Shown: one piece after another, positions 1 through 64,000 of the stretch
How positions within the stretch are numbered: the first letter of the stretch is position 1
How the letters are laid out: the number at the start of each line of letters is the position of its first letter
Assembly: GCA_010093605.1 (NCBI GenBank)
Contig: MU004185.1
Coordinates: forward strand, 765,334 to 829,333
DNA from: Lophium mytilinum
Taxonomy: Eukaryota
Length of the DNA: 64,000 bases
Reading direction: 5' to 3'
The notes under the pieces: model-generated
Databases searched by the model: none
What the model was told of the DNA's origin: nothing
Seen by the model: only the letters and a program-made list of their open reading frames with translations
Made by a program: the position numbers and the translations under genes

Positions 1-710
1 CACTCGCAGGTCAGTCTTCGCAACACGCTACCGCAAGTTTGCCTTGACAGCCGCCCGAGGCGCTCTTTCAAGCCCGTTGAATTTGCCGAAATGGTAAGCA
101 TGCAGCTTCTTAGTATGTCATTTCCTGTTCTTACTGATTGAATGCAACGTAAAAGGCTTGAGGACAATTCTCATTTGCTCAAGCCGCCTATCAACAACTA
201 TTGTGTGTATAATGACGATGTGACTGTGATGGTACGCTCAGTCCGTCCCCCTGACTTAGGCCAAGACTTACTCGTCACTGAACTCAGATCGTTGGCGGCC
301 CCAATGAACGCACGGACTATCACATAAATGAGACCGCTGAATGGTTCTTCCAGTACAAAGGCGACATGTTACTGAAGACGGTCGACGATGGGAAGTTCAG
401 GGACATACACATACGAGAAGGAGAGATGTTCCTTCTCCCACCAAACACTCCTCACAACCCCGTCCGCTTCGCCAACACAGTGGGAATAGTCCTGGAGCAA
501 CATCGGCCTGAGAGCTCAATAGATCGACTGCGTTGGTATTGCCAGAATTGCGGCGAGAAAGTCCATGAAGCCGCCTTCCACTGCACCGACTTAGGAACGC
601 AGCTCAAGGATGCCGTTAACAAATTCAAGGCCGACATGGAAGCAAGAACCTGTCGTAGCTGCGGTACTGTGTGCGATGTAGCTCCGAAGGGCACTGCCAA
701 GGAAGGCTGA
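1..710 (+). CDS. BNA1: 3-hydroxyanthranilate 3,4-dioxygenase (5'-partial; introns 94-155 and 232-288)
   Basis: Spliced translation ...PLNLPKW/LEDNSHLLKPPINNYCVYNDDVTVM/IVGGPNERTDYHINETAEWFFQYKGDM...LLPPNTPHNPVRF...WYCQNC...CRSCG has the 3HAO cupin and rubredoxin-like Cys motifs. GT..AG introns restore the frame. Confidence 0.93.
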
Positions 711-741
711 CCGCATACAATACCCACTGCGGATATCTCGA

Positions 742-3070
742 TCACAACCCCTTCCACATCATCTTGGAAACGTGGTCAACCTTCTTTCTGCTTGGTTTCA
801 CGAGGCCAAAATATTTGAACTCGGCCAATGATCTCTGGAAGAGGGATCTATAAAAAGTATCAGTCTGATTCGGGTGGAGAACAGCTGCAGCTGGGTGATA
901 GGATATGGATCTTACGTGGTTACGTCTTCCGCTTGACTGTCTTCGTTCCCAGTGATGGCGTTGAAGGCAAGCCACAAATCGTTGACATTCAACATCGCGC
1001 CCGACTCAAGGTACAGTTGATACAAGATAGCGCTTGGTGGCTGGCTAACTGATAGTTGATGCTGCATCTCTCGTTAGCTAAAGGCAATGCAAGATGAATG
1101 AAATTGCGAGCATACTCCTTCCTCGGCCTTTGACTCTGCACAGCAAGTACAATTGAGATAGTCGTGCGGTGATGATAGAGCGCGTTCTATCGCAAATCGA
1201 GGCTTGGGTGCGAAAACCTCGTTATGTGGCGATTTGAGGTCGTATAAGAGGATTTCGGACAAGTATAGACTGTGCGGGTCAATGAGCGCTTCTGTCAGAT
1301 ACGCTTCCAGCTCATCGTGAAAGCGTCCAACCAGATCTGAATAGGCGGCATCTTGCTTGGAAAGTGTAGACTTGTGCTTGCTTAGATCTACCTTTTGAGC
1401 CACTAGGGTGGTCCTAAGGGTATTGCTTTGTATATCGTAGTGGCTTTTGAGGGGTTCTGATGTAGTAGTACTATGCTCCGTCAGGTCGGCAAGTGCTTGT
1501 TGATATGACCCAATGTCCATTGGTAGCCCACTATGCCCCGAAGATGCTAAGCTTGCTAGCACATGAGAAAATGTATCTGAGGATGCTTTCCTGACCATCA
1601 AAAGGGTCTCACGGGTCAGCGGTGACCCGTAAAGGTCTCCGGAAGCTGATCGAATGTAAAGCGAGGAGTACCGGACTTGCTGCGTTTTCCAGACAGCGTT
1701 TCTGAGGACGACAACAGTTGCGATGGCTGACACGAGTCTAGAAAGCGCTGTTTGACCTAATTCTAGATGTTGTTTGATATTCGCAAATAGAAATTGATCT
1801 GAATCCAAGAGGCTGTGTATTTCGCGGGTGGACCCGTCTTCGAGCAAGGCCTCGACATGGCTATATTATGAGTCAGTACTCTGGAAAGACTGGTGATGTG
1901 GGACACAGTCATACTTGCGGAAAGACGGGAGAGTTCTTAGAGCCTCAAATGTACCGTGGTTTATCTGATCAAACGCAAGCGAGCCATTCAGGAAGACACT
2001 CATAGGGTTTGCATAGAAATGACACATATATGCGTACTACCTTCTATTAGCTTTCTCGTGGGTATGTGATAGCATACATACCTTTAAGGCGTCATAGAAA
2101 TCTTGCGTGCTCTGGGAATGATCGCTGTGTCGCTCGAGAAGAAGCCTGCAAAGGTTGGGTCCAACGCGAAGGGACACTTGGGGCCCTTCAACAGTGGCTC
2201 GGAAGATCTTTTCGAGGCTGTCCTCGGCCTGTTCTACGACGAACTGCTCCCCTTCTAATAAAAGGATTGCAGCCCCAGTCAGTCTGTCCTGAAATCTATC
2301 CGCAGATGTTGCGATCCCGAAGAGCAGCACAAATGGCAAGCGATCGGACCATGAACTATGCGCGTTAGCTAGAATGTAGCTTATTCGCCGGGGAGATACT
2401 ACCTTAACAGCTCAATCGTTTCAACGATTATGCTGTCGTCAAAACCCTCGCTGTCCTGAATCGCAATAGTAATCTTGTCAACAGGCGTCCTGGAATACCA
2501 GTCTAGTAGAAGGCAGAGATCATAGTCAAGCGGCTTCGACCCTGTCTTGTGAGCACCACTATGTAGTAGCTCATCCTCGTCTTCGTCAGTGGGTAGTCCA
2601 GAGGTTGCCTTCCTGATTAAAGTCTTCAAAAGCGTTTTTAAATTTGGACATTCTGCCGAGTTCAAAGGAACAAAGATACTGTTGGTATCGGCAATAATCT
2701 TATCGCTCATGCGACGAAAGAAGGGTCCATGAGACGCAATGCTTGGGCCAGTAATGACGAGTCCAGTCGGGATAGGTGGCCGGTCAGGTCGAGGGCCAGG
2801 AACAACACCAGACACAAAAGCTGCAATCTTCTCCAGGGTAGAGCGATCTGCATCCTCGATGGCATCCTGAAATTATCAGCAAGGCTACCCTAGCTAGGTT
2901 GAGATTCATACCTGTATCTGATGTTCCTGCTGAGCCCATGCTTCGTGGAAGGCATGCTCGCGAAGTTCCCACGTCCTTGGTCGGCCTGTGTTGACAAGTC
3001 GGCGACGCTTTGGGGCGTGTCCAGGTTGCAGATGTGGCGGCGCATACAAGTAGCACTTCTTATCTTCCAT
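742..3070 (-). CDS. ORC3: Origin recognition complex subunit 3 (introns approx. 2911-2867, 2402-2356, 2081-2037, 1914-1861, 1115-1062, 915-848)
   Basis: Motifs IPTGLVITGPSIASH, ECPNLKTLLK, QDSEGFD, LPFVLLFGIATS, YAYMCHFYAN, PKPRFAIERALSSPHDYLNCTCC, ILYQLYLESG, FQRSLAEFKYFGLVKPSRKKVDHV. The exons join through canonical introns. Confidence 0.92.
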
Positions 3071-3546
3071 TCTTGATGTATTTGTGGTGGCCACTTGGAG
3101 GTGAGATAACTAGGAAGTGTGGCATTGTTGGCGCAACTGTAGGTTTCACTTGTGCAGTCTAAGAAGCTTGCGACGAGTGCCCGTGCGTCACATCGAATTA
3201 TATGCACGCTCAGGGCGCTTGTGTAAAGTACTGTGATCGATATACTCGAATCTCGACTCAGTGCTGAACGTCATCTTGTCTCATGATTTCATATGTACAG
3301 AGCAATGCAATGTGTGGTAGAAACAAATGCCAAGGTTTAATTGCTTGCCAATGCTACCCATGATATGGATTTGAAACACGGAGTTTTGAGTTCTCGTCCT
3401 TGCATTATCGGATGGCTTCCGCTGTGGTCTGCTCTCGCTTTGGAGATGCATGTGATCACGGCCTTAGGGATCCAAACTTCGAATGGTATATGCACCTCAG
3501 TCATGCAAGCTACCAGATCAATCGTAGGGTTCATAGGATATCTGGT

Positions 3547-4554
3547 TCAGTCGTGGTCGTCTTCCGTGATCCCGGGGCAGTCGCCCATTGCCTCCTCGTC
3601 AGAGTACTGATACTTACACCAGAAGCAGTAGTGATGCTCTTGCCGCAGGTAAATGACTAGTCGCTCCAGTCGTTGTTCGGACGGCAGAGCATTGAAGTCG
3701 TCAAGTTCAGGGTCTTCCCCCTCAAATTCTTCTTCGACCTCTTCCTCAAACACACCTGCCTTCTCGTCTCGGCCAAGCGCAAGCAAGTCTTCTCGATCTA
3801 GATCTGGGTCTTCGTAAGTCGGAAGACGCGAGCGCACAGATTTTAAACTGTGGCGCATTCGCTTCTCCCCATCACTCTCCAGCCTTTGCCGTACCAAGCC
3901 ACGCCAAAGCACATTTATGCTCGACAAGGGCTGGCCGGCAGTTTTAGGCGTGGGCATTGTGACCTTGGGTTCTAGTAGTGGACCACTGGCTTCCTTTGCC
4001 TTTGAAGTAAGCTCCTCCGCAACCCTTTGAGCGTTCCAGATTTGACCTTCGCGTTTGATTTCTTCTCTCTCCAGTCTGACGCGCTCGCGATATTCCACTT
4101 CGTCCGCTTTGACGCGCTTTGCTTCGTGGTTCACCTGCTCGCGGAACTTCCTTTTTTTCTCTGTATCGAGCCCGATGCCGCCTCTATCTTCCTTCAGCAC
4201 CACCTGGATAGGCTCCGCGCGGCCGCCTTTGTCAGCGCCTAAGGTGTCACCATGTTTGAACCCCAATTTAGCCATCATTTTGAATCCCTTGTTGGAGGTG
4301 TCGAGCAGGGGTGTGGCGAGAGCTGCCTCTCGTGCGGCTACTTCATCTGCAGCTTTCTCCGCCTTCGATTTGACTTGAGCTTTGAGCGCAGCCTGGTGAG
4401 GAAGTGTTAGAATCGGCTGGAGCAGATGTGGTGGATGAGAACGAACCTCGCGCTTTTTGCGGGCGACCCGTTGGATGGAGGTTTCCGCGAGCGGTTGTGT
4501 AGGCTCGGCGATGGCCATAGACATGTAGTCATCTTCATCCTCGGAGCCCGCCAT
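3547..4554 (-). CDS. G-patch domain / DUF4187 protein (GPATCH11-like); 54-nt intron 4446-4393
   Basis: MAGSEDEDDYMSM start, G-patch SNKGFKMMAKLGFKHGDTLG...DRGGIG, and C-terminal YLRQEHHYCFWCKYQY...CPGITEDDHD. Confidence 0.88.
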   Translation of the reverse strand: MAGSEDEDDYMSMAIAEPTQPLAETSIQRVARKKREVRSHPPHLLQPILTLPHQAALKAQVKSKAEKAADEVAAREAALATPLLDTSNKGFKMMAKLGFKHGDTLGADKGGRAEPIQVVLKEDRGGIGLDTEKKRKFREQVNHEAKRVKADEVEYRERVRLEREEIKREGQIWNAQRVAEELTSKAKEASGPLLEPKVTMPTPKTAGQPLSSINVLWRGLVRQRLESDGEKRMRHSLKSVRSRLPTYEDPDLDREDLLALGRDEKAGVFEEEVEEEFEGEDPELDDFNALPSEQRLERLVIYLRQEHHYCFWCKYQYSDEEAMGDCPGITEDDHD

Positions 4555-4816
4555 TCTTGGTCGAAGAATCGCTTTTGCTTGTGCTGGAAGCTGCAGAGTG
4601 ATCAAGCCCTAAACAGTCAAGTTCTGGCTAAGGTTGCACATGACCCGCCGATGATTAGCCGAAATATCTCTCAGCGCATCCCCAGAACCCTTTCACCTTC
4701 AACTAGAGGTCAAAATACATTACCACTTGCTAATATTGCTAGCTCTCACCAGCTCCCGACCGTGAGGTGAGTCAATAAACCGCCCTCGACCCGGGAAGCC
4801 CAGCGACCTTGATCTT

Positions 4817-5001
4817 TGTTGAAATTGGTTACGTGACGTAGGTAGTACGTGAGTAATATAATTAATTGCATATAGAACTATCTATAGGCGGTGCCATAGC
4901 TATATACTAGCTATAAGGAGGCTGGGGCTCCTAGGCGCTTAACAGGCCTTCTAGGGCTACTAGCCCCCTTAATTTCTTATACCTTATACTAAATTTTAAT
5001 A
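4817..5001 (-). repeat. 3' LTR of the Copia element
   Basis: Aligns without gaps to 12695-12879; the differences I see are C/T and G/A transitions. Confidence 0.93.
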
Positions 5002-5180
5002 CTCCCTCTTAATTAAAGGTATAATAGAATAGTAGCGCCTATATATAGCCTAAATATAGCCTATACTTTAGGCTCTAGCCTTAGTAAAACCCTCTAAAAC
5101 CTTATTAGAAAAAAAGAGAAAGAGTGCTAGGTAATTATAAAGAAAAGAGCGCTAAAAATAAAAGAGAAACTATTAACTTT

Positions 5181-5338
5181 TATAAGAAGCTATAGACCTT
5201 TATAAGAAGCTATAGACCTTTATAAGAAGATATAAAGAGAAACCTATATAGTAAGTTATTTAAAAAGAGATATTAAAAGAAACCTTAAGAGATATTAAGA
5301 GAAACCTTAAGATATTAAGAGAAACCTTAAGAGATATC
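5181..5338. repeat. Short tandem repeats in the Copia 3' region (20-bp unit x~2.5; ~22-bp unit x~3)
   Basis: TATAAGAAGCTATAGACCTT is repeated at 5181-5229. AAGAGATATTAAGAGAAACCTT-like units occupy ~5265-5338. Confidence 0.75.
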
Positions 5339-7090
5339 TAGAAGAATCTATTTAGTAAGCTAAATAAAACTAAAAAGAGCTAATTTCTTTTAATCTTCTA
5401 TAGTATATACCCTATTAGGTATATTAGCTATAGCTACTATCTAGTAGAGAGTATTCTAGATATATTTCTTTTATCTAGAGAAGACCTAGCTACTACTATA
5501 CTATATAGCTACTATTACCCTTTCTTTATTTACTATATTATAGAAAAAGCGCTAGACTCTCTTTAGAACTTTTCTCTACCTTTTAACTTACCTATTATCT
5601 ATATAGATAGGCTCTAGATTATAGTTATAAATAACTATAACCTTACTAATATAGTTTATAGTAGTAATTACTACTATTCTCTAGTAGTACTATACTATAT
5701 TCTTCTACTTACTAGCTCTTATACTAACCTAGAAGTTTATAGAAGCGCTAAAGTATCTAAGCTAAACCTTTTTTTACTAGTAGTTACTTTTCTAGAAGCT
5801 TCTAAAGGTTACCCTTTTTTAGTAGGTAGCTTTAGCCTCTCTAGAGTCTTCTTCTAGGGCTATTACTTCTCTAATAGCTTCTTTAACCTAGAAAGTTTTA
5901 ATAATTCTATTCTTAAAGAAAATAATATTAGAAAAGATAAAAAAGAAACTATATTCTACTTTAATATATTATAAGAACTCTATAAATTCTACTAGAGAGA
6001 GCTAAGAGTTACTAGAAATATTCTTAAGTAGAATAGAATAGACCTTATCTACCTAGGCTATATTATTAGGAGAGGCTTTAATAAGGACCTAGGTAAGTAG
6101 ATTATTAAAGGCTTATCTCTATAGGCTTTTATACCTACTAGCAGGCTCTAGTTTAGGTAATTTAAACTAAGATTTATATAGTTAAAGAATAATATTTAGG
6201 AGTAAATTACTTAGTCTAATATTAATAGAATTTTCTATAATACTAGAATCTAAATCTTTAAAGTTTAGAATTTTAGAAACTATAATTCTTTTAGTACTAT
6301 AGGTAATACTAGTAGAGTTATAGATACTTAAAGAGGGTAAGTTTATTAGGTTCTAGAAAGTAACTAAGTTTAAGAGTAAATAGCTTAGTTTAATATTAGT
6401 AGAATTAGATAAGATTTTATTAGTATATATATTAGAGTTAGTAGTATTAATATTAGAAAGAATTTTAGCGCTAGTAGTACTAGAGCTAGAGTTATAGGTT
6501 ATTAAAGGTAGTAATATTTTAGAGTTAGTATACTTTATCTATTTTAGGTATAGATTTCTTACCTTCTCTTTACTATACTACTTTATAATTAGGTAGCCTA
6601 AATATTTATAATTAGAGCTTTTAGAATTAAAAGAAATTTTAGTACTAGTATACTTAGGTATAAAGTTATAGGGCTTAAAAGAGAATAAGTTTACTTAAGA
6701 TAGAGGAGATATTTTAGTAGAAAATAGAGGTTCTAGCTAGAAGTCTAGTAAATTTAGGCTATATAATAGCCTTCTAAATATCTAGGGTAGCCTATTAATA
6801 TAGGCAGTAGCCTAGGGAGCGGCTAGTAATAATAGTAGGTGGCCGGTAGAAAGGTAGCTAGCCTGGCGGCTAGCCTAGCGGCTGGCTGGCGGCTGGCTAG
6901 CTGGCTGGCAGGTCGGTGGCTGGCGAGACTTGGAGGCGGCTGGCAAGGCTGGCGAGGCTGGCGAGGCTAGAGAGGCTTGCGAGGCTGGTAGGCGGCTAGT
7001 ACGTAGAGATAGGTAGGTAGCTAGTAGTAAGGGGTAGGTAGGTAGCTAGATTATATAATCTATTATATAATACATCTAGCTAGCGGCTTT

Positions 7091-10000
7091 TTATAGACTA
7101 AGTGCGCTTCTAAAAGCCTTAAATATAACCTTAGATAGTACCTTTATAAGCCTATTAGCTATCTACTTAGTAGTTAGAATAAATTATAGGTTAACTAAGC
7201 TATTAAGTTACTTCTTTCTTATAAAGTAATACTAGATGTTAATATACTTAGTCCTAGTATAAAATTAAGAATTCTTTACTAATATAATAGCCCCTTAGTT
7301 ATTACTAAAGATAACTATAGCTTTAGGTTCTTTACTATTTTCTATTAGCTCTTTAAGCAGTTATTATAGCTAGATAGCTTTCTTAGTTGCCTGCATCTTC
7401 TCTATATATTTAGCTTTATATAAAAAGAGTATAATAGTAGGTTACTATTTTAATAACTAGCTTAAGGCGCTGCTACTAATATTAAATATATAGCCTACTA
7501 TAGAGCGCCGGGTTTCTATATTACTAGCCTAGTTAGCGTTAGTATAGCCTTATAAAGGCTTAAGGCGTTCTTAGTATACTAGCTTATAATTAATAGTGCT
7601 CTTTAGGTACCTTATAATACGCTTAATAGCTATAGTATAGGCTAGAGCTAGGTTTACTATATACTAGCTATAGATAGATACTATAAAGGTAATATTTAGG
7701 CGCATTCTAAGTATAGTATATATAAGTAACCTAATTATACTAGTATACTATTTTCTATTAGCTTTACTAGCCTAGTAGCTATCTTTATAGGCTTTAAACT
7801 TCTCTATCTATATTAGAGTAGTATTTAGCTTTAAATTATATAGCCTAAATTACTCTAGTACCCCTTAAAGGTACGCCTTCTAATTTAGAGTAAGAGTGCG
7901 CCGCTACTAGTCTCTTCTTACTTCTATTCCTAGGTAGAAGTAGTATAGGCCTAAGTTAGTTATCTTAAAGCGCTTATTAAGCTTAGCTTTTAGCTAGGTA
8001 ATCTCTATACTTAAGGGGCTAGTAATTAAGAGGTTATTAATATATATAGTAATATATATATTTCCTTTAGTAAAGATTCTATACTTAGAGTCTAAGAGGT
8101 AAAAGTCTAGCATCTTAAGAAAGCTAGATAGTATCTAGTACTAGATCTAAGGTAATTGCTTTAGCCCGTATAAGGCCTTCTTAAGTTAGTAGATCTACTT
8201 TCTAGTTTCTAGACCTTCTAGTTAAATAATATAGATTTTCTTATTAATATTACTATATAGAAAAGCCGTTTTAATATCTATTTACTTAATCTCTAGATTT
8301 AAGGCAGCTACTATTATAAAGAGCGCCTTATAGCTTATAGGTTTTACTATAGAGGTAAATATCTTATTATAGTTAACTTCCTCTTTCTAGTAGAAACCTT
8401 AGACTACCTATTAGGCTTTATAGTAGAGGATTTTACTACTAGTACTACGCTTAATTTTATATATCTATTTACTATCTAGTACCTTTTTATATATAGGTTA
8501 GCTTACTAAACTCTATATCTTATTACTTTCTAGTAAGTCTATTTCTACTTTTATAGCCTTATACTACTATTTCTAGGCTTATATATTTTAATAAGCTTTT
8601 TAGTAGCTATAAGGTTCTATTAGTGCTACTATACTCTATAAGGCAGTTCTAAGTAGACTAAATAGTAGGCTATACTATAGTATAAAGGTATTATAGTATA
8701 TACCTTTATTAGCCTATTTAAATACCTAAAGTACTAGTATATAGTATTTAAGAGCTTCTAAGTCTACTAGATAAATATTTTTATTACCTTTATCTTTATC
8801 TAGTATAAGGGTTTCTAGAGAGGCTTCTTTATTAGAGTCCGTATCTATAGATAGTATACTAGGCTTATTATTCTATAGCTTAATACTTAGTAATAGTAGT
8901 ATCTCTACTAGTAGTTCTAGGCGCCTTCTATGCGCTATAGGCTCTAAGTTTAAGAAAGAATTATTATTCTTATTATTACTATCTTTTCTACTTCTAGGGC
9001 TAGAAGCTTTCTTAGAAGCTAACATGCGGGGTCTCTTTACTAGCCTATTTTCTTTAGCTAGTAGAGTAGCACCTATTATATCTAGAACTATTTTAAAGTT
9101 ATTAAGAGTTTTTTCTATATAGGGCCTATCTTCTAGAAATACTATATTACTAGACTAAATTAAGATACCTTAGGGGTTAATAAGAAGGTAAATATAAGCT
9201 CTCTTATACCTAACTAGCTAGTAGATTTCTACCCGGTTATCTAGGAACTTTTTATAGCGCTTTAGCGGCACTAGTATATAGTACTCGCACTCTAATATAT
9301 AGAAATAGCTAATATTTAGCTTATCTTCTATCTATTTCTTATATAGGGTTATGCTAATAATAGTACTTAGAAACTAGTTATAAATCTTAATAATAGATAT
9401 AAGAATATATAGCTAGTACTTCTATTCTAAATTACTAGACTATATTATAGAGTTAAGTTTATTTATAAGAATATTATTTAGAATCTTAGCCTTACTATTT
9501 TACTAGTACTAATTACGCCTAGTAGGCTTAATAATAATTCTATAATTTATATAGTATTAGTAGAAGCTACTATTCTAGTTCTCTTTTAACTAGTTAAGTC
9601 TAATCTATTATATACAGCGTTCCGCGGTTTTATACCTTTCTAGGAAATTATAGAAGGCTTTAAAGAAGTCTAATTTCTTAATAATAGAGTATACTTCTAT
9701 AATCTATATAAAATTATTAAGAAAGGTTATCTAATACCTTTTCTTATAGTATTCTAGGTATAGAAATAATCTATAGATATCTATATAGATTAGCTCTAAA
9801 GAAGCCTTACCTCTTTAAATTAGGTAATTATAAGGCCCTCCCTTTATTCTTTTAAGAACGCAGTCCTTATATAGATACTCTAGGGGGTTCTTATCTATTC
9901 TAATAGTTATCTTAGATAGCTTCTTAAGGCTATCTTTACCTAAATAGGCTATCTACTTATACTAAATAATAAGATTAGGGTTAGAGAGCGTAAAGGCGGT

Positions 10001-11428
10001 AAGAGTAAAAGTAGATAGCGTCTAGCGTTAAATATTAAGAATATAGAAACTATACTAGTAGAGAAAGTTAAAAGTAGTATCTATAGTAGTAAGAGTACTA
10101 CTATTTAGGCTAAAATTCTATAGAGCTTACTTATCTATTAGCTTAGAGATAGAAATTAAATTAGCGCCTATATTAGAGTAGAAGAGTATATTAGTAAGCT
10201 AAAGGCTTACTTCTACTCTATTAATATTATAGTAGAGGTTTAAGGTACTAATACTTCTAGAGTATACCTAGAATCCCCTAATTCTATTAATAGGTAGCCT
10301 ACTATACTTTTAGAGCTCTATAAAGTTGCTCTATTATATAGAGTAGGTTTAGCTATACCTAGTATTAGTAATATATACCTTTATAAAAAAGATATCTACT
10401 ATACTAGTAGTAATAGCTATTAGGCCTATATAGTAAATTAGTAAAGATTATATTAAACGCGTAAGAAGTATAGTACTACTACTTTCTTTAGTAGTATTTT
10501 CTTCTTTTCTACTCTTTTTCTACTTCTTCTTAGACGGCCTACTACCCCCCTTTTCTTCTACCTTTCTCTTTCTATTCTATTTCTTTTTAAATTCCTTCTT
10601 AAGCTCTAGATAGAGCTTCTAGTATATAGTAGCTATATAGTAAGTCTTATTATAATAGCTATAGAGGTTAACCTAAATTATTATTTTATTAGAGCTAGCT
10701 TCTAGAAAGGTAAAGCCTTTCTTTAACGCTAAATTATTTAGGCGAGCCTACTTCTATTTCTCTACTACCTTATAAACTTTAGTAAAATTAACAGCCTCCT
10801 TAACTATAGTGCTAGGGCTATCTTCTATATTCTTATTTACTAGCTTAGTAGTTACTATAATAGGGTGCTTAGTACTATAGGCTTCTACCTATAAGACCTA
10901 GTTAGGCTCTAGACCTCTTAGATACTTATTAATAAAGAAAGGTTTAGAAACCTTTCTATTATTACTAAGTAATATAAGGTTTTTACGGGCTTTACGCATC
11001 TAGTTAGCGTATTTAGTAATATTATTAAACTTAGCTAAGCTTAATTTCTTATACTCTCTTTTAAACTTATTAAAGATAGTAGCTCTAGTTAGTTAAAATT
11101 CCTTCTAGAGGGCTATTATTATTTAGTTTACTATCTTGCATTTCTTAATAGTATTTTTAGGGTTCTACCTAAGTTAGTTAGTAATAATACCGCATACCTA
11201 CTTATTCTTATCCGCCTAGTTATTTTACTAGCGCCGCTTTTTAATAGCGTTTAAGTCTATTATTTTACTATTAACTAGCGCGGCCTTTTAATAAGTAAGG
11301 GGCTCTTTAAGCCTATTTCTTATAATATAGTTCTAGATTTCTACATTCTACTAGATCTAGTTAAAGGATAACTTAAGGCATTATATACGCTTAAGGCTGC
11401 TAGCGCCTTTCTCTTCTATTCTAGATAT
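7091..11428 (-). pseudogene. RIP-degraded Copia gag-pol (gag, CCHC knuckle, protease, integrase, RT, RNase H)
   Basis: Reversing RIP transitions on the minus strand gives motifs in Copia order: CCHC ~10620-10670, YIADTG ~10360-10380, WH.RMAHL ~9940-9965, LELIHTDICG ~9770-9800, QNGKAE.LN ~9480-9505, YKARWVVRGF ~8395-8422, MDVKTAFLY ~8255-8282, LKKALYGLKQ ~8157-8185 (intact), YVDDLL ~8028-8047, DNQGA ~7290, RTKHIDI ~7240, ADGLTK ~7145-7160. Boundaries are approximate. Confidence 0.9.
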
Positions 11429-12694
11429 TCTTAATAGAAGTCTTAGAATAGTAATAGAAAGACTCTTTAGGACTATAGCGGAGATAAAGATAGAGGTAGA
11501 GGTAGAGATAAGAGTAACAGGTGTATTAGTAATAATAGTAATACTATATATAATAGAGATAATACTATATAGAATAAGAGATTAAAGAAGAATAAAAATA
11601 AGAATAAGCTATCTAATAAGATTAATAGCGGAGGTAGTTAATAACGTAGACAAGTTTTAGGAAGAGAATTAGAATTAGAATTAGAAGGGGTAAAATAAGC
11701 CTATTTTTAAAGCCGTTAATAGGGTTTAAAAGACTTAGATAGAGGGATAGATATAGTAGCTCTCTTTTACTTAAGAGGTTTACAGCATTAAGAAGTAATA
11801 GAACCCTTATTAGTTTCTAAAATATTAGTATCTATATAATATCTAGTAGAAGAGTTTAAATAGAGAGAGCCTAGTAGAGTATTAACTTTAAGGCTAAAAA
11901 GCTTAAAGTTACTAGCTTCTAATAGTTCTAAGTTCTTAGTTATATAGCTAGATATTATAGTTAGTAATAGTTTATTAAGAGGCTTAAAGAGTATATTTTA
12001 GAGTAGTTCTATAAAGAGTAAGAGTAAGCCTAAATTCTTAAAGTCTTAGATAAGATAAGAAAAATAGTAAAGATTAAGAAAGTATAGAAGGTAAGCTTAT
12101 TAAAGGGGTCTTAGTTAAAGGGACTAAAGTAATAGTAATAATAGAGAAGAAGAAGATATAGTAGTAGGGCTAGTATACTTATCTACTCTCTAAATTAGCC
12201 TTTTAAATTAGAAGGGGCTAGGTAAGTAGGTAGCTAGTTTAGAAGCCTATATTATAAGAGGTTAGTAAAAAAAAGAAGGTTAGTATTTTAATAAGGTTGG
12301 GCGAGTATAAGGTTAGGCCGGTAGCTAGCATACTAAAAGAGGCGCTAGCCACGTAAATAATACCTAGCCTTCTCTAGCCCTATTAGCTAGCCCCTTAGCT
12401 AGCCTCTACTATAGTAGTATTCCGCCTCCAAGGCCTACTATCTACCCGCCCCTTTTATTTCTAGCCCCTAATTTTAGGCTTTAAAAATAGGGCTAGAGGT
12501 AACTAGACCTCTCTAGGCCAGCCACTAGGCGCTAGTAGTAATGGCGCTAGTATAAACTAATAGTAGGCTGCGCAGTAGAAGCGGCTGTAAGGCCGTTAAT
12601 AGTGCCCTTCTATTAAAATTTTGCGTTAGAAGTAGAAGCCTTTTAGCTAGATTAGAGGTAACTTAGCTCTAGTTGCACTTCCGGGCTTATAACC

Positions 12695-12879
12695 TATTAA
12701 AATTAGTCACGTGACATAGGTAGTACATAAGTGATATAATTAATTGCATATAGAACTATCTATGGGCGGTGCCATGGCTATATACTAGCCATGAGGAGGC
12801 TGGGGCTCCTAGGCGCTTAACGGGCCTCCCAGGGCTACCAGCCCCCTTAATTCCTTGCACCTTGTACCGAATTTTGACA
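12695..12879 (-). repeat. 5' LTR of the Copia element
   Basis: Aligns to 4817-5001; followed on the minus strand by the PBS-like sequence. Confidence 0.93.
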
Positions 12880-14301
12880 ATCTTAACGGCTTACCGTATT
12901 GGTTTTCTAGACCCTCCTCATAGGCACGGATGGACAGGAAGGGGTGTGCACGATTTCCCCGCAAATATGGACCAGCTCGTATCGCATCACACGACACGGT
13001 ACTTCCTCTAGGACGTGGTCGTCGCTTGCTCTTTCGACCATCAAATACGCCGCCGCGTCGGAAAGACGACTTGCCGAACTGCTCCTATCTGCCTCTCTAG
13101 GAAGCATGGCATAGCATGGCATGATTATCTGCAGATAGCAGTCACATGTCATTCTTCTTAGATACACCGCGCTGCGAGCGCATATCAGTTGTCGATCTCA
13201 AGCGGCCAGGTGTTGTCCTCGGTGCTGGCCTCCGACCTGGTATCAAGGCTCACATCTACCGAGTCGGCCACAGCTTTCGAATACGGATGCCGAGGGGGTC
13301 CGTTGGGCATCTTAGGAAGACATAACTCTAGAAAGTGCTGACGCCGCCGGTGGCAGACCAAGCCTCATCTATACATACCCCGGACTCCAGAGACCCCAGA
13401 GACACCTCCCGCATTACGATCGTGTCCCCCGCCGCTTGGCCGTATCGAGCACTTTGGCCGCTGCCGGCCCAGAGTCTCTTACGTCTTGCCCGGCCTCCTC
13501 ACCGCATCTCTCGGCAGCAACTCGTGCAGGTCTGCTGGTACTGGGTCTTCCAGGCTACTGAGAAGCTTCTTGTTCACGCTGGCAACTGGTTCGTGGCGAC
13601 ATGCCTTTGGACGTCTGGTGTCTTGCTCAAGGTGTAAGTGCGCAGACAGCCTCGCATGCAATATTCCCTAGTATAGCTCTTTTCTCATCCTAGCAAGCTC
13701 CCTCACGACGGCCGCTAGAAAGATAGCGCACCGTTGCTGGACTGCGTTACCGATTCAATCACTTGTAATTTAGCGCACAGCTCAACTTGCTCTGGCTTTG
13801 AAGCATGTGCTTGATGGATATCCAGTCCTTTTCTAACGCCTGCCTCGGTCATGCCAGGATCGTTCGTTTCCTCCCGTCGCTGGGGTAGATTGGTCGCTCG
13901 GCCAACTTCCTTTTTGAGTATCCTTTCATAGGCTGCGATTGGTCAACTTTCGACTACAAGCCTTGCCACCCAATATCCCCAGCGTCCAACCCCCGTACCC
14001 CGTTCTCCACCTCTCTGTTTTGGTCTCGTCCACTGATCAGCCCTCGGTGGAGGCGCGCTGGTACAGACGACCCCCTTCTCCAGGGCGGTCGTGTTTCCTC
14101 TAATGTCATCTAGCATGTGCGCCTTTGTGCCCTTTCTGTGCTCTCAATCCTGGCGGCGCTCGCACATGTTATTCTTGTCAAGCAGCTATAGGTAGCAATA
14201 TATGCTCCCACTCGAGTCCTATTTTTTATTCGCCGTCGCCCTCGCCCTCGCCGTTGTCGTGACCATCCCCGAATTGCGCGCTTCTTCGCTCATTGCCCGA
14301 C

Positions 14302-15504
14302 ATGGAAGACGACGATATCAAGAGGGAAACCACTGAGCGAGTTGCTCCCACGGGCTCTTTGGACCAGGAGGAATTTCCGAGAAAGCGAGGTGTTGGAGCA
14401 GCACTCTTCCCACCGGGGAAGAGGCCCGGTGCCGTACCCAGAGCCAGAAGTCACTGCAGAAAGTGGTGGTGGTGTGATTGTCTAGTCCTTGTTGTGGTTG
14501 TTCTCATCATAGTGCTACCAGTGTAAGTTCATATCGACCTAGAGTTGTCCAGTATTCATTTGGCGCTGATCAATACTGCCAGCGTCTACGTCGCCATACC
14601 GAAGACAGCCCAGCACGATGTAAACGCATCGACCCTCGAAATACAACAACAAATCGTTACCGATCCCACGCCGTCGTCTGTTCATCTGAAGCTTGTCACT
14701 GTTGCTCGCAGCGATAGCAGCTTCCACCCAACACTCGATGCCTTTGATGCCGCCCTCTTCCTCGAATCCACCGAGCCTAGCATCACGCCATTTGGATATG
14801 TCACAATCCCAAAGACAAAAGTCGGACATGCGACTACGATAGTCGTAGACCAGACTCTAAATGTCACCAACAAGGACCAGTTCATGGCATACACTGCATT
14901 AGTGATCGGTAGCGATGAGTTTCGGATCGCCGTTCGTGGCCGGACAGGGCTACACCAGAAGGGCCTGTCGAAAATCGATGTAGACTACAACAAGGTAGCA
15001 ACGATGAAAGGTTCGTAATGCCTTGTGTTGCCTACTGTCTTACATTTACTAACAAGATTGCTGTTAGGTCTCAACAGACTGGCAGGCTTCAACATCACGG
15101 AGTTCCAGATCTTGCTCACACCAGAGGCCGACGGATCGAACATGAATGGCACCGTGTCTATACCGAACCAGTCAGTATTGACTCTTGATTTGGGTAACGT
15201 CACCATGGATCTCTCCGTCCAAGGGACACCCATTGGACAGGCTGTAATTCCGGACCTCGTTCTCAAGCCTGGCAGCAACATCGTGCCCATGCGATCGACT
15301 GTGAATCAATCACTTGTGATTGGCTTGGTTACCAAGAAGTTCACCGATGGGCTGCTGCCTATCGACGTTCTGGGTAATTCAAGTGTCAGCAACGGACAGC
15401 ACCTCGAATACTACGAGGCAGCCATCAAAAGCAACCCGTTGCACGTTACGCTAGATGTGGGCAGTGCTCTTGCAGCTCTGGGGTTGAACATCACCCAGTC
15501 GTGA
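14302..15504 (+). CDS. DUF3712 / Tag1-like single-pass membrane protein (introns 14523-14582 and 15011-15067)
   Basis: HCRKWWW followed by a hydrophobic TM, then VYVAIPKTAQHDVNASTL, FHPTLDAFDAALFL, KVATMKG/LNRLAGFNIT, DGSNMNGTVSIPNQSVLTLDLGNVT, typical of fungal DUF3712 proteins. Confidence 0.8.
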
Positions 15505-16460
15505 TATTCTGCGGGCAACCCACCGGTCGGGGTTTCTGGGTCTAACGTCATATACCAATCAAGTTCTTGCGAACGTTTATTAGCATTCGTACTGAAAGCA
15601 GCATTGGGACTGGGAAGGTGGGCAAGGAGGCTTTCTGTATGTACATACGTAATGAAGACGAAGAACGCTAAAGTTATGCAAACTCTCGTTGATTGACCAA
15701 CCTTCTAACAAAGGAACTGGCTGGTGACACGCTTGTGTGACATAGCGAAGCTGGCCACGCATGGCGGGTAGCTCCCGGGCTTCGAAGCCACCAGTGGCAC
15801 CCATCACAGGCCGCCAACGTGCGGGAGATGGGCGAGCGATCGTCACTTGTGCCCGCCCTTCCGCGTGGAAGCCAACTCGGCACACGTGGGAGGAACATCG
15901 GGAGGGAAAAGTGACCTCTGGGCGCGACTGGACCTGGCGAGGAGACTGCATCGACCGATTTACGGTCGGATTTGAGATGAATACAGAGGACATGTCTTTG
16001 CGTCTAGGCGCCATGCATTCCTTAGGTACGTTGTAGCGTGCTCACAGTAGCAGGTCTCTATCTTGGACATTTGCGGAGAGTACGGCTTTTGTGCTACCTT
16101 TGTAGAGCAATGTGAAAGCTTCAATCCATAAGTCAGTCGAGTGGCCTAGGGTGCCTGATAGAGAAGTAGGACTTGGCGCTATTTACGGAGTTGAGGAATA
16201 GCCTATCTGTACTGACAAATAGGCGGAAGACTTCCTCGCGGTGTAATCGATCTCCAATCCTGACTAACCTATGCTCAAGCCTCCGTCAGCGGGCGCCAAA
16301 TGACGCCACTGCAAGGGCGGGGCGGCCCCACTAACTTGAAGCTTCACCCACCTCAGCTCATATATATTCAAGCTACCCCTCCACTGTCTCTGTCCATTGT
16401 CCCCTGCAAGAGCGTCCACTCTCATAACACCCAACTCAATTGATCTTTGAAGTCTTCACA

Positions 16461-17301
16461 ATGGCCAAAATCGCCATCGTTTTCGTAAGTTCTCGACTTG
16501 ACTGCTTTCCGAAGGCCGGCAAGGCTGACCCCCCGTAACATTAGTACTCGATGTACGGGCACATCCAAAAGCTCGCCGAGGCTGAGAAGAAGGGCATTGA
16601 GGCTGCGGGCGGCTCTGCCACTCTGTACCAGTACGTCTCGCCTACACCCAGCTGATGGCACCGGTTCTGGTACTGATCCCGACGTAGAATTCCAGAGACG
16701 CTCCCACAAGAAGTCCTGACCAAGATGCACGCTCCTCCCAAGCCCTCTGACATCGAGGTTGCAACTCCTGCTGTGCTCGAGCAGTATGATGGCATTCTCT
16801 TCGGCATCCCCACCCGTTATGGTAACTTCCCCGCCCAGTGGAAGGCCTTCTGGGACTCCACCGGTGGCCAATGGCAGACTGGAGGATACTGGGGAAAGTA
16901 CGCTGGTGTGTTCGTCTCTACCGGCACGGTAATGCTTGACCCTCCCATTTGGCTACCTTGACGCAGTCTAATTTTGTGTATAGCCGGGCGGCGGACAGGA
17001 ATCGACTGCGATTGCCGCGTTGAGCACCCTCACCCATCACGGGTTCCTCTACGTACCCCTGGGCTACAAGACCTCCTTCGCTATCCTAGCGAACCTGGAT
17101 GAAGTGCGTGGAGGGTCCCCATGGGGTGCGGGTACATTTGCGGTATGTATTTCGGTCTTTTCTACTACTCTGTTACAGGCGCTGATAGTGTACTTGCAGG
17201 GCGTCGACGGCTCCCGTCAGCCCACAGCTCTTGAGCTCGAGTTGGCCCACAAGCAGGGTGAGGCTTTCTACGGAGCCGTGTCGAAGGCTTTCCCGGCGTG
17301 A
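16461..17301 (+). CDS. PST2: Flavodoxin-like NAD(P)H:quinone oxidoreductase, WrbA/Pst2/Ycp4 family (introns 16485-16544, 16631-16687, 16929-16983, 17143-17199); possible readthrough extension to 17478
   Basis: [25 protein letters not shown]...[18 protein letters not shown]...[23 protein letters not shown]...[12 protein letters not shown]...[27 protein letters not shown]. The family is clear; the exact yeast orthologue (PST2/YCP4/RFS1) is not resolved. Confidence 0.93.
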
Positions 17302-17743
17302 CTAGGAAAAGCAGAAGGGGGGCCAGCATCGGGTAGCGCGAATGGTGCAAAGCAAATATCACAAGATGAACCGAAGCCAGCTGAGACGAAGAACAACAAC
17401 TCTCAGAGGCCGGTAGAGGAAGAGAAAAATGCGAAAGAGGGACCATGCGGCCTCCCGAGCAAGTGCCTTATATTGTAATGGCTCTAGCGACTTTAACCCG
17501 AGCAGGACAAATTCTCAGCATATTGATTAATTCTTATATTCGTGAACCATTGTAGCACGTGATGCATTAAGTAGTAGAGGGCCATTAATGAGACAAGGTT
17601 TGCGCAAGTTTTTCTCCTATTCCGAGGACCAGATCGTGAGCATTGACCCGTTGTTGAGCTTGATGCAACCCGCTAAACCCCATGAATGCCAGAAGCCAGC
17701 GCATGCCTCTTAAACAAATGAAACCCAAACTTTTTCCCAAATA

Positions 17744-17827
17744 AAATGTACCAGACGAAATGTACCAGACGAAATGCACCAGATGAAATGCACTAGATGA
17801 AATGCACCAAATGAAATGCACCAGAAA
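17744..17827. repeat. 14-bp minisatellite AAATGYACCAGAYG x6
   Basis: Six adjacent units are directly visible between two convergent gene ends. Confidence 0.9.
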
Positions 17828-17885
17828 ATAACTGCCAAACCCATAAAGTCACCCGGACATATTTTCGATTGTCAGGTGTTGTCCC

Positions 17886-19446
17886 TTAAGCGCGTATAGA
17901 AACCCAGTTCTTGCGCATGCCGCCCATGAACTCGTCTTCGTCAACACGTTCAAATGGTTCTTCCTCGTCTTTGCCATACAGGCCGGTGGATCCGTAAGGG
18001 CCTTTCCGAGAAAGAGACCGCGACACAGGCCAGGCTCCACTGGATGCCAACTGGGCGAGCTGAAAATCGCCATGAACCGCGTTCACGTGCGGCTCGAATA
18101 TGTAATCTGCAAAGAACAGCTCAATGAACAAGCTTTCGGGTATGTGACAGCTCGCTCGGGCAGCCACAAGGCTGCGAGCTTGTTCAAGCACTTGCTGGAG
18201 GGATGAATGGGCCTCGTGGGTAGATCGGCCATCTTCGTGGCCGCACAATCGAGCGGCCCGGACTTGCATGTCTCCAGACCAACGGACGTTTTCGTTGGCA
18301 AACAAAGCAGAGCACATCGATGGGACCGACAGTGAGACTGTCTCCAACTTGGGACAGCCAGTGAGGACAGTGCAAAGGTGCTCGCTGTCAGGAAGCGACC
18401 CGGGGTGGGGATGGAAGAATCCGTCGTTAGATCGAGGGGAATGCTCCAGCACTCTCAAGGTCGACTGAGAAGACTTCACCACTGCCATCACACCTAATTA
18501 CATAGCTTTAGTATTTGGATGAGACGAACTAAGGCATCAGAGATATCTTACCATCGATTGAGATTGTTGAGAGGCAGGTCAAGTGGAACTCTTCTAGTCT
18601 TGCAGCTGTCCGAGCAATGGCTTGAAGATCCCGATCATCGATCGGCATGAATGTTGAATTGCCAAACACCTTGAGTCTACGTAGCTGACTGAAGTCCACT
18701 AAAGGAGATTCCAATGGACGAAGGTCAAGCTGATTCTCCGGCTCTCCAGCTAGAGCAGCTGGCAAGTCAACCGCAAGGAGTTCCAGCGACTTTAAGGGGG
18801 CCTCGGTGCCAACCAGCAACTGCGCCCAGTCTCGGGCAGCGAGATGCCTCAGCGTGGTCCAGGGCAGACTGACAGCCGTTAGGTTTGTGCAGCTTCGAAG
18901 CGCAGAGGAGATTTTCAGGTCTGTCCCGTAGGTATAGAAACCATCGAACCACATACGACGAATCTTCGACGCCACTTCGGGATAGTCGGCAAGTAGCTGA
19001 ACTGTACGATTGAGGGATCCGTAAGGGTCCTTGTACACAGCCGTGCCCGACGGCTTTTCTACAAGCTCATACAGGCGGTAGGCTTCTACAACACCAGTCA
19101 GTCAGTGATCACTTTCTGGGAGTGTTTTCCTTGTACCTCGTCTCTGCGATAGCTCAGCCCAGCGCTCGGCGCCCTTCCAACGGCGGATGTAGACGTCTTT
19201 CATGGCGTACTTCAGGCCCCATTCGTGCCAGACCCAGCACACGTGGCGGATGGAAGCGGTGGCGTCCCACCTCAGCAGTTCGGTAGGGACGGGTCCTCTA
19301 ACGTAGCGCTGCAGAGCTGTCTTTTGGAGCGGCAGAGGAGCTTGGGACAGGCCGAAAGTAAAGGTGACGCCATCCCGCTGGTTGAGCTGGGCGGCAGTCT
19401 CGAGAATCTGTGCGAGTATTTCGTATGGAACGGCGTTGATGCTCAT
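17886..19446 (-). CDS. Conserved fungal protein with F-box-like N-terminus and LRR-like repeats (introns 19136-19086 and 18551-18494)
   Basis: MSINAVPYEILAQILE...IRHVCWVWH resembles an F-box. LRR-like segments include CTNLTAVSLP, FSQLRRLKVFG, LEEFHLT, CPKLETVSLSVP. Three ORF pieces join in frame through canonical introns. Confidence 0.75.
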
Positions 19447-21099
19447 TGAACAGAGACGACTGTTTGTGCTTTGTCTTCAACAAGTATCAAACGGGGGCAA
19501 GATTAGATGCTAGGTTTCTGTGCGTGTGTTGAATTCAAGAGGAGTAGTTAAGAGCAGGCGGAGAAGCTAGAAGGCATATATAGGTAGCCATAGCGTAAGA
19601 GGCCCAGTGCAGAGATTTGAGCTGTGGCGGACAAAGGATGCAGCGGAGTGCTACTGTTAGTCATCGACAACGCGTATGGTGAATTGATGGCGACATGCAG
19701 GCGCCTGATTGGCGCAGCTCAACTACGATGATCATTCTGCCAGGGCGAGTGACAGCGGGACAAGCGCAATTGCGTGTTTGGGGCAGGGCTCGGCTGGTAA
19801 TGGGTTTCTTTGGGTCATAAAAATGCAAAAAGCCAAGCGCTAAGTGCTAAGCGCCAAGCTTCCGGATGCTGCAGACCACGTGCCAGGGAGAAAACGCTCG
19901 AGGCGTGACGGCCCGCGTTGGTCGGCTTGGTCGGCAGGGCTCCGCTGCGGGGACCGTGGTTTCTCCAAGTCATAAGAATTGCGCCAGAGTCTCTGCCTTT
20001 GTCGACTCCAACAAGGTCCCATCGTGACACCAGCATCGCATCTCCTCGGAAAGAGTGGCCAGTACCTCTAAAACACCACCCGTCGCAGCAATGTTCGAGA
20101 TATGAAGGCAAGATGCTCAGACAGCCGCTGCCCGTCTGCTCTGTGGCGAGCGCCCTCGCGGCCTCGTGAGCAGCCGGTCACTGGGCTTCACTGGACCTCT
20201 GGTCGCGTCGAACTGACCGCTGGATGGCATTGCGGAGCTTCCAAGCGCTGACCGAACGGACACCCAGCATCGCGACATTGCCAGCTCAGCCTGATCACAC
20301 GCAGCACCGCGCCTGGGACGATGCTTTCCTATTACTTTATACAATCCCGAATGGACCGTCCTCGACCATTCGCAGCATAACTATTACCCCCATAAAACTA
20401 CCCCTCCCGACCGCCAATTAGCCCCGAAGACGTCACACATCGTGGTCCCCGTCTTGCCGCACATTAGCACCTACGCCCCCGGATTGCGCTGCGGAGTCAG
20501 AGCCGGTGCTGGCCGTTGTTGGGGAAGTGGTGTTTTGCCATGACATGAAGCTTGCCATGATTGGTTGGTGTATAAGCATCTTCTAGCTCGTTCAAACCTG
20601 TCACGCCTTCCAACGTCAATTTTAGCTATGATCGAACTAATCATGTTAAAATTGTTTGGTCCTATGCAGGGGAAAGCCATGGCCACCGAAGTGCGAGCCT
20701 GCACCCGCATCTGCAAGCTCTTCCAGGTGCAAACGTTTCCAGTAGCAAGCGCTTCTGTTCCAGCTTGCCATTGCCTTCGTACGCGGACTGCGTATACGAT
20801 ACGGGGCTGCTATGCACCACTTTCTCTGTTTTCAAGCGCAGGCTTTTCATCTCCCACATTCGCACGGTCATCGCTTTCCATTTCGTCACCCCTCTCCCAC
20901 ACTTGCCCCTCAATTGCAGGAGACCGTGCTATTGAACGGTACAGCCTAACGGGGCTTCTTATACTGCAGCTTCATTATATGTACGCATGTAGATGTCTAC
21001 TCTGTTTTAGGTGCAGTCTAGCCCGAATGACAACTAAATACCAATTCCACACAGCTTGAGAATACGTGAAAAGAGAAGCCAACCTTTCATTAGCAAGGG

Positions 21100-21576
21100 T
21101 TCCAGTCTATAGTAAGAAATATATCAAGCAAGTAAGATTAAGTGCAAGTAAGATTGAGTTTTACTGGCACTTTGAGCCAACTTAGGTTAGCCGAACGTTA
21201 GCATGTTAGCAATTATTAGACGCGTAAGACATGAGAAGATGTTTTCCAAGCTATATTTTGTTCTTCCTGTTCTTTAATTCCAGGGTTTTATTACCCCTTC
21301 TCGAGTAACAGAATTTGAGTCTTGGTCCTACAACGCAAGGGTACGTACCCATTACTCTACCTCTGTATCTATTCTCATTAAGGCCTTAAAGTATTTAAAA
21401 TTATGGGCAAGCTATATATACATTACCAAAACAAGCCGCTAGGATAAAAATAATGTTGAATTTTTTTCTAAAACCCAGTGATGTAAGGTAGCTTAATCGG
21501 CCTTAACTCTATTTTCTTCTTGCAAAACTTCTATCGGTTTAGATTCGTTTCTTAAAGATATGGAATGGGTGTAAGA

Positions 21577-21607
<31 letters not shown>

Positions 21608-24600
21608 TTATATTAATTAAGTTTCCTTCTACACTAACTGTAATAGAGATGTATTTTATAATGCATAATAAAGTATATATCTATAATCCTAAGAGGCTTT
21701 AAACTATAAGTTCTATATTAGTATAAGCGTTACATCCTTATATATAATAGGCTTGAAAGCCTTTAAATAGGACGAGACTGTAAGCGTTTAAATGTAATAT
21801 AATAGATATTAGATAATATTACAGGAACGTTAGAGAAGCGTATTATAATACATTAAACAGTGTATATATATAGCCCTATTGCTATTAGTATAGAATAGAG
21901 CTTAAGTAATATAGTATAAGTCCTATCTATCTCTCTATCTATTTATTCTTACACTAACTTTATACCTTTAATAATTATATAAAAAGCTCTATATATTTAA
22001 AATATTATAAACTTTATATATACTATATATATATCTCTAAATTCTATACTAATAATTTTATATCTTTATTATTAGAAAGTGATTTTTATAAGGATTAAAA
22101 TAGCTTAAGCGTTATATCTTTACGCATAATAGGCTCAAAAGCCTTTAAATGAAACAAAACCGTCAGCGTTTAAACGTGATACAACAAACGTTAGATAACG
22201 TTACAAGAACATTAGAGAAATGTTTTACAATGCATTAAATGCTGTATATATACAACTCCGTTGCTGTTAATATAGAATAGAACTTAAGCAATACAATTCC
22301 TATCTATCTATCTATTTTTCCATCGGCTCTATACCTTTAACAATTTTAAATAGGTAAAAGGATTTTAGAAAGTTAAAGTATTTTCTATATAACCCATATA
22401 TATATATCTATATATCTATCTACCTATTAATCTACCTATCTATTTACCTATCTATCTACCTATCTATATATTTATCAATCTATCTTTCTATCTATCTCTC
22501 TATCTATCTATATCTCTTTACCTTTATTAATTCATTTCTATATCTATTATAGATAAAGCTCTATTTATATATATATAACTAGTATACAGGGTCTCTCTAT
22601 TCTTCTAGTATACTTACTTAACTTACCTATTAGGCTTAGATATATCCTCTAAGTATAGTATATATAAGAGTAAATGTATTATAAACTCTATAATTATTTA
22701 TTATTTTAGCTATATTATTATTATTATATTCTATTATACTAGTGTAGCTCCTACTAGGGTCCATGCAGCTATTCTATCTAGGCTAATTTATAAGGGGAAA
22801 TTGTTCGCTGCTAGGTAGTACTTAGGTAAAAACCTTATCTACTACTATATTTAGCATTAAGCGCCCTTCTCTATTACGTTTTATCTATAGGGGATATATA
22901 GTAGGTCTATAAAGACTACTATTAAGATATGCTATCCTAGATCTATCTAGATAGGGTTATTATTATCCTCCTAGGTTTAGGCCGAGTAGAATCCGGATAG
23001 TAAGCTAATATAGGATTAGCGTAAGGGTCCGCGTGCAAATAATGCGCTTGCGGGGCCTTCATCTAAGGTAACAAGATAAAATGGAATGAATGGTAGGCCG
23101 TATAGGCTATTGGAAATAAAAAGGCTGTATAGCGTATAGGTAGTATATAACTGTTATACTGGCTAACTAGGTAGTAATATTATTAATCTACTCCGCAAGA
23201 AAGTATACTAGAAGTATATAGGAATTATACAGTTTATAGGTACTCTATTATTTTATAGGTAGACTATTAGATAATTAGAGGGCTAATAGGCGGGAGGGCT
23301 AGCAGGATGTACTAGAATGGGAGGAGGACTAAATTCTTAGCTATATTCTTAGTTATATCTTTAGATAAAAGAATATTACTATAAGAATCTTTACTCTTTA
23401 CTTACTATATATATTACTAAAGCAGTCTATAGTAAAAAGACTTAAGAGGTAAAAGAATAAAACTACTCTATAGATATATATATTAATAAAGAAAAGTATA
23501 GCTTAATAAAAAGATCCCTTATTATATTAAGATATACTTATAGAAATATATATAGAGTAGATAGTAATATAATAATATATTATTAAGAATACAACTTTAG
23601 ATTAGACTATAAGCTAGCTTAGCTAGCTAGTATACCCCCTTAATATAGTTATATATACTATTTTTATAGTATATATAACTATATTAAGGGGGTATACTAG
23701 TACTTTATACTAAGATAGATTCTCTAAAACCTCTTTTAAAACTACTTTCTAACTAGAGTAAAAAGTATAAGCTTACTAGCTTTCTATAATTATCTATTAG
23801 CTTATAGTACAGGATTAGATATTAAAGAAGGCTATTTTAGTCTAGAAACTCTAACTTAAAAAAGTATACTAGAAGCTATAAAGGCTAATATATATAATTG
23901 TAGCTTTATTTTATTAAAACTATAAGTAGTAAGTTTAGTCTTCTATAAGAGAGAGGAGATACTTATCTATTAAGCGCTTATTTTATAGTTACTATATCTT
24001 AGGGCCCTTTTCTCTATATTTTTTAATAGAATGCTAGTATTTATATACTATCTTTATAGTAATTATATAGCCCCCTTCTATTTAATCCTCTAATTAGCTT
24101 AGAGGGCTTAGAGAAGCTCTAGAACTTAATTTATATTTATATCTATATTATATATAAGGTTACTAAGCCTATTTTTTTTTTAGATACTTTCTTTTTATTA
24201 ATTTAATTTATATATATCTCTATATTAAGTTATTTATGCGGCTATAAATATACTAAGCTACTAACTAGGCCTATTATATATTATAAGTTTTAAAATAGTA
24301 TAAGTATTATATTCTTACGTATAAACTCTTAAAAGCTATTAAACAGGATTAAATCTATTAGCATTTTATAAGGATTAAAATAGTATAAGCGTTATATCCT
24401 TACGTATAATAGGCTTAAAAGCCTTTAAACGGAATGAAACCGTAAGCGTTTAAACGTAATACAATAAATATTAGAGAAACGTTTTATAATGCATTAAATA
24501 CTGTATATATACAACTCCGTTGCTATTAATATAGAATAGAACTAAAGTAATATAATTCCTATCTATCTATCTATCTATCTATCTATTCTTCCATTAACTC

Positions 24601-24800
24601 TATACCTTTAATACATTTTAAAGGTAATATAAGGCTATAAGAGAAGTATCTTATTATATATCTAACTGTATATCTATATAACTACATTACTATTAATATA
24701 GAATTAAGCTTAAGTAGTCTAATTCTTATCTATCTTTCTATCTTTCTATCTATCCTTACACTAACCTTATACCTTTGCCATATATTCTATCTATTTGCTG
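21100..24800. mobile_element. AT-rich RIP-degraded repeat island, unclassified transposon relic(s)
   Basis: Abrupt drop in GC, TpA excess and no ORFs in the track. Several copies of a ~255-bp unit ending in (TATC)n, and an internal perfect hairpin. Confidence 0.7.
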
Positions 24801-25618
24801 CAGTCTACATACTATGTTTATTCTGCCAACTAAGAAACTACGCTTTGCACATTGTCTCAAGCCTCAATTGCCAGCATGTCAGTTTGAGGCCAGAGATTTG
24901 AATTGTGGGTCACCTGCCACTAAGTGGGCCTGACATCTCTACTAGGAGTCAGCTAGAATCCACCCTCCAACGCTTTTGCGGTTAGGGGATTAACCAGCGT
25001 GCCAAGTGTGGCTTCTCAGCTGGCAGAAGAACACGGCAAGCTATTATTTTGCTACCTTCATGCATACGTGCCCAAGAGCATGCAAAACAAGTTGAAACCT
25101 TGCCTTATTACGGCTCCTCTGAATAAAGACTAACTCCCTACATTGCCACCCTCCTTATATAATGGAAGCTAATACAGGAGCTCCTTAAAGCTAAGGCGCT
25201 ATCTTAACTCTGTACGACTTCCTGTGCCTGTAGCGGTGGCGCCTGGAAGTCTATAGTGTTTGCACTGTAGTAGTAGAGAGTAACAATGTGGCCACGCTGT
25301 ATTTGGACACAGCATTTGTGGATTGGAGGCCTCGGTGCACCTTCCGGACCGTATCAAAGATTAGACGGAAGGGGGAGAGTGTATGAATACCAACACTCTT
25401 TAAATAACAACCCTGCTCTTAGTATTCATGTTGTTTCTGAGTCCAAAAGCTATCTTTATTTGTTGGGCACATGTACAAGCAAGCCATGAGCGGTGGTTCA
25501 AAAAGACATATATTAGGACTGTTACGTCCAGCTGTTTACTACCATTACATTATTACATCCGCCATTTCGTCAAGTGAGCATTCCTTCTCTGGCCTAGACT
25601 TATAGGCTATACCTTGGT

Positions 25619-28600
25619 TCAATTGTCTTCATCGTCGTCTTCATCGTCTTCCTCATCCTCATCGTCCTCGCCTTCTGCAGCAGTTACATTGAAGGTCGGT
25701 GCTTGGTCTACACCGAAATAGCTGTCGCTCATCAGGTAGAGCGTCAGTTCGTGTTTTCCAGCAGTTGGAACCACATATTCAAGTTTGGTCTTCAGGCTCT
25801 TCCCAAAAGTGATTCTCTTGATCGCGACCAAATTCTTTGTTGATTCTTCACCAATGATCAACCACCAGTTTTCGCTCTTGCTGCCTACAAAGTAGGGTGC
25901 ATACACCTCTGTCTTTGGTTCCTCATCCTCTTCAAGGTCTCTTTCGATTGTGATATTGAGGTATGACGGGCTGCCTGCAACAACCTCCTCCGGGTGGTCC
26001 ACTTCGAAGGAAAGATCAACGCTGGGATAGTACTCATTAGTGAACTTAGAGACATCTAGCAGTTGCTGTCCGTCGAGTCCAAGCTTTTGGACGAGAGCTT
26101 GGTGTTGTGGGTATGTGTCTGGGTCCATCGCTTCCATGAACTCAAAGACGTCGTTGATGTTGAAATCCTTGGCTATTTTGAGTGCCTGAGCATCGAAGTG
26201 GGGGAGTTGTTTGAGCGGACTGTCCGATTGCCACATTGCTTGAACCACCATTTGTGACATCTCCATAGCAGTTGTTGCGTTGAGATGGCCCTCCGAAGAA
26301 AGAACATCCACACAAGCGCTCAGCAGGTTGAGGACCTTGCGCAATATGAGCTCCTGGTCCTTTGCTAGATCGATGGGCAGTTGCATGCGGGAAAAGTGAG
26401 CTTGCAGAAGTACGAAGGCTTTGAAGTGCGGTGACTCGTAGCTTGCATCTGCCATCTTCACTGGAAGTCGATCGTAGATTCGACTCAGGATTCTGTCTTC
26501 GTGGCGACGGATCTGTATGCCCTCGAATTCCGTTGCGGACGTGACAATTTCGAGAATGCCCTTCAATTTCGTGCGACCTGTGAGAGATAGCAAAAAGGTC
26601 TGCATCGTAATGAAGGAAATGTTGTAATAGGCTGCAATCATCGCAGGATTCAAGGGCGTGATAGAGTCATCCTCCTCGTCAAGCTCGATGATCTTAGCTT
26701 CGACGAGCTCTTTTAGTGATGTTTCGACAAGGTCGGAGAGGTGAGCATTCAGCCCATCCTGGGAAGGATCCGTGAGTCCATAATAGCTAGGATTGGCCAG
26801 TAGTCGACGATAAAAGTACGTGTAGGTCGACCAGTCGACTGCGTCCTGCATTGACTCGATCGTCTTCGAACTGATCTCCGCCACAAAAGCATCGGGCAAG
26901 TAACCTTGCAGCTGGCTCTCAATGGGGAGGGCTTCATGGAGAAACTTTTTGTAGTACTCGCGCTTCACAGCGGAGACCATGAGCACACCTTTGGCGGTCT
27001 TGTCCTCTCCGGTTCTTCCCGCCTTCCCAAACATCTGCAAAATGTCACTAATCGGGTAGTCAATGTAACGATGTTCGCGGCCTTCGAAGAACTGCGTGCC
27101 CATGATGACAACGAGATGCGCACTTCGATCAATTTCCCAACAGGAATCCCTCGAGACAAGCATGACTTGTATAGCACCAACTTTGAACAGGTGCTGTACT
27201 GCTTTTTTGTCAAAAGAACTCAGAGCTTCATGGAAGTACCCGATGCCGTGAGATAGTGACTCCGCAAGTGCTCGCTCATCTACCTTTGCCAGCACAGCCT
27301 CGAGCTCATTCGGCGAGGCGTTCAAAAAGCGGTCCTCATCATCGTCTGCGAGACAGGCAGCAAGAAGATCTAGAGCCGTCGACCGGACCTGTTTTCGACT
27401 GGGAACAAAGACCATGGCTGATTTGTCGGGAGAAAGCTGGATGATCGACTGGTAAACGGGCTTGGCCATTGCAAGCATCAAAGAAGGAAAATGGGGTATC
27501 GTGAAGGACTGAATATGCAGTTCCAGGGGGACCGCTCGAATCTGGGGGCTGAAGTTGAATATCGTATGCTTTGTCGCTCCGATCCATTCGCCAATATCGC
27601 GAGCATTTGCGAGTGAGACGCTTAGGCCGACTATGCGTAGTCCAGATTCCACCTGGAAAGCCATAGCATGCATGCGGGAGACAATGGCTTCATAAGTATA
27701 CCCTCCCTGGCCTCCTAACATGTGTAGGTCATCCGCGATCAGTAGCGAAACACTTTGCACATTCTTACGACGCTTCCACTGGCGGGAGATGATGTCCCAT
27801 TGAGTTGGCGTTGCCAAGACAAGATCTCCGCGCTCTAGTAGTCGCAGGTCAGCAGTGAGGTCACCAGTAAGCTTCAAGATTTCTTTGCCTCCAGCAATAG
27901 TCGAGAGTCGCTCTTTCCAGTCAATCAACCGATTGTCAACACCTTCTTGAAACGGTGCGACGTAGACTATGCGCCCGTCGACGTTTTTCGCCCATTGACG
28001 TAGGATTGCAAACTCCGCGCAGACTGTCTTTCCGATGCCCGTGGAAGCGCCAACAAACACATTGTCGTCCGAAGAGTAGAGGGAGTTGAATACTTGAGTC
28101 TGAATTTTGTTGAACCGGCCCAAGCTCTCATACAGACCTTGATATTCTTTGACTTTCAAGGCCGAGATAGGCAGTGGCTGAAGCTCAAGAAGAGGAGTGT
28201 GCGGAGGGAACTTCTCTGGTAGGATGAGATTCTGGAAGGATACTGGGAACTTAAATTCGGAGTGCATCCATCTGTCTGAGATGACAGTAACAAAGTAATT
28301 GGGGGGCTTTGGTTCGGTGATGGGAACTGTGAAGTCGACAAGATGGTCGTTCAAATCAGCCTGTGAATAAGTCTTGCGCAAGAGGAACTGGTCGTGGAAC
28401 AAGATCTCTTCCCCATCACAATCTTCTACAAGAATCCAGAAGCTTTCGGCTGCTCCATGCAGTGCATCGTCCCACTCGAAATTTGGAGTGATAGTGAGCT
28501 CCATGCGGAGCATTGATCGCGTTACAGGCTGCACCTGAGCGGTCACTTCGAGGCGTGGAAACTTTTCCACGAGTGCACAAACCAGCTTGCCGGCCCTGGG

Positions 28601-31600
28601 CATGCCTAGAAGTTCGCCCATTCGTGGTGGGTCAAGATCAAAGAAGCTAGACCAGGGAACATCAATACGCTCAGCTTTCTGAATCACGTCCGGGGGACAC
28701 ATTGCTGTTTGTGTCGTGAACTGTCTGAGGGCTGTCATGGTAGGCCACATCCGCTTCTCTGCCATCTTGCAAAGGTCTAGTGCGATCTTTGCCACTGATG
28801 CCCACCCTTTTTTTAGGCAGATCTCGAAGATGGCACGAAGAATTCGCCCTGCAGACTGAGTGACGTACACGAGATCAGCCATGAGGGCTAGTCCTTCAAG
28901 CTTCAGGCGGGAAATGTACGCTTGTAGAAGTACGTTTATCTTAGCTTGGGGTTCTTCGATGCTCTCCTTGACAGGTATTGGGACGCGGCCGAGTAGTTTT
29001 GCCAGTTCTAGCTTTTCATCTTGTCGTACAGGAATGTATTTGAATTCCTCGCTCAGAGAGAACACTCGGAAAAGTTCAATAGAGGTGATCGATGGTTGGA
29101 TGTGCTGGTTGTAGGTCGTCATGGAGTTGTGCGTGATGTAGTAGTGAGAGGCAATTCTCCCGAGTTCTGTTGTTGTGAGCTTCCCGGACCTCTTATCGTA
29201 TTTGACAAGACCGGAGGCTTCTAGGACTGTGGCAGCCGAGTGTATCAAATCTACGCGTTTTTGTTCGAGTGCTCTGTCGTCTTCGTACTCCGCGCCCACA
29301 CTGTACAGTCCAGGGGACCTAAGCATTCGAACGAAAAGGTACGTATAACCCAACCATTCGACACCTTCATCCCTAGTCCGCACGTTTCCCAACACAACTT
29401 CGGCGTTCAGGTTGTCTGCGAGTCTGCTGACGAATTGGCTTTCGATCGGAAGTTGCTGGTTCAGGAGCGAGAGATAATACTGCAACTCCAGTTGCGTTGT
29501 GATGATTATGCCTTCTCCGTAGGTGTCGAATTGAGGCCTTCCCGCGCGGCCGAGCATCTGCAATACATCTTGCGGACTCAACTCGACCCAGCTACCCTTC
29601 TCGGGCGAATATATCTGGGTTCCTTTGATGATGACAGTGTGTGCGGGGAGGTTGACACCCCATGCCAAGGTAGCGGTACATACAAGTACTTGCAGGTGGC
29701 CGTCTGAGAAGAGGTCCTCAACTGATATGCGATCTGCACGCGCCATACCAGCATGATGAATGCCAAATCCGTAAGGAAGGAGATCTTTCAGGTCTGAGTT
29801 CGCGACGGTTTCGGACTCTTCTCTCAAGATCTCCCGGCTTGAGGCGTCACTCCTCATGATCTGACCGATCGTCTCCAATTCGAGGGCCTTGTCTCGAATA
29901 TACTTGGCTGTTTTTGCGGTTTCCTTTCGCGAATGAACGAAGATCAGCATTTGGTTCCGCTTCTCTCCTACTTGCTCTATCACTTTGGTATAGCAAACAT
30001 CATTCATTGCTTTCAGTTGCTTGATGGCCTTTTTATCAGTTACGCCAATGAACTCTTGCTTCAGCGGGCACGGTCGGAATGTTGCGTCAAAGTGGAAGAG
30101 ACCTTTATCAGGTTCAACACGAAGGAAGCTGGCAACATCGCGATAATTGGGAAGAGTGGCACTGAGGCCCACCAACCGAACATTGTCGCCTGTCTGCTCA
30201 ATCCGCCGGATAGTCCTGGCAACGATACTTTCTAGGACAGGTCCTCGATCGTCATGAAGAAGATGAATTTCGTCGATGCAAATGAGCCGAACAAGGTTGG
30301 TATAACTGGTGTCCGTTGCCTTTCGGGTAATGACGTCCCACTTCTCGGGCGTGGTGACAATGATCTGAGTCTCAGCTATTTGCTGTTTCGTGAGTTGACG
30401 GTCTCCCGTCAATTCCGAGACGCGGATACCGTATGGCTCAAGGCGTTTCCCAAAGTTGCCGACTTGCTCGTGAACTAGGGCTTTAAGTGGAGCAATATAG
30501 ATGATTTTGAAATCATCGAGAGCAATTTCCCCCGTTTCTGGGTTTCGATGCTTGCCGATTTCTCGGAGCATAGCTAGCATAGCAACATTCGTTTTACCGG
30601 AGCCAGTTGGTGCACATATGAGCATATTGCCATCGTCGTTGAATGCAGTGGGAAAACATCGGGTCTGGATTCGATTCAGCTCCTTGGAATTGCCAAATCC
30701 TTGTCTGGCCCAATCCGGCAGCTCGGACGCGGGCATGTTCTTTGGCTCATTGGCATCCTTCCTTGCTTTTGGGGCCGGAACATGGATCTCCTCGTAGCCT
30801 TTGAATGTCCGCTTAGTGGAGCCTTGTGGTAGCTTCACGTTGGGATTTGTCATAAGATGGTTGCCTTGATCGAATATGAGGTTGTCCAGGTTGACGAGGC
30901 GTTTCGGCTGCAGTCCACCAACGAGACCGTCCCTGGGTGCATCTGTCATGGCCACATCTTTAGAAGCACTTGAAATGTCTATGTCCATCAAGTCCAGCTT
31001 GATCTTCTTCGCAGTAGAGGACGCTTCTCCGGCAGTTGCGTCCTCCCTCGTACGAAGCTCGTTCAAAATATTTCTGTGCCCCTCGGCAATCATCTCACGC
31101 TCAAGAGCAGCTCTCGCGTTCTTGTCTTCAGCAGCCCGCCTCCATTTCGTTACCCAGACGATTTTGTCCCGATTGAGAACCATCTTAGCAACAAGCTCGG
31201 GCTGCTCGTAGTCGAACAGCTCCATCAGATCGTTCTCAATCTCACGAAGTGGTTTCTCATCCCCCTCATCGGAAAGACCGGAGAGGATCTGTAGCGCATC
31301 TCGGGTCTTCTCTTGTTGAGTGTGTGCGTCTTTGTAAACGTGTCCAATCTGCCGCTGTAACCAGAATGCGTCTATTTCGTGGGCAGCGATCAGCCCGTCG
31401 CCTTTCCGCTTACTTTCGCCGGATTGCATTGACTCTGATTCGATGATCATCTCCTCTTCTCCTCCAATATCGGTGTCTTGTCTCTTATCGGATACTGCAG
31501 TGCCGATGTCGTCAGCAAGGTCGTCGCCTTCATCGTCAGACGATTCATCCTCGTCCCGCACCTCGAAGGTTTGACCAGCGTTCTCGTCATCCTCATCTTC

Positions 31601-32302
31601 TTCGTCAAATACTACGGCAACGCCCTGCTTCTCATCGATGTCCACATTGTCGCCTGCTTCCTCAGTCTGTGCAACATCCTCATCTTCATCCTGCGCATCG
31701 TAGTCTGTGATTTTCTTCCCAAGGTTCACGAGCTCGTTGAACTCCTTGGACCCCATGGAGGAGCCCAGGATGTCGTCAATCTCCTTCTTCCGGTCGAAGT
31801 CTTTCAAGTCCTCGTCCTTCAGGTACTCCAGCACAGCATCAGCGGCACTTCGAGTGACATGGTTTGGAACGTCTCCAAGACTCCTCCCGACGATAGTGTT
31901 GATCAAATCGTACGTTCCCCTCGTGGCAGGCGTCCTCGGCCGATATTTCAGATCCTCCACTAGTAGGTCTTGCTGAGAAAGTATTCCTGCACCACGCATC
32001 TGCGCGGGCTCTCCACGCTTCCTCTTTTTTTGCTCTCTCTCCAGAACGTCCTCGCCTTCGCGGATGCTTCCTCGCTCTACGTCGGCAGGTCCTCTTGGTT
32101 TCTTTTTCTGCACGGGCGCATCCTCGCGTGCTGTCCTTGAGCCCATATCGCGGATGTTTATGCGGCCCGCCAGCGATTCGGGATCGCCTGTATTTTCATC
32201 CCCACGGCGGGTGACGAAGCGTCGGTCCGCCTGGAGGACCAAATTTGACATGGCCGCATATTTGAACTGCGCCAAATTGTTCTCTTTCTTCTGGTCCGCC
32301 AT
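25619..32302 (-). CDS. BRR2: Pre-mRNA splicing helicase Brr2 (U5-200K), ~2227 aa, intronless
   Basis: QFKYAAMSNLVLQADRRF N-terminus, APTGSGKT, DEIH, GLSATLPN, QMLGRAGRPQ, a second degenerate helicase cassette (STGIGKT, DDLH) and Sec63 domains. Confidence 0.97.
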   Translation of the reverse strand: MADQKKENNLAQFKYAAMSNLVLQADRRFVTRRGDENTGDPESLAGRINIRDMGSRTAREDAPVQKKKPRGPADVERGSIREGEDVLEREQKKRKRGEPAQMRGAGILSQQDLLVEDLKYRPRTPATRGTYDLINTIVGRSLGDVPNHVTRSAADAVLEYLKDEDLKDFDRKKEIDDILGSSMGSKEFNELVNLGKKITDYDAQDEDEDVAQTEEAGDNVDIDEKQGVAVVFDEEDEDDENAGQTFEVRDEDESSDDEGDDLADDIGTAVSDKRQDTDIGGEEEMIIESESMQSGESKRKGDGLIAAHEIDAFWLQRQIGHVYKDAHTQQEKTRDALQILSGLSDEGDEKPLREIENDLMELFDYEQPELVAKMVLNRDKIVWVTKWRRAAEDKNARAALEREMIAEGHRNILNELRTREDATAGEASSTAKKIKLDLMDIDISSASKDVAMTDAPRDGLVGGLQPKRLVNLDNLIFDQGNHLMTNPNVKLPQGSTKRTFKGYEEIHVPAPKARKDANEPKNMPASELPDWARQGFGNSKELNRIQTRCFPTAFNDDGNMLICAPTGSGKTNVAMLAMLREIGKHRNPETGEIALDDFKIIYIAPLKALVHEQVGNFGKRLEPYGIRVSELTGDRQLTKQQIAETQIIVTTPEKWDVITRKATDTSYTNLVRLICIDEIHLLHDDRGPVLESIVARTIRRIEQTGDNVRLVGLSATLPNYRDVASFLRVEPDKGLFHFDATFRPCPLKQEFIGVTDKKAIKQLKAMNDVCYTKVIEQVGEKRNQMLIFVHSRKETAKTAKYIRDKALELETIGQIMRSDASSREILREESETVANSDLKDLLPYGFGIHHAGMARADRISVEDLFSDGHLQVLVCTATLAWGVNLPAHTVIIKGTQIYSPEKGSWVELSPQDVLQMLGRAGRPQFDTYGEGIIITTQLELQYYLSLLNQQLPIESQFVSRLADNLNAEVVLGNVRTRDEGVEWLGYTYLFVRMLRSPGLYSVGAEYEDDRALEQKRVDLIHSAATVLEASGLVKYDKRSGKLTTTELGRIASHYYITHNSMTTYNQHIQPSITSIELFRVFSLSEEFKYIPVRQDEKLELAKLLGRVPIPVKESIEEPQAKINVLLQAYISRLKLEGLALMADLVYVTQSAGRILRAIFEICLKKGWASVAKIALDLCKMAEKRMWPTMTALRQFTTQTAMCPPDVIQKAERIDVPWSSFFDLDPPRMGELLGMPRAGKLVCALVEKFPRLEVTAQVQPVTRSMLRMELTITPNFEWDDALHGAAESFWILVEDCDGEEILFHDQFLLRKTYSQADLNDHLVDFTVPITEPKPPNYFVTVISDRWMHSEFKFPVSFQNLILPEKFPPHTPLLELQPLPISALKVKEYQGLYESLGRFNKIQTQVFNSLYSSDDNVFVGASTGIGKTVCAEFAILRQWAKNVDGRIVYVAPFQEGVDNRLIDWKERLSTIAGGKEILKLTGDLTADLRLLERGDLVLATPTQWDIISRQWKRRKNVQSVSLLIADDLHMLGGQGGYTYEAIVSRMHAMAFQVESGLRIVGLSVSLANARDIGEWIGATKHTIFNFSPQIRAVPLELHIQSFTIPHFPSLMLAMAKPVYQSIIQLSPDKSAMVFVPSRKQVRSTALDLLAACLADDDEDRFLNASPNELEAVLAKVDERALAESLSHGIGYFHEALSSFDKKAVQHLFKVGAIQVMLVSRDSCWEIDRSAHLVVIMGTQFFEGREHRYIDYPISDILQMFGKAGRTGEDKTAKGVLMVSAVKREYYKKFLHEALPIESQLQGYLPDAFVAEISSKTIESMQDAVDWSTYTYFYRRLLANPSYYGLTDPSQDGLNAHLSDLVETSLKELVEAKIIELDEEDDSITPLNPAMIAAYYNISFITMQTFLLSLTGRTKLKGILEIVTSATEFEGIQIRRHEDRILSRIYDRLPVKMADASYESPHFKAFVLLQAHFSRMQLPIDLAKDQELILRKVLNLLSACVDVLSSEGHLNATTAMEMSQMVVQAMWQSDSPLKQLPHFDAQALKIAKDFNINDVFEFMEAMDPDTYPQHQALVQKLGLDGQQLLDVSKFTNEYYPSVDLSFEVDHPEEVVAGSPSYLNITIERDLEEDEEPKTEVYAPYFVGSKSENWWLIIGEESTKNLVAIKRITFGKSLKTKLEYVVPTAGKHELTLYLMSDSYFGVDQAPTFNVTAAEGEDDEDEEDDEDDDEDN

Positions 32303-33239
32303 GATGAAGAAATGAGATCGAGGTACACGGATAGATGGAGGCGGGGGACTCGAGGTCGGGTGTGAATAGACAACGTCGCGCTCGCGCCACGCGGCTGGGT
32401 GGAAAGTGAGGCGCTGTAGAACGCAGGCGCGATTGCTTCGATGGGGTATCACAAGGGAGAAGCAAGTGGGTGACAGTGGAGGATGATGTGGGAGGTGGCG
32501 CGCGTGCAGCTGCCTGGAAAGAGGTGCTTGAAGCTATAGAAGAAAATCGACACTCGCCCGAGCCGCATGTGCCAAGCCACATAATCCCTGCACTATAATT
32601 CTTGGCGTTCGTTTCCGTCACAGCAAGAAGCTGCGGATCTGCCAGAGGTGACTGTGGAGCATCGTACAAGCTATAGACGATGCCAATCGTCGACGACAAG
32701 CCTCGGCTCATTAGGAATAATCTCGATTACTTATCTAGTTACAGGGTTCTTTTGCCGCTGTTTGGAGCATCCAATATAGCTATCATTAAGATTCTGTAAG
32801 CATAGCTCTGTTAGAAAGAGATTCCAAGGCACTGACAGGTAGTACCACCAGTGTGTACATAGACCTTCCGTGGGTATGAATCTGCCCATTCGAAAACCAG
32901 TTTTGAGAAATCTCAAGCAAGGGGGCAAATGTAATCCGCTCGAAGATGGGGCACTGTATCATTTATTGTTTGCTGCAACAAGACTTTCCAGATCTTCGTG
33001 CTTACGGTACCTGTACTCTACACTTCACGAAGCAGGACCTACATAGTTTTGCTCCTGGGGTCCGCCATCTTTCCTGGTAAAACCACCGCTAACACGCTTC
33101 GAAGCCTACACTGCCAAACTTACGCCATTCCGTCCTCTACGTGCGGCTAAGCAGACTGCGACCCAACCCAGAACCTACTTCAGCGTGCAGCACAGAAGCC
33201 ACCAATCACAGCTGAGTAGCGCATCGGCGCTACATGGAC

Positions 33240-34510
33240 TTAGGCCTGTACCTTGAACGTTCGGCCGCTCGCTGTCTTGCGCTCCTTTTCGTCGCCTTCT
33301 GGCCTTGCTCGCCGTAACACTGTTCCCATATTAGCATTCATGAATATGCAAGCGCTCTTCGTTTCCATACCTTGAAGGAAGTCTGCAGTCCGCCTCCGCA
33401 TTCTCGAATGGATGTAAGCCTATGAAGTCCTAGTGAGCAACTTATGTGTACAGAGTGCGCGAATTGCAAACCTTTGAAGCCTTGATGTGATAGTGGAAGT
33501 AATCGCGGAACGTTTGGATATGTGATATCACATCGTCCCTTCGTTGCCTAGTCAGGTGTCGAGGGAACAGGACTAAGAGATGTAAGCAGCTGGTTGCCGA
33601 ACCGGGCAGAGGCTAGCAAACCAAAGGTGATGTAGCCGATCTCTCCAGTTCCAGAGGCTCCGAGACCCGGTACATTCTGAAGTTCGAGTGGGGGATCGTT
33701 GCGGAAGAGCACCTGCGGCGCATTTTGGATCGCCCGCCTTCGAGCATCCACGAACTCCTTGGGAAAAAAGTCAATTGGGGTCTACGTGGTGACATCATAG
33801 ACCGTGTGTACTTTACCTGAAGGAAGACTTTTCCAAATATCCGATCCGTTTCCTCTCGGAAGACAGTGCTAAAAATGACCGTCACTCTGTCATGGCTCGC
33901 TTTGATGTATATGGCTTCTTCTTCTCTGTAGTGTATGGCGCGAACCTCCCCTCCTTCTTGCACACCTTGAGGTGCTTGCTCTGAGGTGAATTTGGATGCT
34001 TGTTTTTGGAGTTCGGCGAATTCGTCAAATGCTTGCTCGAATGGTGCTGCCATAGCGTTGCGCTTGAGAAGGGAGATTCGACGAATCAGGTCGTCCCGCG
34101 CGTCTGTTTGGAAAGCCGAGTTAACGAGAGCAATGGTGCCATATCAGAGGCACATACCTTGATCTGTAGGGAGGTTGTCCAAGTCCACCTGCACCGAAAA
34201 GTCATATCCTTGCTCGGCCGGGACGATGTAAGGGCCATATTCCCGCTCTAGCACTGACTGAGCGCCATATTGTACTAGCTCATGGAAGCATTTGACGGAG
34301 ATGGACACGAGGATCTTGGTTTTAGACTCGGGCGTGGAGATGTGGAAGGTAACACCGTCGAAGTCCGACACAACTTGGTCAATCGAGACCGGAGGCGCTC
34401 TGGCATCAAATCAGCTACTAGAATCGTGAGCTTAGAAAATGAGCATACCCCGAGAAACGATCCTTCAAGAGGGACTCTATGAGCACATTTTGATAGTCCA
34501 AGAGGAGCAT
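33240..34510 (-). CDS. ARC35: Arp2/3 complex 34-kDa subunit (ARPC2); 6 introns
   Basis: [99 protein letters not shown]...RKTASGRTF. Confidence 0.95.
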
Positions 34511-34899
34511 GCTGATGGAAGCTGGGGAAGCTCGCTGCACCGAGGAGGGATGGAGGAAGAGATGAGAAAAGAGAAGAAGATCGTTGAACTGAGGCAGCCA
34601 GCTATGTGCAGTGCTACTCTTTACGCGCTCGGAGAGAGATTCAGGGCTGCTGGCTGCGTGGCCTGCGGTGGTGATGGCGGGGGTGCTGCGGTAGGTGGGT
34701 CCAATGGAATAAGCCCTAGATCTGATCTGATTAGATAAAAAATATCGAACTTGCCCTCACCTTCGTCTCCAGAATTTCCGACTTTCATTTGAACCTCTTC
34801 TCAGTTGAGGAAATTGGAACCCTCAGAAACTAGCTGCGGATCTTCCTAATTGCCTGGCGCCTTTGAGTCCCTCACGACGCCCGCTCCATCTGGTCCAGC

Positions 34900-37867
34900 A
34901 TGGTTCGCTCGTACTCCAAGTATGAGCAGTCGCAAGCCTTCGCTGTCGTAAATTCGGCCTCATCCAACCTAGTCTGGGCCGCAGATAGCTCTATTTCAAT
35001 CGGCTCTGGCCGGTCCTCCGGCGCTGGACGCGCATATGTTGGCGCGAACGAGGAGGTCTTGTGCTGGGATGTGAAGAAGGGCGAACTGCTCAGCAGATGG
35101 CGCGATACTGCTAGTAATGCCCAGGTCACTGCTATTGCTCGCAGCGGAGCAGACCAGGATGTATTCGCGGTTGGGTTTGTTGACCTCTATATACACTCTC
35201 AATTCATAACTTAGCTAACCGTCGCTCTACTCGCCTAGCTATGAAGACGGCAGCATTCGCATTTGGGACGAACGGACATCTACAATAATCATAAGCTTCA
35301 ACGGCCACAAGTCTGCCATCACCACCCTCACTTTTGACGCCTCCGGTGTACGATTGGCAAGTGGTGCCAGAGATACAGATATCATACTCTGGGACTTGGT
35401 AACTGAAGTGGGTTTATTCAAACTACGAGGGCATAAAGCACAGATTACAGCCCTTCATTTCCTCCACATTGGGACGGACGATTCCCCTGAAGGCGATTCA
35501 GTTCGCCCTACAGATTTAGAGGCTGAGCAAATCTTCCTTCTTTCCACTGGCAAAGATGCTCTCATCAAATTATGGGATGTGCAGACTCAACATTGCGTGG
35601 AGACGCATGTGGCCCAGTCCAATGGTGAGTGTTGGACCATGGGAGTGTCTCTTGACTCCAGCGGGTGCATTACTGCTGGCAATGATGGCGAGATGAAGGT
35701 ATGGTCCATTGACCTGGAGGGTCTCCGGCATTCTGCAACTAGAATAGGAGACGTCAACGAGCCGCGTTACTTGCGTGAAAGGGGTGTCCTCTACCGGCAG
35801 GGAAAAGATCGGACCCTGGGCATTTCTTTTCACAGCCTAACAGACTACGTTGCTATCCATGGCTCGGAGAAGGCCGTGGAAATATGGCGCATTCGCACGG
35901 AATCTGAGATTCAAAAGAGCTTGGCTCGAAAACGAAAGAGGCGGCGTGAAAAGGCTGCTAGCAACGACACCAAGGACGCGGAGGAAATGAAGAATGATGA
36001 GGAGACTCATGATAAGATCGAAACTGCAGACGCTGACGTTAGCGAGGTATTCGTGCCGTACGTTACAGTTCGCACTGGTGGTAAGGTCAGAGCAATGACG
36101 TGGATGAGCGTTCGGGGCCAAAAGAAGCTGCAACTACTAGCTTCTATGACCAACAACTCAATTGAGGTGTTCGAGGTTCCCCGGAGAAGCAAAACGAAGA
36201 CACCAACGAACGACGAGGTGCCCGAATATAATAGGGTATATTCTGTTGACCTGCCCGGCCACAGGACAGACATCCGGTCTCTTGCCCTTAGCTCAGATGA
36301 CCGGATGCTACTCTCGGCGTCCAGTGGGAGTCTCAAAGTCTGGAATGTGCGTACACAGAGCTGTCTTCGCACACTTGAGTCTGGGTATGCGCTTTGTACT
36401 GCTTTCATACCCGGAGACAGGATAGCGATCGTTGGCACCAAGGATGGCCAGCTTGAGATTTTTGATATTTCTTCATCGGCACTGATCGAACGCATGGATG
36501 CCCACGATGGATCGATATGGACTCTGCATGTGCACCCTGACGGACGTTCTGTCGCTACTGGGAGCGCTGATAATACTGTCAAGTTCTGGAAGTTTGAGAT
36601 AGTACAGGAGGAGATTCCAGGGTCCAAACGCACATCACCTCGTTTAACACTTGTACATTTCCGCACGCTCAAGGTGAGCGACGACGTTCTCAGCCTCCGC
36701 TTCTCGCCTGATGGCCGCCTCCTCGCTGTCTCAACGCTAGATAATACCGTCAAAGTATTCTTCACGGACTCCTTAAAACTGTTCCTCAACCTCTATGGGC
36801 ACAAGCTACCTGTTCTCAATATATCGATCTCATCAGACAGCAAACTTATTGCGACCTGTAGCGCAGATAAAAATGTTCGTCTTTGGGGTCTCGATTTTGG
36901 AGACTGTCACAGAGCGTTCTTCGCCCACAGTGATAGCATTATGCAAGTCTCTTTTATACCACGTCCAAGCTCCAGCGACGAGACCCACATGTTCTTCAGC
37001 GCCAGCAAGGACCGACTGATCAAGACTTGGGATGGCGATAAGTTTGAGCAGGTTCAGAAACTTCAAGGCCACCATGGCGAGATATGGGCTATGGCTGTCA
37101 GTCAGACTGGTGACTTTGTTGTCACAGCATCACACGACAAGAGCATTCGAGTGTGGTCCCGAACCGACGAGCCAATATTCCTAGAGGAAGAGCGTGAAAA
37201 GGAGCTGGAAGAATTATACGAGTCGACTCTCACCACTTCGCTGGAGAACGAAACGGAACTACCGGATGGTCAAGACGGAGTGGCTGCAGCATCCAAGCAA
37301 ACGATATCGACCTTGACAGCTGGCGAAAAGATTGCAGAGACACTGGAGCTAGGGACGGCCGACCTCGAACTGGTGCGGGATTGGGAGGCGCAAAAGGCAG
37401 TGAAACCAAGTCTTGCACCGCCGCAGCGAGATTTCGTCTTCCTTGCGCTTGGCAATATCAGCGCGGAACGGCACGTTCTTAATACGCTCTCGGGAATACC
37501 AGCAGCGCAGCTGCATGATGCGCTATTAGTACTTCCTTTCTCCGCTCTACCAGCCCTGTTTACCTTCATCGCCATATGGATACGTCGCCAGTGGAATACC
37601 ACGCTGGTGTGCCGGGTTTTGTTCTTCATGCTAAACACGCATCAGAAGCAAGTAGTCGCAAGCCGGGAACTGAAATCTATGCTGGAAAATATGCGGTCTG
37701 ATCTTCGTCAAACGCTGGGAGGAATGAAAGACGTTCTCGGGTTCAACATGGCCGCCCTACGGTTTGTAGGGGACCGCGTGCAAGAGAATGGTATGTCAAG
37801 GTTAGAGGATGTCGTAGCGGAGGATTCAATGGCAAGTCGGAAAAGGGCGTTCGTAGATGTTGCCTAA
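34900..37867 (+). CDS. DIP2: U3 snoRNP WD-repeat protein Utp12/Dip2 (intron 35175-35238)
   Basis: MVRSYSKYE start, multiple WD40 repeats, LPGHRTDIRSLALSSDD, LFLNLYGHKLPVL, WGLDFGDCH, and a C-terminal Utp12 domain (LHDALLVLPF). Confidence 0.95.
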
Positions 37868-38296
37868 GATGGATATGGGGATATGCATAGAAAGAATGAT
37901 ATCAACGGGAAAGTAAGGCAAACGAAATGAGGAGATATCACTTCAAAGACTAAGATAGAAACGAGATAGCTTATGGACTTGTTCTAGCTACGGCTAAAGC
38001 ATGCCTGCTGAACAAGAGGGTTCCTCGGCAACGCAAATGGTAACCGACGTCCTTTGAGTTGCTTCTCGTCCTCGATGGATACGAGCAAGCGGGGCAGAAC
38101 AACTAAAAAGAGGCTTCCACCACAGTACAGCTAGCATAGAGGAATCAATTCCGTGGACGTGAGAGAGCCCCACCCCGTCCGACTCCCTCCTCTCCATAAC
38201 GCCAATACCGCCGTCGCTAAATCAATGTCAGGGTGACGCAAAACCCAAGGCAGGGTCTTCGTGGGATGCCGACTCGCCGAGCCGTCCGACTCGATC

Positions 38297-39254
38297 TCAA
38301 GAAAACTTCCACCTATTTCCGCAGTTGGTGCATTCGCAGAACGTCGTCATCGGTTCGTCGGCACTTCTCGTCTGCGCCTGGCTGTAGGCGACCTTCTTCT
38401 GCTTGCACTTCCCGCACGTAAAAGTGGCGCTGATACTCTTCTCCACCTGTGCGACCATTGCCTCCCTCATATTCTCCTTCTCAAGGCGTTCGTCTTCCGC
38501 TCGACGCTCAGCCGACTTGAGCTCCTCATGTGTCATGACGACAAAGCGCTTTGCTGTAATCTCGCCAGAGAGGATGCGCTTTCGTAGCTCCGGGTTGGAT
38601 TTGTTCTTGAGATTCTGGTACAAGGAGCGAAGCTTAGTTTTGTACTGCTCGCTCGTTTCAGACTGATATACGTTGTATGCAGCCACTTCCACGTCTCGGG
38701 CGATACGCAGTACGTCTTCCGGAACTATAACAGATCAGCATAATTAGCGGACTAGAATGAAGCTTAATTGATGGGGTGTCTTGCAACTTACGGTCTTCTG
38801 ACATATGTGCCAGTCCATCGTACATAAGTCTCACGCAGTTGTCCCGGGTATCATTTCCTGTGACCTTCCAGTCCACCTTGTCGGTCTTATGGCTTCTGTT
38901 TTCGGGAGCGACGTTGTGCTTCTTGGTCTTTGGAGGGGTCGCAGACTGAGCAACAGGGGCAGGGGACGCAATCCCGTTGGCGGCCTTGGGCGTGGCGGAA
39001 CCTGACGCGGCCTTCCTGACATCGGTTTTCCATTTGCCTACCAGTTCGTTCGCTTGTTTCGCTACTGTAGGGTCCTTGTGCTGGCGAAGCTTGTTCACGG
39101 TCACTCCAATGCGCGTTGAGCGGAGCAGGTCCTCGCTGGCGCGAACGCCTTCGCGGAGGCCTTTCAGGAGATCCAGGAGAGTAGATGACGGGTCGCCAGC
39201 AGCATAGGCCTTTGTGATGGCCTTGCCACGCAGCTCGACTTCTTTCGCATCCAT
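38297..39254 (-). CDS. DST1: Transcription elongation factor TFIIS (intron 38791-38725)
   Basis: LLRSTRIGVTVNKLR N-domain, YKTKLRSLYQNLKNKSNPELR, and zinc ribbon CGKC...QTRSADEPMTTFCECTNCGNRWKFS. Confidence 0.96.
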
Positions 39255-39642
39255 GGCGGCGCTGTACGCTGCGGGCGGGATGACTGATGAGAGGGCTTGA
39301 GTCTGGCGACGCAGATGCTGTGAGGCGGCGACGCAACTAACGGAGCGGCGACAGGAGGCAGAGGAGCAGGATCTGGTGGTGGGGGGGAACTCGGGCGTAG
39401 TGATGTAGAGGTAGTGATTGTGATGGACCGACGTTGAAGTTGAAAGAACGCAGCGATCGCTGTCACCGTTCCCGCGGAGAGCCGAAGAAACGCCGGCCGC
39501 ACGTGCCAACCCAGCATCCACATCCACCCGTGGATCGCGGCCTTCGAGACACCTCACCTAGAAACTTGTCGCGCACACCCCATTTCGAAGAAGCCCACGA
39601 ACTCACCACCTGCTTCGACTGCGCCTGTGTGTTCCGATCGCA

Positions 39643-40336
39643 ATGGCTGAAAATGCACCGCCTCCTGGCAGCGGTGGACACCGCCCAGACGCCTCTGCTG
39701 GAATGCCCTACTACGAGAAGCTTCGTCGCGACCTCCGCGAAACGCTGCAGAAGAAGCGGCAGCTAGACAATTCGCTGGTAAGCTGGCCCTAAGCTGCGTT
39801 AAAGGAAAACGTTCGCAATTGCTGATCTTTGAAGGCCTCGCTCGAGGAGAGCATTTACAAAGCCGAGACATCCTACTTAGAAGAGACCAGCGCAGGCAAC
39901 ATCATCAAAGGCTTTGACAACTACATCAAAGGATCCACAGGCACCACTACAGCCGGCGGTGCTGGGCCAGGAACTTCAACCCGTCGAAAGGCCATGATCA
40001 ATGAGGGAGACCGAATATTCAGTAGAAGCTCTGCCAGTTTCATGCGAGTATGTACCAGACTGCGGTTTGCTCATACCGTTTTCCGAATCTCTACTGACTG
40101 GAGACCCCCAACAGGATTCCCCTACCCCAAACTCGGCACAAACGACTCCTTCGCACGCCCCTACGCCAACCTCATCGTTTCCAAGTGGTCGAGAGAGCAG
40201 TCATCCAACGCCTAATGGCAGTACTAGTAGCAAGGCTGTCGCAAGCAAGAAGAAGAAGGCACCAGAAAAGGATGACGATGAAACAGACGGGAAACCGCCT
40301 CTAAAGCGGGGAAAAATTACCTACGGTCGTGATTGA
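39643..40336 (+). CDS. EAF6: NuA4/NuA3 histone acetyltransferase subunit Eaf6 (introns 39778-39834 and 40048-40113)
   Basis: MAENAPP...GMPYYEKLRRDLRETLQKKRQLD...LEESIYKAETSYLEETSAGNIIKGFDNYIK...DRIFSRSS. Confidence 0.93.
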
Positions 40337-42539
40337 CAGCGTGCATAACTGGCCATGGGGAAAACATCGAAGATCAAGCCCAGGCGTTAGCTAAATCCGC
40401 TTGCGTCGCTGAGCTGGGCCGAGCCATGATGCTCGCCAGAGTTGTCTGCGTCAGGTAAGTTGGTTGCTAAAGCTCGTCCGGGGGAAGACGATGCTGGCAC
40501 ATTTAATCTGAACAATAATACGTCAAAGGTTAGAGGGTAGTCCTTGACGACAGCTCTCCAGAAATGCATCTCGATATCACCAGTCTGGAGGGGAAGCTTC
40601 GTATCCGAGGCTCGAGAAGCGACACGTGTAGGACTGCTCCTAGGAGAGCCGTATTCTCCCTATCCTCGGCCACGGTGTACTTCTGCTTTGAGCGTGGTCT
40701 GGAAAGCGAGTCTTCAGAAAACCAATGCACCTCTACATCCATCATATATCCGCATCGTGCCATCCGTGGTCGCATTGAGGTCCACAGATATCGTTCTAGA
40801 CTAGACCGTGGCATACCTACTTACAAAACGGACTGTATAGCTGGAATGAAATTAGATACGCTCAGCCCATGGAGGTCCTTCTGGCTGTCCTGAATGGAGT
40901 CTCCGCATCCTTAATACGATACATTACAATGCTCTGGCTCCTTGGTCTATCACTGTGAGACGCCGCGTGATCACAAGTCGAAATTGTATGGCTCCGGCCA
41001 CGTTGACTGATGGGAGACCAAGCAGCTTCACCGCCGGCCTGACCACACTGTGAGAGCTACGCATTCTCATGGGTCATACTGTTCAAAAGAGATAGTGGAT
41101 CGGAGATGCTGCCCAGTGAAATCAACCATGGTCGACGTCGCGTGGCTCATCTGACAGCCGATTTTGATAGTATGAAACTTGTGCGGGCTAGAGAGGTTAG
41201 CACAACTGTTGGGCGTTGAAAAAGGGGAGAGAGGGCAACGCTGCCGACTCGCTGGGCTACCGGGTGAGCAGAATCATCTGATCGCACGTTAGTCATAGTA
41301 GCTCGAGCTCAAATCGCACCGGCTGGCTGCCTCGCTCCCCGTGAGGTCGCTCTTGGTGCTCGCAAGAAGCCCACGAAAGCGCGGACTGTTTGCTGCCAGA
41401 GACTCGTCTTCGGACGCATAATTGCCTTTGGAGGCTCATGCGGCGACGGTCCGACTACATGGGCACGAGACAAGCCGGAGTCCGCGCTTCGGTCAGTCGG
41501 TAGTGCTGGCTGCGACCCCCATTCCACAGCCGTTCAGACAGCCGTTCAGAGAGCCGTTCAGAGAGCCGAGCGGGCGCGCCAACCAAGCTTGAGTGCCGTC
41601 GCAGGGTTACACTGAGTCCGCACTGTCTTCGTCCATATCAACCAATCGCGGCTGGGCAGTGCTTGGCAAATAGTGGTGATCGTCAGGGTCCCGCTAGCAG
41701 GGGTGGATGACGTCGGCGGCACCCAGGGCTTGGGCGCTCAATGCTTGTCGGCACCGTCGCCCAGCAATTCACCAGCACAGCGGCCTCCACGCCCGACGCC
41801 GCAGATGACGACGCTGACGGAGGTGGAGGCCGCCTGATGACTTGTCGCAATCTGTCCGTTGCATTACTAGCACACACTGTGATACCGTTGGCGCCTTCAG
41901 TACTATGGGGAACATTTCGTCTATTGCGACTACGCTGCCTAACGAATGTTGACTATGCCACCGTGGCAGTCTTGCTGAGCGTCTCAGCGAACCCCGCAAC
42001 CAGGCATATTATACAGTACAAACTGTGCGCGCCTCTCGCTAGTGCTGAGCCAGGCGCAACGAGAGTCTAAAACATTAAAGGGTATAGCGAATGACATGCA
42101 AGATCCAACAGAGAATCCCATCGCGAACAAAAAGGTAAACAGGGCCCGTACGGTATAATGGTACACTGAACAACACCAAAACGCGTGAAAGATAAGCAAA
42201 CCATTCCAACTCCGATGCCTACATAACTCTTGCAGCCTCTGAAAATGAGGCAGGAGTATCAGCACCATCTTGGTATAAATGCAAGGGTAACGACGCTTGG
42301 AGATCAGTCCAGACTCTCCCAAGAGCCTCATCTCTTCTTCCAACCCTATCTAGCTTGGCAACAGCTGGGCAAGCTGGAAAAACGCGGCAGAGGATATCTC
42401 AAACGCATGATCAACTGGAAGACATTGTAAACAAAACCTGATATGCCGCGCAATTGCGAAGTCCGAGGCGTCGTGAACCTTGTCTCCTATAGACAAGGAA
42501 AACCGATAAAACAATCGGCAAGCAGTCGAACTTAATCAA

Positions 42540-43732
42540 TCACATATCCTCAGGCGAGGGATGGTCATGGTCGCGTTCCCCCTTGTGGACTTTTCGGTGT
42601 CTCCTTAAGTTCGAGACAACGGAAAAGTGGCGGCCACAGCCCTCTACTTCGCATGCGAATGCTAGAATATGTCAGCACGATGAACGGTGCGTAAGCGGAT
42701 ACTGCACATACGTTTTTCGCCAGTGTGGCTGTACATGTGTGTTTGTAATGAACTAGGGCGGGTGAATCGTTTGTCGCAAATCTTGCACTTGTGCTTCTTC
42801 TGCGAGCTAGACGAGACTTTGGAGCTGAACTGTCCCATCATCGATTGGGGCGCGGGCGGCAAGTTCGTGCCGATCAGTGCTGAAGGCCGCGGGAGTGTCC
42901 GAGAAGTCATTGGCTCTACTGATTCCGAGGCTGAGCTGTAGTCGGTGACGGAAGACTCGGCAACTGATCCATTGTAGTAGGATGGATACGTGCTGGCAGA
43001 CGAAATAGACGAATGGGCGGAGTGCGTGGACGGGAATCCATACGAGTCAGACGAACTCCTGCTACCACCTTGGTTGCCGTAGATGTTGCGCGGGGTGATG
43101 TCTTGGCTCATGGCGACCATTCCCCGGCTAGCATCCAGGGCATCGCTGAAGCTGTTGCGCTGTGCTTGCTGGGAATTGATTCTGTTAAAGTCAACTAAAG
43201 AACTTTGGCGCTGGCGCTGAGACTCGACTGGGTTCTCGAGGAGGTCGGCGGAGGATACTGACGGGTGGGAAGAGCGCCGCGCGGGGTCCTGCTGGTACGC
43301 ATACGGGCTTCTGGAGTTGTTGGAATAGTCCATGGGATATTGCGGCGCTGACGTGGGAGCATACGAGGCAGCATTGGGCGACGCTGACGAATATCCACTG
43401 GGGTACGTCCTCGATGGGTTGAGAAGATCTTGCGAAGCGTCAAGTAAGTTTTGTGATCCGAAAGTGCCATCTGAGAGACTAATACCTGATCCTAGGGGCG
43501 GCGCCGTAACGGGGAGGTTGTGGAAGGGAAGCGATAGGCTGGTTGGCCTCTGAACATGCTGCTGACTGGCACCTTCGAACTTTTCGAGTCCAGACGCGGG
43601 ATACATCTGCGATGAAGGCGCGGCGGGGCCCGAAACCCACGGGTTCGTGAAGTGCGGTGCGGGATAGCGGAGGTGGTCGTAGCCCATGGTGTTGAGCTGG
43701 GACTGCTGTCGGTTGTCGACGGCCATAGCCAT
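42540..43732 (-). CDS. nsdC: C2H2 zinc-finger developmental transcription factor, NsdC-like (intron 42711-42662)
   Basis: KKHKCKICDKRFTRPSSLQTHMYSHTGEK/PFACEVEGCGRHFSVVSNLRRHRKVH preceded by PQSMMGQFSSKV and a S/P/Q-rich region. The symbol rests on recall of the finger sequence. Confidence 0.8.
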
Positions 43733-46700
43733 AGTGAAAGGATCAGAGGATCGTGAAGAAGACTGGGTCGGGATTGATGCTGAAACACGACAGTTGGAGG
43801 TGTGAGAAACGTGGGGACAGACGATCACTGGCACGCAGACGACGTGGGATCTGCGTGTCTTTAAACTGCTCGACGGCGGTGCTGGGAACTCCCGTCTGGC
43901 GGCCTTCCGTAGCGGGAAACGATGGGCACGTCCGGTTGCCGATCGCTGGATGAATCCGAGCACGACGAGCCGTGGCAATGGATGAGCTGAGATTAGGTTT
44001 GGCGGGCGGATGACGAAGAGCTCGCAGGAGTAGCCGGGCAAGCGTTTCAGCGGACTCGGTGCTGGCGAGTGGAGGGTGGAGAATCGCACACAACGGGCGA
44101 TGAGCAGGCGATGCAGGGAAAATCGGCTGTCAGAGTGTGAAGCCGCGTGCTGCGGGCGACGAAGAGAGCAGAGATGGGACGGCGCGTTTCAATGGAGCGA
44201 AGATGAGCGGGCGGTGTGCTTGTGTGTGTGTGGAGAGGGTAACGGCTAGGAATTGATGGGGTCTGGTGAGAGAAGGGTTCGATCGGCAGACACTCGGGGG
44301 GGCTACGAGAAGATAAATTCGGGAGCCGTCTGACGATGGAGGAGCACTTTTGCCCCGGCCGCCTACGTCGTCGCTGGCATCATAGGCTGAGCCAAGCGAA
44401 CACTGGCAGCAGGATGGCTTTGAGCCACGGGGCCACCACAGCGCTAGCCATGCACGCTGAGGCCCGCTTGCTGCAGGGAGAGCGGCAGGGGAGCAGAGGA
44501 GGGCATGGGATTTCGGCATAGGACGCTCAGAGGCGCCGCAGCGACCGGGATTAGGGCTGACACTGGCGTGTGGGGAGGAGCAAGCATCTGCACCGACTTT
44601 TTGACGGCGCTGAAGGTGGAGTTGGGGGTAGCGGCACAAAGACCTTAACGCTGCACTATCACGCCCGTGGCTGTCCGGCCCCACCTATACAGCACCACAT
44701 TCGAAGCCAAAACAAGCCGCGCAACAGCCCGAGAAACGCCATGCCAAGTGGCCGACGTCGTTGCTCGGCCTAAGTAGGCCAAGCGTTATCTGTTCTTGCC
44801 CCTTTGAGCCTTTACAGCTTCGCCCCTTCCGCAACATGGTCAAGTCGGTCGCAACTGCCATGAATGGGCACTAGGCGGGTGGGTCCTTCCCTGGTCAGTT
44901 TTCTGAGATGGATGTGCTGTTTGCCTTCACCCTCTCCGCAGCGGACTCTGCGCCAGGACCGCCTCTTCTCTTAATTCTCCGCGCTTCACACCTCTACCCA
45001 GCCCTGGGCACGGCCTCCAACCTCGCCCCATCGCCGATGTCCACTGACAAGCCATATCGTAGCGCAACGGCGCCGCAGCCGATGCCGAGTCGACACCTAC
45101 GCGGCATCTCTCTCACTCTCTTTCTCTCGCTCGCAGCCGGCACATGTTGCTAAGGATGTATGCCGGGACACTCGCGCCGCAGTCGCCAGTGTTGCCAGCG
45201 TGTTCTGACTCTCCCCATGCATCGCGACTCGCCCTCCAGCAAATCCCACGCCATCATCGCGCACATCGAACATCACGCCCGCCCGAACCTAATTAGCCTC
45301 CCCTGATGCGCCCGCTCGGGCCTTGTTTGGCGTGCTCGGCAGCGTTTGATCGTCGCGCGTTGTACCCCATACAGAAATTCCTCTTGTGCTGCGAAATTGC
45401 ACTGGTGGCACTGGTCACGAGCTGGCGGCTCTCTGTCTGCATTTGGCCGCCTGTTCTCTCTCTTTTCTGCGATTCTCATCTCAGATGTGGCAGGGCGCTC
45501 ACAGCAGTTCTTCTGGAATGTCTGCCCGCCAATCGCGGCCCGGCCTGCTCTCCTTTTCGTTGCCGGGTGTGAGAGGAAGACCCCCGTACCTGCTTTCCTC
45601 ACCCAAGCCGTTCCGGGAGGGTTGCTGTGGGTCCGCCCTTGGACTCCGCTGCGCGCCCGTCCGCTGGCCAATGGCACGCCTTGGCTCGAGCAAAATGCAG
45701 GATTCCGCACTGAGAAATGCGCCTCTCCCTGCACCGCCGGACCCTCGTTGCGCGGCCGGACTCCGCACCGTTGTGCGCGGGGCTTCTCGGCCACCTTATC
45801 TAGGTTGCGGATAGCGCTTGAAAGCACTTGATACGGGTCGAGAGGTCGAACGGACGACTGCTTGATGCTGACGATGCCACAAGCTCGCAGCTCGTGCCTT
45901 TGGCCCTGCCGTGAAGCCAAGCCGGATCGTGCTGACACACGGAAGAGCAGGAAGTTCGTGCTGGCGATGTGATGAGGGTGCGGAACGTAAGCTGGCCGAA
46001 CCTGGCGAATCAGGAGCGGACAGCAGCTGGGGGTGGAGGGGAGCGGTGAGGCTGGCTTGGATGGAGGGCGCAGATAGGCTTGAGGGAGGGCACGCTTCGG
46101 AGCAGGGCTCCGCGCAGGGGCTCACAAAGGCGTCATCCTGCAGCTCTAAAACCCGGGAGAGCGGCGCGCCTCGTCAATCTTGTCTCGAGCTGTCAAGCCG
46201 GCACCATGAACGCCCAATCGTCCCCCCCGTCCCCAGAGACCCTTCTTTCTTGGCTGCGTCTTGTCGACATAGCGTGTGGGCGCCCTCCGCGGTGTGCTCT
46301 CGGCAACGCAGCCTGATGCAGTTGAACCCTGTGGCCATGTCGTCACTGATGGTGCCTTTGGCGACTCTTGCTACTGTTCGTGGAGCCCGACGACTTCTTG
46401 CCACCAACACCAGCCCATTCTCCGCCAGCCATCGCACCACCGGGGGCCCGCGCCGCTGTCCTTTTCACTCGGGGCTGGGAATGGTGAAGCTTACAGTTGT
46501 GCGGTCGGTGCCAGACACGGAAGCACAGTCTTCCGCCGTAGCTTGTGAGGCCTCAGCAGTAGTAGTTCTGCTCGGCGCCGGATGGCGGCCAGCAGCCAAA
46601 TTCCATTGAGCCTAGCGTTCTAGTGAAAGACGAAGACGTGCCGCAAGCCCTGCGATTGAGCCTTGAGACGGGGGTCTAGCGGCGGCCACACGGCCAACCA

Positions 46701-49404
46701 GGGGAGCTTGTCCACGCCGCAAGCCATCGCGCTGCACATCTTCGCCTGTGGTCCCTGCGTCCCGTCCGGAGGTCGTCGAGCTGGAGGACCCCTCAGTAGT
46801 AGAGGTACCTCGGGATAAGAGCGAGTACGTACAAGCGCTCTTGGCAACGTTCCTTCTGATTTACGCCCTGAAGCATTTTCCCTCTGCGTCCACATCTCAG
46901 TAATGCGCGAGAGCAATCCAAGCAGTGGTAGCGTAGTGCGCACATGACTGTTAAGTTGCCTAATAAGCAAACAGAAACTATCACTCCACATACGAACGGG
47001 ACCTTAGCATATCGCGCTACAAAGTAGTGGCAAGATGGCGGGCAACCTAATCATGTTGCCGAGGGTTGCGGACGATTCTGCAGGTGGATTGTGGCTGCTT
47101 CGACGTCGCGATGGCGCTGCGATAGGCTCTGTCAGGTTGTTAGGCGGATCTGTTATTTCCACGCCAGTGACCGTTAGGTGCTGCCGCATTCTCTCACGCA
47201 TTTAGCACAGTGCTTCTTACATTCATGTTGTCTAATGGCTCAACAAGTAAGCGCTTCCGAGTGGCAAACCACATCTGCAACTGCTGCGACAGAGCACAGA
47301 TGGCATCACTCTTCCACAATCGTATTTGCTTATTCCCGCTGCCTCACTCAACACAGTGCACACTATTCCTCATCAATATCCCTGCCAACTGCCGTCACCG
47401 CAATTTATCTGGGCGTTCAGCCTGGAGGGTGCTTTACGCCCGAGTGGGAGCCGGTCCCCATGTGATAGATCTGCGCGCGGTGCAGTGACTCGACCTGAAC
47501 CGTGGTCTCGAGATGCTTTTACGCTCCAGCAAATTCAGATATCGATCAGCATTTTCTTACTGACATTGGTGCAAGCTTCATCTTCCCCACGTGCTGCATG
47601 GATGGCCTTGGCTGTCTTGGTCCAGGAAATTGGCCATATCCACTCCGGGAACTACCATGTCCGCATTCGTACATCGTGCTGGATTTGGCGCCAAGCCTAA
47701 TCACCTACATTTTCCATCGACAGATCGTGAGTCGCGGCTCTGTGAGACCAACGGACTCTATTGATTACTGTGAGATCTGGACTGAGGCGGCCTAACCATG
47801 GCTCATTTGTATTGGGATGTGACAAAGTATTCCCCAGAAGCCACTGGCAAGTCAATATATCGGATCCACCAAAATCTTCCATACTGTCGGATTCCATGTG
47901 GAGAGACTTCTTGCTGTGTTCAACGTCCAGGCTTTTGCCAATGGCACCTGACCCGATCCAAAGAACTTGCCCTGCGCGCTCTTGGGACTGCTTCATTTGC
48001 CGTCGGCCAAGCTAGCGCGGGAAGACTCGGTAGCCCTTCATTTTCATTTCTCCCGAGGATGAAACCTACTTCGTTGTAGAGTTCTCAGTGTGTGTGGTAG
48101 CCACTCTATATCAAACCACGTAGCACATTCTGTGGGCGTTGTTGCGAGTTTATTACCTCCCTTCTGGAGGGAGCCCTGGCTCAAGCGCACTGACGCAGCC
48201 AGTCAACAAATTCACGATACAATGCCTTCACCATCATCAACGTTCTCCCCAGCATGGCCGCTTTTTCGATCCATTTGCTTCTCCGCAAAGGTTCTCCCTT
48301 TTCTGCGTGATTGGCGTGCTCGATCGGCGCCCAAGCTTTCTGGATGACAGGAGCCCCTGACTCTCACTGAACCCTGATCGCGCACCAAGATGAGGGGTCT
48401 GGAATGAGGCACTACTTTGATTGGCTGTTACCGCAGGCACCCTGGGATCGTCCCTCAGCGAAGAGGGGTTGTGGTGTTGATCTTCGGCCTTTTCGGATGG
48501 CTTCATCTTCACCGGCTTCCTCGCCATGCATCAGCTCCAGCCTATCCAGGATATTCCCCTTTCCTCCCACGGCTCGCAGCGGACTAGGTTCGTGGAGAAT
48601 CGAGCTATTCTTCAGGTCGCCGACCTATTCTGAATCGCAAAAAGCATCACCAACCGATAGCGGTCAGATGTCACCTGGTCCTTGCGTGAGATGCTGCACA
48701 TGTATGGCATCGTGCGCGCGTTGCGCGGCAGGTCCCATGCATGATCGGAAAGACGACTCCTGGATGAGAAGGGCCGGTATAGCAGGGAAATTTTCGGAAC
48801 AGAGCAGGCATGTGGAGCGCCATGTCGTCCCATGGCAGAAAACCACGATGCTAATCTCTGTTATCCTCTCGGTCAACTGTTTTACGAAATCATAAGTCAA
48901 GGCGTTACTAACAAAGCAGGATGTCCCGTTTCTGCAACGACGTGTGCGCATGAGAGGCATTCGCGAGTGCGTGAATCACTTGCGTCTTGCATGCTGCATG
49001 CTGCCGACACCATCACTAACGCCTAGCTACTCATCGTATCACGCAGGCTCTCATAGATAACTCTCCGACTTACAGTAATAGGCCTTAATTCTGGGCACAT
49101 GGACGCATTACAGGTTGGATCCAACTTGCTCACTCCATACGACTGTTGGGCGTAGCCTGGCTGCTGAGCAGCCAATTAGTCAAGAAGCAGTCCAATTTAC
49201 ACCGCTTGAACCTCGACATCACCTCTGAATCTTCAAAAAAATTCGGGGGAACCCCAAGCAGTGGAGAAAGAGTGTGCCCAGACTTGTGGCCTGTCACTCT
49301 ACCGAGTTGTCTCTTCCTAGCAGCTTATCACTCTGGAGCGGCCACATCCATCAAGAACCCTGTAGGTTGTTAAACATGCGACACAAGACAGTAGACATGG
49401 CAGG

Positions 49405-50098
49405 CGCACGTCACCTTTGTATACAACACCTCCGTCCTTGGCCCTCTCTTCACATCATCATCTCCTACACAGGTACAGAGCCTACAGTCCTAACAGCGTC
49501 TTGCTACGTGACAGTCAGTGGTTGAGCATTTTTCTTTCCTTCTTTCTTTCGGCCGTCTACTTACCTACGTATAGTAAGCATTGTTGGGGTATAGCTATGG
49601 CTGTAATAACTATGAACTAAGACTTGTTCAGAGCTACACACTGACTGGGAGACTAGTAGCGAGGTTCTTGCCCTATGCAATCTTCGTGGGCATCTCATCG
49701 TTAGTCTGTGGAAACTTTCTTACCATTGCTTGGGGTAATGCTAGATGTTCCAGAGGTAGGTTTTCTAAAAATTTGAACAAATTGCCGAGTCGCCTTAGGC
49801 GTCCGTGGATTGATTTACTAAGAGATACTATGGGCAACACTCTTCGTTACGCTAAGGTTTTCTCACAGCTTGAGTAGCGCTGGAGACGCTCAATAATCCA
49901 GAATTGTAGGAAGTAGGCGCAAAGGCGACAACGTAGGTAAGTAGACGGCCGAAAGGAAGAAGGAAAGAAACATGCTCAGCTACTAACTGTCACGTAGCAA
50001 GACGCTGTAAGGACTGCAGGCTCTGTACTTGTGTAGGAGATGATGATGTGAAGAGAGAGGGCTGAGGATGGAGGTGTTATATACAGAGGTGACGTGCG
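49405..50098. mobile_element. MITE-like / fold-back element with ~166-bp terminal inverted repeats
   Basis: 49405-49570 is the reverse complement of 49931-50098 (about 14 substitutions and one 2-bp indel by eye). CAGG flanks both ends (49401-49404, 50099-50102). Confidence 0.7.
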
Positions 50099-51788
50099 CA
50101 GGAGTCACAGGGGAGTAAAGACCACTAATCAGCATCACAGTGATTCGCTCTCGATCCAAGACTACCTTATAAGAATCCTCTCGCGATTACGCGTTTTGAA
50201 AATAAGACTCAAAGGAACTGATATTGCAGCACGCCGATACTTATACATCGCCCTCAGGACAAGCTCGGCCTCGAAAACTGCCTTTGATTTGATGCGAAGA
50301 CAAAACAATAGAGAATACACGAAATCCTGAGGACAAGCAACGTAATCAAAGACCATAGGCGCGAGGCAACCTGTGTGCTCAGCAGGATGAAGGAGACCTT
50401 CGTGCAAAGCATAAAGTCGAACCCTAGTAACACAACCCGAGTTCGTAGACTCTGCTTCGCCGCTGAGTGCGAGATCCAAAAGACTTTACATCTTTTCGCG
50501 TCCCTATATGCCTCCGAAGATAGCACTCATCATCATTGTCAACCCTCCAAGGGCACACGGGCACACAGAACTCGCCCCGAACAATTCAGACCAACGCTAC
50601 ACAGCTACCATCGTGTCCAGACATACCAGATGGGTTACCTATTGCTTAGGAGATACAAAAAGGATGCCAGGTGCGGTAAAGCAGCATTAGTCGCCATACC
50701 CTACCCAACTTCTCCAGGGCCATGACCATGGTTCTATCCTAATCATCATCTCAGCGCATTATATTACTTGAGCAGTATCCTTTCAAAGTACCCTCATTGT
50801 GACCATTGTTCGCCGCCCGACTATCCTGCTGGATCAGCGTCAAATCAATGTCTTCACACTCGAAGAAGGGTGTTGACGCACCCCTAAATGAGATGACTGC
50901 TCACCAGTCGCAAGAAGACATATATTTGCCCCTGTGCGCTCGTATTCACGTTCGCGGCATAGTTTCTTATTCCCTCAAATCATAGGACGATGTCACCAGT
51001 GGTTTGAGTACTTGCTGAAGCTCCTCTGAAAGTCAGTCCTCTTGAAACGCAAGTTTGGAGCAAATCAATTGCGTATAATAGATATGCGGCGACACGATGC
51101 ACTCGTAGCGTAGTCTGGAGCTATTAAATGTTAGCAGGATTGTCAACTGGTCAACGTACACAGGCACTCCGAGCCGAAGAGCATCCCACCAAGTCACTTC
51201 AGCACCACTCTCGTTTCCCAAACCCGTTACGGCGGACGTGAAAGTCAAAAGAAGGAGACGAGGTCGCCGTCGCGAGGGCATTCCACTCCATCTCACAACC
51301 AGACCAAGGAGGGACATTCACACATGGCATTCACAACCAAACGGTGAGCGTAGCGTTGATCCATCATACCCAAATCGGAACCTCCTTTTAAGGCGTCCAG
51401 ATCTGACATGCATTCATATGTACCTAGTCCGCGTAACAACGCTCCATCGCAAATGCTAACTCGTAATCTCTCCAATCGGTGCAGCAGCAAATAATGAACC
51501 GCTGTTTCGAAGTCCCATGGGACTATCATCCGGTTAATGCCAAAAGCTCCATCCATATCACGTCGCGTCTGAACCCTCCCAGGAAATTATGCCATCCTTT
51601 TTGCAGGATGCCGAGATACCGTCGATTCGGGCGTCTCGGGAAGATCATAGCTCGTCCCCATGAAATCTTTCCTGGTCACCCACCCAGGCGCAGACGTGGC
51701 GAGTGCTGTTACGGATATACAAAAAAGGAAATCATCTCCATCATCATGCAAGACTGGGTCGTAGTGTACAATTCAAGGAATCATTCAC

Positions 51789-54243
51789 CTAGTGGAGAAA
51801 GCCCGACTTCTTCCGCCCTAGACTAAATCGGTTCTTCGTCTTTTCGGGCTTGTCTAATGTGCCGGCGGCGGGCGCCGTCGTATCGCTATGCTCCTCTTCC
51901 ACCGTAGAAGCAGGAGTTTCTTGGATATTAAGAGGTTGCGAAAGTTCATGTTCCGGCTTTTCTTTTCCGGACCAAAACTTGGGCTTGTGCCGAATGCTCA
52001 TGCTGCTGTGTCTGAACCGGCTCAACCCACCACCCTTCGAATTTTCTTTGTCTTTCCCAACGCCGCCCTTCTCGGCTGTTGCCCCTGTGCGCTGGGCCTC
52101 CTCTGCGGCTGTCTGTTTGCTCATAGCCAGTGCCGCCCTAAGGTCTTCCTCTTGCTTCCTGTAATTCTCCCGGCGCTTGAGCTCCAGCTCTTTTTGCTTC
52201 AGTTTTGCCTGCCTCTCCAGCTCTTTCTCTGCCGCCTTCCTCTCCTTCTCCTCTTTCGCCTTCTCCTTCTTGGACTGCAGGTTGCTTCTCATTGGGCTGA
52301 GGGCTGGGGCTGGTATACCGGTGGATGTTACCGCGTGCTCAATAGGGTTCGGGTCATGGTGCAGCAGCGGAGGAGCAGTATTAGCATGGTCGAGATTGAC
52401 AAACTCGGGCTCTTCACTCGCTGGTGTGGTAACGTGGTGGATCGGGTGGTGGTCACTGAGAGGCTGTGCATGCCCATTCTGCTTCCCATTCGCCGCTACC
52501 CCGTTCTTCTCACCCTCAGACGCTCGTGTTGCAGCTGCCAACCCCTCAGCTTCTTGTTCCTTCTGCATAGCTTCCAAGGTGGTCTCCTGATAGAAAAGAA
52601 CGTAGGCGCACGCGAGTACGTTTTCTCCGCCAAAGAAATTCCGTACGTAGTCTTTGTCTACCGGCTCCACCATTTCGTCGTCGAAAAGTAGCCATCCTCT
52701 GTCTTGTGTTTTGATAACAGAAACGTAATGACCATGATACGGGCCACCTCCGATGTGTACAATGATGGCATAAAGCTCGTACAGCCTGTCGGGGTCCTCT
52801 GCGTCATCGGTGGTATTAAAAAGTCGAAGATAGTAAGGGTATACGACTCGATGAAAGAGCTTCTGCAAACGCTGCAGGTCTTCTGTGTACTTGAACCGTT
52901 TAAGGTGAAGGGCCAAGACCCGTGGTAGTCTCTTTATTTTCATCCTCTTTTCTGCTTCTTGTAGGCCTCCACATTTGTCGCAGTGGAATTTGTTCCGTTC
53001 GCACAACATCTCCTCCTCGGAGAACTTTCGTAAACAGGACGTTACCGAAGAATGCTGCTCAAGGTCGACTGATAAGTCGAGGAATGCCTCATCCCTTTGG
53101 GACGTATTTTCACACGTTAAACACCGTGTCTCAGATGTGAGGGTGCCCTCAAATAGTTCATGGACCCAGCCAGTATTCAGCGTTGGAGAATTCGAGCCTC
53201 CTAAAGTAGGCACGACAGCGGACACAGCTGATGTCAGAGCATTGACGAATCCGGCTTCTGATGCCCCTCCATTTTGTTCAATTGACTTGCTACCCAGCTG
53301 GTTTGAAAACTGCTCCACATTTTCCACCACCTCGTTTAGGAGCAAGTTCAGGAACTCATGGGCGTCCTGATGCATGGCAGATCGGAACATCTCATGTTGC
53401 CGCCGTAGAATCTCAAGGAACTTGTGAGGGCTCACTACGCCAATACGTGATCGATGAGAGATGATGGCTTCGAATATGTCCTTTAACGAGGTGAATAGCG
53501 ACTCGGACATGCCGTAGCTGTGCGAGTTCTCGTAGTCCATGTTTAACACGGGGCCAGCCGCTAAGGCTAACTTTTTCTTGTATTCTGGAGAGTCTTTATT
53601 GTCCTCGGGCTTCGTTCCTGGGGGGTTCGCATCTTTGCCGGGCGTGGCCACGGGCTTGCGCGGTGAAGGCTGATTCGGACTGGAGAGCGAATTCCTCCCT
53701 TTGGTCGGCGACAAGGCGCCATTGTGTCCATTCGCGGATGGTGGTATGTCGGTATTCAAGCGGAGCGGAGATGACGGCCGTTCGAGGATCTCTTGCGGAG
53801 ACCTGGTGGGGAAGTTGATGACCTGTTCCCGGAAAGGGACCGAGTAGTAGAGGCATTGGATTATAGAGTTGCAGTAGCTGGGCGATCGGGTCAGTTGAGA
53901 GGGGGGAGGGTGTGGGAGGGGTGGAGGGAAATGTACCAGGTGCTCCCAAACTGGCTTCGGTGTTAGCGCAAATAAGACATCAGCAGCACCGAGGGCACCT
54001 ACATTCTCAAAGCCGAAGAACTTGTCGCTGCCGTCGTCGCGTATAGGCCCGGCGTCGGCCAACAGCTTCTCGAGCGGCGTGGGCTGGGGAGCATTGGGGT
54101 CCTTCTTGGTCGGGGTGCTGGCCGAAGCTGGGCTCGCTGGCTGCGTAGGACGTGAAGTTAGCCATTGCGCCGGGTTGCAAACAAGAGAGGACTCGGGGCC
54201 AACGTACCTGCTTCGGCACGAATCTGTTGAAGAAGGAGGTCAT
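51789..54243 (-). CDS. creB: Ubiquitin-specific protease CreB / Ubp9-Ubp13 / USP12-46 family (introns 54207-54141, 54002-53951, 53936-53878)
   Basis: Spliced Cys box [45 protein letters not shown], His box [19 protein letters not shown], and a charged C-terminal tail. Confidence 0.92.
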
Positions 54244-55668
54244 GCTGCCGGCGGGAGGCTCGTGGAGCTAGGGTCCAGGCGGTGGTGGTTGAGGGCGCGG
54301 ATGACGGAGCAGCTCACGACGGCACGGTGCGAGCGAGAGGGCAGGTCGCCGAGAGTTGCAGCGAGCGGAGGCGGAACATGGAGACGCGGCTGTGACAGCG
54401 GCGGTGAATGCGGTGCAGTGCAGGCGCGGCGGGAGCAATTTGCTGGACAGACGAGGGGTGTTGCGGCGCAGGTGGTGTGTCGTGCGGCCGTGGTGGAGAG
54501 CAGTTGGGAGTGGGAGCAGGCGTACCGAAGCGGCAGGTCATGCAACGGCCTCGTTGACAGTTCGGGCCCACGAATCACGCACCACACCGGCGTCCTGCTC
54601 CCCAGCATTGCGGCAGACCCTCCCCTCCCAGCGACCGCGCAGGCGGTCTCAGCGACAGCACCGCTGCGGGGCCGGCCTGCCCCAGCGACCAGACCCAGAA
54701 CCAGAGTCCAGCCCGGCAGCGTCCAAGATCCCCGGTGCCATGCTGTGGGTGTGGCAAGAAAGACTGCTCGGTACAACACCACGCGACACCAGCCTCCGCC
54801 CGACAGCACTCGTCCATGAGGGGAACCACGGCCAGCGCATGCACCGTCGAGGGCTAAATGCAGCCGCCTTCGGCCTCGTCCTCCAGAACGGCACCGTAAC
54901 CGACCCGAGCGCCCAGCCTCGCCATCCCGCACTGGGAGCGATGCAGCCTGATATCGCGTGGATGCGTTGCTTTGCGTGGGATAGTATTCCAAACGGGTTC
55001 AACCGCCGAAGGACTCTGGAGCTCTCTCGTGACATAATTTATTGTGCTGTGAGTAGATATCAGGGCCTTGGTGTTTCTCGTCCGCTAGGAACCCCGCGGA
55101 CGATTTCCCTCGGTCGACGCACGCCATCTGAATGAATTGATATTCAACTTCAGCTATTCAATTAATTGAATGCATTCGGCAGTAGCAACATAAACCATCT
55201 GCGCAATTGATCAATTATATTAAGATAGGGAGCGATGTCAAGCAATTGAGGACGGTCGAAGGATATGCACATCTTTGTAGAGATATCTGCTGTAGTCTAC
55301 AAGAACATGCCAATAGATTGAGTGCCGACACAGCAGCTAAGTATACTCCCCACAACGCAGGAACCCGTGAAGCCCACAGGCCCTATCAGGCGGCAGACTG
55401 AGGCATCGTGGAGCCACCGATCTGCGCATTGCTGCGAGGACCCCTCTAGTTCACCCACTTGAATGTACAAGGACTAATGCCACCGCGCTAGGTAGCTAAT
55501 AGAAGATCCCATGACACCGGCCAGTTGACCACCCAAAAAATGCAGACCTCCCTTGAAACGTAAATGCAGACCAAAACAATAACAGACATACCCATACCAG
55601 TACACAATACACACTTGGACGCCAATACCTCCAGCGCCATGCATATGCTGACCAGATCTCGAACACCA

Positions 55669-58600
55669 CTACCTCCGCATGTTTCGTCCCCAGCCATTCT
55701 CGATAGCCGTCTTACCCGTATCTGCTCCAGTCGCGGCTCCAGGCGGCGGGTTGTTCTGCACATATTCCTGCCTGATCCTTGCCGCTTCACGATCCCATTC
55801 AACCACTCGTTTATTGTACTCGGCGGCATTCGCAGCGCCCTCCTCTCTGGCCGACTGCGTTTGGTCTAGGTACGGCTTCTTGATGTCCGGGATTGCGTTC
55901 CGCCACATCTGACCCAACGCGATGCGGACTTCAGTCTTGCTGGCTTTTGCAGTAGGGTCGCCTGTTGCCTCCCTGCGTGCTTTGTCGCAGTCAGCTTTAC
56001 ATATATGCCAGTAGTCTTTCGTGTACAGGAGGAATGGATTCAAGCCGCCTCGTCCAGGCTTGATGGGACGCTCCCCAATCTCATTTAAAATGGCTCCAAT
56101 GACAGACGCTTCGTAGTCTTCGTCTCGTGCCTGACGTATGTTTCGCACTGGCTGCTGGGTAGCCTCTTCATCAAGCTTATGCTTGAGCCCCGCCATTGTT
56201 GAGGCGTGGGTTGGCTCCGGTTTGACCTTCTTCTCGACCAAGGGGTGTTCCACCTTGATAGGTCCAATCATGGACTCAACAATCTCTGCGGCGGCCCGAA
56301 GTCCCGAGATGTACGCGCCGTGGACCGTGGCAGGATGGCTTCCGCATGTGGCTTCTCCCGCGAAGTGCAGCGGCCCATGCGATTGAGCCATCTTATCGTA
56401 GTCTCCTTGCTGAGTATAAGGGCCTACGTATGAGTAGCTTCCCCTTGCGAACGGATCCTTTTTCCAACGTGTGATGATTGTCTCTGAAGGAAGTGGCACC
56501 TTGGCTGGAGCGAACATCTTGGCCAACCTGCTGGTGACCTCTTGTACTAGGCTTTCGTTATCCGTTTGTTCTGTATGATGAGCTGAATTGCCAGCCATCA
56601 GCGCAACAAGCATTGGTCGTCCGCTAGTTTTGATGCAATTCCAAAACAGATAGAACCGGCCTCGCCGAGAGTCGTAGTCCTTTTGGTTTAGGCTTTCCTG
56701 CATTTCTGCTTCATTTAAAAGCCCGAACATGTCTCGATCAGTTTCCCAGAACGGGGAATCGTAGACCAGAATAACCTAAATGCACGTTAGGAGAAATGTG
56801 ACATGCTTATATCTTGTGCTGATTTATACCTTGTTAAGGAGCCCGAAACCAAGCCGATCTATCACCGAGGTCTTCCACTCTGGTAAAGCCGGTTCAAATT
56901 CAATCGAACCCTCCTTCAAGACACCCAGTGGAGTACTTATCACTAGTTTGTCCGCTTCGAAGACCTCTCCGTTTGTACATTCGATTCTCACAGGGACTGC
57001 CGCTTGTTCCTCTGCGCTGTAGCGAATAGATTTGACAGCATGGCTGAATCTGACGTCCAGCTTCGTAGGGCACTGCCACAGACCGCGTGGGACTTGCACA
57101 TAGCCACCGATGATCTGGGAATGGAAGCCTTCGAACTCGTTCCCGATATCCTGATCCCAACCACTCAGACTGAGACTGCCTATAGTAGCAGCGTTGGCGT
57201 ACTCGAGGTTCGCATGGTGCCAGTTGAGCAGTCGCATATCCCTAGGTGTAATATCCAGAAGCTCCCCATACTGCCTGATAGCGTCGTCCATTGTTTCTCC
57301 TAAAGTCGGGTGTTTGGATGACTTTGCAATAGAGTCCAAGTCGAGTGATTGGCTAGGTGACACGTTCGGCTTGACCTGCCAGCCCATAGCTTGCGCGGCT
57401 TCTACAGCAGACATATCCGAGTTTATCCCATTAGTGAGTACGTACGCACGTCCAGCTAGCTTCTCTACGCCAGATGACGGTTTGTCCTCGACAGTAGCAT
57501 TGATCCCAGTGGCATTTTCGTGCGCATCAGAATCTTCGAGCGCTGAAACCATTGGGCCAGCCTCACCACCTGTATCTTTTCCAAACCATATCAGCTCTCG
57601 GTTGCCTTCGACAGTCCGGAGGGGCACGGGTTTGTTGCGGTACACGCTCGCTCGATCAAGAATGTCGTTGTACAGCTTTTCTACAAGCATGTCCTGACTC
57701 TTTTCCACTACAGTCCCGTCATGGTCATACAAAATAGTGTTGTCCCTCAAGACATGGTAAGGTATCGCAAGCTGTCCGCGAATGATGGCATTCATTGGAT
57801 TTCCATGATCAAAGCCAACGATGATTTGAGCACCCATCTCGGCTGTACAACGGCGACCGGAAGCCAGATCGCTATTTGTTTGCTGCTGTAGTGGATGAGA
57901 GTACACTCGGCCACCGACGCGGTTTCGACCTTCCAGTAAGATCACCCTGGGTTGTTTCTCCCCTTCGCTCGTCCATTGATTTCCGAGTTGTGCAAAAAGC
58001 CCCTCAAGCTGCCTAGCGCACCCCAGCCCAGACATACCGGCCCCAATGACGACGATGGTTCGGCGTCGAGTTGCCTTTGATTTCGTTCGAGAGACTGGGC
58101 CGGCAGTATTCAGCACTTCGACACACCCGAAATTGATGTAACCATTCCTCATCAGCCAGTAATATGCGACTTTGGCCATGTTGAAGTAGCGGGCGTCTTG
58201 TGCACAGCCCACTGCCTCTACTAGATTTACACTAACCAAGGGGTTTCTCGTAAATAGTCGCAGAATGGCGTTTCGAATGCTGAGATAGACCGAAACCTGC
58301 GGAAGCGTGATATGCTCCCTCAGAAGCTTGTATTCTCCGGGGTGCAAGGCATATGGGTTGAGACGCGAACTGTATGCTGCAACTACGCCTTGACGCCCAA
58401 ACTCCCCTGCTGAAATGGAAGATGGTATTGACGATCTTGCCCGGAATACAGGCGGCCGAACTTTCGCAGGGCTGCCATCCGATAGTCGAGGGGTGTATGC
58501 CTCCTGTGATTGAGATAGTTCAGGAGTTGAAGACATCTTGGGCCCGTGAATGATTAGGCGAGGAGTCTTCTTGGATGAAGGGGTTGAGACTTCCGCGATG

Positions 58601-59124
58601 TTGCCTTGTGTGTGCATATGTGGCTTCGTTGGTGAGTTTGTAGAGGGAACAGAAGCCGTGAAGTGTGCTCTACTTAAAGTGTCAGAAAGTTAATTGTTAC
58701 CATTAGCTTTCGCCTTTCAATGCGCGTTTGCTCCTGAGTATAACGACTTGGATGCGACTGCCGCAGGTGAATCATGTAGGAAGAGTGGCTGCTATGGCAG
58801 ACTGTTGGCGTACCCATTAGATGTAGACATAGTACCATCACCATCGTCTCTGCCACTCATGTGACTTCCCGCGCGTTCGGAAGCGTCTGGAAGATCGCCA
58901 TACTGAACAGACGACGGGCCCGATTCACTGTATGGCTCGTATGCCAGATGATCAAAGCCAGCGAAAGGGATGGCACTGGGATCTGATGCCTTCAAGTGCA
59001 ACGCCGGGCCTGCACCCCCATTCGCCAACGGCATCGACAAGACATCGTCGTGCGCGGCATTGAAGAGGAAGGCATTATCGTTTATAGCATCGGGGTCAGG
59101 CTCGGCAGGATGGATGGTGAACAT
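55669..59124 (-). CDS. LSD1: Lysine-specific histone demethylase LSD1/KDM1-like (SWIRM, amine oxidase, HMG box; introns 58813-58670 and 56829-56776)
   Basis: SWIRM YLSIRNAILRL...GYINFGC, FAD-binding VIGAGMSGLGCARQL, RVGGRV, NWHHANLEYANA, FAGEAT...ATVHGAYISGLRAA, and HMG-like NPFLLYTKDYW...LGQMW. The first exon is less certain. Confidence 0.92.
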
Positions 59125-59885
59125 GGCGCCCGTTCAGGCCGGTGGAGCATCGACCGCTCGTGACAGGATGCCGCTCAGATGGAAAAGCGTGGGATGAATC
59201 AATCAAAGCAGAGTCGCGGCATCTGGGCGACAGGGAAGATAGCAGTAAAGAGTCAAAGTTTTGGACGTTTTCATTCTTTGGGGATGATTGAGGAGTGTCT
59301 TTGGCCGCATGCCCCTCTAGCTTTTCCACGCTGAAGATGAACTAGAAGCGAGGCCTGATTATGCTAGCAGCGCCGGTATACTGTGGAGCACCGCTGCACC
59401 TAAGGCCTGTCGACACTTCTATACTCAAGGTACAAGATCAGCGGACGAAGAGGCATAGGACGATACATGCGCTCTACGACAAAGATGCTCTCGATTCTGA
59501 TTATCACACATGCATACTACTGCATGTCTTGTCCAGTCTCGGATGGAACGGGACTAGCTCCAGCTGGCAGTATAGCTGGCCCTCTAAAGTCGAGCTCCAC
59601 TCTCCCACGTCCACTCCCGCAGCTCACGACCAGCAATTGGGAGACGCATATCCTGCTCCTTGCGTTGTAGCGCCCGTCTTATACGACTGCCGAGCATCGC
59701 ATATTCCACATTGGTGTCCGCACGAGCTCCGGCCCGCACCTCAACCCCTGCAGCCAGTCCCTCTGCGCGCTGAGTACCTGAGTACCTCGATCCCGCCTCC
59801 CCAACCCAAAGAACCAAAAACCGAGGGTTGCACTCCGACAATCTTCATAGCTGTGCCCCGCAGACCTACCGGTCTCCTTGTCACC

Positions 59886-61306
59886 ATGGCACAAGGTCGC
59901 AAGTACGAAAACCTGCCCGATCTGGTGCGTTCCCCATCAGACACGTCTATTGTGGGGTACTCTGCTAACATACAATTGTGCCACAGGACTCTGCGCCAGA
60001 CATATACGAAACGCCTGAGCTGACTGAAGACAATTCTACTATCGCGGTATTACGTCCTATGCTACACTTGACTCGGACCCCCGCGTTACTAAACATTTCA
60101 CCGCTTTAGGCCACTACAACCGCCCCATCGCCCCCCTCCTCCGCAGATGAAGAGTCTGATCAAGAGCACGCGAGTTTGAGCCACCGACACCTACAGACAG
60201 AGCAGGCTCGAACCCACTTCCAGCCAGCTCGCGTTGACGCACGCGATGTTGACTTTTCTGACCGCATAAATGGCCAGCAACGGTCTTACCGCACCACGTC
60301 ACAGCGGCGGCGTGGCGATGAGTTGGGAGATCCCAGCGACGAAGAGGATGAGGATCTGATCAGCAAAGTGGATCGACTGCGGGAAGAGGTAGCGAGGGTG
60401 AAGGTAGAGTTTGCGAAAGAGGCAGAAAAACGGAAGGCTCAAGGGACCTCCGACCCCGAATTAGCACACCCATTTCGACAAATCATTGAGATGAGCGATG
60501 AGCTGGACGAAGTCTACGTGCAGCAACAACACGGCGGAGTGAAGGGCGCCGAAGCACAGTTGGCAAGAGCTGTCGACCGATTATCTGTCAGTAAGATCCC
60601 AAAGGGCCAGTCGCAGACACAGAGCGATGCCCCCGCCCCGTACAACCCGCCTCAACGCTTGGAGATCAGCCATGCTCTATCAAAAGCCGCAGAATTCGAT
60701 GCAAGACTCGCATCGCTGGAAGAGGCTCTGGGCATCGATGGAACGAACATGCCCCAGCACGCCGAGCGGCCGCCTGACGCGATACTATACACCCTCAACT
60801 CGCTCGAACAAGTCATGTCGACTCTCTCAGCTGCCTCGACCTCCTCTCTGGATACCGCCAGCAAGTCCGTGCGTAAGCTTGTGGAGGACGCTGATCGGCT
60901 AGAAGAACTGCGGAAGTCTACGAGTGGAGACAATGCTGTCGCAAAAGGCACTATCGCCACAGAGGGACTCCTCCTCGGTCACCAAGCAGAGGAACAGGTT
61001 GCGAAGATCAATGCGTTGTATGGAATGCTCGACACCATTGAGACCCTGTCACCAACTCTACCTCTCGTCCTCGATCGTCTACGGGAACTCAGATTGATCC
61101 ATACCAGTGCCGGAACCGCAGACGCAATCTTGAAGGAGATAGAGGAGCGGCAATCCAACCAAGAGGCCGAGATCAAGCAATGGCAGGGGTCTCTGGAGGA
61201 CATGGAGAAGAAGTTGTTAGCCGGCGAGAGCACAATGACCGAGAATGTGAAAGGAGTGGGCGAGTGGGTGAAGGACTTGGAGACGCGCATAGAGAAACTC
61301 TCTTGA
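59886..61306 (+). CDS. DCTN2: Dynactin subunit 2 (dynamitin/p50); introns ~59925-59987 and ~60048-60109
   Basis: KYENLPDL/DSAPDIYETPEL, VDFSDRI, FDARLASLEEALG, KINALY, LPLVLDRLRELRLIH; coiled-coil composition. Confidence 0.9.
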
Positions 61307-61504
61307 AGTGCCCTTCAGTTCTCGTCTAGACATTTTAGAGCACAATCCTGTCTCACTTAAAAGCGGGGGATCATCTTGGCATCCAAAGGGGGCGTGGGCA
61401 TTAATGGTGTTATTCAGCATTGAGATACCCATGAAATGAATACAGATACAGAACCAAAAGCATGGTGATGGTGTCTTCATTTTATAATACATGAGACGTC
61501 TACT

Positions 61505-63082
61505 TTATACAGTTATCATAACAGAGGCGTTTTTATACCAGCTCAGAAGCGGATTCTCGCCGTTCCTCGTCTGAGTGTCCTCCACATACGCCCATCTCTT
61601 CAGATATTCCTCGTGGGAGAGCACACGCGTAAGCTTTCCAGTTATCGCACGGTACATGTCCTCCATGACGCCAAAATCGGTAGGAAATAGTATGTCAAAG
61701 AAGCCTTGCTGCACCTAGACCTTCCATTAGCGCCAGGACTCGAGCTACCAAGGGAGAAAACTTACTAGTGGAGTTGTGACAGGCACCGTTTGGCGCTTGT
61801 ATCTCGTTTGTACAACAGGTGAATTTATACCGCGAATGGTGTCGGGCAGGCTGTGGAAGTCGCTCGTCACAAGCTTGTGTGCGGGAAAGTACGTGTAAAG
61901 GATGTCGAAGAATTGCATTAACCTTGTGGGTATGTACTCAGGCGTCGTCATGTTCGGGGAGAATGGCACCATTGAACGTGCCTTCCGGACGAATCGTGAC
62001 TCCCGCAGAGGGTGGTTGTATGGAAATGTACACGCCGCATCACGGACTCTTAGGTACCGTGCTGCGAGAGGGTCCAAATTTCTGGAATAGAATTCGTAGA
62101 AGTCACCGTTCGCGTCAATCAAAACGTTTGATTGCAGAGGCTCTTCGGTGGTGGTATCGTATCGGAGGGCGTCGTGGGCAAAATTGTCAAAAACCTCGAG
62201 AGCGAGGAAAAAGCATGGCGAAGGGACATATGTGTCCCAGTCGAATATCGAACGGTTGATGATGTCAACCTTGTCTGAGTGGCCGCGAGCGTATGCTGAC
62301 CGGCGAAGACCTTGGGCCTGTATAGAGGCGAGCGAGGTAGATATTTCTATCACCTTGAACTTAGTTCGCTCGTAAACCTCAGGATGAAGATCCCGAATGA
62401 AGTCCAAGATATTCAGCATCAGTGTCCCGTTGCCAGCGCCCATCTCATATATCGTCAGATCGTGATAGGGATACGAAGAAAGCTTGTAGTTGGTGACAAG
62501 ATGCCGAGCGATAGCTTCACCATAATACGGCCGGAAAAGTTCAGTGGGAGTGTGCCACAGCTGTCTCGTCTCATTCTCCTCTTTTGCGTCCAAGGCATCC
62601 TCAAAGGCAGTATAGCGCTCTCCAAGTAGGCGGTGGAATTCCTTTTCGTTCTGCATCGCCCCAAAGTTGAAGGGCTCCCCGGGAGAGAAGATGACAACCT
62701 GTTTCGAGAAGTAGCCGTAGTGAGGATTGTACAAACTATCTATCAGACGGTCAGTCACAGCCTTAACAAAAGACGCTATAGATTAACCTTCGATAAAATC
62801 TCGAAGAAGCATCTTCACTCGTTTTGGCCGCTCTCTTCTCGACTTCAGGTTCTCGGCCGTGACCATGGGATATCGCCGGTATTCCTCAGACTTGTCCAGA
62901 GGAAACAGATCTGTCCTCTGCTGCCATTTGCTCTCCTTTGTGTCTCCAATGCTAGCTGAGGCGAGGCCTCGACGGGAAGCGCGTGGCAGGTGTGAATGGG
63001 CGGGCATGCGTCGTGCTATGCAATGCGCAGCGCGGTGAGAAAACAGCTGTCGGAAAAGCTGGGCAACGACGGGCGATTCCAT
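61505..63082 (-). CDS. Mitochondrial MidA/NDUFAF7-family (DUF185) SAM-dependent methyltransferase (introns 62787-62740 and 61765-61715)
   Basis: Arg-rich presequence-like N-terminus, [55 protein letters not shown]. Confidence 0.88.
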
Positions 63083-63283
63083 GACTGCCCCGGGCAGATT
63101 GCAGCTGTTTGTGCGACTAATTTGGCCGTGGCATTGGAGGGCGGCTTTGGATGATGAAAGGTGGTTGAGACTCGCAACTCGAAGCTCCGCACCAGGTGAA
63201 GAGGCCCGTGACAAGCGAACGATAGAATACCTTCTTCACCACCACACATCGCCACTATGCCAACATGAAATCTGACGTCAAAT

Positions 63284-64000
63284 ATGGACAATCGGGCGAG
63301 GCTGTATCTAGCAGGGGCATTCGCTCTAGGTGTCCTGCTTACGTTGGGATATAAAGACCTTTACCCCGATCTCGAGCGACGTTTTCGTTCCCGCCGGCGA
63401 AAGAGGAGAGTTTACAAAGATTCAGAAAATATTGCTACGGCCTCTGATCATGTCGTTCTGAGAGACCTCTCAAATGATTCCTCTCCGCATCTTCCAGAAG
63501 GTGAGATCCGGGAGGGAATTGAAGGCTGTATTGGAAATACGCCACTGATCAAGATCAAATCCTTGTCTGATGCCACCGGCTGTGAGATTCTAGCCAAAGC
63601 AGAGGTACCTATTCTTTTTAAGTGTCAAAAGGCCGTAGGCTCACTCCACTTAAGTTCTTGAACGGAGCTGGCAACAGCCCAAAGGACAGAGTGGCACTCA
63701 ATATCATAAAAGTGGTAGGTTCTCTTGCCTCACAAGGGTATAGGTGGTGCTGATCAGGTACCGTAAAAGGCAGAGGAAGAAGGGCTTTTGACGCCAGACT
63801 CTGGAGACATGATTTACGAAGGAACAGTTGGAAGCACCGGTAATTACTTTCATCAACACATTATCTTTCCTACTGCTATACAGACTTACTTCAGCGCTAG
63901 TACCAATGAAAACACAAAGTAACACCGTTGTAGGAATATCTTTGGCTGCTATCTGTAGAGCTAGAGGCTACCTGGCTCATATGTATGCCTCAATGTCCTT
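63284..64000 (+). CDS. Cysteine synthase-like PLP enzyme with N-terminal membrane anchor (Mcy1/Cys12-like), 3'-partial
   Basis: Hydrophobic N-terminus, CIGNTPLIKIKSLSDATGCEILAKAE/FLNGAGNSPKDRVAL, IYEGTVGST/GISLAAICRARGYLAH across successive introns. Confidence 0.9.

Follow-up and report, generated by a model that had tools for sequence, protein, structure and literature searches.

A gene for a flavodoxin-like quinone reductase of the WrbA/Pst2 type in Lophium mytilinum ends at a TGA that is directly followed by CTAG and by an open frame closing in a CaaX box, and this stop, together with its context, the frame and the CaaX box, recurs in 39 distinct sequences from 19 groups. From this comparison we consider it likely that readthrough at UGA-CUA gives rise to a minor, CaaX-lipidated isoform from one and the same mRNA. 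The gene lies in a stretch of 64,000 nucleotides, analysed as a whole (the window; all positions are counted from its first letter). A reading of the sequence alone had proposed that readthrough gates a CaaX anchor at this gene, and comparative as well as RNA evidence now supports the proposal.

The WrbA/Pst2-type gene is carried on the + strand in five exons (16461-17301) and has a predicted product of 203 aa; its introns are 55-60 nt long, the first measuring 60 nt with GT..AG ends. The parts of the gene and of its putative extension are as follows.

16461..16484, + strand: exon 1 (ATG...), flavodoxin-like quinone reductase; from the gene model, with the joint 16484->16545 in RNA contig X1
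16545..16630, + strand: exon 2; from the gene model, with a 57-nt skip in RNA contig X1
16688..16928, + strand: exon 3, FMN_red / flavodoxin-like core; from the gene model and Pfam
16984..17142, + strand: exon 4; 55- and 57-nt skips in contigs X1, X2, X3 and X20
17200..17298, + strand: coding part of exon 5, which holds the final helix of the domain; aligned with this helix in 30 relatives
17299..17305, + strand: putative leaky stop context TGA-CTA-G; from the sequence, conserved in relatives
17302..17436, + strand: predicted readthrough extension, variable hydrophilic linker of 45 codons; from the sequence
17437..17475, + strand: conserved tail EGPCGLPSKC-LIL; from the sequence and the alignment of relatives
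17476..17478, + strand: TAA, terminal stop of the extension; from the sequence
17479..17800, + strand: 3' untranslated region, at least to 17512; from RNA contigs X1, X2 and X3

The gene product is predicted to be a WrbA/Pst2-type FMN-dependent NAD(P)H:quinone oxidoreductase. Exon 3 alone (80 aa) scores 23.9 bits for the Pfam family FMN_red, the cut-off being 24. The orthologue P0016 (93% identity to the window over exon 3; 203 aa with the C-terminus ...SKAFPA) lies above the cut-offs for both FMN_red (37.6 bits) and Flavodoxin_1 (37.4 bits), and it matches the structure of S. cerevisiae Pst2 (5mp4) with E = 5.7e-77 across residues 1-199 and WrbA structures with E ~1e-50 (1.6e-50 for 2r96). 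Among named relatives, the nearest over exon 3 comes from Hyphodiscus (Helotiales; 85% identity).

At the end of the domain (...SKAFPA) the junction reads GCG TGA CTA GGA, with the TGA at 17299-17301. It is followed by 58 in-frame codons without a stop (17302-17475; LGKAEGG...EGPCGLPSKCLIL) and then by TAA. The frame closes in CLIL (17464-17475; Cys at 17464-17466), which has the Cys at -4, the aliphatic a2, the suitable X and the C-terminal location, directly before TAA, that define a CaaX box; a second Cys (17446-17448) lies six residues upstream. An in-frame 57-nt candidate intron of the GT..AG type, GTGAGG(17258)...CAG(17314), is present as well. The coordinates of all these elements agree with those given in the sequence-only reading. 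The gene does not count as one for a tailed Ycp4-type protein: the TGA splits the core from the CaaX tail, as it does in 50 of the 55 loci described below, and the gene would act like Ycp4 only through readthrough. Judged by the stop rates in the other frames of homologous extensions, an open run of 58 codons is by itself not rare (roughly 1 in 10 by our estimate), and the window sequence, taken without relatives, no more than suggests readthrough. It is the relatives that speak against chance, because stop, frame and tail are kept in them. A Pfam search of the extension gave no match, an Rfam search of 17100-18300 gave no family at E <= 1, SECIS elements included, and folding of the RNA 3' of the stop gave no stable structure (z = 0.04). 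As no stimulatory structure was found downstream, the readthrough rate may be low.

RNA contig X1 (1591 nt) matches the window with 0 differences, lacks the four introns and is continuous from 17199 through the TGA and the extension to past 17800. Since it is spliced and identical to the window, it derives from spliced RNA and the TGA is real. Two further contigs, X2 and X3, stem from a relative of about 97% identity (8 differences in 314 nt); they have the last two introns spliced and run unbroken from 17199 to 17512. For this relative we infer the TGA because P0016 ends in ...SKAFPA, two of the eight differences being listed. The RNA evidence consists of assembled contigs, which drop rare isoforms, and speaks for the main transcript; this transcript reaches beyond the stop of the extension and does not use the 17258-17314 intron, and the TGA in it rules out both a fault of assembly and editing of this codon in the main RNA. 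Three circumstances that had been named as refuting the reading were not encountered: polyadenylation upstream of 17478 is at odds with the RNA contigs, which extend past this position, and a sequencing error or a strain-specific nonsense mutation is at odds with the presence of the TGA in RNA (0 differences) and with P0016 stopping alike. The shared end of X2 and X3 at 17512 may hint at a poly(A) site, nothing firm, and the stretch of X1 beyond 17800 may overlap the transcript of a convergent neighbour. A joint in contig X20 that spans the stop (16876->17426) was rejected, as its ends are GA..GA (non-splice) and its short side is 28; we take it to stem from another organism or a chimera.

Relatives were obtained by scanning metagenome contigs with the key [ESG]GPCGLP[STN]K, which gave 55 loci. 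As the set was picked by the tail motif, the conservation of that motif is itself partly built in; Eurotiales-type GLPKKC tails fall outside the key. A readthrough-type layout, i.e. last helix, one stop and tail all in one frame, is found in 50 of the 55 loci, and upstream of the tail these contain 44-100 stop-free codons and then a stop directly after the last helix. Four of the remaining five loci (three distinct) reach the tail by another route, and L055 is too short to classify. Including the window, there are 39 distinct readthrough-type sequences, which form 19 groups at 40% linker identity. Eight of the relatives' loci (7 distinct) are mRNA-like, being contigs of 1.0-1.3 kb with an uninterrupted CDS of 203-207 aa, the TGA and the tail; the contigs of these 7 distinct loci are mature mRNAs that retain the stop. 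The expectation that orthologues would share TGA-CTA, an open frame and a terminal CaaX was borne out in 39 of 39 sequences, the A of CTA being present in 31 of them.

The stop and the bases behind it are conserved. All 39 sequences have TGA as the first stop, C at +4 and T at +5; A at +6, and with it CTA after the stop, is found in 31 of them and CTAG in 24. The stop that ends the tail serves as an internal control in the same 39 sequences and is TAG in 18, TGA in 15 and TAA in 6; the base preceding the leaky stop is free to vary. Elsewhere CTA is seldom used: it accounts for 3 of the 72 Leu codons of the adjacent helix and for 2 of 39 at the Leu of the tail. Because CTA is so rare as a Leu codon nearby, the CTA behind the stop is, by this measure, under selection as nucleotides, that is, as RNA sequence. 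Positions +9 to +11 are also largely fixed (T 34/39, G 36/39, G 29/39) despite differing amino acids, and this conservation may represent an extended readthrough context.

Passages of PMC4207609 describe UGA followed by CU as enough for efficient readthrough in Ustilago maydis, and UGA CU(A)(G) as enough for readthrough in human cells too; they give the identity of the stop and the first two downstream bases the greatest weight, report less readthrough with UAG or UAA in place of UGA, and note that A at the third downstream base stimulates readthrough in human cells, often with G next. PMC12233894 names UGA CUA G as the high-readthrough motif. The invariant positions of our 39 sequences are those that the passages present as key for UGA-CU readthrough. 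Three marks of the UGA-CUA(G) class are found here: the stop and its context, conservation beyond neutral expectation, and the stop in mature mRNA.

The end of the extension is conserved in a different manner. G-P-C-G-L-P-S/T-K-C is kept with the use of all four Gly and Pro codons and of both Ser codon families, and synonymous sites inside the motif are saturated; on this pattern of codons the tail motif is under selection at the protein level. The CaaX Cys, an aliphatic a2 (I/V/L) and a stop exactly three codons after the Cys are each present in 39 of 39 sequences, and X is L in 29, M in 7 and V, Q or T in 3. As the search key ended at the Lys, the Cys, the a2 residue and the stop spacing are independent of the way in which the loci were selected. 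The extensions of the relatives measure 44-100 aa and always lie in the frame of the domain: across 2416 extension codons frame 0 contains 0 stops, and the other two frames contain 68 and 121. The linker is variable yet moderately constrained, with a pooled pN/pS of 0.51 (13 disjoint pairs). Exceptions are the pair L031/L034 with a dN/dS of 1.45 and another pair with 0 synonymous and 1 non-synonymous change. Of eight pairs compared along extension and flank, three close ones are more conserved in the extension than in the 3' flank and have gaps of 3 nt only in the extension and frame-breaking gaps in the flank; in a fourth pair extension and post-stop flank are conserved alike, and in the more distant pairs the gaps of the extension are not multiples of 3, probably due to alignment noise.

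Protein databases reflect the same arrangement in several guises. A HMMER search with exon 5 plus extension (TGA written as W) returned 7 fragments that cover the full query and end in GPCG...Cxxx, and 5 of the 7 carry W precisely at the position of the stop. P0017 has a W at its second TGA too, which shows that the gene caller worked in code-4 style and translated TGA codons as W. A further search for relatives gave 1 match with a single-sequence query and 66 with a profile query; 59 of the latter are tailed models of 236-281 aa, and 7 are helix-only, six of them from basidiomycetes. The tailed models come from Penicillium, Aspergillus, Sclerotinia, Botrytis, Pyrenophora, lichen fungi and Sordariomycetes. 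Among the best 120 homologues of exon 3, 82 are 198-208 aa long and end at the stop (KVNFA, KAHP, KAFPA and similar), 7 are tailed, 21 are fragments and 10 are further long forms that lack the tail. The junctions of tailed models disagree among close species (Sclerotinia nivalis, S. sclerotiorum and Botrytis), and one annotated model implies a gap of 21 nt relative to the close locus L016, which is too short for an intron. Differing junctions and the 21-nt gap together mean that at least some of the tailed gene models are artefacts that skip the stop. Those of Penicillium and Aspergillus may stem from a genuine intron, from loss of the stop or from faulty annotation.

Some lineages do reach the tail by an intron. 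Three distinct loci (L044, L045/L048 and L047) have introns of 133, 65 and 109 nt, respectively, that splice the core in frame to a KEGPCGLPxKCaaX end; the core ends in ...AKAFG/GTGCGTAAA, the acceptor is an in-frame AAG, and a CTAAC/CTAAT branch motif lies 15-20 nt upstream of it. NCBI models of Podospora, Colletotrichum and Fusarium show the same type of junction. L044 is mRNA-like, with the upstream introns gone and the last intron retained, so that a TAA within this intron ends a short form; its lineage may make both forms through intron retention. In two further fragments, P0007 and P0009, the junction contains no stop. It seems that one tail is reached via a leaky stop, an intron or an open frame, depending on the lineage. 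Lineages that use an intron, or apparently have no stop (P0007, P0009), had not been foreseen by the earlier reading.

Given these loci, alternative splicing could be suspected of joining the tail in the window organism too; a minor isoform would then lack the TGA, and readthrough would be irrelevant. The in-frame 57-nt GT..AG candidate, the canonical intron of the three distinct relatives and the several NCBI gene models that bridge the stop with introns all lend themselves to this view, as does the fact that contigs miss rare isoforms, and L044 indicates that both forms can coexist in an intron-type lineage. However, contig X1 is spliced at four real introns and not across the TGA. In the 60 nt before the TGA, 0 of the 39 sequences contain a GTRNGT donor, and 7 contain the relaxed form GTRNG, at scattered positions. 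The intron GTGAGG(17258)...CAG(17314), named at the outset as another way around the stop, did not hold up as a conserved route: the X1 RNA contig does not use it, its donor is found in 2 of 39 sequences (the window and L016), and its removal would delete the last helix. The model junctions vary among close species, one of them requiring the 21-nt gap to L016, and splicing leaves the invariant TGA-CT and the CTA bias unexplained. We therefore regard splicing as the source of the tail in the window organism as quite unlikely. Somewhat less strained, and still unlikely, is the idea that the extension is read through and that its conserved end acts mainly as a redox module, a metal- or protein-binding module or a degradation signal. 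GPCGLP is indeed as conserved as the CaaX Cys, which goes beyond the needs of prenylation; a1 is often acidic (CDIM, CEIL, CEIM), and X spans the preferred classes of both geranylgeranyl and farnesyl transferases. Against this stand the Cys four from the end and the aliphatic a2 in 39 of 39 sequences and X = L/M in 36 of 39, which is the defining geometry of a CaaX box, and the yeast relative Ycp4, which passages of PMC4556627 describe as CAAX-ended and passages of bioRxiv 10.1101/2023.04.27.538084 as palmitoylated.

That the open frame arose by chance, or is the relic of a Ycp4-like tail left by a nonsense mutation or a sequencing error, might be argued from the length of the run, which is not rare, and from the 82 of the best 120 homologues that end without a tail. 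We hold this to be very improbable, as the RNA carries the TGA (0 differences), 39 distinct sequences in 19 groups agree in their first stop, its context, the frame and the CaaX end, and the residues of the tail are kept while synonymous sites are saturated. A conserved in-frame TGA is also the hallmark of selenoproteins, but selenocysteine as the meaning of this codon has a negligible likelihood: neither a SECIS element nor any other Rfam family is matched at E <= 1 within 17100-18300, the conserved CU(A) is a readthrough signal that selenocysteine does not require, and passages of PMC4207609 describe fungi as being without selenocysteine machinery.

Under the favoured interpretation, programmed readthrough of UGA-CUA, most ribosomes would stop at the UGA (17299-17301) and release a soluble subunit of 203 aa. 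A minority would decode the UGA with a near-cognate tRNA, owing to the weak-termination context UGA-CUA-G; the residue inserted at a read-through UGA is Trp, Cys or Arg. Readthrough would add 59 residues, comprising a disordered hydrophilic linker and EGPCGLPSKC-LIL, and would thus yield a subunit of 262 aa. Its CaaX box (X = Leu) would probably undergo geranylgeranylation, trimming and methylation, and palmitate would probably be attached to the other Cys, six residues before the CaaX Cys; a second Cys beside a prenylated one is the usual arrangement for palmitoylation. The long subunit, together with the tetramers that include it, would be tethered to a membrane, probably the plasma membrane. 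From the conserved signals, and for lipidation also from the reports on yeast Ycp4, we infer readthrough and its rate, lipidation, tethering of the oligomer and localisation alike.

The proposed mechanism resembles the readthrough at UGA-CU(A)(G) that creates cryptic peroxisomal PTS1 isoforms in fungi and animals (PMC4207609; for human LDHB, PMC4359377). The short signal is the same (UGA, +4 C, +5 U, often A and G) and is conserved across orthologues, the logic is the same in that a minor C-terminally extended isoform with a sorting signal would lead to dual localisation, and, as in the fungal PTS1 cases, splicing gives an equivalent end in other lineages. In contrast to these cases, which expose a PTS1 tripeptide, readthrough here would expose a CaaX box with a second Cys and would direct the enzyme to a membrane surface and not to the peroxisome matrix; the added part is long (44-100 aa) and includes a variable linker. 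S. cerevisiae Pst2 (5mp4) and bacterial WrbA have the same core as the window gene and end after the last helix, without a CaaX tail. A close parallel in architecture is Ycp4: passages of PMC4556627 describe C. albicans Ycp4 as carrying an extension of about 90 aa with a terminal CAAX box, in agreement with the linker plus CaaX tail that the sequence-only reading had ascribed to Ycp4 of budding yeasts, and passages of bioRxiv 10.1101/2023.04.27.538084 describe S. cerevisiae Ycp4 as palmitoylated and flavodoxin-like proteins as located at eisosomes/plasma membrane. The enzyme family is the same, and so, by these descriptions of C. albicans and S. cerevisiae Ycp4, is the succession of core, long hydrophilic extension and CAAX end; the likeness is one of published architecture and not of aligned tail sequences. 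The yeast tail is, as described there, part of the ordinary protein, whereas here a stop splits core and tail within one gene. Likewise, the non-tailed paralogues of yeast (Pst2, Rfs1 and others) have genes of their own. Among the papers searched, we found none that connects readthrough to CaaX, prenylation or Ycp4, or to flavodoxin-like proteins, quinone oxidoreductase or eisosomes in this sense. The class of mechanism is known; no precedent is apparent for the gating of a lipid anchor, or for one tail that different lineages seemingly reach by leaky stop, intron or open frame.

Taken together, it is fairly probable that we are dealing with an old and widespread recoding event of filamentous ascomycetes, in which UGA-CUA meters a lipid-anchored isoform of an antioxidant quinone reductase of the plasma membrane, lipidation being gated by readthrough and the tail being reached by three interchangeable routes, namely a leaky stop, an intron that is retained or spliced, and an open frame like that of yeast Ycp4. 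The functional readthrough known so far from fungi and animals mostly uncovers hidden peroxisomal signals, and a CaaX case would extend the principle; if true, it would be the first programmed readthrough that controls lipidation and membrane tethering rather than peroxisome import. It would also explain the presence of both Pst2-like and Ycp4-like enzyme forms in filamentous fungi. Flavodoxin-like enzymes guard membranes against oxidative damage and matter for the virulence of Candida, according to PMC4556627. Public annotation of the family is inconsistent, most models ending at the TGA and others using differing introns to reach the tail; as the allergens Alt a 7 and Cla h 7 belong to the same family by their database labels, the true protein forms are of practical relevance. 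If readthrough does gate the anchor, the proportion of anchored and soluble subunits would be the target of selection, and the three routes to one tail are a natural experiment on the evolution of isoform ratios.

Past the CTA(G) that follows the leaky stop of the quinone reductase gene, conservation continues for several bases among the 39 distinct readthrough-type sequences compared (the window and metagenome loci carrying the same tail motif):

17308-17312 of the window, plus strand, and the homologous positions in loci L001-L054: conserved bases past CTA(G)

Counted from the stop, position +9 is T in 34 of the 39, +10 is G in 36 and +11 is G in 29. The codon formed by +7 to +9 specifies Asp, His, Tyr, Pro, Ala or Ser, with the third-position T retained; the window is an exception to the +9 to +11 conservation and reads GGA AAA there. 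This conservation may represent an extended readthrough context, or else the linker may have a conserved beginning, Leu-Asp-Gly. Two of these loci, L004 and L008, show the opposite of the usual identity pattern, as their extensions are 90.5% identical, against only 75.8% for the domain's final 99 nt. This may reflect recombination, or exchange between paralogues, affecting the domain portion.

In the NCBI gene models (P0019-P0075 and P0163), close species bridge the stop at differing junctions. Compared with the close locus L016, P0163 has a 21-nt gap that takes out ...VNFA-stop-LD, and Monilinia fructicola has two annotations, of 203 aa and 233 aa. Such stop-bridging models resemble artefacts of annotation at a readthrough stop or, in some lineages, genuine deletions that remove the stop and keep the frame.

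Two features lie 3' of the gene in the window:

17744-17825: tandem repeat of the 14-nt unit AAATGCACCAGATG, 5.9 copies, 91% matches
17886-18497, minus strand: open frame of 203 codons, converging on the 3' end of the quinone reductase gene

The repeat lies within the spliced contig of the RNA run X1 and is therefore transcribed, as part of a long 3' UTR or of the transcript of a convergent neighbour. This contig continues for about 450 nt beyond 17800, and it may join transcripts of the quinone reductase gene and the minus-strand frame.

In three distinct relatives the same CaaX tail as in the window is reached via a canonical intron (GTGCGT...CTAAC/CTAAT...AAG) joining it to the core:

L044, 769-901: intron
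L045, 1595-1659: intron
L047, 1589-1697: intron

At bases 5-7, each of these introns has a TAA stop in the reading frame of the core. Since L044 resembles an mRNA with its GTGCGT...AAG intron still present, its sequence suggests that the short form is made by intron retention in this lineage.
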